64,000 nucleotides of DNA from an uncultured Chloroflexia bacterium (GCA_963736025.1 CAVTNH010000012.1:168913-232912); one strand, 5' to 3'; positions 1 through 64,000 are shown, numbered from the stretch's first letter. The notes: generated from the letters alone by a model not told the origin. Numbers and translations are program-made.

Positions 1-1388
1 TCCTGGATGACGGCGAGGTATTCGTCCTCGATCTTCTTGCGCTCGAGGGCGGCCAGGCGGGCGAGCCGGAGGTCGAGGATCGCCTGCGCCTGGAGCTCGG
101 ACAGGTCGAACCGGCTCATCAGGTTCGATCGGGCGAGATCGACGTCGGGCGACTCGCGGATCGTCTTGATGACCTTGTCGAGGTTGTCGAGCGCGATCTT
201 GAGCCCTTCGAGGATGTGGGCCCGGGCGCGCGCCTTGCCGAGGTCGAACTCGGTTCGCCGCCGGACGATCTCGCGGCGATGGTCGATGTGGTGGACGAGG
301 ACGCTGCGGAGCGGCAGGGTCTGCGGCTGGCCGTCGACGAGCGCGAGCATGTTCATGTTGAACGCGAGCTGCATCGGCGTGTGCTTGAAGAGGTTGTTCA
401 GCACCTTGTGCGGGTTCGCGTCGCGCTTGATCTCGACGTAGATGCGCATCCCGTCGCGGTCCGACTCGTCGCGCAGGTCGGCGATCCCGTCGATGCGCTT
501 GTCCTTGACCAGCTCCGCGATCTTCTCGAGGAGACTGGCCTTGTTCACCTGGTACGGCAGCTCGGTGACGATGATCGCGGTACGGTCGCCGCGGACCTCC
601 TCGAACGCGACCTGGGCGCGCATGACGACCCGGCCGCGACCGTGCGCGTACATCTGCCGGATCGCGTCGACGGTCTCCCACTCCCCGGTCAACGAGTTGC
701 GCTGGCGTTCGTAGCGGAAGATCGTGCCGGCCGTCGGGAAGTCCGGGCCGTGGACGAACTTGCACAGGTCGTCGGAGGTGAGCTCGGGGTCCTCGATGAG
801 GGCGATCGTCGCGTCGCAGATCTCCCCGAGGTGATGCGGCGGGATGTTGGTCGCCATCCCGACCGCGATCCCCGACGAGCCGTTGATGAGCAGGTTCGGC
901 AGCTTCGATGGCAGGACGGACGGCTGCTTCTGCGTGCCGTCGTAGTTGTCCTCGAAGTCGACGGTCTCCTTGTCGATGTCGGCGAGCATCTCGGCCGCGA
1001 TCGCGGTCAGGCGCGCCTCGGTGTAGCGCATCGCCGCGGCGTCGTCGCCGTCGACGGAGCCGAAGTTGCCCTGCCCGTCGACGAGCGGGTAGCGCATCGA
1101 GAAGTCCTGCGCGAGCCGGACGAGGGCGTCGTAGATCGACTGGTCGCCGTGCGGGTGGTACTTGCCCATCACCTCGCCGACGATCGCGGCGCACTTGCGG
1201 AAGGAGCTGTTCCCCGACAGCCCCATGTCGCCCATCGTGTAGAGGATCCGGCGATGGACGGGCTTGAGTCCGTCACGGACGTCGGGCAGGGCGCGCGCGA
1301 CGATCACGCTCATCGCGTAGTCGAGGTAGCTCGTCCGCATCTCGTCCTCGATGCGGATGGCGCGGATGTCGCCCAGGTCGTCGGTCAC
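1..1388 (-). CDS. gyrA: DNA gyrase subunit A, N-terminal part; the gene runs off the window edge
   Basis: Minus-strand translation from GTG at 1388 gives [50 protein letters not shown]...HPHGD...GQGNFGS, the canonical GyrA N-terminus. GAGGAG ribosome-binding site 8 nt upstream. No stop inside the window, which explains its absence from the ORF track. Confidence 0.9.
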
Positions 1389-2353
1389 GGTGCGCTACTC
1401 CTCGGAACGGTCATCAGAGCGGAGGCTCGGGGTGGGTGACGGGGTCGGGCAGCTCGCCGAAGCGATCCGCGGTCTCGGCGGCGATCGAGGTGGTCGGGGC
1501 GCCGGCTCGTCGGCGGATGCCCGGCGAGGCGGGCACGGAACTCGTCGGCGACGGCCGGGTCGAGCTTGCCGAGGGAGTCGCGGATGACCCAGGCGCGGTG
1601 GCCGTCGTCGGTCGTCGCCGCCAGGTCGACCTCGGCACGGAGGGCATCGGTCGTTGCCGCCAGGTCGACCTGCGCCAGGGACCGGTAGGCCCAGGACAGC
1701 GCCTTCTGGACGTCCGGCTCGTCGTCGCCCATGAGCTGGCCGAGCAGCGGCAGCGCGCGGCGGACGACCTCGGGATCGAGGCCACGGCGATGGCCGTGCG
1801 TCATGGTCGCGATCGTCGAGCCGACCAGACGGCGCTCCCAGCGCGATGGCGAGAAGACCAGTTGCTCGAGCTCCGCCCAGCGATAGGGCTCGGCGGCGAT
1901 GCCCTTGCCGTACGGGTGGGCGAGGTCGTCGACCGTGATCCAGTCGCCGGCCTCGCGGGCCGCCCGACGAAGGAGCTGCCACGTTCGCTCGGTCTCGATC
2001 GGCAGGGTCCGCTCGAGCAGCCCGAAGGCGAACCAGCGCGGCTCCAGGTACGGCTCGTGGAAGAGGCGGTCGGCGACGAACAGCAGGGGCGTCGGGCGCA
2101 CCTGCCGGGTCGCGTTCCGAAAGCCGCGCGAGACGGCCGCGATCAGCGGCCAGCGGACGCCGTAGACAGGGCCGATGCCCGGGGCGACGCGTTGCTGCCC
2201 CTCGAGGTATTCGGGGTCGGCGAGGCGCTGCAATCCGGCGGTGAGGGCGGCGGCGAACGCCTCGGGATCATTGGTCAGCTCGGCGAGGTCCGCCCCGAGG
2301 GTCTCCGCCGCGGGCTTGTGCTCGGCCACGAAGGCGACCGCGCGGGCGGTCAC
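1385..2353 (-). CDS. DNA alkylation repair protein (AlkD/AlkC-like HEAT-repeat family); the ORF is open up to 2623
   Basis: C-terminal half reads [24 protein letters not shown]...[32 protein letters not shown], typical of the DNA_alkylation family. Its stop overlaps the gyrA GTG in a GTGA arrangement. The true start is uncertain; GTG near 2353 is my guess. Confidence 0.55.
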
Positions 2354-2396
2354 CTCGCTGCCGGTCGCGGAGGTGGCGTGGCCGTGGCCGTGGCGG

Positions 2397-5908
<3,512 letters not shown>

Positions 5909-5912
<4 letters not shown>

Positions 5913-6760
5913 GACGCCACCAACCCTTGGACTGCGTCGGGCGGGTTCGGTTCGCGGTCCGCAGCCGGGACTTGCAGGTCGCCCAACGCCCGGCCGTCCT
6001 TGTCCGAGCGACGCCGGAACTCCTCGGCCAAGGCGCGGTAGGCGATCGCTCCGGCGGAATCGGGCCGATAGATCGCGATCGGCTGGCCGTGACTCGGCGC
6101 CTCCGAGAGACGAACGCTCCGAGGGATCACGGTGTCGAAGACCGACGGCCCAAGGTGTCGACGCACCTCGGCGGCGACATCGGCGGAAAGGTTGGTCCGA
6201 CTGTCGTACATCGTCAGGAGGACGCCCTCGAGCTCGAGGTCGGGATTCAGGTTGTCGCGGATGAGGTTGAGCGTGGCAAGCAGTTGGGTCAGTCCCTCCA
6301 GGGCGTAGTACTCACATTGGAGCGGGATGAGCACGGCATCAGCAGCGGTCAGGGCATTCACGGTCAGCAGCCCGAGTGACGGCGGGCAATCGATGAAGAT
6401 GGTGTCGTATCGGTCGGCGACGTCCTGGATGAGCCTCGAGAGTCGCCGCTCCCGTGCGTCTACTTGCGCGAGTTCGACCTCCGCCCCAGCGAGCGCGACG
6501 GCCGATGGCACCACGTCGAGGCCAAGTGGGCCGCGCACGGCGATCGGCGCCAACGACACGTCGTCGATCAAGGCGTCGTAGATCGAACGCTCGAAGCCGT
6601 TCCGGTCGAGCCCGAAGCCGCTCGTGGCGTTCCCTTGCGGATCGAGATCGATCACGAGGACCTGTTCGCCCGCAAGCGCGAGGTAGCTTGCGAGATTGAC
6701 CACCGTCGTGGTCTTGCCGACGCCGCCCTTCTGGTTCGCGCAGGCGATCGTTCGGCCCAC
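5909..6760 (-). CDS. parA: Chromosome partitioning ATPase ParA/Soj
   Basis: NQKGGVGKTTT deviant Walker A; overlaps parB by 4 nt. Confidence 0.9.
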
Positions 6761-6899
6761 TCAGTGACCTACCTGGGATGCTCTCACGGTGATTGATTCT
6801 ACCATCGGAGACGGTTGGACCTCGGTTCGGGAGGATCACGACGGATGGTCCCACGCGGCCCTGCACCGACGGTTATCGGCGCCAAGCTCGGCGGCCATT

Positions 6900-6915
6900 T
6901 GTTTCACGTGAAACA
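6900..6915. promoter_or_regulatory. parS: parS site, TGTTTCACGTGAAACA
   Basis: Perfect 16-bp palindrome identical to the consensus ParB-binding parS, upstream of parA. Confidence 0.85.
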
Positions 6916-7075
6916 GGGAGAGGTGCCCCCGAAATCGGCGCACATCCGGGGGGCGGGCGAGACCCCGATCGGGGCGGCTCCTGCCCCTCCGCGCGATGCA
7001 GCCACCAGCGACGGTCTGGCTGCCCGTTGCCCAAAGGACGCCCTGGTCCGCCCATCAACCGGGAGACGAGCTCAC

Positions 7076-7091
7076 TGTTTCACGTGAAACA
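7076..7091. promoter_or_regulatory. parS: parS site, TGTTTCACGTGAAACA, second copy
   Basis: Second perfect copy 176 bp from the first, in the parA/mreD intergenic region. Confidence 0.85.
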
Positions 7092-7227
7092 CGCTCGATC
7101 GGGGGCCCGTTGCCGCTCTTGAGGCTCCGTGGGATACTGGCCGGAGACGTCGCCGCCGAATCGACCGCGTCGAGAGCCGCGTAGGCGGGCGCGCGACCTT
7201 CGGACACATGCCGAGGATCGACGCTCA

Positions 7228-7728
7228 ATGACCCTGCTGCTCGCTGCAGTCGGTGCGACGGTGGCGGCCCTGTTCGAATTGACCGTGACCACGTACCTTC
7301 GGGTCGGTGGTGTCCAGCCGCACTTGGTGTTGGTGCTGGCCGTCGTCGTCACGATCGCGGTCGGGCTGGATGCAGGCCTCGTCTGGGCCTTCGTTGGCGG
7401 GCTCGCACTTGATGTCTTGGCTCAACGACCACTCGGATCGACGGCTTTCGCGCTCCTGCTCTGCGTGGGCGGGGCGTCGGTCTTCGGTCGCCTCTTCTCT
7501 CGTGTTCGTCCCCTCGCCCCCATCATCGCCACATTCTTCCTGAGCATTGTCTACTCCATGGTCTTGTTCGCTCTCTTCAGCGCCCTTCGTGCGCCGCTCC
7601 CGGTGGCTGACCCGCTGAGTCTCGTCGTGCCCCCGGCGGTCTACGACGCCATCCTGGCGACGCTGATCGGGCCGCTCGCCGTCTCGATCCACGACCACCG
7701 CGTCCAGGTGGAGCGCGTCGACTGGTGA
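7228..7728 (+). CDS. mreD: Rod shape-determining protein MreD (small polytopic membrane protein)
   Basis: About 166 aa, entirely hydrophobic helices, immediately upstream of and overlapping mrdA and rodA. ATG chosen at 7228 inside the longer ORF. Confidence 0.55.
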   Translation: MTLLLAAVGATVAALFELTVTTYLRVGGVQPHLVLVLAVVVTIAVGLDAGLVWAFVGGLALDVLAQRPLGSTAFALLLCVGGASVFGRLFSRVRPLAPIIATFFLSIVYSMVLFALFSALRAPLPVADPLSLVVPPAVYDAILATLIGPLAVSIHDHRVQVERVDW

Positions 7729-9626
7729 ACACGTATCTGGACGGCCGACGCGAACCTGCGACGCGCCGGCTGTCACGCTTCCTCGTGTTCGGCATCGCCG
7801 TCATCCTCGCGATGGGCGGTCTGACGGCCCGGCTGTTCTACCTCCAGATCGTCAACGGCGGCGAGTACACGACCCTCGCGACCGCGAATCGAACCGTGAT
7901 CGAGTCGATCCCCTCGACCCGCGGCCTCATCTACGATCGCGCCGGCCGTCCATTGGTCACGAACGTGCCGATGTTCGCCGTGAAGATCCGACCGGCCGAT
8001 CTCCCGGCGCAGTTCCGGCCGGAGGTGGTCGACCGACTCGCGGCGATGATCGGGATCGACCCCGCCGGGATCAACGCCGCGATCGACAGCAACCCGGGCT
8101 CATCGTTCGACCTCGTCCGGATCGCCGAGGACATCGACGAGGACACCGCTCGGCTCATCGCGGAGTCCTCCTCGCAACTGCCCGGTGTCGAGATCTCGGT
8201 CGAGGCCCGCCGCGAGTATCCCGACGGGGCCCTGATGGCGCAGATCGTCGGCTACACGGGACCGGTGTCACCGGAGCAGCTCCCGGACCTCCGCGCGAAG
8301 GGCTACCTGCCGGACGACCTCCTCGGCAAGGCCGGTGTCGAATCCTCGTACGAGACCTATCTGCGAGGCGTCTACGGCAGGGAGCGCGTCGAGCGAAATG
8401 CCCTTGGCCAGAAGACGCAGGTGCTCGCCACCGAGAACGAGGCGAGGCCCGGTGACTCGCTCACCCTCACGATCGATACCAAGATCCAGAAGGAAGCCGA
8501 GAAGGCCTTGAAGTGGGGCATCAAGGCGATCGGAAGCAAGCGCGGCGTGTTCATCGTGATGAACCCGCAGACCGGCGAGGTCCTGGCGATGGTGAGCCTG
8601 CCCACCTACGACAACAACCTCTTCGCGCGCGGCATCAGCACCAAGGAATTCAACAAACTGGTCAAGAACAAGGACCTGCCGCTCCTGAACCACGCGGTCC
8701 AGGCGCACTATCCACCCGGGTCGACCTACAAGCTCGTGGCGGGGACGGGCGGGCTCGCCGACAAGAAGATCAGCGCGACGACGAAGGTCGCAACGAAGGG
8801 GTTCCTGACCGTCGGCGCGACCAAGTACTACGACTGGAACCGTCGCGGCTTCGGCCCGTGCGACATCTATTGCGGCTTCGGCCACTCGAGCGACACGTTC
8901 TTCTTCACCGTCGGCGGCATGCTCGGCATCGACCGGCTCGCCTACTGGGCGAACCAGTACGGGTTCGGCCATCCGACCGGGATCGACCTGCCCGGTGAGG
9001 CTTCCGGGATCGTGCCGACCAACGCCTGGAAGCAGGCCACGAAGGGCGCCTCGATCTTCACCGGCGAGACGTACCAGGCGAGCATCGGCCAGGGCTATGA
9101 CAACGTCACCCCGATCCAGCTCATCAATGCCTACGCGGCGCTGGCGAACGGGGGCAAGCTGTACCAGCCACAGGTCGTGCGCGAGGTCGTCGGACCGGAT
9201 GGCGCCGTCGTGCGCCCGTTCAAGCCGGTCCTCCTCCACAAGCTGAAGGCCAAGAAGAGCGTCCTGCGCACGATGCGCAACGCGGCACGGAGCACGGTGC
9301 TGTTGCGGCACACGTATAACCTCGTCGACATGCCGATCAAGATCGCCGGCAAGTCGGGAACGGCCGAATTCGGGGAGCGCGACCGCCGAGGTCGCCTGCC
9401 GTATCACTCCTGGTTCGTGGGCTGGGTGCCCAAGGACCCCTACAACGGCTCGTTCGACAAGACCGACTCCAAGCTGATCGCCATGGCGTTCATGTACGAC
9501 TCGCGAACGATCGGCAATGCCGGCACCGAGGTCGTGAAGTACTTCTACCAGCTTCACTTCGGGATCAAGCACGACTACCGGAACTTCGATCTCATGGAAC
9601 GCGGCAACTTCTTCAGGAACGACTGA
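7725..9626 (+). CDS. mrdA: Penicillin-binding protein 2 (elongation-specific transpeptidase)
   Basis: N-terminal TM, PBP dimerisation domain, transpeptidase motifs (STYK-like region GSTYKLV, KSGTAE). Confidence 0.9.
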   Translation: MNTYLDGRREPATRRLSRFLVFGIAVILAMGGLTARLFYLQIVNGGEYTTLATANRTVIESIPSTRGLIYDRAGRPLVTNVPMFAVKIRPADLPAQFRPEVVDRLAAMIGIDPAGINAAIDSNPGSSFDLVRIAEDIDEDTARLIAESSSQLPGVEISVEARREYPDGALMAQIVGYTGPVSPEQLPDLRAKGYLPDDLLGKAGVESSYETYLRGVYGRERVERNALGQKTQVLATENEARPGDSLTLTIDTKIQKEAEKALKWGIKAIGSKRGVFIVMNPQTGEVLAMVSLPTYDNNLFARGISTKEFNKLVKNKDLPLLNHAVQAHYPPGSTYKLVAGTGGLADKKISATTKVATKGFLTVGATKYYDWNRRGFGPCDIYCGFGHSSDTFFFTVGGMLGIDRLAYWANQYGFGHPTGIDLPGEASGIVPTNAWKQATKGASIFTGETYQASIGQGYDNVTPIQLINAYAALANGGKLYQPQVVREVVGPDGAVVRPFKPVLLHKLKAKKSVLRTMRNAARSTVLLRHTYNLVDMPIKIAGKSGTAEFGERDRRGRLPYHSWFVGWVPKDPYNGSFDKTDSKLIAMAFMYDSRTIGNAGTEVVKYFYQLHFGIKHDYRNFDLMERGNFFRND

Positions 9627-10786
9627 TGGGCGTCATCCGAGCCGAGCCTGCGCGCGTCACCGACTGGGCGGCCAAGTCCGTCGGGGCGGTCTGGCGCGCG
9701 TTCGACCTCCAGCTCGTGACGTATGCGGGCCTGCTCGCGGCGATCGGCCTCGTCATGGCCTACACGAACAGCGTCGAGAACGGCAAGTTGACCCTCGAGA
9801 CGCAGACCGTCTTCACCCGCGGCTTGATGTGGGCCGGCATCGCGGTGGTCATCTTCATCGTCGCGACGGCGTTCGACTACCGCTGGCTGAAGACGCTGTC
9901 GTGGCCGATCTACGGCCTCCAGCTCGCTCTTCTCGTCCTCACGCTGGCCATCGGCGACGGGGTCGGCAACTCCGCGCGCTGGATCGCCCTTGGCCCGTTC
10001 ACCTTCCAGTTCAGCGAGCTCGCGAAGATCTTCATGATCATCGTCCTGGCCAACTACCTGTCGGCCAGGCAGGGTCGACTTGATTCGCTGTCATCGATCC
10101 TCGGGGCCTGCGCGCTCGTCCTGCCGCCCCTGGCGCTGGTCGCGCTCCAGCCAGACCTCGGGACCTCGCTGGTCTTCGCCGCGATCCTCGCGGGCATGCT
10201 GTGGATGTCGGGCGCGAGCCTGAAGTGGCTGGCGGCGCTCGCTGCCGGGGTCATCGCCCTCGTGCCGCTCGCCTGGACCTACATCCTTCACGACTATCAG
10301 AAGCAGCGGCTGCTCTCGTTCCTCGACGCCGACCCGGATATCAAGGGCTCCGGCTACCAGCTCTACCAGGCGCAGATCGCGGTGGGCTCGGGGAGCTGGA
10401 TGGGCAAGGGCCTCACGAACGGGACACAGGCCCAGGGCGACTTCCTGCCGGTCCAGACGACGGACTTCGTGTTCGCGATCCTCGCCGAGGAGTTGGGATT
10501 CATCGGCGGCATCGTCGTCTTCACCCTGTTCTTCCTGCTGCTGTGGCGGGTCCTCGCGGCCGGCTGGCGTTCGCGGGATCCGTTCGGCACGATGTTCGCT
10601 GCCGGGATGGCGTCGATGATCCTGTTCCAGCTCGTCGTCAACGTCGGCATGGTCATGGGCATCATGCCCATCACGGGCATCCCGTTGCCGTTCGTGACCC
10701 ACGGCGGTGCCTCGCTCGTGAGCATGGCCCTTGGCCTGGGCATCCTGCAGAGCATCAACGTCCGACAGACCCGAGCGGAGTGGTGA
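9626..10786 (+). CDS. rodA: Rod shape-determining protein RodA (SEDS family)
   Basis: SEDS signature regions (QPDLGT, GSGYQLYQAQIAVGSG, THGGASL); overlaps the mrdA stop. Confidence 0.9.
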   Translation: MGVIRAEPARVTDWAAKSVGAVWRAFDLQLVTYAGLLAAIGLVMAYTNSVENGKLTLETQTVFTRGLMWAGIAVVIFIVATAFDYRWLKTLSWPIYGLQLALLVLTLAIGDGVGNSARWIALGPFTFQFSELAKIFMIIVLANYLSARQGRLDSLSSILGACALVLPPLALVALQPDLGTSLVFAAILAGMLWMSGASLKWLAALAAGVIALVPLAWTYILHDYQKQRLLSFLDADPDIKGSGYQLYQAQIAVGSGSWMGKGLTNGTQAQGDFLPVQTTDFVFAILAEELGFIGGIVVFTLFFLLLWRVLAAGWRSRDPFGTMFAAGMASMILFQLVVNVGMVMGIMPITGIPLPFVTHGGASLVSMALGLGILQSINVRQTRAEW

Positions 10787-10825
10787 CAGGCGTCGTCGCA
10801 CCCTAGAACCGATACGCTCGACTAG

Positions 10826-12105
10826 GTGGACCAGCCCCGGACCAGACGCCCGGGCGACGCCCAAATCAGGCACCATCCACCGATGGACGGACCCGGGACC
10901 CTCAACGCGATCGAACTGTTGGTCGGCCTGCTCGGGCTGGCCGGCCTCGTGGCGATCGTCGCCCGGCCGCTGCGGCTGCCGTACACCGTCGCCCTCGTCG
11001 TCGCCGGCCTGGTCGTCGGCGCCGTTGCCACGGTGCTTGGCGTCCCCGCGATCGACGTGACGCCGGAGCTCGTGCTCATCGCCTTGCTGCCCGGACTGGT
11101 CTTCGAGGCCGCCTATCGGCTGCGACTCGACGAGCTTCGGCGCTGGCTCGGCGGACTCGTGCTTCTCGCCGTGCCCGGGGTCTTGATCTCGGCGGCGGTC
11201 GTCGCGATCGTCCTGAACCTGACGACCGGCCTCCGACCCGACCTGGCGTTCCTCGTCGGCGCGATGGTCTCCGCCACGGACCCGGCCGCGGTCGTCGCGA
11301 CCTTCAAGCCGCTGCGGGTCGCGCCGGCCCTGGCCACGATGGTCGACGGCGAGAGCCTGCTCAACGACGGCACGGGCCTGGTCCTGTTCGCGATCGCGGT
11401 CCAGGCGGTCGTCCTGCCGACCAGCCCGCTCGACGCGACGCTCGGTTTCGTCGGCACCGTGGCCCTCAGCGTTGCGATCGGCCTCGCGACCGGGTGGCTG
11501 GCGACGCGGCTCATCAGCCTGACCGACGACCACCTGCTCGAGCTGACGATCTCGGTCGTGCTCGCCTACGGCAGCTACCTGGTCGCCGACCAGTTCCACC
11601 TCTCGGGCGTGATCGCCACGGTCGTCGCGGCCGTCATCCTCGGCAACTTCGGCCCGGGCCGGACGATGAGCGTGACCGGCGCGGACGCGATCGACACCGT
11701 CTGGGAGTTCCTCGCGTTCCTGCTGACCGCGGTCGTCTTCCTGCTGATCGGCCTCGCCATCCCGCCCGCCGGGCTGGTGGCGTCCGTCGGTCCGATCGCG
11801 TGGGCGGTCGTCGGCATCCTCATCGGACGCGCGCTCGTCGTCTACGTCCTGCTCGGCGGCGTCTCGCGCCTGGCCCCGCTGCCGGGCCTCGCCGAGCGCG
11901 TGCCGACCGACTGGCTCCACGTCCTGTTCTGGGGCGGCCTCCGCGGGGCGGTCGCCGTGGCGATGGCGCTCGCGCTCCCGGCGGACGTGCCGCAGCGCGC
12001 CCTGCTCCAGGAGATCACGTTCGGCGTCGTGCTGTTCACGTTGCTCGTCCAGGGGACGACGGTCGGACGGGTCGTCGCCCGGACGTCGGAGCGCGGCACC
12101 CACGC
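10826..12105 (+). CDS. Na+/H+ antiporter (CPA1/NhaP type); the nominal ORF continues to 12610 into an Arg-rich stretch that is probably an artefact
   Basis: TM core with ATDPAAV, ESLLNDG and LRGAV motifs. The tail overlaps the convergent J-domain gene. A TAG at 12111 sits out of frame, suggesting an indel near 12100. Confidence 0.75.
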
Positions 12106-12109
12106 GCGA

Positions 12110-12773
12110 CTAGCGGCGGCGGAACAGGCCCCGGCGGTCGCTCGCCTCGGCGGCCGCACTTCGGCGTCGACCGGTCCGCCGCAGGATGCCGTCGATCTCG
12201 TCGCGGTACTGCCGGCCGATGGGCGCCCGGTCGAGCCACTCGAGGTATTCGAGGTCCTGCCGACCGATCTCGCCGATCGACCAGCCGGCGTAGCGACCGA
12301 AGTTGAGGACGCTGCCCGAGGGACGCCCGGGTGGCGGTCCGGCCGCGCCGAGCCCGTCGGGCTCATGCATCGATGCGGTGTACCCGCCCCCGTAGGACGA
12401 GCGGCCCGACGTCCAGTCGCGCGAGACCTCGTCGGGCGGGCGGGGCGGTGGCGGCGATGTCGGTCGGGCTTCGGGCGCGGCCTTCCCCGCCGAACCGGCC
12501 GGCGGTGTCGCACGCGACGTGCTCGAGGTTCGACTCGGCCGCATCGTCTGCGTGCGCCAGGATCTCCCGGTCGGCGTCGTAGCGGCGTCGCGCGTCGGGG
12601 TCGCCGATGAGGCCCCAGGCCGCGTTGATGGCAGCCATGCGGTCGGCGGCATCGTCGCCCGCCACATCGGGGTGGTACTTGCGTGCGAGCCGCCGATAGG
12701 CCGCCTGGATGACCTCGTCCTCGGCCTCGGAGTCGACCTGGAGCGTCTTGTACGGGTCGAGTCGGTCAGGCAT
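12110..12773 (-). CDS. J-domain (DnaJ-like) protein with a DUF3820-like C-terminus (YLEWL motif); apparent frameshift between about 12310 and 12560
   Basis: N-terminal DPYKTLQVDSEAEDEVIQAAYRRLARKYHPD (HPD motif) in one frame. C-terminal FGRYAGWSIGEIGRQDLEYLEWL in another minus frame, ending at 12110. Confidence 0.55.
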
Positions 12774-14076
12774 CGGCCGTCCCGAGACCGCCGGCAGGCG
12801 TGCCGGCGTCCGCGGCGACCGGTTCGACCGTCTCGACGTGGGGCGCCATGCCGACCCTGCGCACGATCGTCGCGAGTCCGGCCGGGTCCTCGTCCGGACC
12901 GACCCGCCGGAACAGGTAGCGGACGACGTCGCGCCCCGCGGCCGCGACCGGCAATGCGAGGATCGCGCCGACCAGCCCGCCGAGGGCGCCGCCGATGATG
13001 ATCGCGAACATCACGGCCGCCGGGTGCAGCTCGGTGGCGTCGCCCTGGATCTTGGGGACCAGGAAGTTGTTCTCGATCTGCTGGACGAGCGTGTACAGGA
13101 TCAGCGCGGCGATCGCGGCCTCCGGTCCGGCCGTCGCCGCGATCAGGACCGCGGGCACCGCCGCGATGATCGGGCCGATGATCGGCAGGAGCTCGAGGAT
13201 CCCGGCGGTCACGGAGAGCAGGAGCGCGTAGCGGCCGAAGATCGGATCGACGAAGCGGCTGAGCAGCAGCAGCCCGATGAACGTGAACGCGCCGACCGCG
13301 AAGCCCAGGACGAACTGCGCCCGCACCCACTGGCTGAGCACCCGCTCGACGCTGCGCAGGACCACCAGCGTGTCGAACCGCCACGCCGCCGGCAGCGCCC
13401 GGTCGAACGACGCCGCGAGGCTGACCCGGTCCTTGAGCAGGTAGAAGACCCAGACCGGCAGGATGACGTAGCCGAAGATCGCGCCGATGAGGCTGCCCGC
13501 GCCGGTGACCAGCGGCAGCAGGAAGGACAGGTCGATCCCCGTCCCGACCTCGCCGCCGCCCTGTCCGATGCCGGCGATGACGCCATCGATCCAGTCCCGG
13601 ATGGCGACCGGGATCTCGAGCCGCGAGTACAGCTCGGTCAGGTCCTGGAGCCGCGCGTTCAGCGACTCGGCGAGCTTGGGGAATTCCTCGATGAACCGCA
13701 GGATCTCGTTGACCAGCGGCGTCAGCGTCAGCGCCATGAACTCGACGAAGATGACCAGGGCCGCGATGTACACGAGGATGATCGCGACGGTCCGGCGAAG
13801 GCCCCGACGCGCCAGCCAGCGGACGGGGATGTCGAGCAGGTAGACGAGCAGCAGGCCGACGATGAACGGCCGCACGCTGTCGCGGGCCATCCAGAGCAGG
13901 AGGCCGACGACGATGGCGGCGCCCAGCAGGACCATGACGCGTGGCGACACCGGGGCGAACCGCGGTGGTCCGTCGGGCGGCTTCACGACGAACGGCGGGG
14001 GCGGCAGCGATGCCACCCAGGCGTTGGATCCTGATCCCTCGACGGCGCCCGATCCGGGCCGGGCGGGCTCGTTCAT
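12766..14076 (-). CDS. AI-2E family transporter (PerM/UPF0118 permease)
   Basis: Polytopic membrane protein with the conserved ALILYTLVQQIENNFLVPKIQGDATELHP block. Immediately upstream of the J-domain gene on the same strand. Confidence 0.85.
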   Translation of the reverse strand: MNEPARPGSGAVEGSGSNAWVASLPPPPFVVKPPDGPPRFAPVSPRVMVLLGAAIVVGLLLWMARDSVRPFIVGLLLVYLLDIPVRWLARRGLRRTVAIILVYIAALVIFVEFMALTLTPLVNEILRFIEEFPKLAESLNARLQDLTELYSRLEIPVAIRDWIDGVIAGIGQGGGEVGTGIDLSFLLPLVTGAGSLIGAIFGYVILPVWVFYLLKDRVSLAASFDRALPAAWRFDTLVVLRSVERVLSQWVRAQFVLGFAVGAFTFIGLLLLSRFVDPIFGRYALLLSVTAGILELLPIIGPIIAAVPAVLIAATAGPEAAIAALILYTLVQQIENNFLVPKIQGDATELHPAAVMFAIIIGGALGGLVGAILALPVAAAGRDVVRYLFRRVGPDEDPAGLATIVRRVGMAPHVETVEPVAADAGTPAGGLGTADA

Positions 14077-14126
14077 CGTGCCGCAGACTAGCAGACGTGG
14101 ACCCCGATCCCGCGTCGCCGCGTCCG

Positions 14127-14820
14127 GTGGCCCCCGAGCCACGGCAGCGCTGGCGGCTGTTCGTCGGGCGCGGTCCCGAGGCACCGCCACTGGCGCAGCG
14201 CGACGTCGCCGACGCGTGGAGCGCGGCGGTCGAGGCGTCCGGGCTGCCGGCGATCCCCGGACCCGGTGACCCTCCGAAGCCACGGCTGTCGTTCGGTGCG
14301 CCGCTCCCGATCGGCATGACCGCCGAGGGCGAGCTCATCGACATGCTCCTGGCGGAACGGTGTCCTCGATGGCGCGTGCGCGAGGCGCTCGAGCCGCACG
14401 TCCCTGCCGGCTGGCGCCTCGTGGACCTCGCCGACGTGTGGCTGGGCGGGCCGCCGCTCGCCGGTGCGGTCGCGGCGGCCGACTACCGCATCACGCTGGA
14501 GCCCGGAGATGGCGTCACGCGCGCGGACGTTGCGGCCGCCGCGGAGGCGGTCGTCCGTGCGCCATCGCTGCCGCGCCGCCGGGAGAAGGGCGGCGGGTCG
14601 GTCGACTACGACCTTCGGCCGCTGCTCATCGCGCTCTCCGTCGAAGGCGAGGATGACGCGGTCGCCGGTCGTCGTCCGTGCCCGGACCCGGTTCCACCCG
14701 TCGCTCGGCACGGGCCGGCCGGAGGAGGTCCTCGCCGCGCTCGCCGACGTGCTCGGCCGCCCGCTGACCGCCTCGACCATCGTGCGCGAGCGGCTCCTCC
14801 TTGCCGACGAGCTCGGATAG
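14127..14820 (+). CDS. DUF2344 (TIGR03936 radical-SAM-linked) protein, frameshifted near 14655
   Basis: QRWRLFVGRG...AVEASGLPA...PRLSFGAPLPIGMTAEGELIDMLL matches the DUF2344 N-terminus. The C-terminus VVVRARTRFHPSLGTGRPEEV...LLADELG continues in the +1 frame. Confidence 0.55.
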
Positions 14821-14965
14821 CTGCCCCGCCGATTGACCGTTCGGCCGTTTGACCGGTAGACTTCGCCGTCCGCGTCTCGGCCTGTGCCGGGCGCCACCCC
14901 ATGTCCCACAACCACGATCGCCACGTGCTCGTCGCCCGCCGGCGGATCAACAGCCCTGAGGACCC

Positions 14966-15683
14966 ATGTACGCAGTCATCGAGACCGGCGGGAAGCAGTA
15001 CCGCGTCGAGGTCGGCACGGAGCTCCAGGTGGAGCTGCTCGACGTCGAGCCGGGCAAGACGATCACGCTCGAGCGCGTGCTCCTCGTCGCCGACGGTGAC
15101 AACGCCTCGATCGGCCGGCCGCTGGTCGCGGACGCCGAGGTCAGCGCCGAGGTCGTCCGCCAGATGCGCGGCGAGAAGGTCATCAGCTTCAAGTACCGCC
15201 CGAAGGCCCGCAGCCGCGTCAAGAAGGGCCATCGCCAGGAACTGACGGTCCTGCGGATCAGCGACATCACCTTCGGCGGCCGGAGTGCCGCGAAGGACGC
15301 GGCGAAGGCCGAGCGCGACGCGAAGTCGGAGCGACAGCACCTCGAGGAGGCCGCCGCCGCCCAGGCCGCGAAGGACGCCGAGCTCGCCGCCAAGCTGGCC
15401 GCGACCGCCGAGGCCGCGGCACCGAAGAAGGCCGGCTCCGAAGAAGGCCGACGCCAAGACCACCGCCAAGGCTGACGCGACCGCCGAGGCCAAGCCGGCG
15501 GCCAAGGCCGACGCCAAGACTGCAAGCAAGAGCCCGGCCGCCAAGGCCCCGGCTGCCAAGAAGCCAGCGGCCAAGGCCGCCGGCACCACCAAGACCACCA
15601 AGGCGAGCCCGGCCAAGGCCGACGCCGCCGACGCCAAGCCGGCCGCTCCGAAGCGGACCCGCGCCACGAAGAAGGACGAGTAG
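14966..15683 (+). CDS. rplU: 50S ribosomal protein L21 with a Lys/Ala/Pro-rich (histone H1-like) C-terminal tail; frameshift near 15435-15455
   Basis: [14 protein letters not shown]...[10 protein letters not shown] is the L21 core. The tail [26 protein letters not shown]...KKDE sits in the +1 frame, after a duplicated gaagaaggcc. Confidence 0.85.
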
Positions 15684-15688
15684 ACGAG

Positions 15689-15970
15689 ATGGCCCACAAG
15701 AAGGCTGGCGGCAGCGTCAAGAACGGTCGCGACAGCGCCGGTCAGCGCCTCGGCGTCAAGGCCGGCGACGGCCAGCTCGTGACGGCCGGCTCGATCATCG
15801 TCCGACAGCGGGGGATGACCTTCCTCGCCGGCCCGGGCACCGGCCTCGGCAAGGACTACACGGTGTTCGCGACCGTCGCGGGCAAGGTGAAGTTCGAGCA
15901 CGCCACCAAAGACAAGAAGCGCATCCGGGTCGAGGCGGTCGAGACCGCACCGGCCGGAGCGACCGCCTAG
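15689..15970 (+). CDS. rpmA: 50S ribosomal protein L27
   Basis: [24 protein letters not shown] signature. Confidence 0.95.
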
Positions 15971-16040
15971 CACCGAACCGCAGCCGGCGACCACCGGCGG
16001 GGCGATGGCCCTGCACGGAAGGCGTCGGAGGAGAACACCC

Positions 16041-16253
16041 GTGAAGCCCGATATCCATCCCAAGTATTTCCAGGCCAAGGTCCACTGCGGCTCGTGCGGC
16101 ACCGAGTGGGTCGTCGGATCCACCCGCGAGGAGTTGCGCGTGGACGTCTGCGCCAACTGCCACCCGTTCTTCACGGGCAAGCAGAACATCATCGACACGG
16201 CCGGCCAGGTCGAGCGCTTCCAGAAGCGCCTCGAGCGACAGGTCCGCAGCTAG
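16041..16253 (+). CDS. rpmE: 50S ribosomal protein L31
   Basis: VKPDIHPKY...CGSCG...CANCHPFFTG. GTG start with GGAGGAG ribosome-binding site 7 nt upstream. Confidence 0.9.
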   Translation: MKPDIHPKYFQAKVHCGSCGTEWVVGSTREELRVDVCANCHPFFTGKQNIIDTAGQVERFQKRLERQVRS

Positions 16254-16294
16254 ACCCCTCGATCCCGTCCACCTTCCGGACCGCGATCGTCACG

Positions 16295-16318
16295 GCGGGC
16301 CCTCGGGCCCGCCGTTCT
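16295..16318 (+). terminator. Probable intrinsic terminator after rpmE
   Basis: GGCGGGCCC-tcg-GGGCCCGCC perfect 9-bp GC stem followed by GTTCTCATT. Confidence 0.5.
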
Positions 16319-16380
16319 CATTGCCTCCCCGGACCATCGGCCACGGTCGCTCGCGCGCGAACGCCGGTAGACTTCCGCCC

Positions 16381-17392
16381 ATGCCCAGATTCACCTACGG
16401 CGGTCAGGCCCTCATCGAAGGCGTCCTGATGCGCGGCCGCGATGCGATCGCCGTCGCCGTGCGCCATCCGGACGGCCGCATCGTCTTCGCCACCGAGCGC
16501 CTCGATTCGGGGTTCCACGGCACGACCTGGTCGAAGATGCCGCTGGTCCGCGGCCTGGTCGTCCTGTACGAGACCCTGATCATGGGCACCCGCTGGCTCG
16601 TCCGCAGCGCCAACGTCCAGGCGCAGGAAGAGGGGATCGAGCTCGGCAAGAGCGCCATCGCGCTGATGCTCGGGATCACGCTCTTCGCGGGCATCGGGGT
16701 CTTCTTCCTGCTGCCGCTGCTCATCGCGAGCGTGACGACCGCCCAGGTCGAGAACGGGCTCGTCCAGCACCTCGTCGAGGGGCTCGATCCGGGTGGCGCT
16801 GTTCCTCGGCTACCTCGTGCTGATCGGCCGGGCGCCCGACATCCGGCGCGTCTTCCAGTACCACGGCGCCGAGCACATGACGATCCACGCCCTCGAGGCG
16901 GACGACCCGCTGACCGTCGACGCCGTCCGCAAGTACCCGACCGCGCACCAGCGCTGCGGCACCGAGTTCCTGGTCGTCGTCATCCTGCTCTCGATCCTGG
17001 CGTTCTCGCTGGTCGGCCGGCAGGACCCGCTGGTGATGATCGCGAGCCGGATCCTGCTCATCCCGGTCATCGCATCGGTCGGCTACGAGATCCTGAAGTT
17101 CGGGGCGCGCCACCGCGCGAACCCGCTCGTCAAGGTGCTGCTGTACCCGGGTCTGCTCGTCCAGATGATCACGACGAAGCAGCCGACCGACGACATGATC
17201 GAGGTCGCCATCGTCTCGATGGAGGAGGCGCTCGTCGCCGACGGCGAGGCCGTGCCGGACGGTTCGACCCCCTTCGAGCGCGACCCGATGGTGCTGGGCC
17301 TGAAGCCCGCGCCCGCGCCGGTCTCGGGCAGCGGCCCGGTGACCGGCCCCGCCACGACGACGACACCGACCGATCCGCCAACGGGGTCATGA
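16381..17392 (+). CDS. DUF1385 (YqhQ-like) membrane protein, frameshifted near 16790
   Basis: MPRFTYGGQALIEGVLMRG start. Downstream frame carries YHGAEHMTIHALE. Stop overlaps the prfA ATG (ATGA). Confidence 0.7.
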
Positions 17393-18486
17393 GCGAGCTC
17401 GACGACAAGCTTTCCGAGGTCGCCCGCCAGTACGACGACGTCCAGGCCGAGCTGTCACGCCCGGAGGTGTCGGCCGACCCGTCGGAGATCCGTCGTCTCG
17501 GCAAGGAGTTGTCCAGGCTGGAGCCCGTCGTCGAGGCCTTCCGGCGTCTGCAGGCGGTCCGCGCCGAGCTGGCCAACCTGCGCGAGCTGCGCGACGCGGG
17601 CGACGGCGACGAGGAGATCCGCGCGATGGCGCGCGAGGAGATCGAGCCCCTGGAGGCCGACGAGGAACGACTGGTCGCGGAGCTCAAGGTGCTGCTGCTC
17701 CCGCGCGATCCCAACGACGACCGCGACGTCATCCTGGAGATCCGCGCCGGCGCCGGCGGCGAGGAGGCCGCGCTCTTCGCCAACGAGCTGCTGCGGATGT
17801 ACCTTCGCTATGCCGATGCGCACAAGTTCTCGTACGACCTGATGACCGTCAACGAGACCGGTATCGGGGGCATCAAGGAGGCGATCGTCGAGATCTCCGG
17901 CGACGGTGCCTACAGCCGCCTGAAGTTCGAGGGTGGCGTCCACCGGATCCAGCGCGTGCCCTCGACCGAATCGTCCGGGCGGATCCACACCTCCACCGCG
18001 ACGGTCGTCGTCATGCCCGAGGCCGACGAGGTCGAGATCGAGATCGACGAGGTCCGCGACCTGCGGATCGACGTCAAGCGCTCGTCGGGGCCCGGCGGCC
18101 AGTCGGTGAACACGACCGACTCGGCGGTGCGCATCACCCACCTGCCGACCGGGCTCGTCGTCGAGATCCAGGACGAGAAGAGCCAGCACAAGAACAAGGC
18201 GAAGGCCCTCGCGGTCCTGCGTTCGCGGTTGTGGGACCTGGAGCTGCAGCGTCAGCGCGCCGCCGACTCGGCCGCGCGCCGTTCGATGGTCGGATCGGGC
18301 GATCGCTCCGAGAAGGTCCGGACCTACAACATCCCGGACAACCGCGTGACCGACCACCGCATCAAGATGACGGTGCACGACGTGCCGGGCGTCCTCCAGG
18401 GCGCCATCGATCCGTTGATCGACGCGCTGGTCATGGCGGACCAGGCCGATCGCCTGTCGAACTTGGGGAACGATGACGCTGCCTGA
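17389..18486 (+). CDS. prfA: Peptide chain release factor 1
   Basis: GGQ motif ([10 protein letters not shown]) and PXT-type recognition region. Confidence 0.95.
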
Positions 18487-20776
18487 GGTCTCGACCGTCC
18501 GGTTCATCGAGCCGCGCGTGATCCCGGTCGCCCGGGCGACCGACCTCGGCTCCGTCCAGGTCCTCAAGCACGGCAACCTGTTCCAGCTGACCGACCCGTT
18601 CGGCGACATCCATCCCGATTCCCGCGGTCTCGGCATCTACCACGGCGACACGCGGATCCTGTCGTGCTCGATCCTGCGCGTCGGCGGCGCGCGCCCGGTG
18701 CTGCTCCAGGGCTCGATGGGCGGCAACTACCGCGGCCGGATCCAGTTGACGAACCCGAGCGCAGACCGCAACCCCGATGCCAAGGTCCACCCGCTCGACG
18801 ATGACCTCGTCGGGCGGACGATCGGCATCGCCCGCGACCGGCTGATCGCGCACGAGGCGCTCGAGGAGCGCGTGCGGATAGCCAGCCACAGCCCGCGACC
18901 CGAACGGATCAGCGCTCGAGCTCGAGCTCGGGTACGACGGCGCCGACATCTTCGAGGTCCGTGGCTACCCGCGTCGGACCCGTGGGACACTGCTCCCGAT
19001 CGCGGTCACGGCCGACCGCGTGACGTTCCGGTACGACGGCCTGGACGGCATCCGGCGCTTCGACGCACGTCGCCTTCTCCCAGCCGGCGACGAAGGTCGT
19101 CGCGGTCGACCCGGCGACCGATCCGATCGACGTCGGGGCCGCGGTCCGACTGCACTGGGAGCTCGACCTCGAGCCGGGCGCCGCCACGAGCGTCGACTGG
19201 ACCGTGTGGTCCAGCGAGGCCCCGCAGCCGGCATCGTCGAACGGGCCGACGTCGGCCGCCAAGGACGCGCTGCCGGCCGCCGAGATCGCGGCGCTCTTCC
19301 CTGAGCCCCCGCACGTGTCCGGCGACGAGGGTGCGGCCGCGTACCACGCCTGGGAGCGCGGGACGACGGCCGTCGACAGCGACCACGACCTGTTCAACCT
19401 CGTCATCAAGCGCTCGGTCGCGGACCTGCGGCTGCTGGTCAACGAGGGCCCCGGGCCGAACGAGCGCTACGTGGCGGCCGGCGTGCCGTGGTTCGCGACG
19501 CTGTTCGGCCGCGACGCGATCATCTCGGCGATCCAGTCGATCGCATTCCGGCCGCAGCTCGCGGTCGAGACGCTCTCGGTCCTCGCCGCCTACCAGGCCG
19601 TCGAGATCGACGACTGGCGCGACGCGGAGCCCGGCAAGATCCTCCACGAGATCCGGGCCGGCGAGATGGCCCACAGCGGCGAGCTGCCGCACACGCCGTA
19701 CTACGGCTCGGTGGATTCGACGCCGCTCTGGCTCATCCTCCTCGGCACGACCTTCGACTGGACCGGCGACCGCGCCCTGCTCGACCGGCTGTGGCCGAAC
19801 GCGATGGCGGCGCTCGAATGGATCGATCGATACGGCGACAGGGACGGGGACGGGTTCGTCGAGTACGAGCGCCGGTCCGAGCGCGGCCTCCTGAACCAGG
19901 GCTGGAAGGACTCGAGCGACGCGATCCGCGATCGGCTCGGGACCGAGGCCGCTGCCGCCGATCGCGCTCGCCGAGGTCCAGGGCTACGTCTACGACGCGA
20001 AGCGCCGCCTGGCCGGCCTCGCACGCGTGCGCGGCGAGACCGAGCTGGCGATCCGCCTCGACATCGAGGCCGACGCGCTGCAGGCGCGGTTCGACGAGGC
20101 CTTCTGGGTCGAGGACCAGGGGACCTACGCCCTCGCGCTCGATCGGGACAAGAGGCAGGCCGACGCGATCGGGTCGAATGCGGGCCAGTGCCTGTGGACC
20201 GGGATCGTCGCGCCGAATCGGGCGCGCGCCGTCGTCGACGGCCTGCTGTCGCCGGCGATGTTCTCGGGCTGGGGCATCCGCACGTACGCATCCGGCCAAC
20301 CCGGCTACAACCCCATCGGGTATCACACGGGCACGGTCTGGCCGCACGACACGTCGCTGATCGCGGCCGGCATGAAGCGCTACGGCTTCGATGACGCCGC
20401 CAACCGCCTGGTCGGGCCGATCCTCGAGGCGGCCCAGCGCTTCCCCGAGTACCGGCTGCCCGAGCTGTTCTGCGGCTTCGACCGCGACGAGTCGCACATC
20501 CCGGTGCCGTATCCGGTCGCCTGTTCGCCGCAGGCCTGGGCGGCTGCCTCGTCCTTCCTGTTCCTGACGACGATGCTCGGTCTCGAGGCCCACGCGGATC
20601 GCGGTGAGCTCGAGCTGCGCCACCCGCACCTGCCCGACTGGATGGGCAAGGTCACGCTGACGAACCTCCGCGTCGGCGAGGCGTCGGTGGACCTCCTGTT
20701 CCACCGCTGGCGTGGGACGACGAGCGCCGAGGTGCTGCGCAAGGTCGGCGACGTCGCTGTCACGATCCGGCTCTGA
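18473..20776 (+). pseudogene. Glycogen debranching enzyme / amylo-alpha-1,6-glucosidase (GDE_N + GDE_C) spread over four reading frames, so at least three frameshifts
   Basis: The four frames read GNLFQLTDPFGDI, VTFRYDGLDGIRRFDAR, GVPWFATLFGRDAIISAIQ and PIALAEVQGYVYDA...GWGIRTYA in turn. Shifts fall near 18895, 19075 and 19935. Confidence 0.7.
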
Positions 20777-20792
20777 TGGTCGCGTCCCGCCC

Positions 20793-21692
20793 GTGACCCA
20801 GGTCGGGGTGCTGTTGCGCGAGGGGATCGAGCGGCTCACCGCGAGTGGCTCCGAGTCGCCCCGGCTCGACGCCGAGCTGCTGCTCGGGTATGCCGTCGGC
20901 GTGGACCGGACCGCGATCCTGGCCCACCCCGACGCACCGGTCGGGGCGGACGCCGAGGCCGCCTACCGGGCACACGTCGAACGACGGGCCGCCGGCGAGC
21001 CTGTGGCCTACATCCGCGGGCTCAAGGAGTTCTACGGGCTGGCCTTCACGGTCGACGCCCGGGCGCTCATCCCGCGACCCGAGACCGAGCGACTCGTCGA
21101 GCTGGCCGACGCCGAGGTCATGCACCGTCTTGCCGCGACGGCGCGGCCGATCGGCTCGCCGCCGGTCCGGGTCCTCGATGTCGGCACGGGCAGTGGCGCG
21201 ATCGCGATCGCCCTGCTCGTCGCGATCCGTCGCCGGGGGGCCGTCGCCGAGGTCACCGTCGTGGCCACCGACAGCTCGCCGGTCGCCCTTGACCTGGCGC
21301 GCGAGAACGCGGTCGGCCACGCCGTCGCGGACAACCTGTCGTTCCTCGACGCCGACCTCCTGCCGCCGGTCATCGTCGATCCGTACGACATCGTCCTCGC
21401 GAACCTGCCGTACGTCCGCACCGACGCGCTGGCGGGCCTGCCGGTCGCGGCCTCGTTCGAGCCGGTCGCCGCGCTCGACGGCGGTCCCGACGGGCTCGCG
21501 GTGATCGGGCGCCTCCTCGACCGGCTGCCGCAGGCGCTCGCATCCGACGGGGTGGCGCTCCTGGAGATCGGCGCGGACCAGGGCGAGACCATCGTCGAGC
21601 TCGCAGCGACCGCGTTGCCGGGCTGGCGCCTGACGGTGCTGCCGGACCTGGCCGGCCTGCCACGGGTCGCCCGCCTGGAGCGGCCGGCGTGA
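20793..21692 (+). CDS. prmC: Release factor glutamine N5-methyltransferase PrmC/HemK
   Basis: SAM-binding VLDVGTGSGAIA and NLPY (NPPY-type) motif. Confidence 0.85.
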   Translation: MTQVGVLLREGIERLTASGSESPRLDAELLLGYAVGVDRTAILAHPDAPVGADAEAAYRAHVERRAAGEPVAYIRGLKEFYGLAFTVDARALIPRPETERLVELADAEVMHRLAATARPIGSPPVRVLDVGTGSGAIAIALLVAIRRRGAVAEVTVVATDSSPVALDLARENAVGHAVADNLSFLDADLLPPVIVDPYDIVLANLPYVRTDALAGLPVAASFEPVAALDGGPDGLAVIGRLLDRLPQALASDGVALLEIGADQGETIVELAATALPGWRLTVLPDLAGLPRVARLERPA

Positions 21693-22621
21693 TCCGGGCG
21701 CCGATCGAGCCCGTCGAGCCGGCCTTCCCGGTCCGCCTGATCGCACTCGACATCGACGGGACGCTCGTCGGGGATGATCTGGTCATCGGGCCGCGGACCC
21801 GGGACGCCGTGCGCGCCGCGGCCACCCGGGGCGTCGCCGTGTCCCTGGTCACCGGTCGGATGGTCTCGAGCGCGATGCGGTTCGCGCGCGAGCTCGGCCT
21901 GACCGACCCGGTCGTCGGCTACCAGGGCGGACTCGTCCGCGCGATGCCTCCGGATGGTTCCACGCGGCTCGGCAAGCTTCTCGTCCACACGCCGCTGCCC
22001 GCCTCGGCCGCGCGCGAGATCGTCGCGTGGACGGTCGCCCGCGGGCTCGACCCGCACCTCAACCACCTCGAGCGGTTCATCCTCCGCGCCGACGACCCGC
22101 GGGCCGACGACTACTCCGCGTTCATGGGCGCACGCGCCGAGCTCGTCCCGGATCTGGCCGGCTCGATCAGCCATCCGGTCACGAAGGTCCTCGCGGTCGG
22201 CGAGCCGCCCCTCCCGACCGAGATGGCGCCCCTCGCCGCAGCCCACTTCGCGGGGATCGCCGACGTGACGATCAGCCACCCACGCTTCCTCGAGTTCGTC
22301 GCGCCGGGTGTCTCCAAGGGTCGGGCCATCCGGTGGCTCGCGCGGCGGATGGGCGTGCCACTCGGGCAGACGCTCGCGATCGGCGACCAGTGGAACGACC
22401 TCGAGATGCTCGCCGAGGTGGGCCACGGGGCGGCGATGCCGACCGCGCCCGCCGCGGTCCGGGCGGTCGCCCGCTACGTCGCGCCGCCGGTCGGGGAGGA
22501 GGGGGTCGCCGTGTTGATCGAAGCGCTCGTCCTCGCCCCGCCGAAGGCGGCCCGCGAGGCGTCGCGCCGCCTGTCGGCCGAGGCTGCCGACGCCCGGGCG
22601 GTCGCCGACGCGGCCTCCTGA
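21689..22621 (+). CDS. HAD-IIB (Cof-type) phosphatase
   Basis: [10 protein letters not shown] motif I and GDQWND motif. Confidence 0.7.
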
Positions 22622-23271
22622 TGGCACGCATCGTCGCCGACGATCCGGCCGGCCGGGCCATCGCGATCGAGGTGCTCCGCGACGGCGGCATCGTCGCCGT
22701 CCCGACCGACACGGTCTATGGGCTCGCGGTCGCACTGGACACGCCCGGCGGCATCGAGCGCCTGTTCGAGGTGAAGGCGCGGCCGCCCGACAAGGGAATC
22801 GTCCTCTTGCTCGACGAGGTGGCCCAGGCCCGCCGATTCGGGATCATGGGCCCGGCCGCCGAGGCACTCGCGGCCGCCTTCTGGCCGGGCGGTCTGACCG
22901 TCGTCGTCGCGCAGCATCCGGACGTCCGGTTGCCCGATGTGCTCACGGCCGGGTCGCCCACGATCGGCCTGCGCGTCCCGGACCACGAGGCTCCGCGCGC
23001 CCTCGCGCGCGACCTCGGGCCGCTGCCGGTCACCTCGGCCAACCTCTCCGGCCGGCCCGAGGGTCGGGACGCCATCGAGATCGACGCGCTGTTCGGCGAC
23101 TCGATCGAGCTCGTCCTCGACGGCGGCCCCGCCCAGGGCGGTCCCGCCTCGACCGTCGTCGACGCCTCCGGGGACCGACCACGGGTGCTGCGGCCGGGCG
23201 CGATCCCGGTGTCGCGCCTTGTCGAGGTCCTCGAGGCCGCCGGCATCGCCCACGACCTCGCCGCGGACTGA
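22621..23271 (+). CDS. tsaC: L-threonylcarbamoyladenylate synthase (TsaC/YrdC/Sua5 family)
   Basis: VPTDTVYGL and TSANLSG motifs. Confidence 0.85.
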
Positions 23272-23369
23272 CATTCCCGCCGGTCGGTCGAGGCCGGACC
23301 CGTTCGTGGGAAGATAGCGCGCGGCGTGTCGGTCGGACCACGAGACCGGCAGGAAGGAGTCGGCGAACC

Positions 23370-24698
23370 ATGACCATCTCCCCAGTCAGGGGCGTCGCGC
23401 TTGAGTCGATCGCGGACGTCGACCCCGTCCTGTGGGAGGCGATGCTGGGCGAGCGCCGCCGCCAGCACGACAAGATCGAGCTCATCGCCAGCGAGAACTA
23501 CGTCTCCGCCGCCGTCATGGAGGCCCAGGGCAGCTGGCTGACGAACAAGTACGCCGAGGGCCTGCCGGGCAAGCGCTACTACGGCGGCTGCGAGTACGTG
23601 GACATCGCCGAGCGGCTCGCCCAGGAACGCGCGCTCGCCCTCTTCCCGGACGCAGAGCATGTCAACGTCCAGCCCCACTCGGGCGCGCAGGCGAACATGG
23701 TCGCGTACTTCAGCGTCCTCCAGCCGGGCGACCGGATCATGGGCATGAACCTCGCCCACGGCGGCCACCTGACCCACGGGATGGCCTTGAACTTCTCCGG
23801 CCGGCTGTACGAGGTCCACCCGTACGGCGTCCGGAAGGACACCGAGCGCATCGACTACGACGCCATGGAGGCGCAGGCGAAGGAGGTCCGGCCGAAGCTC
23901 ATCGTCGGCGGGGCCAGCGCCTATCCGCGCATCTGGGACTTCGACCGGATGGCCGACATCGCGCGAAGCGTCGGTGCCCTCCTGTTCATCGACATGGCCC
24001 ACATCGCCGGTCTCGTCGCGGCGGACGTGCATCCGAGCCCATTCCCGCAGGCCGACATCGTCACCACGACCACCCACAAGACCCTGCGCGGGCCGCGTGG
24101 CGGGATGATCTTCAGCCGGGCCGAGCTGCCGCCGTCGGTCGATGCGGCCGACTTCCCTGCGGTCAAGGGCAGCCTGGCCGCGTCCGTCGACCGCAACGTC
24201 TTCCCGGGCATCCAGGGCGGGCCGCTGATGCAGGTCATCGCCGGGAAGGCCGTGGCCTTCAAGCTGGCCGCCGAGCCGACGTTCCGCGAGGACCAGCGGC
24301 GCACCGTCGAGAACGCCCAGGTCATGGCCGAGACCCTCGCGAGTCTCGGTGCCCGGGTCGTGTCGGGCGGCACGGACAACCACCTCCTGCTCGTCGACGT
24401 GACGCCCCTCGGCGTGACCGGCAAGGAGGCGGAGCACCTGCTCGACGAGATCGGGATCACCGTCAACAAGAACGCGATCCCGTTCGACGAGCTCCCGCCC
24501 AACACGGCCTCGGGGATCCGGATCGGCACGCCGGCCACGACGTCGCGTGGCTTCGGGCCGGACGAGATGCGCACGATCGGCCGGATCATCATCGATGCGA
24601 TCGCCAGGCGCGACGACGCCGGGGCCCAGGCGCAGCCTGGCCGGCGAGGTCCGCGAGATCGTCGGTCGGTTCCCGGTGCCGGGCCTGCCCGCGGCGTG
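23370..24698 (+). CDS. glyA: Serine hydroxymethyltransferase; C-terminal frameshift near 24650, so the nominal ORF runs to 24767
   Basis: IELIASENY and [16 protein letters not shown] motifs. The corrected tail [20 protein letters not shown] would stop at 24696-24698. Confidence 0.9.
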
Positions 24699-24763
24699 AG
24701 GTCGAACCTCCTGGCCACCCGGTTCGCGGGTCCGGCCACCCGCGGGCCGAGTCGAGCGCCGCG

Positions 24764-25984
24764 GTGACCTTCATCTCGCTTGATGGCTATGTCGGACCGA
24801 TCGCGCTGGCATTCGCCGCCGCTGGGCTCCTGGCGCTGGTCCTGACGCCGCTCGTCAGGCGGGTCGTGGTCCGCTACAAGGTGGTCGATCGACCCGAAGC
24901 CCGCCGAGTCAACACGTCACCCATCCCCAGAGGCGGCGGCATCGCGGTCGCGACGGCGTTCCTCGTGGTGGTCGTGGTCTTCCTCCTGTTGAATGCCGAG
25001 CTCCTGCGCCTGCTCGTGCCGCTCCGGCAGAGTCAGCTCGCGGCCCTGCTGCTGGGCGGCGCGCTGGCCGCGGCGATCGGCGCCCTCGACGACCTCCTGG
25101 ACCTCCGCGCACGCTGGCAACTGGCCGGTCAGATCGGTCTCGGGCTGTTCGCGGTGGTTCTCGGGATCAACATCGGGTTCATCGCGAACCCCTTCGGCGG
25201 CCCGGTGATCCGGTTCGAGGGCGCGGTCGCGGTCGCGTTCACGGTCTTCTGGATCGTCGGGATGATCAACAGCATCAATTTCATCGACGGGCTCGACGGC
25301 CTCTCGTCCGGGATCGCCTTCATCGCCGCCGTCACCCTGGGGCTCATCAGCCTGACGAGCGACGTCAATCAGCCGCTCATCGCGGTCCTGTGCTTCATCC
25401 TGGCTGGTTCGCTGCTCGGGTTCCTTCGCTGGAACCTGCACCCCGCATCGATCTTCCCCGGCACCAGCGGCGTCCAGTTCGTCGGGTACACGCTGGCACT
25501 CCTCGCGATCCTCGGCACGGCCAAGGTCGCGGTCGCCCTGCTCGTCCTCGGCATCCCGATCATCGACACGTTCTGGATCATCGTTCGCCGGGTCTCGCAG
25601 CGACGGTCCCCGTTCAGTCCGGACCGCGGACACATCCACCACCGGATGCTCGACCTCGGCCTGTCCCATCGACAGACCGTGTTCGCCATCTACGGGCTGT
25701 GCCTCGTTCTCGCGGTCCTGGCCCTGGCCCTCTCCGGGGTGACCCAGCTCTACGCGTTCGTCGGCGTCTTCCTCGCGTTCGGGCTGGTGCTGTTCATCCC
25801 GACGCGCGGCGCCTTCCGGCGACCCGAGGAGCTGGAGGCGACGACCTACGACGACGACCCACCGAAACCCGTCACGGAGGACCCGCCCCAATCCGTGGCG
25901 GACGAGACCCCGCGACCCGTGGCGGACGAGACCCTGCGACCCCCGACGGAGGATGCGAGACAGGAGATCCGAGGGCCCGGCTGA
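24764..25984 (+). CDS. wecA: Glycosyltransferase family 4 (MraY/WecA-like), UDP-GlcNAc:undecaprenyl-phosphate GlcNAc-1-P transferase
   Basis: 11-TM protein with [18 protein letters not shown] and GDTG-like region. Same synteny position as Mtb rfe. Confidence 0.8.
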
Positions 25985-26140
25985 CCCAGGACTTCCGTAC
26001 TGGTGACGGCTGCCAACAGTCCTTGTCGGTCGGGTGCAGTGCGGTGCGGAGTGTGGCGATGGGCCGAAGTGGGGGGCGGTGCTAGCATCGAGCCGTGCTG
26101 GTCCCGGCAGGGAGGCTGGGTCCGTCTACGCTGAGGTTCG

Positions 26141-27716
26141 ATGACCCCCGACATCATTCTCCTGACCGGGACGATCGTGGTCGCCGTGCTGGCCGTGGTC
26201 GTAGGCCTGTTTCGGGCTGTCCTGGAGCGACGGCGCGGGCCGCTCTGGGAGCAGTACCGGTCCCGTCGGATCGATCCGCAGCGCCTTGAGCGCGCGGTCC
26301 CGGGCCCGACGCCCGAAGACAGCACGGTTCGCGCGCTCGAGCGGCAGGCGCCCGCGATGGGATCGCGGCCGGCGTTCGCCGCCCTCGGCGCCTCCTATGC
26401 GGCGGAGCCGGTCGACGCGGATATCGAGGACGCAGGCGCGTCGCCCGCGCACGCGTACCCTTACGCGTACGCGAGGGAGTCGGACGAGCCCGACGCCGAG
26501 ATCGGGTCCGCGGTGGCCGCGTCCGCGGCGGTCGCGTCCGCCGTGCTCGAGCCCGAGGCGCCGATCGAGCCAGAAGTCGTCGAAGCCGACCTGGCCACGG
26601 CCGAGTCCGTCACGACCGAGCCGGACGCAGACGAGTCCGACACAGCGATCCCGGAGCCCGAGGCGGAGCCGGAGTCCGAGCCCGGCCTCTCGGAGGCTGC
26701 CATGGCCGAGCTCGGGATCGTCGCGACCCGCAAGCGACCGGCCGGCAAGCGCGGATCGGCCCCGCCTGTCGAAGAGCCCGTCGAGACGGCCGAGCCCGAG
26801 ACCGTCGAGCCTGCCGCGGCCTCGGCCGGGCTGGTCGACGAGCCCGCCGAGCGAGCCAGCGGCCGCCTCGGCCGAGCCGGTGCCGTTGTTCCTGCCCGGC
26901 ACCTACACGGTCGGTGCCGCCGACCACGAGGAGCCTGCGATCAAGCGGGACGACGCGCCCGCCACCGCGGCTCGGGCTGCCGCCATGACGGCCGGGTACG
27001 CGCCAACGGCCCGCGCGGTCTTCGTGCCGCCCCCGCCGGATGTCATCGAGGACGAACTCGCGTACCGGATCGGCGTCCGCGGCGCGCGGCGGCCATCGCA
27101 ATCGATGGCGGTCGAGGCCGCCGACGGACCCGAGGCGCTCGCCCCGGTCCTGCCGACGGTCGAGACGGAGAGCTGGCCGGAAAGGCGGAGCAGGCGTCGT
27201 CGACGCGCGGCAATCGGCATGACCACTATCGCCGCAGCCGTCGTGTTGGCGGTCGGTGCCAGCACGCTGCCAAGCCTGCTCGAACAGGGCGGCGTCCTGG
27301 GCGAGACCGGTCAGCCGCGCGCGTCGGCTGCGGGCGGTGTCGCTCTCGAGACACCAGGCCAGTCGCTGCCGCCCGCCACGGGCCAGCCGACACTGTCGCC
27401 AGAACCACATGCCTCTCCGTCGTCGGCCGCGCCGAGCCCGTCGCCGTCCGCGTCCGTCACGCCCCGGCCGACGCGCAACGCGGTCCGCCCGCCGATCGCC
27501 AGGTTCGACTGCACCAGCGTCGGCTTGGTCCTGACATGCGATGGGTCCAAGTCGAGCGGCGCCACCGCCTACGCGTGGGACTTCGGAGAGGGCTCGAAGG
27601 AGTCCGGCGTGACGGCGTCCCACACCTACACGTCGTCGGGCAGTTACCTCGTCACGCTCGTGGTGACCGGCCAGTCGGGGTCGACCTCCAGATCCCAGTC
27701 GTTCATCGTCCCGTAG
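26141..27716 (+). CDS. Membrane-anchored acidic Glu/Pro/Ala-rich protein with a second TM, Ser/Pro linker and C-terminal PKD domain; frameshift near 26850
   Basis: N-terminal TM (IILLTGTIVVAVLAVVVGLF), then a long low-complexity acidic region. RRSRRRRRAAIGMTTIAAAVVLAVG is a second TM. PKD domain FDCTSVGLVLTCDGS...WDFGEG...HTYTSSGSYLVTLVV. Confidence 0.6.
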
Positions 27717-27721
27717 CCGGC

Positions 27722-27769
27722 GGCGGCGACGGGCGGGTCGATATCGACGGGTTCGTCGTGCTGCGGTAG
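27722..27769 (+). repeat. 48-bp near-identical copy of the 3' end of the downstream gene (29558-29605)
   Basis: ggcgacgggcgggtcgaTatcgacgggttcgtcgtGctgcgGtag versus ggcgacgggcgggtcgaCatcgacgggttcgtcgtCctgcgCtga. Both encode GDGRVDIDGFVVLR*. Confidence 0.8.
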
Positions 27770-27814
27770 GCTGCCGATCCGGTCGTATTCAAACAGGCCC
27801 GATGGGGGGAACTC

Positions 27815-29605
27815 TTGCGAATCCGACGTCGCGCATCCGCCGCGCTGCTCGTCGTGCTCGTCGCCTCGCTGGCGACGCCCGCGGGCGTGTTCGCCGCGGT
27901 CCCGGTCGCGAACGACGATCCAGGTATAGCCTGTGGCGGCGGGAATTTCGGCGGCGCCTTCCCGATCCCCGAGGACTACCGCGTCGCCGGCCCCTACGGT
28001 GAATGGTTCACCATCATGGGCACATGCTCCCTCCTCGGGAATGACACGGACGCCGACGGCGACGCGCTGACGTACGAGTTCGTCACGGCGCCTGCGCATG
28101 GGCAGGTCCTCAAGATCGACGAGAACGGGTTCGCCTACCAGGTCGAGCCTGACTACAGCACGATCGCGGGTGACCAGCCCGGTGGCAACTGGGTCTCGGA
28201 TAGCTTCACCTATCACGCCTGCGACGCGACGGATTGCTCGGCTCCGGCCACGATGCGTTTCTGGATCGCGCCGGTCAACGATCCGCCCACATTCACGGGT
28301 GGGCCGTCGTTCATCGAGGTCGACGAGGACAGCGGTCCGTACAGCGCGCCATGGGCAAGTGCGATCTCGCCTGGACCGCCAAGCGAATCCGCGCAGACGG
28401 TCCACTTCGAGCGTCTCGGTCGACACGCACGGCTTGCGCGACTTGTTCACGGTCGAGCCCGCCATCTCCTCGAGCGGTGCCCTGACCTTCACGGCTGGCC
28501 CTGACCAGTACGGTCTCGCCGACGTCACGGTCCGCGCCAAGGACGACGGCGGGCTGGAGAACTACCGCGTCCCGGGCTTGCTCGTTCAGCCGGACGACAC
28601 GAGCGACGAGGTCACGTTCGAGATCGTGGTCTATCCGGTCGATGAACCTCCGAATCACGCCCCCGTCGCCGACGACGAGACGCTCACCGTCGACGAGGAT
28701 GCCGGGCCGACCACCGTGCCGGTCCTCGATGGGGACGTCGACCCCGACGGCGACGCACTCGAGATCCTGTCGGCGAGCGATCCGTTGCACGGCACGGTCG
28801 AGGTCTCAGGCGACGGCTCGGGACTGACCTACGAGCCCGACCCGGGCTATCACGGCCCGGATTCGTTCACCTACACGATCAGCGATGGGTCCGACACCGA
28901 TACGGCGACAGTCAGCGTCACTGTCGTCCCCCACCCGGGACCTCCTCGTGACGCAACGCCACCGTGGTCACGGCCCCGATCGCGCGATGGGTCGGGCAGA
29001 CGGTCGCGACTGGGACGACGACGGCGCGGATCAGCTGGGGCGCGACGGACGCTGGCTCCGGCGTCATGAGCTACAAGCTCCAATCCAGCGTCGATGGGGC
29101 CGGCTGGAAGACGATCGCCACCTCATCGGCGACCACGACGTCGATCGACCGGAATCTCAAGACGGGCCACGCATATCAGTTCCGAGTCCGCGCCACCGAC
29201 GGCGAGGGCAACGTCAGCTCGTACGCGACTGGTGCCTCGCTGACCCCTGTCCGGTACTCGGAGGCGAGCGCTCGGATGACGTACCTCGGTGCCTGGAAGA
29301 AGACGACGTCGCCGAAGGCACTTGGCGGCGCAGCGCGCCACGCGACCGCCTCCACGAAGCGAGCGACGTTCCATTTCACGGGCTACGACGTGGGCTGGAT
29401 CGCCACGCGAACCACGTCAAGTGGCAAGGCCCGGATCTTCATCGACGGGATCCTCGTCGGGACCGTGGACCTCGACCGCGCCAGCACTGTCTACCGGAAG
29501 CTGGTCTTCGCCCGCCACTTCGCCACGCTCGCGGCCCACGACCTGGAGATCCAGCCGGTCGGCGACGGGCGGGTCGACATCGACGGGTTCGTCGTCCTGC
29601 GCTGA
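27815..29605 (+). CDS. Secreted cell-surface protein with cadherin-like/VCBS repeats, an FN3-like domain and a C-terminal beta-sandwich domain ending GDGRVDIDGFVVLR; frameshifts near 28410 and 28950
   Basis: Signal peptide MRIRRRASAALLVVLVASLATPAGVFA. Repeats VANDDP, VNDPPTF and VDEPPNHAPVADDETLTVDEDAG...DGDALE. FN3-like block TARISWGATDAGSGVMSYKLQSS...YQFRVRATD. Confidence 0.6.
29558..29605 (+). repeat. Second copy of the 48-bp repeat (3' end of the surface-protein gene)
   Basis: See the entry at 27722-27769. Confidence 0.8.
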
Positions 29606-29704
29606 CCGCGTGGAACCGGCCGATCGCGGCCCGAAGGTTGCGGGACGGTCGCGGCGACCCGGCGGTCGCCTCTGATATACTTCGGCCGCCTTGATAGGTC
29701 GCCC

Positions 29705-29926
29705 ATGAACGAGCCTGTCCGAGGGATGGCCTACGTCGCCCTCTTCTCGGAGATCGGCGTCTCACTCCTGGTGACGACACTGCTCGGCGTGCTGGTCGGC
29801 CGTTGGGTCGATGGGCAACTCGGGACCCTCCCGGTCTTCACGTTGGTCGGCTTCTTCGCCGGCGCCGGGGCCGGGACCCTGATGATCTACAGACTGGTCA
29901 GCCGGTTCCTGAAGACGATCGAATAG
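29705..29926 (+). CDS. atpZ: AtpZ/AtpI-like small 2-TM membrane protein preceding the ATP synthase operon
   Basis: 73 aa with two hydrophobic helices (GVSLLVTTLLGVLVG, VFTLVGFFAGAGAG); position immediately upstream of atpB. Confidence 0.6.
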   Translation: MNEPVRGMAYVALFSEIGVSLLVTTLLGVLVGRWVDGQLGTLPVFTLVGFFAGAGAGTLMIYRLVSRFLKTIE

Positions 29927-29999
29927 CCGGTCTCCTTCGCGACCGGTCAGGGAGGATGCGAGCGCGGCGTCGAGCCGCGCTCCTGTGTGTGGAGCAAGC

Positions 30000-31037
30000 G
30001 TGTCGAGCGAGCAGGTCGTGACCGACGAGGTCCCCCAGGCCCCCGAACCGCAGCCGAAGCGCGGTCGCGGGCTCTCGGCGCGCTGGTTCACGCTCATCGG
30101 CCTGGTGATCGTCCTGAACATCGTGGCGCTCATCTTCGTGCCGCCGTTCCCGCGTGAAGGCGCCCCGGGAGACGCGTGCGCCTTCCCCGTCTGCTTCATC
30201 GAGGGCACGCTCGAGTTCCCCGCGCCCCACGTCGTCTGGGCGCCCGAGGGCTCGACGCCGCCGCCGGCCAGCGCGCTCATCGCGTTCTACCCGAGCATCA
30301 GCTCGACGATCCTGACGATGTGGATCGTCATGGCGGTCGTGGCCATCGGCTCCTTCCTGATGGTCCGTGGCTCCAAGCTCATCCCCGGCCGCGGCCAGAA
30401 CGTCTTCGAGTGGTTCTACGAGTTCCTGAGCGACTTCGGCCTTGGCATCGCCGGCCCGGCCGCCCGGCCGTACATACCGCTGTTCGTCGCGTTCTTCCTG
30501 CTCATCCTGTTCTCCAACTGGAGCGGGCTGATCCCGCCGGTCGGTCGGGTCGAGGAGCTGCGCGCCCCGACGAGCGACGTCAACATCACGCTCGGCCTGG
30601 CGCTCGTCAGCTTCGTCTACTTCGAATTCCAGGGATTCCGACGCCTCGGGGTCCGTGGCTATCTCTCGAAGTTCTTCCCGGTCTATGAATTCAAGAACGG
30701 GATCGGCGCCGGGGGCATCGCGATGTTCGTGGGCCTCGTCGAGCTCATGCTCGAGTTCGTCAAGCCCGTGACGCTCTCGATGCGACTCTTCGGCAACATC
30801 TACGGCGGCGAGGTCGCGCTGGGCGTGATCACCGCCCTTACCATCGCGATCATCCCCGTCGGCCTGCTCGGCCTCGAGGTCATGTTGAACGCGATCCAGG
30901 CGCTCATCTTCAGCATCCTGACGCTCATGTTCATCGTGCTCGCGATCGAGAGCCACGACCACGAGGAAGGCCACATGGCCGAGGAGGCGATCGACGCCAT
31001 CGATGGCGAGGGGCGCCAGCTCCAGCCAGCCCACTGA
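30000..31037 (+). CDS. atpB: F0F1 ATP synthase subunit a
   Basis: LSMRLFGNIYGGE with the essential Arg. GTG start with GGAG ribosome-binding site. N-terminal extension relative to typical subunit a. Confidence 0.9.
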   Translation: MSSEQVVTDEVPQAPEPQPKRGRGLSARWFTLIGLVIVLNIVALIFVPPFPREGAPGDACAFPVCFIEGTLEFPAPHVVWAPEGSTPPPASALIAFYPSISSTILTMWIVMAVVAIGSFLMVRGSKLIPGRGQNVFEWFYEFLSDFGLGIAGPAARPYIPLFVAFFLLILFSNWSGLIPPVGRVEELRAPTSDVNITLGLALVSFVYFEFQGFRRLGVRGYLSKFFPVYEFKNGIGAGGIAMFVGLVELMLEFVKPVTLSMRLFGNIYGGEVALGVITALTIAIIPVGLLGLEVMLNAIQALIFSILTLMFIVLAIESHDHEEGHMAEEAIDAIDGEGRQLQPAH

Positions 31038-31116
31038 AGCACGGCGCCCATCGGCGCCACCACCACGGTCCCAATGAACCCAGGCCGCCCGCCTGGGAGT
31101 AGGAGGAACACACGAC

Positions 31117-31338
31117 ATGGATTACACAGGCGCCGGACTCGCAGCCCTTGGCGTGATCGGTCCGGGCATCGGCATCGGGATCCTCGGCGGCCTGGCCGCC
31201 ACCGCGATCGGTCGCAACCCCGACGCGGCCGGACAGATCCGCGGCATCGCGATCATCCTCGCTGCGTTCGCCGAGGGCCTCGGCGTCCTCGCGATCGTCG
31301 TCGGCCTGCTCGCGATCTTCATCCAGCCGACCACGTAG
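31117..31338 (+). CDS. atpE: F0F1 ATP synthase subunit c
   Basis: GIGIGILGG...FAEGLGVLAIVVGLL hairpin proteolipid. Confidence 0.95.
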   Translation: MDYTGAGLAALGVIGPGIGIGILGGLAATAIGRNPDAAGQIRGIAIILAAFAEGLGVLAIVVGLLAIFIQPTT

Positions 31339-31362
31339 TCGGACCGGGACGGAGTAGGCAAC

Positions 31363-31932
31363 GTGGACATCCTGGCCGTCGCGTCCGGAGTCGGTCGAGA
31401 CACCATCCAGCTGGCCGCGGAAGAGGGTGCGGCGCTGTTCCAGATCAACCTGTTCTGGGTGATCGTCAGCGCGCTGAACTTCATCCTCTTCTTCGCGATC
31501 ATCTGGGCGTTCGCGCTGAAGCCGGTCTCGAGGATGCTCTCTGAACGCAAGGAGAAGATCGAGCAGGGCCTCAAGGACGCCGAACAGGCGCGCCGTGACC
31601 GCGAGAACGCGGAGACGGAGCGCGTGGCCGCGCTGACCGAGGCTCGGCGCGAGGCCAACGAGATCATCAACCGCGCCCAGAAGGTCGCCCAGGAGACCCG
31701 CGACGCGGACATCGCCGCGACGCGGGAAGAGCTGGAGCGCATTCGCGTGCGAGCGGCCTCCGATATCGAGGCCGAGAAGCAGCGGGCGATCGGCGAGTTG
31801 CGCGCGGAAGTCGCCGACCTGGCCCTCGCGGCCGCCAGTCGCGTGGTCGGCGAATCGATGAACGACGACCGACAGCGCCGCCTCGTCGAGGAGTTCCTGA
31901 AAGAGGCGGCCGTGGACGGGTCGAAGAACTGA
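31363..31932 (+). CDS. atpF: F0F1 ATP synthase subunit b
   Basis: Single N-terminal TM plus long charged coiled coil; operon position. Confidence 0.85.
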   Translation: MDILAVASGVGRDTIQLAAEEGAALFQINLFWVIVSALNFILFFAIIWAFALKPVSRMLSERKEKIEQGLKDAEQARRDRENAETERVAALTEARREANEIINRAQKVAQETRDADIAATREELERIRVRAASDIEAEKQRAIGELRAEVADLALAAASRVVGESMNDDRQRRLVEEFLKEAAVDGSKN

Positions 31933-32480
31933 TGGCCGCCCGCCGGGACACGGCCGCACGACGCTACGCGGAGGCCGCGTCCGAGATCGCGATGCGCGAC
32001 GGGACCGTCGAGGTGTGGCGCTCGGAGCTCGACATGGCCGGCGCCGTCGTCGAGGACCCCGCGGTCGCGCGGATCCTCGCCAATCCGGCGGTCGCGCTCG
32101 AGAGCCGTGACGCGATGGTCGACTCGGCGATCGGCTCGATCGTCTCGGGCCCGGTCCTCAACCTCGTCAAGCTCATGCTCCGGCGCGGCCGGATCGAACA
32201 ACTGCCCCAGGTCGCGGCGGAGTTCCGCCGCCTCGACAACGCCCGTCAGGGCATCGTGCCCGCCACCGCAACGTCGGCCACCCCGCTCAGTCAGGACGAG
32301 GTCCGCGCCCTGGTGGCCCGGCTCGAACAGATGACCGGCGCTCGCATCGAGCTCGATCTCCAGGTCGATCCCAGCCTGCTGGGTGGCCTGATGGTCCGCG
32401 TCGGCGATCGCATGATCGACGGGAGCGTCCGAGGCCGCCTCGAGCGGCTGCGCAACCAGCTCGTCTCAGGCGCCCTCTAG
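31932..32480 (+). CDS. atpH: F0F1 ATP synthase subunit delta
   Basis: OSCP-like protein, position between atpF and atpA. Confidence 0.85.
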   Translation: MAARRDTAARRYAEAASEIAMRDGTVEVWRSELDMAGAVVEDPAVARILANPAVALESRDAMVDSAIGSIVSGPVLNLVKLMLRRGRIEQLPQVAAEFRRLDNARQGIVPATATSATPLSQDEVRALVARLEQMTGARIELDLQVDPSLLGGLMVRVGDRMIDGSVRGRLERLRNQLVSGAL

Positions 32481-32492
32481 GAGACTCCGCAC

Positions 32493-34025
<1,533 letters not shown>

Positions 34026-34057
34026 CGCCCCGCGCGCGAGGCCGCTAAGGACGACCC

Positions 34058-34909
34058 ATGGCATCTCAACGTGACATCCGGCGCCGCATCGGCGCCGTCA
34101 AGAACATCAAGCAGATCACGCGGGCGATGCAGTTCGTCGCGGCGTCGAAGCTCAAGCGCGCCCAGGACGCGACGCTCGCGGCGCGGCCCTACAGCGAGAA
34201 GCTCGACGAGGTCCTGGCCGACCTCGCGTCGGTCCTCGGTGGCGAGGACCACCCGCTGCTGGCGACCCCGGAGGGCGGCAAGCGCCTGGTCGTGCTCATC
34301 ACGACGGACCGCCCGCTGTCCGGACCGCTGAACACCAACATCGTGCGGTTCGTGTCCCGCGACATCATCGACAAGTCCGACGATCTCGCCCTGATCACCG
34401 TCGGGCGCAAGGGACGCGACGCCATGCGCCGCTCCGGCGTCCCCATCGAGGCCCACTTCCCGACCTTCGGCGATCGCCCGACCTTCGCCGACGTCCTGCC
34501 GCTGGCCCGCCTCGTCACCGACGACTTCCTCGCCCGCACGTACACGCGCGTGGACGTGGTGTTCAGCCGCTTCGTGTCGACGCTGGTCCAGCGTCCCGAG
34601 AAGCTCACGATCCTGCCGATCGAGCCGTCGGAGGACACCGAGGGCATCCCCGGCAACCAGTTCATCTTCGAACCGAACGCGTCGGCCGTGCTGGAGCGAC
34701 TGCTCCCGCGCTACGTCGCGACGCGCCTGTACCAGGCCGTCCTCGAGGCCAAGGCAAGCGAGGAGTCCAGCCGCATGGTCGCGATGAAGAACGCGACCGA
34801 GAACGCCGAAGACCTCATCGAGGACCTGACGATCTCCTACAACAAGGTCCGTCAGTCGAATATCACCCGCGAGATGATCGAGATCGCGTCCGGCGCCGAC
34901 GCCCGCTGA
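34058..34909 (+). CDS. atpG: F0F1 ATP synthase subunit gamma
   Basis: IKNIKQITRAMQFVAASKLKRAQ N-terminus; C-terminal EIASGA. Confidence 0.95.
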   Translation: MASQRDIRRRIGAVKNIKQITRAMQFVAASKLKRAQDATLAARPYSEKLDEVLADLASVLGGEDHPLLATPEGGKRLVVLITTDRPLSGPLNTNIVRFVSRDIIDKSDDLALITVGRKGRDAMRRSGVPIEAHFPTFGDRPTFADVLPLARLVTDDFLARTYTRVDVVFSRFVSTLVQRPEKLTILPIEPSEDTEGIPGNQFIFEPNASAVLERLLPRYVATRLYQAVLEAKASEESSRMVAMKNATENAEDLIEDLTISYNKVRQSNITREMIEIASGADAR

Positions 34910-36352
<1,443 letters not shown>

Positions 36353-36355
36353 CCC

Positions 36356-36784
36356 ATGCCCCTGCAGCTCGAGATCGTCACGCCGGAGCGGCTCGCCTAC
36401 TCGGACACGGTCGATGCGGTCGTCCTGCCCGGCAGCGAGGGCGAGCTCGGCGTCCTGCCGCACCACGCCCCGCTGGTCACGATGCTGGGCGTCGGTGAGC
36501 TGCGCATCCGCAAGGGCGGCGTCGAGGAGTCGTTCGCCATCGTCGGCGGCTTCCTGCAGGTCCGGCCGGACAAGGTGGTCGTGATGGCCGAGACGGCCGA
36601 CATGGCGAGCGAGATCGACCTCGAGAAGGCCCAGGAGGCGCGCAAGGAGGCCGAACGCGCGCTCGGGGAGACCAGCGGCGAACCCGCCGACCTGGCCCGG
36701 GCCCGCGCCCAGCTCCAGACGGCCCTGCTCCGGATACGCGTTGCCGAACGTCGTCACCGCGAGGGTCCGCGACACCGCGGGTGA
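36356..36784 (+). CDS. atpC: F0F1 ATP synthase subunit epsilon
   Basis: LEIVTPERLAYSDTVDAVVLPGSEGELGVLPHHAPL. Confidence 0.9.
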   Translation: MPLQLEIVTPERLAYSDTVDAVVLPGSEGELGVLPHHAPLVTMLGVGELRIRKGGVEESFAIVGGFLQVRPDKVVVMAETADMASEIDLEKAQEARKEAERALGETSGEPADLARARAQLQTALLRIRVAERRHREGPRHRG

Positions 36785-36936
36785 CGGTCGTGCCGACGAA
36801 CAACGGGACCGCCGCGGCGCTCGCCCAGGCCGGCGTTGGCGCCTCCGCCGCTCACTCACGCACGTTGGAGTGCGCTCGTTCGCGTGCTCGGCGCCGCCTT
36901 GGCCTGAGCGGCGGCGCGGCGGCTTCGCGATTGTCC

Positions 36937-38283
36937 ATGGCTGACGCTCGACCGTTCCACTGGGAGTACCGGCCGGAACCAGTGGCCCGGGAGCTCTTCC
37001 GCGTCGAGGGTGGCCGGCCACTCGGCGGCACGGTGCCCATCAGCGGCGCGAAGAACGCCGCGCTCAAGCTGATGGCCGCGGCCACGCTGACCGGCGAGCG
37101 CTGCCGGCTGACGAACGTGCCGGACATCGAGGACGTGCGTGTCCTCGCCGACACCCTGCGCGACCTCGGCGTGGTCGTCGACCGGACCGAGCCGAACACG
37201 TACGAGATCGCCTCGGGCGACGTCGAGTGGCTGTTCGTGCCGCTCGAGGCCGCGGCCAAGATGCGCGCGAGCTTCATCCTGCTCGGCCCGCTCCTGACCC
37301 GGTTCGGGCGGGTCATCATCAGCAACCCGGGCGGCGACCGGATCGGCCGTCGGCCGGTGGACCTCCACGTCGAGGCCATGCGGTCGCTGGGCGCCTCGAT
37401 CGACTACCGCAACGGCTACTACTTCGCGACCTCGCCGGGCCGCCTGCGCGGGGCCGAGGTCACCTTCCCGTTCGTGTCGGTCATGGGCACGGAGAACGCG
37501 ATGCTCGCCGCGACGCTCGCGGAGGGCCACACCGTCATCCGCCCGGCGGCCCAGGAGCCCGAGGTGGACGACCTCATCGAGTTCCTGTGCGCGATGGGCG
37601 CGGCGGTCGAGCGGACTGCGCCCGACACGATCGAGATCGAGGGTCGCAAGCGCCTGCGCGGCGCGGAGCACCGGGTCGTGCCCGACCGGATCGAAGCCGG
37701 GACGTTCATCGTGGCGGCAGCCGTCACCGGCGGGCGGGTGACCCTGGAGGGAGCGCCCTGCGACCACCTCGGGGAGTTCCTGGACGCGGTGTCACGGGTC
37801 GGGGTCGGGATCACCTGCGGCACGGACACGATCGAGGTCGACGGGACCGCGCTGCGCGGCGCCGGCTACCGGGCGACCGACGTGGTGACGGCCCCGTATC
37901 CGGGCCTCGCCACCGACCTCCAGCCCGCGACGTGCGTGCTGCTGACGCAGGCCCACGGCACGTCGCACGTCCACGAGGCGATCTTCGAGGACCGCCTGGA
38001 GTGGCTGACCGAGGCCCGCAAGATGGGCGTCGTCGCCGATGCGCAGGACGCCCAGCACGCGACGATCACCGGTCCCGCCGCGTTGCGTGGAGCCGAGGTC
38101 GAGATCGGCGATCTGCGCGCCGGCGCCTCGCTGATCCTGGCCGCGCTGGCCGCCGAGGGCACCTCCACGATCCACGGCGCACACCACGTTCACCGGGGCT
38201 ATGAGAACATCGAACGGAAGTTCGTGGATCTCGGCGCCCGGATCGAGCGCCTCGCGGAAGGGACGACAGTCACCACCTCATGA
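36937..38283 (+). CDS. murA: UDP-N-acetylglucosamine 1-carboxyvinyltransferase with Asp in place of the catalytic Cys ([15 protein letters not shown])
   Basis: [10 protein letters not shown]-terminus and the enolpyruvyl transferase fold throughout. The ORF is open from 36781, but ATG 36937 fits MurA. Confidence 0.9.
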
Positions 38284-39278
38284 AGATCGGCATCGACCTC
38301 GGCACGGCCAACGTCCTCGTCTACGTCAAGGGCAAGGGCATCGTCATCACCGAACCCAGCGTGGTGGCCGTCTCCGACGACAACCGGATCGTGGCCGTCG
38401 GCGAAGAGGCCCGCGAGATGATCGGGCGGACGCCGGGCAACATCCAGGCCATCCGGCCGATGAAGGACGGGGTCATCGCCGACTACGTCATCACCGAGGC
38501 GATGCTGCGCTTCTTCATCGCCAAGGCCACCAAGGGTCGCATCGGGTTCAACCGGCCCGAGGTCATGATCAGCGTCCCGGCGGGGGTCACCAGCGTCGAG
38601 AAGCGAGCCGTCCGCGATGCCGCCCTCAAGGCCGGAGCGAGGGAGGCGTTCCTCATCGAGGAGCCACTGGCCGCCGCCATCGGCGCCAACGTGCCGATCA
38701 GCGGCCCGTCGGGAAACATGATCATCGACATCGGCGGCGGGACCAGCGAGATCGCGGTCATCGCGCTCGGCGGCATCGTCGTGTCGCACAGCCTGCGGGT
38801 CGGGGGCAACAAGTTCGACGAATCGATCGCGACCTACATCCGCAAGAAGTACAACCTGATGATCGGCGAGCGCACCGCCGAGGAAGTCAAGATCCAGATC
38901 GGGACGGCCCTCCCGCTCGAACGCGAGATGACGATGGAGGTCCGCGGCCGCGACCTGATCGCCGGCCTGCCGCGCACGATCCCGATCACGAGCTCCGAGG
39001 TCATGGAGGCGATCGAGGCGCCGCTCCAGCAGCTGGTGGCGGCGGTCCGCAGCGTGCTGGAGCAGACCCCGCCGGAGCTCTCGAGCGACATCATCGACAA
39101 GGGCATGGTCATGTCCGGTGGCGGCGCGCTCCTGCGCAACATCGACCGGCTCCTGACCCAGGTGACCGGCGTGCCGTGCCACGTCGCCGAAGATCCACTG
39201 AACTGCGTCGCCCTGGGGACGGGGCTGGCACTCGAGCACTTCGACTTTTTCAAGAAGTCGCTCGTCCAGCAGATCTGA
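38280..39278 (+). CDS. mreB: Rod shape-determining actin homolog MreB
   Basis: [28 protein letters not shown] and SGGGALL motifs. Confidence 0.95.
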
Positions 39279-39297
39279 GCGGGCTCGCTCCCCGGTC

Positions 39298-40014
39298 ATG
39301 CGCGCGTTCATCGATCTGCACTGTCATACCGACGCCTCCTTCGACTCGTTGTCGAAGCCTCGGGATGTGGTGCGGGCGGCGACGGCTCGGGGGCTGACCC
39401 ACCTGGCGATCACCGATCACGATCGGATCGACGGGGCGCTCGCGGCCCGGGAGGCGGCTCCCGAGGGCCTGACGATCATCGTGGGCGAAGAGGTCAAGAC
39501 CGCGGACGGTGACCTCATCTGCGTCTTCCTCGAGCGCGCCATCCCGCCGGGGCTCAGCGCCATCGAGACCATCCGGGCCGCACGCGAGCAGGGTGCCCTC
39601 GTCGGGATCCCGCACCCGTTCGATCGGCTGCGCGGGTCGCTCCTGCGCGACGAGGGGATGGAGGCGATCGCACCGCTCGTCGACTGGATCGAGGGCCACA
39701 ACGCACGGCTGGTCGGCAGCGGCAACGAGCGGGCGATGGCGTTCGCGCGCGAGCAGGGACGACCGGTCGTGGCGGTCTCCGACGCCCACACGACACTCGA
39801 GGTCGCCGTCGCGTACACCGCTCTCGACGGCGACCCGTCGACGCCGGCGGGGCTGTTGGCGGCGCTCGCCTCGGCGGAACTCGTGCCCGGGCGCGCGAGC
39901 TACATCGTCCGGCTCGTCACCCCGATCGCCAAGGTCGTCCAGCGTGCCCGCGGCCGCGGCCGCATCCAGCCGGACGGGGTCGACGACAGCCGATCCGGGG
40001 AAGGTCCGCCGTGA
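39298..40014 (+). CDS. PHP-domain metal-dependent phosphoesterase
   Basis: IDLHCHTDASFDS and HLAITDHD PHP motifs. Confidence 0.8.
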   Translation: MRAFIDLHCHTDASFDSLSKPRDVVRAATARGLTHLAITDHDRIDGALAAREAAPEGLTIIVGEEVKTADGDLICVFLERAIPPGLSAIETIRAAREQGALVGIPHPFDRLRGSLLRDEGMEAIAPLVDWIEGHNARLVGSGNERAMAFAREQGRPVVAVSDAHTTLEVAVAYTALDGDPSTPAGLLAALASAELVPGRASYIVRLVTPIAKVVQRARGRGRIQPDGVDDSRSGEGPP

Positions 40015-41231
40015 GCGGGCCCGATGGACAGGACCATCGGCCGGTGGCGAACGCACCGGGCGAGCCGGTAGTCTCGACTCCCATGGAGATCAGCCCCGGC
40101 ATGGAGCTCGCGCACCCGCGCGCCACGAACGATCCTGCGTCGAAAGGCGCCGCCGACCCGCCCGTCAGGGGCCCGGTCGAGGACGAGGTCACCCCGGAGC
40201 AGGTCTCGCTCGGGCGCCGGATGCGTCAGCCCCGGACGATCATCTCGATCCTGATCCCGCTCGCGATCATCGTCGCCTTCGCGGCCATCAACGGCCAGGC
40301 ACTGTCCAAGGTCCCCGCGCTCATCGCGGCGGCCAACCCGGCCCTCGTCCTCCTGGCGTTCCTCGTCTTCTACGCGGGCTTCCCGCTGCGTGGCCTGCGC
40401 TGGGCGATCCTGCTGCGCGGCACCGGCTTCCGCATCGGCGTGAAGGACTCGACCGAGATCATCTTCCTGTCGTGGCTGGTCAACTGCGTCGTGCCGGCCA
40501 AGCTCGGCGACGTCTACCGCGCCTACCTGCTCAAGATCAACAGCACGGCGTCGCTGAGCCGGACGTTCGGGACCGTCTTCATCGAGCGGTGCCTCGATCT
40601 CATGGTGATCGCCCTGCTCGGCATCGCGGCCGGATACTGGAGCTTCCGGGACGGCCTGCCGCCGGCGATCCAGGTCGTCTTCGCGGTCGCCCTCGTCGTG
40701 GTCGCCGTGCTCGGCATCGGCCTGTTCACGATGCGCAACTTCGGGCGTCGGATCATCATCGCCCTGCCGCTGCCGCAGCACGGTCCTCGAGCTGTACGAC
40801 CGGTTCGAGGAAGGGGTGTTCGGCGCCGTGCGCCTCAAGCACCTGCCGGCGCTGGCGTGCGCTGACCGTGCTCATCTGGATGACCGAGGGGCTGCGCCTG
40901 TACCTCGTCGTCCATGGCGCTCGGCTTCTCGGACGTGGAGCTGGGCCTGTCCGGCGCCATCTTCGTGGCCCTCATCGGCTCCCTGCTGACGGCCGTTCCG
41001 CTCAGCCCGGCCGGTCTCGGCATCGTCGAGGCGGGCGTCGTCGGCGTCCTCACCGTGGCCTACGGCGTCCCTCTGCCCGAGGCCACCGCCATCGCCCTGC
41101 TCGACCGCGTGATCAGCGTCTTCTCGGTGATCGTCTTCGGCTCGATCGCCTACGTCGTCTCGCCGAAGCCGCGCGGCATGGGTCCCATCGTCCAGCCGAC
41201 GCCCGTCACGAGCCCGGTCGCGAGCGCCTGA
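40011..41231 (+). CDS. UPF0104 / lysylphosphatidylglycerol-synthase-TM (flippase-like) membrane protein, three frameshifts within ~140 bp (about 40780, 40855, 40912)
   Basis: Spread over four frames: ...GRRIIIALPLP, STVLELYDRFEEGVFGAVRLKHLPALA, LTVLIWMTEGLRLYLVVHG, ALGFSDVELGLSGAIFVALIG. Confidence 0.6.
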
Positions 41232-41480
41232 GCGCAGGATCGGCGTGCGCACGGGCGTGAACCGGTCGTTGACGGGGGACGTACCTTCGTCCGGGGGCGA
41301 TCTCCGATCCGCTTCGCCCTTCTCCCGGCCTGACCGCACCGGACTCACCCTGCCGATCATGGGTGGTGCGAGCACGCAAGCGGTACCAACGGGGGATACA
41401 GGACCCCTCGTGCCTCACTCGATAGTTGGGGTATCGCGGCATGGGCCGCGGGCCGACCCGGACGGAGCGCCCTCTCTGAC

Positions 41481-42020
41481 ATGACGACCCAAAACGGCCG
41501 AGCCTTCAATGAATGGCTGAGAGCCCAGCTCAAGGCCAAGAAGATGTCTCAGCGCCAACTCGCCCAGCAGTCGGGCGTCGATCACTCGACGATCTCCCGG
41601 CTCATCCGCGGCGACCGCATGCCGTCGCTCGGCACCGCCACGAAACTGGCGCGTGGCCTGCGCGAGCTGCGTGACGACGCCGATACGCCTCAATACCTCG
41701 GCCTGGTGGCCTCCGGGTCGATGAACCCGACCGCCCGCGTCGAGTACTCGCTTCGAGCGGACGAGCTCCTCACCGAGCCGCAGGTCCGCCAGATCATGGA
41801 GTACTACCTGGCCGTGCGGATGCGCCGCTACGGCCGTCCGTTCCAGCCGACCGAGTCCGCCTCGAGCGGCTCCGAGCGACCGAACGAACGCACGCTGGGT
41901 CGCCCGGCTGCGCCAGGCCGGCCGATGGGAGCCGGAGGCAGCTCGACACCGGTCGGTGTCGGCATCGGATCCGTCCGACCCGTCTCACGCAGCGTGGGAC
42001 CCGAACGGGGCCGTTACTGA
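41481..42020 (+). CDS. XRE-family (Cro/C1-type) helix-turn-helix transcriptional regulator
   Basis: KKMSQRQLAQQSGVDHSTISRLIRG HTH. Preceded by a 250-bp non-coding leader. Confidence 0.75.
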   Translation: MTTQNGRAFNEWLRAQLKAKKMSQRQLAQQSGVDHSTISRLIRGDRMPSLGTATKLARGLRELRDDADTPQYLGLVASGSMNPTARVEYSLRADELLTEPQVRQIMEYYLAVRMRRYGRPFQPTESASSGSERPNERTLGRPAAPGRPMGAGGSSTPVGVGIGSVRPVSRSVGPERGRY

Positions 42021-42123
42021 GCATTCACCTAGGGCACGACCCGGACCGCCCTCCACCGTCCGGGTCTCGGGGACAGCGAACGCCGGCGTCTGGGGCGCCG
42101 GCGTTCGCGATTCCGCGAGGTCC

Positions 42124-43722
42124 TCAGGGAGCGGTGTAGACCGTCACGAACCGGCCGGGCGCGGCCTCGAATCGGTCACGGATCTCGAGCGTCGGGCCGA
42201 CGCCGCCGGCGCCGTCGGTCGCGAAGGGACGGGCTGCCAGCGAGGCCTCCTCGGCGGGCCCACCGCACGGCGCGCCGATCGCGGTCTCGAAGAGCGCGTC
42301 ACAGACGATCACGAGGGTCCCGGTCTCGGCTTCGGGGACGATCCGGACGCCATCGCGGGCCAACGGGTACACGTACGTGTCGGGCGGCTTGAACGTCGGC
42401 AGGGAGCGGATGGCCATCGTTCGCTCGGCCGTGGCCGCCTGGATCCGGGCCGCGGCCTGCGCGGCCGCCGGGAAGCCGCCGTCCGGGGCCTGGGCCGGTG
42501 GCCGATGGGCCACGTTCCAGCCCACGATGGCGAGCGTCACGATGCCCATCACGACGATCGGCACGGCGGCGGCAGGTCGGCCTGGCGCGGCTTGGCGCCA
42601 GGTGCGCCACGCGGCCGCGACGCCGATCCCGACCAGGACGAAGACCATCGGGTCCGCGAACGCGTGGTAGTGATCGTTGGGCAGGCCCGGGATCACGACC
42701 GCGAGGCTCGCCGCGGCCAGCGTCAGGAAGCCGGCGCTCCAGAGGAGGCCCAGCCCGAACCACCGGACGGCCGTCCGCTCGGCGGGATCCGGGCTCCGCC
42801 ACCGCCAGGCGACGATCCCGACGACGACGGCGAGGGCCGCCACGGCCGCCCCGAGCGAGACCGTGATCAGGCCGGTCAGCGGCCAGGACACGACCCGGAT
42901 CGCCACGACCAGGAGGCGCGTCACGAGCGGGAGGTCCGCGGGCTCGCCGCCGGCCTGCAGGTAGACCAGGGCGGCGCGCACCTCGGCGAAGTCGGTGGTC
43001 AGTTCGTGGACGACCAGCGGCACGTAGACGAGCGCGATGATCGCGAGACCAGCCAGCCCGGCCCACAGGACCGCGCGGCGCTCGACGCCGGGTGCGCGAC
43101 GACGGGCGTCGGCCACGAAGAGCGCGCCGATGACCGGCAGCAGCGTGACGCCCAGGACGTGGCACTGCATCGTGGCCGCGGTCCCGACCGCCGCCAGGAG
43201 CCACCAGCGGGCGCTGCGCGTCGACCAGGCCCGCCAGGCACCGGCCAACGCGATCGCGCTGGTCAGTGCGATCAGGTTCGGGTTCCAGATGAAGGTCGAT
43301 TCCTCGATCGCGGAGGCCGAGACCGCCATCAGGAGCCCCGCCACGATCCCGGCGACCGGTCCCGCGATCGAACGCGCCAGCCACCACGTGACACCCACGG
43401 CGGCGATCCCGAACAGGGCGATCTGCCACGTCACCGCGAGCGGCGAGTCGCCGGCGGTCAGCGCCGCGGACGGGGCCAGGAGGTAGTAGTAGAGGGCGCC
43501 ATGGTGGAAGTCGCCGATCGAGGTCGGTGGTCCGAGGAGCGGCACGACGCCGTCCTGGACCAGGGCCCGCAGGACGAGCATGTCGTGGCCCTGGTCGGCA
43601 TCCCACGTGCCGCGGGTCGCGAGGTCCGGGAGGCGCATGAGGCCCGCCAGGGCGAGCAGCACGACCAGCGCGACCCCGTCCGCCATCGCGCCAGGGCGCC
43701 TCAGCGGGGTCGCCAGCGTCAC
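42124..43722 (-). CDS. GT-C fold membrane glycosyltransferase (ArnT/PMT-like, GT39/GT83 family)
   Basis: Polytopic; N-terminal region with a DxD-like loop; paralogous to the genes at 57570 and 59201. Confidence 0.7.
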   Translation of the reverse strand: MTLATPLRRPGAMADGVALVVLLALAGLMRLPDLATRGTWDADQGHDMLVLRALVQDGVVPLLGPPTSIGDFHHGALYYYLLAPSAALTAGDSPLAVTWQIALFGIAAVGVTWWLARSIAGPVAGIVAGLLMAVSASAIEESTFIWNPNLIALTSAIALAGAWRAWSTRSARWWLLAAVGTAATMQCHVLGVTLLPVIGALFVADARRRAPGVERRAVLWAGLAGLAIIALVYVPLVVHELTTDFAEVRAALVYLQAGGEPADLPLVTRLLVVAIRVVSWPLTGLITVSLGAAVAALAVVVGIVAWRWRSPDPAERTAVRWFGLGLLWSAGFLTLAAASLAVVIPGLPNDHYHAFADPMVFVLVGIGVAAAWRTWRQAAPGRPAAAVPIVVMGIVTLAIVGWNVAHRPPAQAPDGGFPAAAQAAARIQAATAERTMAIRSLPTFKPPDTYVYPLARDGVRIVPEAETGTLVIVCDALFETAIGAPCGGPAEEASLAARPFATDGAGGVGPTLEIRDRFEAAPGRFVTVYTAP

Positions 43723-44720
43723 GAAGCCGCCCCGGTGGGCGTGGGCTCTGCCGGACCCGTCCGCGCCCTGCTGCCGCGCATCGTCATCGCCTCGGGCGGG
43801 AGCTCGGGGAGTGGCCGGCCCGCTGCGATGTCGTACGCCCGTGCCACGTTGACCGCGTCATACCCCTCGTCCATCCCGGGGGTCTCGAGGTAGTACGTCG
43901 TCCGCGCAAGGCCCGGGTGGGTGAGGACCCGCGCGAGCCCGGCGGCGCCGATGCGCCCGGCCCCGAGGTGTTCGTGGCGATCGGCGTGGGAGCCGCGCTC
44001 GGACTTGGAGTCGTTGAGATGGACCATGACCAGCCGATCGAGCCCGAGGCGCTCGTCGAACGCCGCCAGGAAGCCGTCCACGCCGTCCGGCGTCGACAGG
44101 TCCACGCCGGCACCCCAGGCATGCGCGGTGTCGAGGCAGAAGCCGACCCGCCGCTCCGCGACGCCACGGTCGGTGATCGCCTCGGCGATGTCCGCGAGCT
44201 CGGTCACGCTCGTCCCGAGGCCGAAGCCGCTGCCCGACGAGTTCTCGAGCACGAGGCGCGCGGCCTTGGGCGTGTCATCGACCTCGGCCAGGATCCGCGC
44301 CACCGCATCCGCGAGGCGCGTCGTGCCCGCCGCGACCGAGGTGTCGCGGTGCGAGCCGATGTGGACGTTCACGTAGCGCGCCTCGAAGGCTGGAGCCGCC
44401 TGCAGCTCGCTCGTGAGCAGACCGATGGACCGCTCGCGGAAGTCGGGCTCGGGACCGGCGAGGTTGATGAGGTACGAGGCATGGATCGCCACCGGCCCGA
44501 TGTCCAGCGCCGCGAGCCGCTCGCGGAACGCCGGCAGCTCCGTCGGTGGCTCTGCTCGCCGGCGCCAGGCTGTCGGGTTGTCGCCGAACACCTGGAGCGC
44601 GGTGGCCCCGATCTCGTGGGCCCGTTCGACGGCCTTCACCATGCCGGTCGCCAGGGGCAGGTGGGCACCGAGGCGACGGCCGTCTGGAAGCACGGGCGCA
44701 TCGTACGATGCGGGAGCCAT
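43719..44720 (-). CDS. nfo: Endonuclease IV (AP endonuclease family 2)
   Basis: LGAHLPLATGMVKAVERAHEIGATALQVF aligns with the Nfo N-terminus; HxH and DxxH metal ligands further on. Confidence 0.85.
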   Translation of the reverse strand: MAPASYDAPVLPDGRRLGAHLPLATGMVKAVERAHEIGATALQVFGDNPTAWRRRAEPPTELPAFRERLAALDIGPVAIHASYLINLAGPEPDFRERSIGLLTSELQAAPAFEARYVNVHIGSHRDTSVAAGTTRLADAVARILAEVDDTPKAARLVLENSSGSGFGLGTSVTELADIAEAITDRGVAERRVGFCLDTAHAWGAGVDLSTPDGVDGFLAAFDERLGLDRLVMVHLNDSKSERGSHADRHEHLGAGRIGAAGLARVLTHPGLARTTYYLETPGMDEGYDAVNVARAYDIAAGRPLPELPPEAMTMRGSRARTGPAEPTPTGAAS

Positions 44721-45291
44721 GGATCACGACCTGCTGACCGCGCTTCGGGCCCTTGCCGACCCGGCGCGGCTGCGCATCGCCGGTCGGCTCGCGGGCGGAC
44801 CGGCGTCCGAGGCGGAGCTGGCGGCGGATCTCGACCTGCCACCCGCCGCCGTGCGGCGTCAGCTCGCCAAGCTCGTCGAGGCGGGTCTCGTGTCGGGCGA
44901 CGGCGACGACCCGGGCGCGCGCCACGCGCTCCGGATCGAGGCCGTCAACGTCGTGGGTCGGCGCCTCGCGGAGCTCGAGCCCGACGCACAGGCCGAGACG
45001 GGGCCGGGGGTCGGGCCGGCCGGCGAGCACCTGCCGACCGATGTCGCGCGCGTCCTGCGCGGCTTCTTCGAGGCCGACCGCCTCACGACGATCCCGGCCA
45101 GCGGGTCCAAGCGACTGGTCGTCCTTCGCTACCTGCGAGACCGCTGCTTCACCGAGGATCGGCCGTATCCGGAGAAGGAGGTCAACCAGCGGCTGGCGAT
45201 CTTCCATCCGGACGTCGCCGCACTGCGCCGCTACATGGTCGACGAGGGGCTGCTGACCCGGGCCGATGGGGAGTATCGGCGGCCGGCCTGA
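44718..45291 (+). CDS. ArsR-type wHTH regulator fused to DUF2087
   Basis: LLTALRALADPARLRIAGRL is an ArsR-like helix; C-terminal DUF2087-like LVVLRYLRDRCF. Confidence 0.5.
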
Positions 45292-45305
45292 GCGGCCCGC
45301 ATGTG

Positions 45306-45896
45306 TCAGCGGCCGTTGCTGTGGCCCTGGCCCCCGGTGTAGTCACCGCCGACGATCGGCTCGATGAGGCCGTAGCCGCCGTCGTTGCGCGCGTAGAGGA
45401 TCGCGACCTGCTCGTTCTCGGCATTGACGAAGACGAAGAACCGGTGGCCAAGCTCCTCCATCGCGTTGATGGCGTCCTCCTCGAACATGGGCTCGATCGC
45501 GAATCGCTTGACCTTGACGACCCGCGACACCTCCGGCGCCTCGACCGTGCCATCGGCGACCCGTCGGAGGATCGCCTTCTCCTGCGTCGGACGGGCGCGC
45601 AGGCGGGGTCGCTCCTTGTGCGAGACGGCCTGCCGCTCGACCTTGTCGACGACCGTGTCGAGGGCGGCCTGGTAGCTCGAGCCCGACGCGTGGCTGTGCA
45701 TCGTCTGGCCGTTCACGACCAGCGCGACCTCGACGATGTGAGCGTCCGACGCGCTCCGGTGATGCTCGTTCGAGAGCTCGACGATGGCGTCCGTCCGCTC
45801 GTCCACGAGCCGCGCGATGTGCCCGAGCTTCCGCTCCGCATACGCGCGGACGCGTTCGGGGACCTCGACGTTCTTGCCCTTGACGATCGTCCGCAC
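45306..45896 (-). CDS. hpf: Ribosome hibernation promoting factor, long form
   Basis: MRTIVKGKNVEVPERVRAYAERKL N-terminus and C-terminal dimerisation domain VKRFAIEPMFEEDAI. Confidence 0.9.
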   Translation of the reverse strand: MRTIVKGKNVEVPERVRAYAERKLGHIARLVDERTDAIVELSNEHHRSASDAHIVEVALVVNGQTMHSHASGSSYQAALDTVVDKVERQAVSHKERPRLRARPTQEKAILRRVADGTVEAPEVSRVVKVKRFAIEPMFEEDAINAMEELGHRFFVFVNAENEQVAILYARNDGGYGLIEPIVGGDYTGGQGHSNGR

Positions 45897-45978
45897 GCGT
45901 CACCTCCCGAAGGGCCGAGTGCCAGGGCCCGAGTATAGTCCGGCCGGACATCCGACCCCGCCCGGCACCGCGTGGGGG

Positions 45979-46657
45979 TCAGCGCTCCCGGGCGACGGTG
46001 ACCGCCGAGACCGCCGCCGCGCCGCCCTCGAGCAGCACCGTCGCGCAGGCGGACAGGGTGGCGCCGGTGGTCATGACGTCATCGACGAGGACGACCCAAC
46101 GGCCTCGGACGCGCTCGATGGCCGTCGATGATCGCGGTCGGAACGCCCCCGCGACGTTGGACGCGCGGGCCTGGCGATCCAGCTGGAACTGGGCGGTGGT
46201 CGCCTGCCAGCGCTCGAGTGCCTCGACGACGGGCAGGCCGAGGACGGCGCCGGCCGCCGAGGCCAGCAGGACGGCCTGGTCGTAGCCCCGTTGCGCGGCG
46301 CGGTCGCGGTGGACCGGCACGGGCACCAGCAGGTCGCCGCCGACGCCGGCCCGGGCCCAGCGCCGGGCCACGGCGCCGCCGAGCGGGACGGCCAGCCGGC
46401 GCTCGCCGCTGTACTTGAGTTGATGCAGCGCATCGCGGACCACGCCGCTGAACGGTGCGCACCACTCCACCTGCAGGATGCCGTCGGGCATGTCCGCCGG
46501 GCAGGCCGAGCGACACACCGGGCGGCAGGTCGAGCCGCGCGTCGAGGGCGGGCCGGCACGCCGCGCAGATCGGCTCGCCCTCCCGCCCGCAACCGGCGCA
46601 CGAGGCCGGGAACGCGAGATCGAGCGCACGCGCGGCGACCTGCCCGATGACCGACAT
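45979..46657 (-). CDS. comF: ComF-family phosphoribosyltransferase, frameshifted near 46490
   Basis: N-terminal Zn finger CAGCGREGEPICAAC in one frame; PRT domain VVLVDDVMTTGATL in another. Confidence 0.7.
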
Positions 46658-46714
46658 CGTCCGATCATCGGCCGACCCTCTGCACCAGGACTTATGCGAG
46701 CGCCGCCGGCGCGA

Positions 46715-47018
46715 TCAGGAGACGGCGGGCCCGTCCAGGGCGATCACGTCACCGACGAGCGTGCCGGTGCGCTCGATCGTGCCCACCGGGAGCTCCAGGA
46801 CGCCGTGGGCGCCGCGGACCAGGGGCACGAGCCCGGTCCACGTCCGCAGCGCAGGGCGCACGGCGACGACGCGGCGGGATCCGCCATCGGCGGGGTCGGG
46901 TCGATCGACGAAGACGGCGTCGATCGGGAAGCGCATGAACATCATGTGGATGCCGTTGCTGTCGGGCAGCCACAGGCCCGCGTCCGGGGCAAGCGATCGC
47001 TCGCCCCATCAGGCCCAT
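46715..47018 (-). CDS. DUF192 (COG1430) protein, frameshifted near 46975, start uncertain
   Basis: GLMGR motif then MMFMRFPIDAVFVD in a second frame. Confidence 0.45.
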
Positions 47019-47131
47019 GAACTTGCCCCACAGGCTCGCGGCGACCTCGAGCCGTGCGGCCAGGGTGGTCCCGCGCGTGACGTTCCGGGCGACCAGGTCG
47101 GTCGCCCGGGCGTCCGGGGTCGTGTCCGTGG

Positions 47132-48061
47132 TCAGATCGTCAGGTTCTGGATGATCAGGATGATGGCCGGGCCAAGGATGACGATGAACAGCGACGGGAA
47201 GATGCAGCCGACGAGCGGGAACAGCATCTTGATCGGCGCCTTCGCCGCCTGCTCCTCAGCCCGCTGGCGCCGCTCGATGCGGAGCTGCTCGGACTGGACC
47301 TGGAGCACCTTGGAGATCGACACACCCAGCTGCTCGGCCTGGATGATCGCGCCGATGAAGTTGGTCAGCGGCTGGACCTCGGTCCTTGGCACGATGTCCC
47401 GGAGGGCTTCGCGCCGCGCCTTGCCGACGCGGACCTCGGCCAGCGCCCGACGGAACTCATCGGACAGCGGTCCCTTCAGCTTCTCGACGACGCGTCCGAG
47501 CGCCGCGTCGAAGCCGAGGCCGGCTCGCACGGAGATCGTCAGGAGGTCGAGCGAGTCCGGGATCATCATCAGGATGGCCTTCTGGCGCTTGCGCACGCGA
47601 CCACCCAGCCAGAACTCGGGGATCGTGTAGCCGAACGCGACACCGACGGCCGTCAGGACGAACCCGATCAGGACCGGGAACTTCAGGACACCGAGGACGA
47701 CGAAGAGCAGGAAGAAGATGATGCCGCCGACGATGGCGCCAAGGGCCTTGATGCCGAGCCAATCGGCGACGCGAAGGTCGCCGGGATTGCCGGCCAGGGC
47801 AAGGCGCTTCTCGGTGCGGTCCGAGAACGACGTGCTGGTGACCCGCGAGACGCTCGTGGACAGGCGCGACGCCAGCGGGCGGAGGGTCCGCTCGATGAAC
47901 GGGGCCTGGAGCTCGAGCTCCTCGAGGTTCTTGGCCTGCATCGACCCGAGCTGGGTCAGGCGGGCCTGGACCGGGTCCACTGGCGAGTTGCCGGCGAGCC
48001 CGATGAAGATGAGCAGGATGGCTCCGGCCGCGACGGCCGCGATGAGGATAGGAAGGACCAT
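47132..48061 (-). CDS. tadC: Tad pilus assembly membrane protein TadC (T2SS-F family)
   Basis: T2SSF-domain membrane protein, paralogous to the upstream tadB. Confidence 0.85.
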   Translation of the reverse strand: MVLPILIAAVAAGAILLIFIGLAGNSPVDPVQARLTQLGSMQAKNLEELELQAPFIERTLRPLASRLSTSVSRVTSTSFSDRTEKRLALAGNPGDLRVADWLGIKALGAIVGGIIFFLLFVVLGVLKFPVLIGFVLTAVGVAFGYTIPEFWLGGRVRKRQKAILMMIPDSLDLLTISVRAGLGFDAALGRVVEKLKGPLSDEFRRALAEVRVGKARREALRDIVPRTEVQPLTNFIGAIIQAEQLGVSISKVLQVQSEQLRIERRQRAEEQAAKAPIKMLFPLVGCIFPSLFIVILGPAIILIIQNLTI

Positions 48062-48065
48062 CGGG

Positions 48066-49073
48066 CTAGACCTCGATGTCGACGATCTTGCGGATGAACA
48101 TGAAGCCGATGAACATCATGAATCCGCCAACGATCAGGATGACGACGCCGCCCGGGAGGCCAACGACCTCAGGTGGCTTCGTGAACATGGGCGACATGAA
48201 GCCCGGGGCCGCGATGAAGAGGAAGCCGGCCAGGCCGATCGGCAGGAAGCCGACGACGTAGCCCGACAGCCGCTGCTGCGCGGTCAGGGTTCGGATCTCG
48301 CCCTTGATGCGGACGCGCTCACGGATGGTGAACGCGATGGAGTCGAGGATCTCGGCGAGGTTGCCGCCGACCTGGTGCTGGATCGAGATGGCCGTGGCCA
48401 TGAGCTCGAGGTCGTCGGATCGCACGCGGCGAACCATGTTCTCGAGCGCCTGGTCGAACGGCAGGCCCAGGTTCACCTCGCGGATGACCCGGCCGAACTC
48501 CGTGGAGATCGGCGGGCGCGACTCGCGGACGACCAGTTCGATGGCCTGCAGGAACGACGACCCGGCGCGCAGTGCGTTCGCGATCAGGGTGATCGTGTCC
48601 GGGAGCTGCTTGTTGAACGCCCCGAGGCGCCCGTTCCGGCGGCGGGCCAGCCAGAACCGCGGGATGAAGAAGCCGATGAGTCCGCCGATCAGCAGGAAGA
48701 GCGGGTTGCCGAGCGTCGGCAACACGACTGACAGGACGAGCATCGCGGCCGGCACGCCGACGATGCAGCCGGCCCAGATGAGCAGGTACTCGGAGGGCTT
48801 GAGCTTGAGGTCGGCTCGGGCGATCTCGCGCTGCAGGTTCGCGCCGAAGTCACGATTCTCGACGACCTTGTTCAGGCTCGCGAGCGTGGCACTCTGCGTG
48901 ATCATGTCGGCGATGGCGCCTTGGCCGCTGGGAGCGGCCTTGGCCGGGCGATTCGACGCGTAACGCTCGAGGCGGTCGGAGATCCCCGATCCACCGGAGG
49001 TGGCGACGCCGATCGCGATGAGCAGGATCGCCAAAGCGGCGACTCCGGCGATCGCGAGCGTCATGGTATCCAC
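48066..49073 (-). CDS. tadB: Tad pilus assembly membrane protein TadB (T2SS-F family)
   Basis: T2SSF domain, polytopic. Confidence 0.85.
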   Translation of the reverse strand: MDTMTLAIAGVAALAILLIAIGVATSGGSGISDRLERYASNRPAKAAPSGQGAIADMITQSATLASLNKVVENRDFGANLQREIARADLKLKPSEYLLIWAGCIVGVPAAMLVLSVVLPTLGNPLFLLIGGLIGFFIPRFWLARRRNGRLGAFNKQLPDTITLIANALRAGSSFLQAIELVVRESRPPISTEFGRVIREVNLGLPFDQALENMVRRVRSDDLELMATAISIQHQVGGNLAEILDSIAFTIRERVRIKGEIRTLTAQQRLSGYVVGFLPIGLAGFLFIAAPGFMSPMFTKPPEVVGLPGGVVILIVGGFMMFIGFMFIRKIVDIEV

Positions 49074-49094
49074 GGGCGATGCTCCTTCCGTGGC

Positions 49095-50504
49095 CTAGTA
49101 GGAGAAGCCGAACAGGCCAGGCGGCAGGTTGATGCCCATGACCTCGAACTTCTCGACGAACTTCGGTCGAATGCCGGTCGGCTTGAGCCGGCCCTGGATC
49201 TTGCCCTCGACGACACCGGTCTGCTCGAAGACGAAGACGTCCTGCATGACGATCACATCACCCTCCATGCCCTGGACCTCGGTGATGTTCACGATCTTGC
49301 GGGTGCCGTCCTTGAGGCGGCTCTGCTGGACGATGAGGTCGACGGCCGAGGCGACCTGCTCGCGGATCGCCCGCAGGGGCAGATCCACGCCGGCCATCAG
49401 GACCATCGTCTCGAGGCGCGACAGCATGTCGCGCGGGCTGTTGGCGTGGCCGGTCGACATCGAGCCATCGTGGCCGGTGTTCATGGCCTGGAGCATGTCC
49501 AGGGCCTCACCGGAACGACACTCTCCGACGATGATGCGATCGGGCCGCATGCGCAGGGCGTTGCGGACGAGCTCGCGGATCGGCACGGCGCCCTTGCCCT
49601 CGATGTTGGGCGGGCGCGACTCCAGCGTCACCACATGCTCCTGACGGAGCTGCAGCTCGGCGGCGTCCTCGATCGTCACGATGCGCTCGTCGTTCGGGAT
49701 GAACGACGACAGCACGTTGAGGGTCGTGGTCTTGCCCGAGCCGGTGCCGCCCGACACGAAGATGTTCAGGCGAGCTTCCACGCAGGCGCGCAGGAAGTCG
49801 AACATGTCCGCGGTGGCGGTGCCGAACCGGATGAGGTCGTCGACGGTGAACGGCGACGCGGAGAACTTCCGGATGGTGATGACCGGGCCGACCAATGACA
49901 GCGGCGGGATGATTGCGTTGACGCGGGATCCGTCGGTGAGGCGCGCGTCGACCATCGGGCTCGACTCGTCGACCCGGCGACCGATCGGAGCGATGATCCG
50001 GTCGATGATGCGCATGACGTGGTCGTCGTTCTGGAAGACGACGTTGGTCAGCTCGAGCTTGCCGGATCGCTCGATGTAGACCTGGCGCGGGCCGTTCACC
50101 ATGATCTCGGTGATCGACTCGTCCCGGAGGAGCGGCTCCAGCGGTCCGAGGCCGATGATCTCGTCGGTGATCTGCTCCAGCATCCGGACGCGTTCGGCCC
50201 GGGTCAGGGCGAGGCCTTCCTCGTCGATGACCTTGCCGAAGATCTCCTCGATCTGGCGCCGGACCTCGACCTGGTTGGACAGGTCGAGCTTCGGATCCAG
50301 GTCCTGGATGACCCGGTTCTGGATGCGGAACTTGACGTCCCGGAACGACTCACGGACCGGCGCCTGGCTGGTCAGCCTCGGCGAGGTCGGCGTGGGCGGC
50401 GCACCACCGGGTGCGACCGGCAGGTTGGAGCCGGGAGCGCCCGGCGCAGCTTCGGGCCCCGTGGACCCCGGTCGAGCGCTCTCGATCCGCTTCAAGAGGG
50501 ACAT
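49095..50504 (-). CDS. cpaF: Tad secretion ATPase CpaF/TadA
   Basis: [14 protein letters not shown] Walker [10 protein letters not shown], and His/Asp boxes. Confidence 0.95.
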
Positions 50505-50549
50505 TCGATTACACCCCTTCTCGCCCCGAGGGGCTCACTACGGCCGTGT

Positions 50550-51812
50550 TCATCGCCACGCGAACAGGGATTTCTTCTGGGTGGACTTCTGGCTGGTGTC
50601 CCCAGCCGGGGCGCTCAGTCGCTCGCCAGTGACCGACCGAGCCAGTCGAAGGATGTCCTGGGAGACCTGGGCCTCCTTGTTGGACAGGTAGAACGGTACT
50701 CCACGATTGAGCGCATACACGACGCTGCGACCGTCGCTGACGATCGTCTCGTCGACCTTGCGGCCGATCGACTGCTCGACGTCCGCGACGCGGATGCCGA
50801 GCGCAGAGTCTGCGCGGTTGAGGATCAGGCGAACCTTCCCCGTCTCATATCCGAGCTGTTGAGCGACCTCAAGGAAGAGGCGCATGTTCTTGATACTCGT
50901 GATTTCGAGACTCAGCATCGTCAGGATCACATCGGCGATGTCAAGGATCGCCAGCGTGGTGTCGTTGAAGAAAGCGGTGCAGTCCACCACCACGAGGTCG
51001 TGGTTCCGCCGGAGCGTCTCGAGGACCTTGCGGACGGCCGCCGGCGTGATGAGCTCGGCCGTCTCGGGGGTCGGCGGGGCCAGCAGGACTCGCACGCCCG
51101 AGGTGTGGTCGATGACGAACATGTCGAGCGCGTCGAGCTCGTTGGCCTCGAGCTGGGGGAGCAGGTCGGCGATCGACTTGCTCTTCGGGTTCAGGTTGAG
51201 CAGGACCCCGACGTCGCCGAACTGGAACGACGCGTCGACCAGCACGACCTTCTTGCCGAGGTCGGTGGCCGCCGCGACCGCCAGGTTGACCGCGACGGTC
51301 GTTCGACCGACGCCGCCCTTCGGGCTGAAGACCGCGATGATCCGACCCGGATCGCCGCCGCCGTCGCTCGTCGACGCACCGCCACCCGAACCGGTCGTCG
51401 CGACCGGCACGGACGCCATGCGGCTGGCCTTGTCGCGCTCGCGGGAATGGACCTGTCGGATCGAGGCGGTCAGCTCGTCGCTGCTGAACGGCTTGACGAG
51501 GAACTCGCGCGCTCCGGCCAGCATGGACCGTCGCAGGTAGTCCGCCTCACCCTGGACCGACATCATCACCACGGCGGCCGAGGGGAGCGTCGCGGCCATC
51601 TGTTCGGTGGCCGTGATGCCGTCCATGTCCGGCATGTTGATGTCCATCAGGATGATGTCGGGGGTCAGCTTGCCCGCCATGTCGAGCGCCTCGCGCCCGG
51701 ACGAGGCCGCGCCGACCACATCGATGTCACTCTCGAAGCTCAGCAGCTTCGTGAGGTGATCGCGGGTCTCGGGGATGTCGTCAACGACGAGGACGCGGAT
51801 CTGGTCGGCCAT
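50550..51812 (-). CDS. tadZ: CpaE/TadZ-type ParA/MinD-like ATPase with N-terminal receiver (REC) domain
   Basis: VLVVDD...MDINMPDMDG REC motif, then FSPKGGVGRTTVAVNLA deviant Walker A. Confidence 0.85.
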   Translation of the reverse strand: MADQIRVLVVDDIPETRDHLTKLLSFESDIDVVGAASSGREALDMAGKLTPDIILMDINMPDMDGITATEQMAATLPSAAVVMMSVQGEADYLRRSMLAGAREFLVKPFSSDELTASIRQVHSRERDKASRMASVPVATTGSGGGASTSDGGGDPGRIIAVFSPKGGVGRTTVAVNLAVAAATDLGKKVVLVDASFQFGDVGVLLNLNPKSKSIADLLPQLEANELDALDMFVIDHTSGVRVLLAPPTPETAELITPAAVRKVLETLRRNHDLVVVDCTAFFNDTTLAILDIADVILTMLSLEITSIKNMRLFLEVAQQLGYETGKVRLILNRADSALGIRVADVEQSIGRKVDETIVSDGRSVVYALNRGVPFYLSNKEAQVSQDILRLARSVTGERLSAPAGDTSQKSTQKKSLFAWR

Positions 51813-51963
51813 CTCGCTCTGGTCTAATGCTTCGATAGGGGCCGGTCCTGGGACCGGCCGGTGGAGCCGGGACCACGACGGGCGCGGGACCTTGTGGGTC
51901 CGCCGCGCCCGCCGCGTCTGGGCTTGCTTGTCTCAGCTCGGCCGACGCTCGGCCGCGCGGGTG

Positions 51964-52902
51964 CTACGGATTGGCGGGAGTCACGGTCTCGACGACTTCC
52001 GGCGGGACGACCCCGTAGGTGTCGACGAGGGTCTTGAGGTTGACGCCGGTCGTCGTGTTCGGGAGCGGCACGACGGCCTCGTTCGTGACCGGATCGATGA
52101 AGTCGTCCGGCGAGCGAAGGATCAGGGTGATCGAGGAGTCGAGCTGGGCGAACTTGATGACCTCGGCCTGCTGGGCATCGACCGCGAGGATCACGATCTG
52201 CTGCTGGCCGTTGAGCGCGGTGCCCGGCTGGGACGGATTTCCTGTATCAGGGGTGGTGCCGTCGTCAGGCGCCGCGCCGGTCTGCGAGGCCGGCGGCAAC
52301 AGGGTGCCGAGGACCTGCATGCCCTGCAGCAGGATCTTGACGCTGGTGCTGTTGAGGCCGCTGACGACGGTGACCGAGTCATCGGCCGGGTTGACCGTGA
52401 TGACCGGGAACTTGTCGCCGGTGACGCCCGCGACCATGTCCACGTAGTCGCCGGTCTTGATGACCGTGCCGACACCGGTGACCTGGTCGACCTGGACGGC
52501 CACGGCGCGAAGGCCGGGCGGCGTCACGATGTCGAGGATCTCGCCCTGGGCCCCGCCCGTGATGGTGGCCGAGGTGATCTGTCCGCCGGTCGCGACCGGC
52601 TGGCGGGCGATCTTGCCGACGACCTGGGAGGGCTCCGAGAACGCCCCCGGGAGGATCCCTTCGAGCGGGAGCTCCGTCCGCGTCAGCGAGGACGCCTGGA
52701 TCTCGCTGGACAGCGGGATGTCGGCGTTCGCGATGAGGACGAATCCGGTGGTCGGTGGCTTGGTTTCCTCGCTCGGCTTGTTCACCAGGACGAGGATCCC
52801 GACGAAGGCAACGACCGCGAGGAAGACCCCGACAAGCAGGACCAGACGATTAGAGCGCTTCAAGTTGTTACTCCCCGAGAGGCTTGTGACAGGTGGCACC
52901 AC
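51964..52902 (-). CDS. cpaB: Flp pilus assembly protein CpaB (SAF/RcpC domains)
   Basis: N-terminal TM, SAF-like region, C-terminal RcpC-like region. Confidence 0.75.
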   Translation of the reverse strand: MVPPVTSLSGSNNLKRSNRLVLLVGVFLAVVAFVGILVLVNKPSEETKPPTTGFVLIANADIPLSSEIQASSLTRTELPLEGILPGAFSEPSQVVGKIARQPVATGGQITSATITGGAQGEILDIVTPPGLRAVAVQVDQVTGVGTVIKTGDYVDMVAGVTGDKFPVITVNPADDSVTVVSGLNSTSVKILLQGMQVLGTLLPPASQTGAAPDDGTTPDTGNPSQPGTALNGQQQIVILAVDAQQAEVIKFAQLDSSITLILRSPDDFIDPVTNEAVVPLPNTTTGVNLKTLVDTYGVVPPEVVETVTPANP

Positions 52903-53075
52903 TGTAGCACCGGCCTAGAGGCTCGCGACTATACGAAAGGCCTAGGACCATTAGGAGGAAACGGCAGGAATCCATGCGTGACGCAAGGTTTCCTGCAAGG
53001 TTCGCAGGGGGCACGCAGCCCCAGCTCACGCGTGGTGCGCGGCCCGGTGCGTGCCATCGGCCGCGAACATGAAGA

Positions 53076-53099
53076 CAGCCCGCCGTTTCCGGCGGGCTG
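53076..53099 (-). terminator. Intrinsic terminator hairpin after flp1
   Basis: CAGCCCGCCG-tttc-CGGCGGGCTG, 24 nt downstream of the flp1 stop; U-rich tract follows on the minus strand. Confidence 0.6.
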
Positions 53100-53122
53100 T
53101 CGGAAGGAAGGGATCAGTTTGG

Positions 53123-53314
53123 CTAGTTCGAGACGGACTGCAGGTGACTGCCGATGACGCTCATCTTGTCACTGACCTGGCTGCCCAGGAAGATGAGGGA
53201 GACGATCGAGATGATGGCGATAAGAGCGAGGATAAGGGCGTATTCAGCAAGGCCCTGGCCGTCGACCTGACGGATCCGGTCGATGATGGCGACCAGACGC
53301 GGGTGCACGGTCAT
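53123..53314 (-). CDS. flp1: Flp/Fap family pilin (63 aa prepilin)
   Basis: MTVHPRLVAIIDRIRQVDGQGLAEYALILALIAIISIVSLIFLGSQV carries the Flp motif G-x-QG-x-AEYALIL. Confidence 0.85.
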   Translation of the reverse strand: MTVHPRLVAIIDRIRQVDGQGLAEYALILALIAIISIVSLIFLGSQVSDKMSVIGSHLQSVSN

Positions 53315-53453
53315 CTTGTTGTACCTCCTTTCGACGAGGCTCCATGGCTGGGCGGCGACCATCTCTGGCCGGTGAACCCAACATAGGTCGAGGAGGGTAG
53401 GTGTCAATAGTCCGATTGTCGGCCTGTGGACGCGCGCGCACCAGCAACACACA

Positions 53454-53488
53454 AAGGCCGCCAAGCGCACGTGGCGCTTCGCGGCCTT
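53454..53488 (-). terminator. Hairpin after flp2
   Basis: AAGGCCGCcAAGCGC-acgtg-GCGCTTcGCGGCCTT imperfect palindrome. Confidence 0.45.
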
Positions 53489-53515
53489 GATCGAGCCTGG
53501 GGTAGCTGACGAGAG

Positions 53516-53686
53516 CTAGATCGACGCACCGACCTTGCTGATGATGGTGCTGACCTGGGTGCCGAGGAAGATGAGCGCGATGATCGCAACGATCGCGATC
53601 AAGCGCAAGGATCAACGCGTATTCGGCGAGACCCTGGCCGTCTTCCCGGCGAAAGGACGAGATAAGAGCATGTAGGGACGACATCT
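53516..53686 (-). CDS. flp2: Flp family pilin, 1-nt indel near 53600
   Basis: MSSLHALISSFRREDGQGLAEYALILAL. A +1 shift then restores IAIVAIIALIFLGTQVSTIISKVGASI*, near-identical to flp3. Confidence 0.7.
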
Positions 53687-53808
53687 GTCTTGGGGTACCT
53701 CCTTCCCATGCAGACTCCGCGAGCGTGGCTCGCGGGCGTGTCACGGTACGGGGAGGTCGCGGGGGCTGTCAAGCGACCCGGCCACGGGCGGCCGAGGGCA
53801 AACGAAAA

Positions 53809-53834
53809 CCGCCGGACCTCGAGAGGTCCGGCGG
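53809..53834 (-). terminator. Hairpin after flp3
   Basis: CCGCCGGACC-tcgaga-GGTCCGGCGG flanked by AAAA/TTTG. Confidence 0.55.
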
Positions 53835-53859
53835 TTTGTTCGATCGTTGGATCGAGAAG

Positions 53860-54030
53860 CTAGATCGAGCTACCGACGGTGCTCAGGATCTTGGAGACCT
53901 GGCCGCCCAGGAAGATGAGGGCGACGATCGCGACGATCGCGATAAGGGCGAGGATCAACGCGTATTCGGCGAGGCCCTGGCCTTCCTCGTCTCGGTGAAG
54001 GAGAGCGAAGATCGGGTTAAAGATTGCCAT
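53860..54030 (-). CDS. flp3: Flp family pilin
   Basis: MAIFNPIFALLHRDEEGQGLAEYALILALIAIVAIVALIFLGGQVSKILSTVGSSI. Confidence 0.85.
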   Translation of the reverse strand: MAIFNPIFALLHRDEEGQGLAEYALILALIAIVAIVALIFLGGQVSKILSTVGSSI

Positions 54031-54210
54031 TGGTGGCAAACCTCCTGATGGATGAGTACTCACCCTCTTGGATGCGAGGGCTGCCACCACTATATGGAGA
54101 GGCTCTCCGGGAAAGCACTAGCACGATGGTACCGAACGCGCCCGGACTTCCCGGACGCCTTTCGTTGCACGGAAGCCACGTTCACGCGTGGATCGGGTCC
54201 GGCCTCCGGA

Positions 54211-54378
54211 TCAGGTCCCTCCGGTCGCCGCATCGATGGCCTCGCCGATCGTGGCCAGGACATCCGCGACGGTCCCGCCGAACACCCCGAGGATGATGAC
54301 CGTGAACACCACGGTCAGGGCGAGGATCAGTCCGTATTCGACGAGACCCTGGCCGCGGAGCCCGGCGACGCGGCGCAC
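54211..54378 (-). CDS. flp4: Flp family pilin, divergent paralog
   Basis: VRRVAGLRGQGLVEYGLILALTVVFTVIILGVFGG. GTG start with GGAG 9 nt upstream. Confidence 0.7.
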   Translation of the reverse strand: MRRVAGLRGQGLVEYGLILALTVVFTVIILGVFGGTVADVLATIGEAIDAATGGT

Positions 54379-54379
54379 G

Positions 54380-55642
54380 TCATCGCTCCGTGGGCACCGG
54401 CGCCTCGGCCACCAGGTGGAGCTCTGAGCCGTCCTCGGACAGGTCGGCGAGGATGCCGAGCGAGTAGGCCCGGCTCTCGATCTCCTGCCACGTGGTGACG
54501 GGCAGGGCGACGATGGCATCGCGTCGCGCGGTCTCGGCCGCGTCACGGGCGTCGGCCCGACGGTCCTCCATCATCGCCGCGAGCGCGGGCGGGAGCTCGG
54601 CGCCTGTCGGCGGGGCCTCGACCGGGGCGGCCGGCTCCGCCGCCGGCTTGGCGTCCTTGTCCTTGTCCCGGACCGCAGTCACCCGCGCCTCGATCTGGTC
54701 GGCCCAGTCGAGGCGCATCGTGATCCGCGTGGGTGACCGCTCCAGGTAGCCGACCAGGGCTTCGTCGAGCATCCGGAAGAGCCCGCTTTCGAGGTCCATC
54801 GGCAGTCGGCGGTCCTGGCCCATGGAGTCGAAGTCGACCGCCACACCGGCCTTGCGCCCGCGCTCCCGAGCCGATCGCCGAAGCGTCGGCACCAGGCCGA
54901 GGTCGTCGAGGACCATCGGCCGCACGTCGAAGATGAACGTCTTGGTGGCCTCGAGCGTGCGCTGGACCATCCCGATCAGCTGGTGGACCTCGCCGAGCGC
55001 CAACGCCGGGTCCTTGGCCACGAGACGCTCCACGATCTGTGCCTGGAGGACGATGTTGGTCAGGCTCTGGGCGGGGCCGTCGTGCATCGCCCGGGCGATC
55101 TCGCGCCGGAGATCCTCCTGCCCGGTCAGGACCAGGCGTGAGACGGCCGGCGGGATGACGACATCGCCGCCGTCGCCCGCTGCGTTCTTGCGGGCTGCCC
55201 GGGCCGCCGACTGCGGCGTCGAGATCGGGGTCGCCGGGTCCATGGCGGCCACAGCGTCGGCATAGGCGGAGATCGACTCCCGGTGGCGGGCCAGGGCACG
55301 GCGTTTGCCTTCGAGGACCTCGACCTGCGATTCCATCAGGGCGGCCCGCTTCGTGAGGGCTGCGAGCTGCGTCCCGAGCTCGGCGAGCTCCGTCGCCTCG
55401 CCCTGCTTGGTCATCGCTGCGAGCTTGTCGGCGGCCGTGCTCCGTCGGCTTTCGTGGCGCGCCGCCTCGGTGCCGGCCTGGGTGACGAGCAGGTCGACCT
55501 CGCCGAGTTCGCTGTCGAGGCGCTCGACCTCTGCCGCCAGCCTGACGGACAGCTCGGCCAGGTTCTGCGGTGGCGTCGTCGAGGGCGCCTCCCTCGAGGG
55601 GATCTCCGTCTCCGACGTCTGGGTCGTCGATGCGTCGGTCAT
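54380..55642 (-). CDS. HisKA_3-type histidine-kinase-like protein with coiled-coil N-terminus and degenerate ATPase domain
   Basis: The H-box EIARAMHDGPAQSL is intact. The N-box (MLDEALVGY) lacks its Asn. G1 and G2 boxes are not recognisable (VRDKDKD region). No TM. Confidence 0.65.
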   Translation of the reverse strand: MTDASTTQTSETEIPSREAPSTTPPQNLAELSVRLAAEVERLDSELGEVDLLVTQAGTEAARHESRRSTAADKLAAMTKQGEATELAELGTQLAALTKRAALMESQVEVLEGKRRALARHRESISAYADAVAAMDPATPISTPQSAARAARKNAAGDGGDVVIPPAVSRLVLTGQEDLRREIARAMHDGPAQSLTNIVLQAQIVERLVAKDPALALGEVHQLIGMVQRTLEATKTFIFDVRPMVLDDLGLVPTLRRSARERGRKAGVAVDFDSMGQDRRLPMDLESGLFRMLDEALVGYLERSPTRITMRLDWADQIEARVTAVRDKDKDAKPAAEPAAPVEAPPTGAELPPALAAMMEDRRADARDAAETARRDAIVALPVTTWQEIESRAYSLGILADLSEDGSELHLVAEAPVPTER

Positions 55643-55683
55643 CGGGCTGCGTGGGTCGCGGGCGTCGCTGAGGTCGTGATCGG

Positions 55684-56430
55684 TCAGTCCTCCGGCATCC
55701 GGATCCAGCCCTGGCGCATCGCGTACACCACGGCCTGCGTCCGGTCGTTGACGGACAGCTTGCGCAGGATCGAGCTCATGTGGTTCTTGACGGTCTGCTC
55801 GCTGATGGACAACGCGTAGGCGACCTGCTTGTTGGTCATGCCCTGCGCGATGTTGTCGAGGATCTCGACCTCGCGCGGCGAGAGCGGCGCGAAGATCGGT
55901 GCGGCCTCCTGGCCGTACACGGCCAGCTCGCGGAACTCCTTGAGGACGCGCGATGCGACCGCCGGCTTGGCGAACACCTTGTCGTTGATCAGGTATTCCC
56001 CGGCGACGACCCGACGGATGATCGTCACGAGGTCGTCGGGTCCGACATCCTTGAGGATGAACGCTGCGGCGCCGGCCTTTATGGCGTCGAAGAGGGCGTC
56101 CTCGTCCTCGGTCTGGGCGAGCACGATGATCCCGGTCGAGGGCAGCTCGCGCTTGATCCGCTGGGTCGTCTCGATGCCGCCGGGCGCCGGAAGCGAGAGG
56201 TCCATGAGGACGATGTCCGGCGAGTTCTCGAGGGCGCGATCGATGGCGCTCCGCGAATCGTCCGCTTCGGCGACGACGTCCAGGTCGGGCTCCCGGCTCA
56301 GGATGTTGGCGATCCCGACACGGAACAGGGCGTGATCGTCGACGATCAGGATCCGTGTCCGGTCCCCGATGTTCCTTCGGTCGGGGCCGCCCCGCCGTCG
56401 CTCAGGGCCGCCGTAGTCGACTGCGCTCAT
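55684..56430 (-). CDS. NarL/LuxR-family response regulator
   Basis: REC domain (ILIVDDH...DIVLMDLSLP) plus LuxR HTH (LSPREVEILDNIAQGMTNKQVA). Confidence 0.9.
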   Translation of the reverse strand: MSAVDYGGPERRRGGPDRRNIGDRTRILIVDDHALFRVGIANILSREPDLDVVAEADDSRSAIDRALENSPDIVLMDLSLPAPGGIETTQRIKRELPSTGIIVLAQTEDEDALFDAIKAGAAAFILKDVGPDDLVTIIRRVVAGEYLINDKVFAKPAVASRVLKEFRELAVYGQEAAPIFAPLSPREVEILDNIAQGMTNKQVAYALSISEQTVKNHMSSILRKLSVNDRTQAVVYAMRQGWIRMPED

Positions 56431-57573
56431 ATGCTCTCCCTCTGCTCCGCCACGTCGTCGATCGGGATCGCCAACCGGACCACCGTTCCCCCGTCCGGTC
56501 GCGATCGTATATCCAGGCGAGCGTCGATCAACTCGGCGCGCTCGCGCATGAACTGAAGGCCGAAGTTGCTCCGGCCCCTGGCTGCCACCGCCCCGGCATC
56601 GAAACCGCGGCCATCATCGCGCACCTCCAGGGTCCAGTCGTCGCCGTCGAGCGACGTGCTCACGGTCACCTGGCTGGCCGATGCGTGCTTGCGAACATTC
56701 TGAAGCGCCTCCTGGGCCACGCGCAGGGCCACCGTCCGTTGGCGATCGTCGAGAGCGGTGCTCGGGGCGGCCAGGTCGGTCGAGATGGACAGCCCCGTCA
56801 GGGCATTGATGTTCTCGACCGTCTCCATGATGGCCCCATCGAGACCCAGTTCGTCGAGCAACGGCGGCCGCAGCTGGGTGATGAAGGCCCGGAGGTTGCC
56901 AAGCTCGCGTCGGAGCAGCTCGCGCAGGATGCCCAGCTCCGTCTCCGCGAGCTTCGGATCGGACGCGAGGACACGCTCGATGTACTCGACCTGGAAGATC
57001 GAATTGCTCAGCACCTGGGCCGGTCCGTCGTGGATCTCCTGGGCGAGCCTCGTCCGTTCGGCCTCCTGCGCCTCGACGATCCGCATCTGGATGTCACCCG
57101 AGGTGGCCGGGCCGCCGGCCTCGTTGACCAGCGTCACGTCGCCACGCTCCATGAAGAGCCACGTCCGCTCGAGGGTGCTCTGTGCGAGCTCCAGCTTGGC
57201 CAGCTCGGACTGGTGGCCGCCGAGCTGCTCGGACGATCTGGTCGACCTCGGCGCGGAGGTTCCGGTGCAGGGAGTCGTCCGCGCCGGCCTCGGCCGCGCT
57301 GGCGGCGCGATCGGCGTCCGTCGAGCGGCCCGGGCCCTGGGCGACCTTGCGCGCGGTGCGGTCGATGCGATCGAGCTGGTCGCGGAGGTCCTGCCAGCGA
57401 ATGAGCGCGTCGGAGTAGGCCTCACGATATCGCTCCCGGATGCCACGTAGCGTGTTGGCACTGTAGCCAACGGCCGCGCTCGCCTCCGCATGAAGCCCGT
57501 CGAAGCGGTTGTCACCGGACTGCGTCCCGGTCCGTGCTTCCATGTGCGCCGGAGTATAGGGGTCGCCTTTCAT
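56427..57573 (-). CDS. HisKA_3 sensor histidine kinase (cytoplasmic, coiled coil), frameshift near 57240
   Basis: H-box LAQEIHDGPAQVL, N-box ALRVAQEALQNVRKHA, G1 box VRDDGRGF. N-terminus MEARTG.../MKGDPY... sits in another frame. ATGA overlap with the upstream glycosyltransferase. Confidence 0.75.
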
Positions 57574-59204
57574 GGACAGGCGATCTCGAACGCCCGCACG
57601 TCCGACAGGGGATCGTCGATGCCGGCCGGGCCCGGCCCGAGGTCGAGTTCGTGGAAGCAATCGACATCCGGCCCCGGCTGGTCGAGGACCCCGGGCCAGC
57701 CACCGTGGTCGTCGCCCATGACGACGACGAGCCGGGTGCCGGCGAAGCCCGGATCCGACGCCAGATCGACGATGTCGCTGGGCGACTCGGCGGGCAGAGC
57801 CAGGGCCCGAACGCCCGGGATCTCGGTCAGCCAGATCGGAAAGTTCGTGATGACCGGTCCGGCGGACGCATCGAGCGGGTGACCGATGATCGCCATGCGC
57901 CGCGCCAGCTCCGTATACATGGCGGCGGTCTCCCTCGAGCCGGTCCCGAACGCCGGCAGGATCGCGACCGAGAACAGGATCGACCCGAAGACCCCGAGCA
58001 ACGCGCCGAGCCACGCCACCGGCCGCGTCCAGCCGAGCCGGACGCCCAGGCGAGCGATCCCGGCATCGAGGGCCAACAGGGCGGACAGCACGAGCAGCAC
58101 GTGGACCGGACCCGCGGCGTGCAGGAACGTGCCCCACGTCGTCGCGACCGGGAAGGCCAGGCTCGTGACCAGGAACGTGACGAGGCCGAGGATCACGACC
58201 GGCCGGACCGCTCGGTCCCGACCCTGCCAGGGCAGGGCGAGGAAGCCGATGATCGAGATCGGCAGGCCCGGCAGGAGCAGGACTGAGAACAGGTTGTGGC
58301 CGAGCCCCTCGACCCGCATCTCGAGCAGCCGCGCCGGACCGACGGCGAGGTATCGCGCGAGCGTCGGCGGATCGTTCCACGCGAAGATGTCGAAGCCGGT
58401 GACGGACAGGGCGTTCGTGGCCGCCTGGCCGGGCAGCGGACTGCCGAACACCTGCCAGTCGCGCAATGCCCACGGCGCGAACACCAACAGGGCGACCACT
58501 GCGGCAACGCCGATCAGCCGGACCCGCTCCGCGCGCGAGGCCGCTGGAGCGAACCAGGCCACCACGGCCCAGGTGAGGCCGACCCAGGCGGCCTCGTTGC
58601 GGGTCAGGGCCGCCAGTCCGATGAGTGCGCCAAGGGCGATCACCCGCGGATCGGTCAGGCGCGCGCCCCGTGGCTCGCGCGCGATCCGGGTCATCAGCAG
58701 GCAGGCGGCCAGCGCCAGCACCGTGAACGGCATCGTCGAGTCGGGCAGCGCCGAGTGCAGCAGGAGCGGCAGGTAGAACGCCGCGGTCAGGCCCGTGCCG
58801 AGCGCCAGGGTGCGAGCGCGGCCGACCGGCAGGCCACGTTCCTCGGCCACGTCGGCCGCGAGCCGCCAGGCGAGGACCGGCACGATCGACCCGATCACGA
58901 CCGAGGAGACCTGCGCGGCGGCGAACGTCGACCCGGCGATGGCCATCGGGATGGCGGCGAGGAAGGTCGGCAGCGGCAGCCACACCTCGAACGCCGGGCG
59001 CGGGAACGTGAGGGGCGGCGTCTGGTAGCTCCACAGGGCGTCCGAGACGAGGCCACGACCGTCGAGCAGGTTGCGCGCGACCCCGACGTAGTAGGCCGTG
59101 TCCTCGGGCTTCGGGAAGACGATCTGCGACGCGAAGATCGCACGTGTCACGAGCGACACGACGAAGACGAGGCCGACGGTCAGCAGCGCTTCGCGGCGGG
59201 TCAT
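57570..59204 (-). CDS. GT-C membrane glycosyltransferase (ArnT/PMT-like, COG1807)
   Basis: N-terminal YYVGVARNLLDGRG loop with Asp/Glu, at least 10 TMs, C-terminal periplasmic domain. Confidence 0.75.
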   Translation of the reverse strand: MTRREALLTVGLVFVVSLVTRAIFASQIVFPKPEDTAYYVGVARNLLDGRGLVSDALWSYQTPPLTFPRPAFEVWLPLPTFLAAIPMAIAGSTFAAAQVSSVVIGSIVPVLAWRLAADVAEERGLPVGRARTLALGTGLTAAFYLPLLLHSALPDSTMPFTVLALAACLLMTRIAREPRGARLTDPRVIALGALIGLAALTRNEAAWVGLTWAVVAWFAPAASRAERVRLIGVAAVVALLVFAPWALRDWQVFGSPLPGQAATNALSVTGFDIFAWNDPPTLARYLAVGPARLLEMRVEGLGHNLFSVLLLPGLPISIIGFLALPWQGRDRAVRPVVILGLVTFLVTSLAFPVATTWGTFLHAAGPVHVLLVLSALLALDAGIARLGVRLGWTRPVAWLGALLGVFGSILFSVAILPAFGTGSRETAAMYTELARRMAIIGHPLDASAGPVITNFPIWLTEIPGVRALALPAESPSDIVDLASDPGFAGTRLVVVMGDDHGGWPGVLDQPGPDVDCFHELDLGPGPAGIDDPLSDVRAFEIACP

Positions 59205-60871
59205 CCGGCCGCCACCGACGCCGCTGCGGCGCAGCGCGTATCCGCGGGTTCGAGGCAGACCGGGTAGACACCGACACTGAAGCGCCCGTCAGCGGCCGGC
59301 TCTGTCTCGTCGACCTCACGAGGCTCCGTGTAGACCGCCGGGCCGATCCATGCCGGTCGCTCGTCTCGATCCAGGATCGGCGCGACGGCAGCCACGGAGT
59401 CGCCGGCGTCCAGGACGAGCCAGCGGATCCCGTACGCGCGCGCGACCGATTCGATCGTCTCGAGCGGGTCATTCACCAGCACGACCCCGCCGCGGTCGCT
59501 CCAGTACTTGGTCCCGGACGCGTCGATGGACATGACCCGGTCGCTCGTCGAGGCGCCCGCGGCGTCAAGCGCGCCGGCGATCGCGCGGAAGTGATCCGCC
59601 CGGTTCGCCCAGCTGGCGTGGACGACGCTGGCCCCGACGACCGTGCAGAAGATCGCGAAGCCGATCGCGGTCGCGGTGAAGAAGCGAGTCGCCGTGTCGG
59701 CGTCCCAGCTCGGCCGCCGGCGGGCGACCCAGGCGACCGCGACCGCGATGCCCTCGAGGGCGAGGATGTAGGAGTACGGCGCGAGCGCGACCGCTGAATG
59801 GATGAACGTCCCGCCCGGGACGTGGACCGCGGAGACCAGCGCCGAGAAGGCGAACAGGAGGCCCGCGTACAGGAAGAACGGCCCGAAGTCGAGCGAGCGT
59901 CGTCGGGCCCAGCCGCCGATGACCATGAACGGCGCGAGGACGAACCCGGCGACGAGCGTGATGTAGATCATCAGCGCGGCGATCAGGCCACCGATCCGGC
60001 TGGCGACGAGTGGACCGGGGCCCATGCCCAGGAGGTGCTCCAGGGTGGCCGGGGTCGTGATGCTGTTCCACTCCGAGATGTCGCGGATGAACAGGACCTT
60101 GCCCGACGCGGTCGAGGGCGAGAGCGACCCGAAGACGTCCAGCTGGCGCATCCACCACGGGACCATGACGAGGGCGAACAGCCCGACGCACGCCGCCGCG
60201 GCGCCGAACCCGATGGCGGGGCGCCGCGAGCCGGCAGATCGCCACGCCTGCCAGCGGTCCCAGGCGAAGGCAAGGCCAAGCGCAACGAGGACCAGCAGGC
60301 CGTCGTTGCGGGACAGCGTCGCGAGCCCGGCGAGGAGGCCAGCCCCGGCGAACGCGCGCCCGGAACCCTTGAGGCCGCGCGCGCCGAGCCAGAGCGAGCC
60401 CACGACGAGCGGCTGGTAGAGCGAGAAGTTGTCGGGCTGGACCAGATACACCGTCGACAGGAGCGGGAAGGCGACGAGCACGCCGGCGCCGATCGACACC
60501 AGGGATCGCGCCCCCGCGTCGCGCGCGACGGCCCACGTCAGCGGGGCCGCCAGCGAGCCGATCAGCGCGAACGGCGCCGCGGACGCCCATGCGACGTTCC
60601 CGAACACGGCCAGGAATGGCACCTGGACCATGGACGCGAGCGGCATCCAGTGGGCGTTCGACGGGATCGGCAACGTCGGGGAGGCCGGGATGACGCCGCC
60701 GACCTCGGCGAAGATCCAGACGAAGTCGACGTTGAAGCCCTGTCCCGACTGGAGGGCACGCGCGACATCGACGTAATAGGACGAATCGGGGTACGCCGGC
60801 TCCGGGAAGTGCCAGATGAGCACCGCCCGAACGGCGAGGGCGAGCCCGTACAGCAGTAGGGGGATACGCAC
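59201..60871 (-). CDS. GT-C membrane glycosyltransferase (ArnT/PMT-like, COG1807), paralog
   Basis: SSYYVDVARALQSGQG loop, polytopic; 4-nt overlap with the downstream paralog. Confidence 0.75.
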   Translation of the reverse strand: MRIPLLLYGLALAVRAVLIWHFPEPAYPDSSYYVDVARALQSGQGFNVDFVWIFAEVGGVIPASPTLPIPSNAHWMPLASMVQVPFLAVFGNVAWASAAPFALIGSLAAPLTWAVARDAGARSLVSIGAGVLVAFPLLSTVYLVQPDNFSLYQPLVVGSLWLGARGLKGSGRAFAGAGLLAGLATLSRNDGLLVLVALGLAFAWDRWQAWRSAGSRRPAIGFGAAAACVGLFALVMVPWWMRQLDVFGSLSPSTASGKVLFIRDISEWNSITTPATLEHLLGMGPGPLVASRIGGLIAALMIYITLVAGFVLAPFMVIGGWARRRSLDFGPFFLYAGLLFAFSALVSAVHVPGGTFIHSAVALAPYSYILALEGIAVAVAWVARRRPSWDADTATRFFTATAIGFAIFCTVVGASVVHASWANRADHFRAIAGALDAAGASTSDRVMSIDASGTKYWSDRGGVVLVNDPLETIESVARAYGIRWLVLDAGDSVAAVAPILDRDERPAWIGPAVYTEPREVDETEPAADGRFSVGVYPVCLEPADTRCAAAASVAAG

Positions 60872-60923
60872 GGCCGGTGCAGCGTAGCACCGGGTCCTGT
60901 GCTCGCCGACCGGTACAATTCGG

Positions 60924-61778
60924 CTATCGCTGGCGTGGACCGCCCTTGCCGGATGCCAGCGTCGAGAACATGTACATCAGGAGGCGCGGGCTGGCCAGGA
61001 CCGACAGCGCGACGGCCGCCGGCCATCCCCAGCGCGTCGGCGCCAGCCGCAGCGCCACGAGCACCAGGGCGGCGACGAGGGCGAGCCACAGCCACGGCGA
61101 GAAGGCGTAGGGCGAGAGGTTCCGGACCTCGCCCACCTGCCCCAGATCCGGGAAGGTCATGTACGCGATGGTTCCCGCCGGCTCCAGCACGAACGAGAAG
61201 GCCAGCAGGCCGAGCCCCCAGGCGGCGAGCCTGGCGATCGATCTCCAGTCGCGCCGCACGACCCAGAAGACCGCGACCAGGACGGGGAGCAGCTTCAGGT
61301 GCGCCGCGAAGGCGACGGCCCAGGGGGCCCCGACGGCCAGCAGGAACGTGACGGCGACCTGGGCCTGGCCCACGGCGAGGCTCCAGGCGAACGGCGCGGC
61401 CAGCCAGCCAAGGACGATCCACGTCCACTTGTCCCGCCAGTCGAGCCGGATGATCGTGCCGACGAAGAGGGCGATCAGGAATGCCTCCCAGATCAGCGCC
61501 GCCGTCTCGAATGGCAGCAGTGCCAGGGGCCGGAACACGATCGCCAGGAGCGGCGGGTACCGGTAGAAGTCCGCGTCATTCGTCGTCGAGGCCTGTTCGT
61601 AGAGCGGCAGGCCGGCGTTGAGTCGCGCCCCGGCGTCGTAGTAGGCGTGGACATCGGCCAGGGGATCGGCCTGGAGGTGGACCCGGAGCGTGTCGAGGCC
61701 GATCACAAGGCCCAGCACCGCCGACCCGACGACGACATACCAGACCCGACGTCGCTCGAGCAGGACGGCGAGGGTCAT
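60924..61778 (-). CDS. DUF2029/GT87-like polytopic mannosyltransferase-type membrane protein
   Basis: HAYYDAGARLNAGLPLYEQ...FYRYPPL is characteristic of GT87/PimE-like. ATG at 61778 chosen within the longer ORF. Confidence 0.65.
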   Translation of the reverse strand: MTLAVLLERRRVWYVVVGSAVLGLVIGLDTLRVHLQADPLADVHAYYDAGARLNAGLPLYEQASTTNDADFYRYPPLLAIVFRPLALLPFETAALIWEAFLIALFVGTIIRLDWRDKWTWIVLGWLAAPFAWSLAVGQAQVAVTFLLAVGAPWAVAFAAHLKLLPVLVAVFWVVRRDWRSIARLAAWGLGLLAFSFVLEPAGTIAYMTFPDLGQVGEVRNLSPYAFSPWLWLALVAALVLVALRLAPTRWGWPAAVALSVLASPRLLMYMFSTLASGKGGPRQR

Positions 61779-63031
61779 GCCGCGGCGGATGCCGGCGCGG
61801 GCTCGTAGACGACCGGCCAGCGCAGACCGGCGAGCATGGATCCGACCACGATGGCGATCCCCAGCCACCAGCCCTCGGCCGTCGCGGTGGACGTCAGAAG
61901 GGCCGCCAGGATCGCGAACTCGCGCCGGATCCTGAGCAAGGCCGGCAGCAGGAACAGGCCGTTGAAGTCGTGCATGTTCGGCGAGACGACGAGCATGAGC
62001 AGCCCGAGCCACGCACCGATGTCCGGACCGCGGATCCAGAGCGCCAGGCCCAGGGACCCGATGGTCAGGACCGCGACGATCGCGGCGGGCAGATAGACCA
62101 GCAGCGATGGACCCATCGACGGCCACGTCGGGTCGGAGGCGAGCCGGAGCTGGGCGAACCAGTCGACGTAGATCGCGAGGCCGACGATCGGCAGCGTGAC
62201 GAGCGCCAGGACCGCCCACGGCGCGGCGCCCAGGACCGCCGCCCGCCAGTCGCGTCGCAGGATCGCCAGCCACGCGTGGATCTGGGTCACCTTGACGCTG
62301 GCCAGCGTCGCCGCGTACCAGCCGATCCGTGGCGTGACCGAGCCGGCGACATCGAGGTCCCGCGGTTCCGGGCGGAGGTCGTGGTGTCTCGCCGCGAGCC
62401 AGAACGCGGCCACGAACGCGCCGAAGAGGAAGATCTGGACGTTGGCGCCCCAGATGGCGCCGAACATCGGCTCCCACAGAAGAACGAGTGGCAGGATCGG
62501 CCAGGGGATCGCCAGGCGCCGGGAGATGAGCACGCCCATGGCCAGGGCCGCACCGAACCAGGCGATCCGCACCAACGTCTCGGGCAGCAGCGTGAGCGGC
62601 GCCCAGAGCGGCAGCACGAACGGCGGATAGAGGAACGGCTGCCCCACCGCGCCCGGATCGCTGAATGCCTCGGCGAGGTAGGGGCTCCCGCCATCCAGCC
62701 ACCGCTGGGTCGCGGCAAGCGGGATGCTCACGTCGATGCCGAGCGGGATGTTCGCCGCGATCTCGGTGTCGGTCGAGACGAACACGAGCAGGGCGACGAC
62801 CGCCAGGCCGATCCGGACGACCGTCGTGATGCGCGTCCCCGGTCCGAGGAGCGAGGTCGTGGCGTTGGGGGTCACGGCCGAAGTATCACCGCTCCCCGAG
62901 CCCACGCGACGGTACGATGGTCTGGTGCCGACGACGATCCGGGACTGACACGATCGCTCGATGACAGCCGCCCGAGCCATCCGCGACGGCGCCATCCTCG
63001 CGGGCCTGCTGTTCGCGGCGTACCTGTTCAT
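61775..63031 (-). CDS. DUF2029/GT87-like membrane glycosyltransferase, paralog; the real start is probably internal, near 62880
   Basis: SPYLAEAFSDPGAVGQPFLYPPFVLPL and polytopic organisation. Confidence 0.6.
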   Translation of the reverse strand: MNRYAANSRPARMAPSRMARAAVIERSCQSRIVVGTRPSYRRVGSGSGDTSAVTPNATTSLLGPGTRITTVVRIGLAVVALLVFVSTDTEIAANIPLGIDVSIPLAATQRWLDGGSPYLAEAFSDPGAVGQPFLYPPFVLPLWAPLTLLPETLVRIAWFGAALAMGVLISRRLAIPWPILPLVLLWEPMFGAIWGANVQIFLFGAFVAAFWLAARHHDLRPEPRDLDVAGSVTPRIGWYAATLASVKVTQIHAWLAILRRDWRAAVLGAAPWAVLALVTLPIVGLAIYVDWFAQLRLASDPTWPSMGPSLLVYLPAAIVAVLTIGSLGLALWIRGPDIGAWLGLLMLVVSPNMHDFNGLFLLPALLRIRREFAILAALLTSTATAEGWWLGIAIVVGSMLAGLRWPVVYEPAPASAAA

Positions 63032-63794
63032 CGTCGTGGCGCCGGCGTCGGGGACGTTCGGGTTCGATGCCTTCGCCTACTGGGCGGTCAACGGCAACGA
63101 CCCATACGGCGCCGGCGTCGGTGGGCTGGGGGCCTTCAACTACTCGCCGCCGATCGCGCGCCTGTTCGACCCATTCGGCGCCATCGACTGGCCGTCCTTC
63201 CTGTGGATCTGGACCGCGCTGCTCGTCGGCAACCTGATCTTCCTCGGCCGACGCGGTGTGCGGACCCTCTGGCTGCTGGCCCTGCCACCGGTCGCCATCG
63301 AGCTCTACCACGGCAACATCCACCTCTGGATCGCGGCGGCCATCCTGCTCGGCTTCCGCTACCCGTGGACCTGGGCGTTCGTGGTGCTGACCAAGGTCAC
63401 GCCCGGGCTCGGGCTCGTCTGGTTCGCCTTCCGTCGCGAGTGGCGGGCGCTCGCCATCGCCCTTGGTGTCACCGCGGCGATCGTGGGGGTCTCGCTGGTC
63501 CTGGACTGGCATCTCTGGGAGGAGTGGTTCCGTTTCCTGACGGGGACGCCCGAGGGCGGGTCCGTGGCCCAATTCCAGATCGCGATCCCGCTGCTGATCC
63601 GCCTGCCCATCGCGTTCGTGCTCGTCGCCTGGGGTGCGCTGACCGATCGGCGCTGGACGGTGCCGCTCGCGGCCACCCTCGCCCTGCCGGTCCTGTGGGT
63701 CAGCGGGTTCGCGATCTGTGCGGCCTGCCTCCCCCTGCTGCGCCGCCCGGATGCGAGCCCGCCCGACGCGATCGAAGCTCCTCAGGCCGCCTGA
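62961..63794 (+). CDS. DUF2029/GT87-like membrane protein, divergent third paralog
   Basis: FAYWAVNGNDPYG...NYSPPIARLF and polytopic. Confidence 0.55.
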   Translation: MTAARAIRDGAILAGLLFAAYLFIVVAPASGTFGFDAFAYWAVNGNDPYGAGVGGLGAFNYSPPIARLFDPFGAIDWPSFLWIWTALLVGNLIFLGRRGVRTLWLLALPPVAIELYHGNIHLWIAAAILLGFRYPWTWAFVVLTKVTPGLGLVWFAFRREWRALAIALGVTAAIVGVSLVLDWHLWEEWFRFLTGTPEGGSVAQFQIAIPLLIRLPIAFVLVAWGALTDRRWTVPLAATLALPVLWVSGFAICAACLPLLRRPDASPPDAIEAPQAA

Positions 63795-64000
63795 GCGTCG
63801 GGGCGAGCGCGGATCGCGAGCCCCAGGAGCACCACGAACGCGGTCATGAGCACGACCGGGATGCGAACCGGCGGGCCTCCGGCGTCGTTGGCGCTGATCG
63901 AGTTGGTCAGAAGGATCACAAGCGGCGACACCGCCAGCGCCAGCCCGAACCACCCACCATTCGAGGTTCGACGCAGCCCGCGATAGGCGATGGCGGCGGC
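63782..64000 (-). CDS. Membrane protein, 3' end only; the gene continues beyond the window
   Basis: Minus-strand translation ends WFGLALAVSPLVILLTNSISANDAGGPPVRIPVVLMTAFVVLLGLAIRARPDAQAA*. Convergent, overlapping the + gene by 13 nt. Confidence 0.4.
   Translation of the reverse strand, partial: AAAIAYRGLRRTSNGGWFGLALAVSPLVILLTNSISANDAGGPPVRIPVVLMTAFVVLLGLAIRARPDAQAA

What the first reader, a model, noticed from the sequence alone, without database searches (positions are those of the whole stretch)
26141..29705. A two-gene surface-protein insertion within the conserved wecA-atp synteny, carrying a duplicated C-terminal module
Actinobacteria place wecA/rfe just upstream of the atp operon. Here about 3.6 kb between them encodes a TM-anchored acidic PKD-domain protein and a secreted cadherin-like/FN3/beta-sandwich protein. 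The second gene ends ...GDGRVDIDGFVVLR*. A 48-bp copy of that exact 3' end, 4 mismatches and including its own stop, lies immediately after the stop of the first gene (27722-27769). That pattern looks like a footprint of C-terminal cassette exchange or recombination between paralogs. The conserved 14-aa C-terminus could also be a shared sorting or anchoring tag; it matches no sorting signal I know. Both genes carry frameshifts.
Basis: seen in the sequence. Interest (0 to 1): 0.55.

Follow-up and report, generated by a model that had tools for sequence, protein, structure and literature searches.

The report
Leftover tail of a deleted gene copy
The 48-base copy after the first gene is the leftover 3' end of a neighbouring surface-protein gene copy lost by deletion or recombination, in a locus whose copy number varies between strains of an uncultured soil Chloroflexota bacterium; it is an ordinary genomic scar, not a sorting signal.

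Summary
The repeat is real. Window 27722-27769 matches 29558-29605 at 42/48 bases (40/42 in the core), and chance predicts no such match. The organism is an uncultured Chloroflexota (Chloroflexia/Limnocylindria) MAG lineage from Nanopore soil metagenomes, not an actinobacterium. The order glyA-wecA-gene1(TM/PKD)-gene2(cadherin-like/FN3/C-terminal module)-atp holds across several species of that clade, so this is not a recent insertion.

Other assemblies of the same species carry zero, one or two gene-2 paralogs. Where there are two, the upstream paralog ends with exactly the window's extra copy plus the same downstream spacer. The copy is therefore a remnant of a lost upstream paralog. Zero-copy strains keep a single tail at the same junction.

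The shared 14 residues form the last beta-strands of a CBM6/35/36-like (CE2_N-like) jelly-roll module (model pLDDT 97). In other proteins that module is tandemly repeated and internal, so the tail is not a C-terminal sorting tag.

The frameshifts are present. They are single-base indels private to this assembly, and one also hits glyA, so they are more likely consensus errors than gene decay, though this is unresolved. Low interest.

The parts
26141..27716 (+). Gene 1: an N-terminal TM helix (about 26153-26212), a long acidic region, a second TM helix (about 27216-27275), a Pro/Ser linker and a PKD domain (27510-27701). The stop TAG is at 27714-27716. A private 1-nt insertion at about 26852 splits it into two frames.
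   Evidence: ORFs. PKD_4 at 51.6 bits. The intact 546-aa orthologue in L002/L005 aligns to both window frames, switching at 26838-26851. The extra C is seen only in the window, against L001, L002, L003 and L009. The TM helices were read from the sequence by eye.
27715..27769 (+). Relic ('tail A'): the last 14 codons plus the TAG stop of a lost upstream gene-2 paralog (2a type). Homology to gene-2 3' ends begins at AGCCGG. The relic has 2 extra nt (CCGGCGGCGGCGAC, where other copies read CCGGTCGGCGAC), which puts it out of frame with the PKD ORF here.
   Evidence: the repeat; it aligns to the 3' end of the full upstream paralog in L003 (8028-8073), L004 (4504-4549) and L020 (from 6389), and it shares their CTGCGGTAG ending.
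27770..27814 (+). Spacer between paralogs 2a and 2b, with a GGGGGGA Shine-Dalgarno-like run just before the TTG start of gene 2.
   Evidence: It is near-identical to the spacer after the upstream paralog in L003 (GCTGCCGACCCGGCCGTATCCAAACGGGCCCGATGGGGGGATCTCTTG). The Shine-Dalgarno reading is by eye.
27815..29605 (+). Gene 2 (2b type): a signal peptide (about 27815-27895), an N-terminal module with a partial Big_9 match (28028-28258), a Big_9/cadherin-like repeat (28653-28922), FN3 (29009-29212) and a C-terminal CE2_N/CBM-like jelly roll (29237-29602). Private frame-disrupting indels lie at about 28412 and about 28961.
   Evidence: domains. (the indels are private to the window against L003, L004 and L009). 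(the reconstructed product is about 596 aa). The signal peptide was read by eye.
29558..29605 (+). 'Tail B': the genuine 3' end of gene 2. It encodes VGDGRVDIDGFVVLR*, the last two beta-strands of the C-terminal module.
   Evidence: conserved in homologues down to about 30% identity. (strands at residues 112-115 and 117-121, pLDDT about 94-98).
29606..29926 (+). A conserved atp leader, then atpI (29705-29926). This is the right-hand boundary of the variable locus.
   Evidence: the same leader (GAAGGTTGCGG...TATACT...CCTTGAyAGGTCGCCCATG) follows the gene-2 tail in all related loci.

Best explanation
The region between wecA and the atp operon in this Chloroflexota (Chloroflexia/Limnocylindria-like) lineage holds a membrane-anchored PKD protein (gene 1). 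It is followed by a tandem array of secreted proteins built from cadherin-like (Big_9) repeats, an FN3 domain and a C-terminal jelly-roll module (gene-2 family). The array's copy number varies between strains: 0, 1 or 2.

The 48-bp copy after gene 1 is a deletion or recombination scar. It is the last 14 codons and stop of an upstream paralog ('2a') whose body is gone, and it is still followed by the original 2a-2b spacer and by gene 2 ('2b').

The first junction was most likely made by an illegitimate deletion at a 4-nt microhomology. The gene 1 end reads ...CCCGT[AGCC]C, and the paralog reads ...ATCC[AGCC]GGTCGGC (inferred).

The two tails then form a 42-48-bp direct repeat. Recombination between them, or with tails of other strains, explains the zero-copy strains, which retain one tail at the same junction. 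It also explains the gene-conversion tracts at paralog 3' ends.

The tail is highly conserved because it encodes the final beta-strands of a CBM6/35/36-like (Pfam CE2_N-like) module, which probably binds a glycan. It is not a sorting signal. The relic itself probably has no function.
For: Shown:
1. The repeat is real and non-random.
2. AtpI-identical loci from other samples show three architectures. L003, L004 and L020 have gene1-2a-2b-atp. The window has gene1-relic-2b-atp. L001, L002 and L005 have gene1-single tail-atp, lacking exactly window 27766-29552.
3. Window 27724 onward aligns colinearly (92.6%) with L003 from the last 46 nt of its 709-aa upstream paralog, through the spacer, into 2b. 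Relic A ends CTGCGGTAG like all 2a ends, and tail B ends CTGCGCTGA like all atp-proximal ends.
4. The left junction GTAG|CCGG is the same in the window and in L001, L002 and L005.
5. The more distant relatives L009 and L018 have gene 1 followed directly by 2b with no relic. They give the presumed pre-deletion sequence CCCGTAGCCCAA. L013 has a degraded relic at the same place (33/46 identical; score 28 against a null of 15 +/- 2.4).
6. Gene conversion: in L003 the last ~100 nt of 2a and 2b are 100% identical, against 60-75% upstream. In L016/L014 identity is 97-100% over 640 nt.
7. The C-terminal module model has pLDDT 97.4 and pTM 0.90, and the tail forms strands at residues 112-115 and 117-121. 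Foldseek hits are CBM-type jelly rolls: 3nqh TM 0.74, MiXBM 7ehg 0.68-0.72, CE2 2waa 0.69, CBM35 2w47 0.72.
8. The module has 5817 representative relatives. It is often tandemly repeated and internal, with internal copies ending PVGDGPVGVDRVEVLG.
9. The tail motif ends gene-2 homologues directly upstream of atp in 8 Chloroflexia-type genome loci.
Against: 1. No independent assembly with exactly the window's architecture (gene 1 + intact relic + 2b) was found. Two metagenome scans for the junction found none. The window arrangement therefore rests on one long-read contig, on its two halves being supported separately, and on the analogous L013.
2. The order of events is unresolved. The tail in L001, L002 and L005 is identical to the intact 2b tail plus leader of L006-L008, so it is not diagnostically a hybrid. 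The window type could instead have arisen from a zero-copy strain by recombinational re-acquisition of 2b.
3. The microhomology breakpoint assumes that the ancestral gene 1 downstream sequence looked like that of L009/L018.
4. Glycan binding by the module is inferred only from fold and domain co-occurrence.
Confidence: 0.8

Rival explanations
1. Cassette gain rather than loss. A zero-copy strain (gene 1-tail-atp, as in L002) re-acquired gene 2b from a two-copy donor by homologous recombination. The 48-bp tail served as the left homology arm and the atp operon as the right arm. This would leave a hybrid tail A: 5' from the recipient and 3' from the donor's 2a end. It comes closest to the reader's 'C-terminal cassette exchange'.
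For: Tail A combines GATATC, which is also found in the L002 and L006-8 tails, with the 2a-type CTGCGGTAG ending and spacer. Flank identities are mosaic: the window is 88.5% identical to L002 upstream but 97.7% across atp, and 92.6% identical to L003 from the relic onward. Recombination at the tails is evidently frequent.
Against: This route needs two steps, a deletion and then a re-acquisition. A single deletion from a two-copy ancestor suffices. A 48-bp arm is short for recombination between strains that are 8-15% diverged. L013 shows an old, decayed 2a-type relic before 2b in another lineage, which fits simple 2a loss. GATATC/GACATC is a synonymous polymorphism shuffled among tails, so it is a weak marker.
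Confidence: 0.15
2. The 14-residue C-terminus is a dedicated sorting or anchoring signal shared by both genes. On this reading gene 1 really ends with it, once a sequencing frameshift is corrected.
For: The motif sits at the extreme C-terminus of all close homologues. In L001, L002 and L005 the relic is in frame with gene 1, separated only by TAG.
Against: 1. The tail forms integral beta-strands of a high-confidence jelly roll.
2. The equivalent strand is internal in tandem-repeat proteins.
3. It has no hydrophobic helix or basic tail of the kind seen in LPXTG, PEP-CTERM or GlyGly-CTERM signals, and no NCBIfam sorting-signal model matches.
4. In L003, L004, L009 and L018 gene 1 ends at its own stop with no tail.
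5. A TAG separates PKD and relic in all four assemblies that have the junction.
6. The relic is out of frame in the window and decayed in L013.
Confidence: 0.03
3. Assembly artefact: the window contig is a chimera that joins a zero-copy strain to a two-copy strain at the shared 48-bp tail.
For: The source is a Nanopore metagenome assembly of a strain-diverse population. No second assembly with the same architecture was found. Private indels cluster in this variable region.
Against: A 48-bp repeat is far shorter than the reads, so it should not mislead a long-read assembler. Tail A has private features (CCGGCGGCGGCGAC, GTGCTG) found in neither parental type. Both halves of the junction are supported independently: the left in L001, L002 and L005, and the right in L003, L004 and L020. 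L013 has the analogous gene 1-relic-2b layout.
Confidence: 0.05
4. The retained copy is functional DNA or RNA, for example a hairpin, terminator or promoter element needed to express gene 2 or atp. That would explain why deletions spare it.
For: A relic is retained in at least two lineages (the window group and L013). Tail A folds into a hairpin of -33.6 kcal/mol, z = -2.6.
Against: Tail B's fold is not better than shuffles (z = -0.9). There are no promoter-like or terminator-like sites in 27600-29800 and no Rfam match. L009 and L018 have gene 2 without any relic. The L013 relic is decaying.
Confidence: 0.04

Closest known systems
Gene remnants left by deletion or unequal recombination within tandem paralog arrays of bacterial surface proteins (copy-number-variable adhesin loci)
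   Same: Tandem paralogs share conserved 3' ends. Strains differ in copy number. A short 3' fragment marks the lost copy. There are gene-conversion tracts between paralogs, and the remaining short direct repeat allows a further deletion.
   Different: The case is seen only in uncultured soil Chloroflexota MAGs. The locus is wedged between wecA and the atp operon. The direction of the events (loss, or loss followed by regain) is unresolved.
CBM6/CBM35/CBM36-type beta-jelly-roll carbohydrate-binding modules, Pfam CE2_N (PF17996) and MiXBM (PDB 7ehg)
   Same: The fold matches (Foldseek TM 0.6-0.74, probability 1.0). There is weak sequence similarity: CE2_N E = 0.016 for the window protein, with clear hits in related repeat proteins, and 7ehg at E = 0.026 by profile. 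The terminal strand closes the sandwich.
   Different: The window module scores below Pfam's gathering threshold for CE2_N. Ligand-binding and Ca2+-site residues were not examined, and no ligand is known. This subfamily has a very conserved PVGDGRVDIDGFVV end and sits after an FN3 domain.
Cell-wall-binding repeat modules of peptidoglycan hydrolases (functionally like SLH, CWB2, LysM and SH3b)
   Same: Relatives of the module occur as tandem repeats fused to Amidase_3, NlpC/P60 and SpoIID domains. That is the typical architecture of wall-targeting modules. The locus is adjacent to wecA.
   Different: There is no sequence or fold relationship to SLH, LysM or CWB2. Wall binding is only an inference here.
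C-terminal protein-sorting signals (LPXTG/sortase, PEP-CTERM/exosortase, GlyGly-CTERM/rhombosortase)
   Same: It is a short conserved sequence at the extreme C-terminus of secreted multi-domain proteins.
   Different: It has no hydrophobic transmembrane stretch and no basic tail. It is a folded beta-strand of a domain, it occurs internally in repeat proteins, and no model matches.

Membership tests
Deletion or recombination relic of a tandem paralog | A full-length paralog occupies the same position in related genomes | tested here: met
   L003 (709-aa gene at 5944-8073), L004 and L020 carry an upstream cadherin/FN3/CTD paralog between gene 1 and 2b.
Deletion or recombination relic of a tandem paralog | The relic is colinear with the paralog's 3' end and with the sequence downstream of it | tested here: met
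   Window 27724-31500 aligns with L003 8028-11797 at 92.6%. The CTGCGGTAG ending and the spacer are shared.
Deletion or recombination relic of a tandem paralog | The junction is reproducible in independent assemblies, so it is not an assembly artefact | tested here: inconclusive
   The left junction GTAG|CCGG+tail is present in L001, L002 and L005, which come from three samples. The complete window architecture was not found elsewhere. L013 is analogous but degraded.
Deletion or recombination relic of a tandem paralog | Microhomology at the breakpoint | tested here: inconclusive
   A 4-nt AGCC is shared by the gene 1 end (in L009 and L018) and by the paralog sequence before the tail. The ancestral sequence is assumed.
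C-terminal sorting signal (LPXTG / PEP-CTERM / GlyGly-CTERM type) | A signature motif followed by a hydrophobic helix and a basic tail at the C-terminus | tested here: not met
   The sequence GDGRVDIDGFVVLR has no hydrophobic helix. No NCBIfam sorting-signal model was hit at E <= 0.1.
C-terminal sorting signal (LPXTG / PEP-CTERM / GlyGly-CTERM type) | The element is independent of the folded domain and found only at C-termini | tested here: not met
   The tail forms strands at residues 112-115 and 117-121 of a model with pLDDT 97. Equivalent strands are internal in P0071, P0066 and P0122. By my count from the table, the best-matching stretch ends well before the C-terminus in most of the 150 top representatives.
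Pfam CE2_N (PF17996) / CBM6-35-36-like jelly roll | A sequence score above Pfam's gathering threshold | tested here: not met
   The window module scores 15.7 bits (E = 0.016) against a cut-off of 27.9. Relatives pass: P0066 at 113 bits and P0107 at 93 bits. P0003 has a precomputed PF17996 hit.
Pfam CE2_N (PF17996) / CBM6-35-36-like jelly roll | A beta-jelly-roll fold superimposable on solved CBMs | tested here: met
   Foldseek against PDB: 3nqh TM 0.74, 7ehg 0.68-0.72, 2waa 0.69, 2w47 0.72, all at probability 1.0.
Pfam CE2_N (PF17996) / CBM6-35-36-like jelly roll | Carbohydrate binding | not testable with these tools
   This needs binding assays. Only the co-occurrence with wall hydrolases is known.
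PKD domain (gene 1) | A Pfam score above threshold | tested here: met
   PKD_4 scores 51.6 bits (cut-off 27) and PKD 43.7 bits (cut-off 23.5).
Big_9 / bacterial cadherin-like repeats and FN3 (gene 2) | Pfam scores above threshold | tested here: met
   Big_9 scores 94.4 and 42.4 bits (cut-off 23.6), Cadherin_5 61.8 bits, and fn3 28.7 bits (cut-off 25).
Pseudogenes (true frameshift decay of genes 1 and 2) | Frame-disrupting indels that are real in the organism, i.e. shared by independent assemblies or supported by reads | tested here: inconclusive
   The indels at 26852, 28412 and 28961 are private to the window. Gene 1 is intact (546 aa) in L002 and L005, and every other assembly has its own private indels, including in atp genes. 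glyA also carries a private 1-nt insertion at about 24650. The window's atp coding sequence has none, so the indels are somewhat enriched in the variable locus.

The most novel reading that the evidence does not exclude
The CE2_N/CBM-like C-terminal module may be a non-covalent cell-wall or glycan anchor for a strain-variable adhesin array encoded next to wecA in soil Limnocylindria-like Chloroflexota. Its ultra-conserved 3' end would then double as a recombination 'handle', letting strains gain, lose and swap whole surface-protein cassettes immediately upstream of the atp operon.
Probability: 0.2. Interest if true: 0.45.

Novelty: new member of a known kind. Interest (0 to 1): 0.2.

Why it matters
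The result explains an odd-looking duplicated gene end without invoking a new sorting signal. It is the scar of paralog loss in a copy-number-variable surface-protein array. The locus is also a clean example of strain-level structural variation (0, 1 or 2 copies, and 2 to about 9 cadherin-like repeats) in an uncultured, abundant group of soil Chloroflexota. It flags a widespread CBM-like repeat module, with about 5,800 representative clusters, that accompanies cell-wall hydrolases and may be a wall-binding module. Finally, the frameshifts seen in such long-read MAG windows should not be read as pseudogenisation without support from reads.

Tried and rejected
1. RNA element in the relic or tail. 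Hairpin z-scores were -2.6 for tail A but -0.9 for tail B. There was no Rfam hit and no promoter-like or terminator-like site. Rejected.

2. 'Hybrid tail' proof that the zero-copy strains arose by an A x B crossover. I first read GATATC plus CGCTGA in L002 as a hybrid. However, the short-read contigs L006-L008 carry an intact gene 2 with exactly that tail and leader, so the marker is not diagnostic. Withdrawn.

3. GC3 periodicity scan to count frameshifts across the window. It was too noisy to use. I replaced it with multi-assembly alignments.

4. First structure model, from 8 sequences including FN3. It gave pLDDT 62.7, and below 50 in the tail, so it was unusable. I redid it with 41 sequences for the module alone.

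5. Looking up the window's own contig through P0002. It is not on record.

6. Two metagenome scans for the exact relic junction. One gave no hits and the other only an intact gene-2 tail.

7. My wecA query was translated in the wrong frame. Its hits come from a mistranslated query and were not used as evidence. The presence of wecA rests on the Glycos_transf_4 calls.
Full report
**Observation**

The window has two copies of a 48-nt segment, at 27722-27769 and 29558-29605.
- They differ at 6 positions, two of them inside the different stop codons. The 42-nt core is 40/42 identical.
- A 35-nt pattern from the repeat occurs only at these two sites in 64 kb, with 0 matches expected from shuffles.
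- Similarity stops abruptly on both sides.
- Both copies encode GDGRVDIDGFVVLR*, and the differences inside these codons are synonymous.
- The first copy begins about 6 nt after the TAG (27714-27716) that ends the PKD reading frame. The second copy is the true 3' end of gene 2.

**Source organism and population**

I looked up the exact AtpI protein (29705-29926). This returned eight contigs from other metagenome assemblies carrying an identical AtpI.
- A codon-degenerate scan of species-representative genomes for DGRVDIDGFVV returned ten loci. Eight are in MAGs titled 'uncultured Chloroflexia bacterium', isolates MFDxxxxx.
- One close homologue is named Candidatus Limnocylindrales, which belongs to Chloroflexota.
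- The MFD genomes come from deep Nanopore sequencing of Danish soils and sediments (PMC12313526).
- The lineage is therefore Chloroflexota, not Actinobacteria.
- Across these MAG species the order glyA-wecA-gene 1(PKD)-gene-2-type gene(s)-atpI-atpB recurs. The module is thus an old resident of this clade, not a recent insertion. The wecA placement rests on the Glycos_transf_4 gene calls, because my wecA query was mistranslated.

**What the extra copy is**

Comparing the window with the AtpI-identical loci by blastn gives three architectures.

| Loci | Layout between wecA and atp |
|---|---|
| L003, L004, L020 | gene 1, a full upstream paralog (2a: 5 or more Big_9 repeats, FN3, C-terminal module), a second paralog (2b), then atp |
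| Window | gene 1, the 48-nt copy, 2b, then atp |
| L001, L002, L005 | gene 1, a single tail, then atp; they lack exactly window 27766-29552 |

- Window 27724-31500 is colinear with L003 8028-11797 at 92.6% identity. That stretch runs from the last 46 nt of L003's 709-aa 2a gene, through the 2a-2b spacer, into 2b.
- At sequence level, relic A ends CTGCGGTAG followed by GCTGCCGATCC..., as 2a ends do in L003; L004's 2a shares the CTGCGGTAG ending but is followed by a longer, different spacer. Tail B ends CTGCGCTGA followed by the atp leader, as in every atp-proximal copy.
- The 48-nt copy is therefore the remnant of a lost 2a paralog.
- The left junction (gene 1 TAG, then CCGG...) is the same in the window and in L001, L002 and L005.
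- The more distant relatives L009 and L018 have gene 1 followed directly by 2b with no relic. Their gene 1 end reads CCCGT[AGCC]CAA, and paralogs read ATCC[AGCC]GGTCGGC before the tail. This suggests a deletion mediated by a 4-nt microhomology. This step is inferred.
- L013, from another species-level MAG, has a decayed relic at the same position: 33/46 identical, alignment score 28 against 15 +/- 2.4 for shuffles.

**Recombination at the tails**

- In L003 the last ~100 nt of 2a and 2b are 100% identical, while the preceding 500 nt are 60-75% identical.
- In L016/L014 the two copies are 97-100% identical over 640 nt.
- In L004 there is no such tract.
- So the conserved 3' ends undergo gene conversion. 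The relic and tail B form a short direct repeat that can delete 2b, which accounts for the zero-copy strains.
- I cannot fix the order of events. The tail in L001, L002 and L005 is identical to the intact 2b tail and leader of the short-read contigs L006-L008. My initial 'hybrid tail' argument therefore fails.
- A route in which a zero-copy strain re-acquired 2b, using the tail as a homology arm, remains possible. This is the rival explanation I rate at 0.15.

**Why the tail is conserved**

- All close homologues end PVGDGRVDIDGFVV[LIN][RK]. More distant ones end RVDLDAFVVLR or similar.
- A 41-sequence alignment gave an AlphaFold model of the last 122 residues with pLDDT 97.4 and pTM 0.90. It is an all-beta domain in which the tail forms the last two strands, at residues 112-115 and 117-121.
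- Foldseek finds CBM-type jelly rolls: BT_2959 3nqh at TM 0.74, MiXBM 7ehg at 0.68-0.72, the CE2 esterase N-domain 2waa at 0.69, and CBM35 2w47 at 0.72.
- An exhaustive HMMER search found 5817 representative proteins at E <= 1e-3. Many have 3-16 tandem copies at internal positions.
- P0071, P0066 and P0122 show internal copies ending PVGDGPVGVDRVEVLG or CVDAFDV, followed by a linker and the next repeat.
- No NCBIfam sorting-signal model matches.
- The tail is therefore a structural strand and not a sorting tag.
- Of 13 relatives I scanned, 5 carry peptidoglycan-hydrolase domains: Amidase_3 in two, NlpC/P60 in two and SpoIID in one. Others carry cohesin or CAP domains. This suggests, without showing, that the whole module binds wall glycans.

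**Frameshifts**

Multi-assembly alignments show that the frame-disrupting indels are private to the window.
- They are a 1-nt insertion at about 26852 in gene 1, a 1-nt gain or 2-nt loss at about 28412, and a missing C in a C-run at about 28961.
- Gene 1 is an intact 546-aa ORF in L002 and L005.
- Every assembly has its own private indels in the same 4.8 kb: L003 has 40, L009 has 28, L001 has 13 and L002 has 1. Some split essential atp genes.
- The window also has a private 1-nt insertion near the 3' end of glyA, at about 24650.
- It has none in 6.7 kb of atp coding sequence. The indels are thus somewhat enriched in the variable locus.
- I lean towards consensus error, possibly aggravated by strain mixtures, but real decay is not excluded.

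**Other checks**

- The relic has no convincing RNA structure. Its fold has z = -2.6, while tail B has z = -0.9.
- There is no Rfam match and no promoter-like or terminator-like site.
- Two metagenome scans found no second instance of the exact window junction.
- A chimeric assembly at a 48-bp repeat is unlikely with long reads. Tail A also has private features, but only raw reads can settle this.

**Verdict**

The 'recombination between paralogs' reading is essentially right, in the form of a deletion or recombination scar in a copy-number-variable tandem array. The 'sorting tag' and 'insertion in actinobacterial synteny' readings are wrong. This is a new instance of a well-known kind of event, and of low general interest. 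The modestly interesting by-product is a conserved, hypervariable surface-protein locus with a possible wall-binding CBM-like module in uncultured soil Chloroflexota.

Noticed in passing
window 24640-24660 (glyA 3' end): A private 1-nt insertion reads GGCGCAGCC where the other assemblies read GGC-CAGCC, GGC-CGGCC or GGC-CCGCC. It shifts the last ~20 codons of serine hydroxymethyltransferase. The proper C-terminus (...[20 protein letters not shown]) is in another frame, ending at 24699.
   Followed up: yes
window 29606-29704, and the same stretch in L001-L019: The ~100-nt leader between the gene-2 stop and atpI is strongly conserved across species: GAAGGTTGCGG...GGCGACCCGGCGGTCGCC...CTGaTATACT...CCTTGAyAGGTCGCCCATG. 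It may hold the atp promoter or a regulatory hairpin. The consensus promoter scan and Rfam found nothing.
   Followed up: partly
L021 4860-5237 (ERZ25039583 contig_3086): In this relative a Phage_integrase-family gene, together with TPR and GAF genes, lies upstream of the cadherin/FN3 gene in place of wecA and gene 1. The locus may also be a target for mobile-element integration or rearrangement.
   Followed up: no
L005 about 250-750 (ERZ25039567 contig_141149): The left part of this contig is a long (CG)n-like low-complexity run where glyA and wecA should be. This is almost certainly an assembly artefact.
   Followed up: no
L011 (CAVUOF010000019.1, labelled an Acidobacteriota MAG): This contig carries the Chloroflexia-type PKD-gene 2-atpI-atpB arrangement, with the same tail and atp leader. 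Either the contig is mis-binned or the MAG label is wrong.
   Followed up: no
L013 and L018 (both MFD04944.bin.1.217): Two contigs of one MAG bin carry the same gene 1-gene 2-atp locus in different haplotypes, one with a decayed relic and one without. The bin therefore mixes strains, or a region is duplicated across its contigs.
   Followed up: partly
L019 4487-7495; L003 5944-8073; window 27815-29605: The number of Big_9/cadherin-like repeats in gene-2 family members ranges from 2 (the window) to about 9 (L019, 1003 aa). Repeat number varies as well as gene copy number.
   Followed up: partly
window 23001-27765 compared with 29553-31500, against L002: Identity to L002 is 88.5% upstream of the relic (glyA-wecA-gene 1) but 97.7% across atp. 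This mosaic divergence around the variable locus suggests recombination between strains.
   Followed up: no
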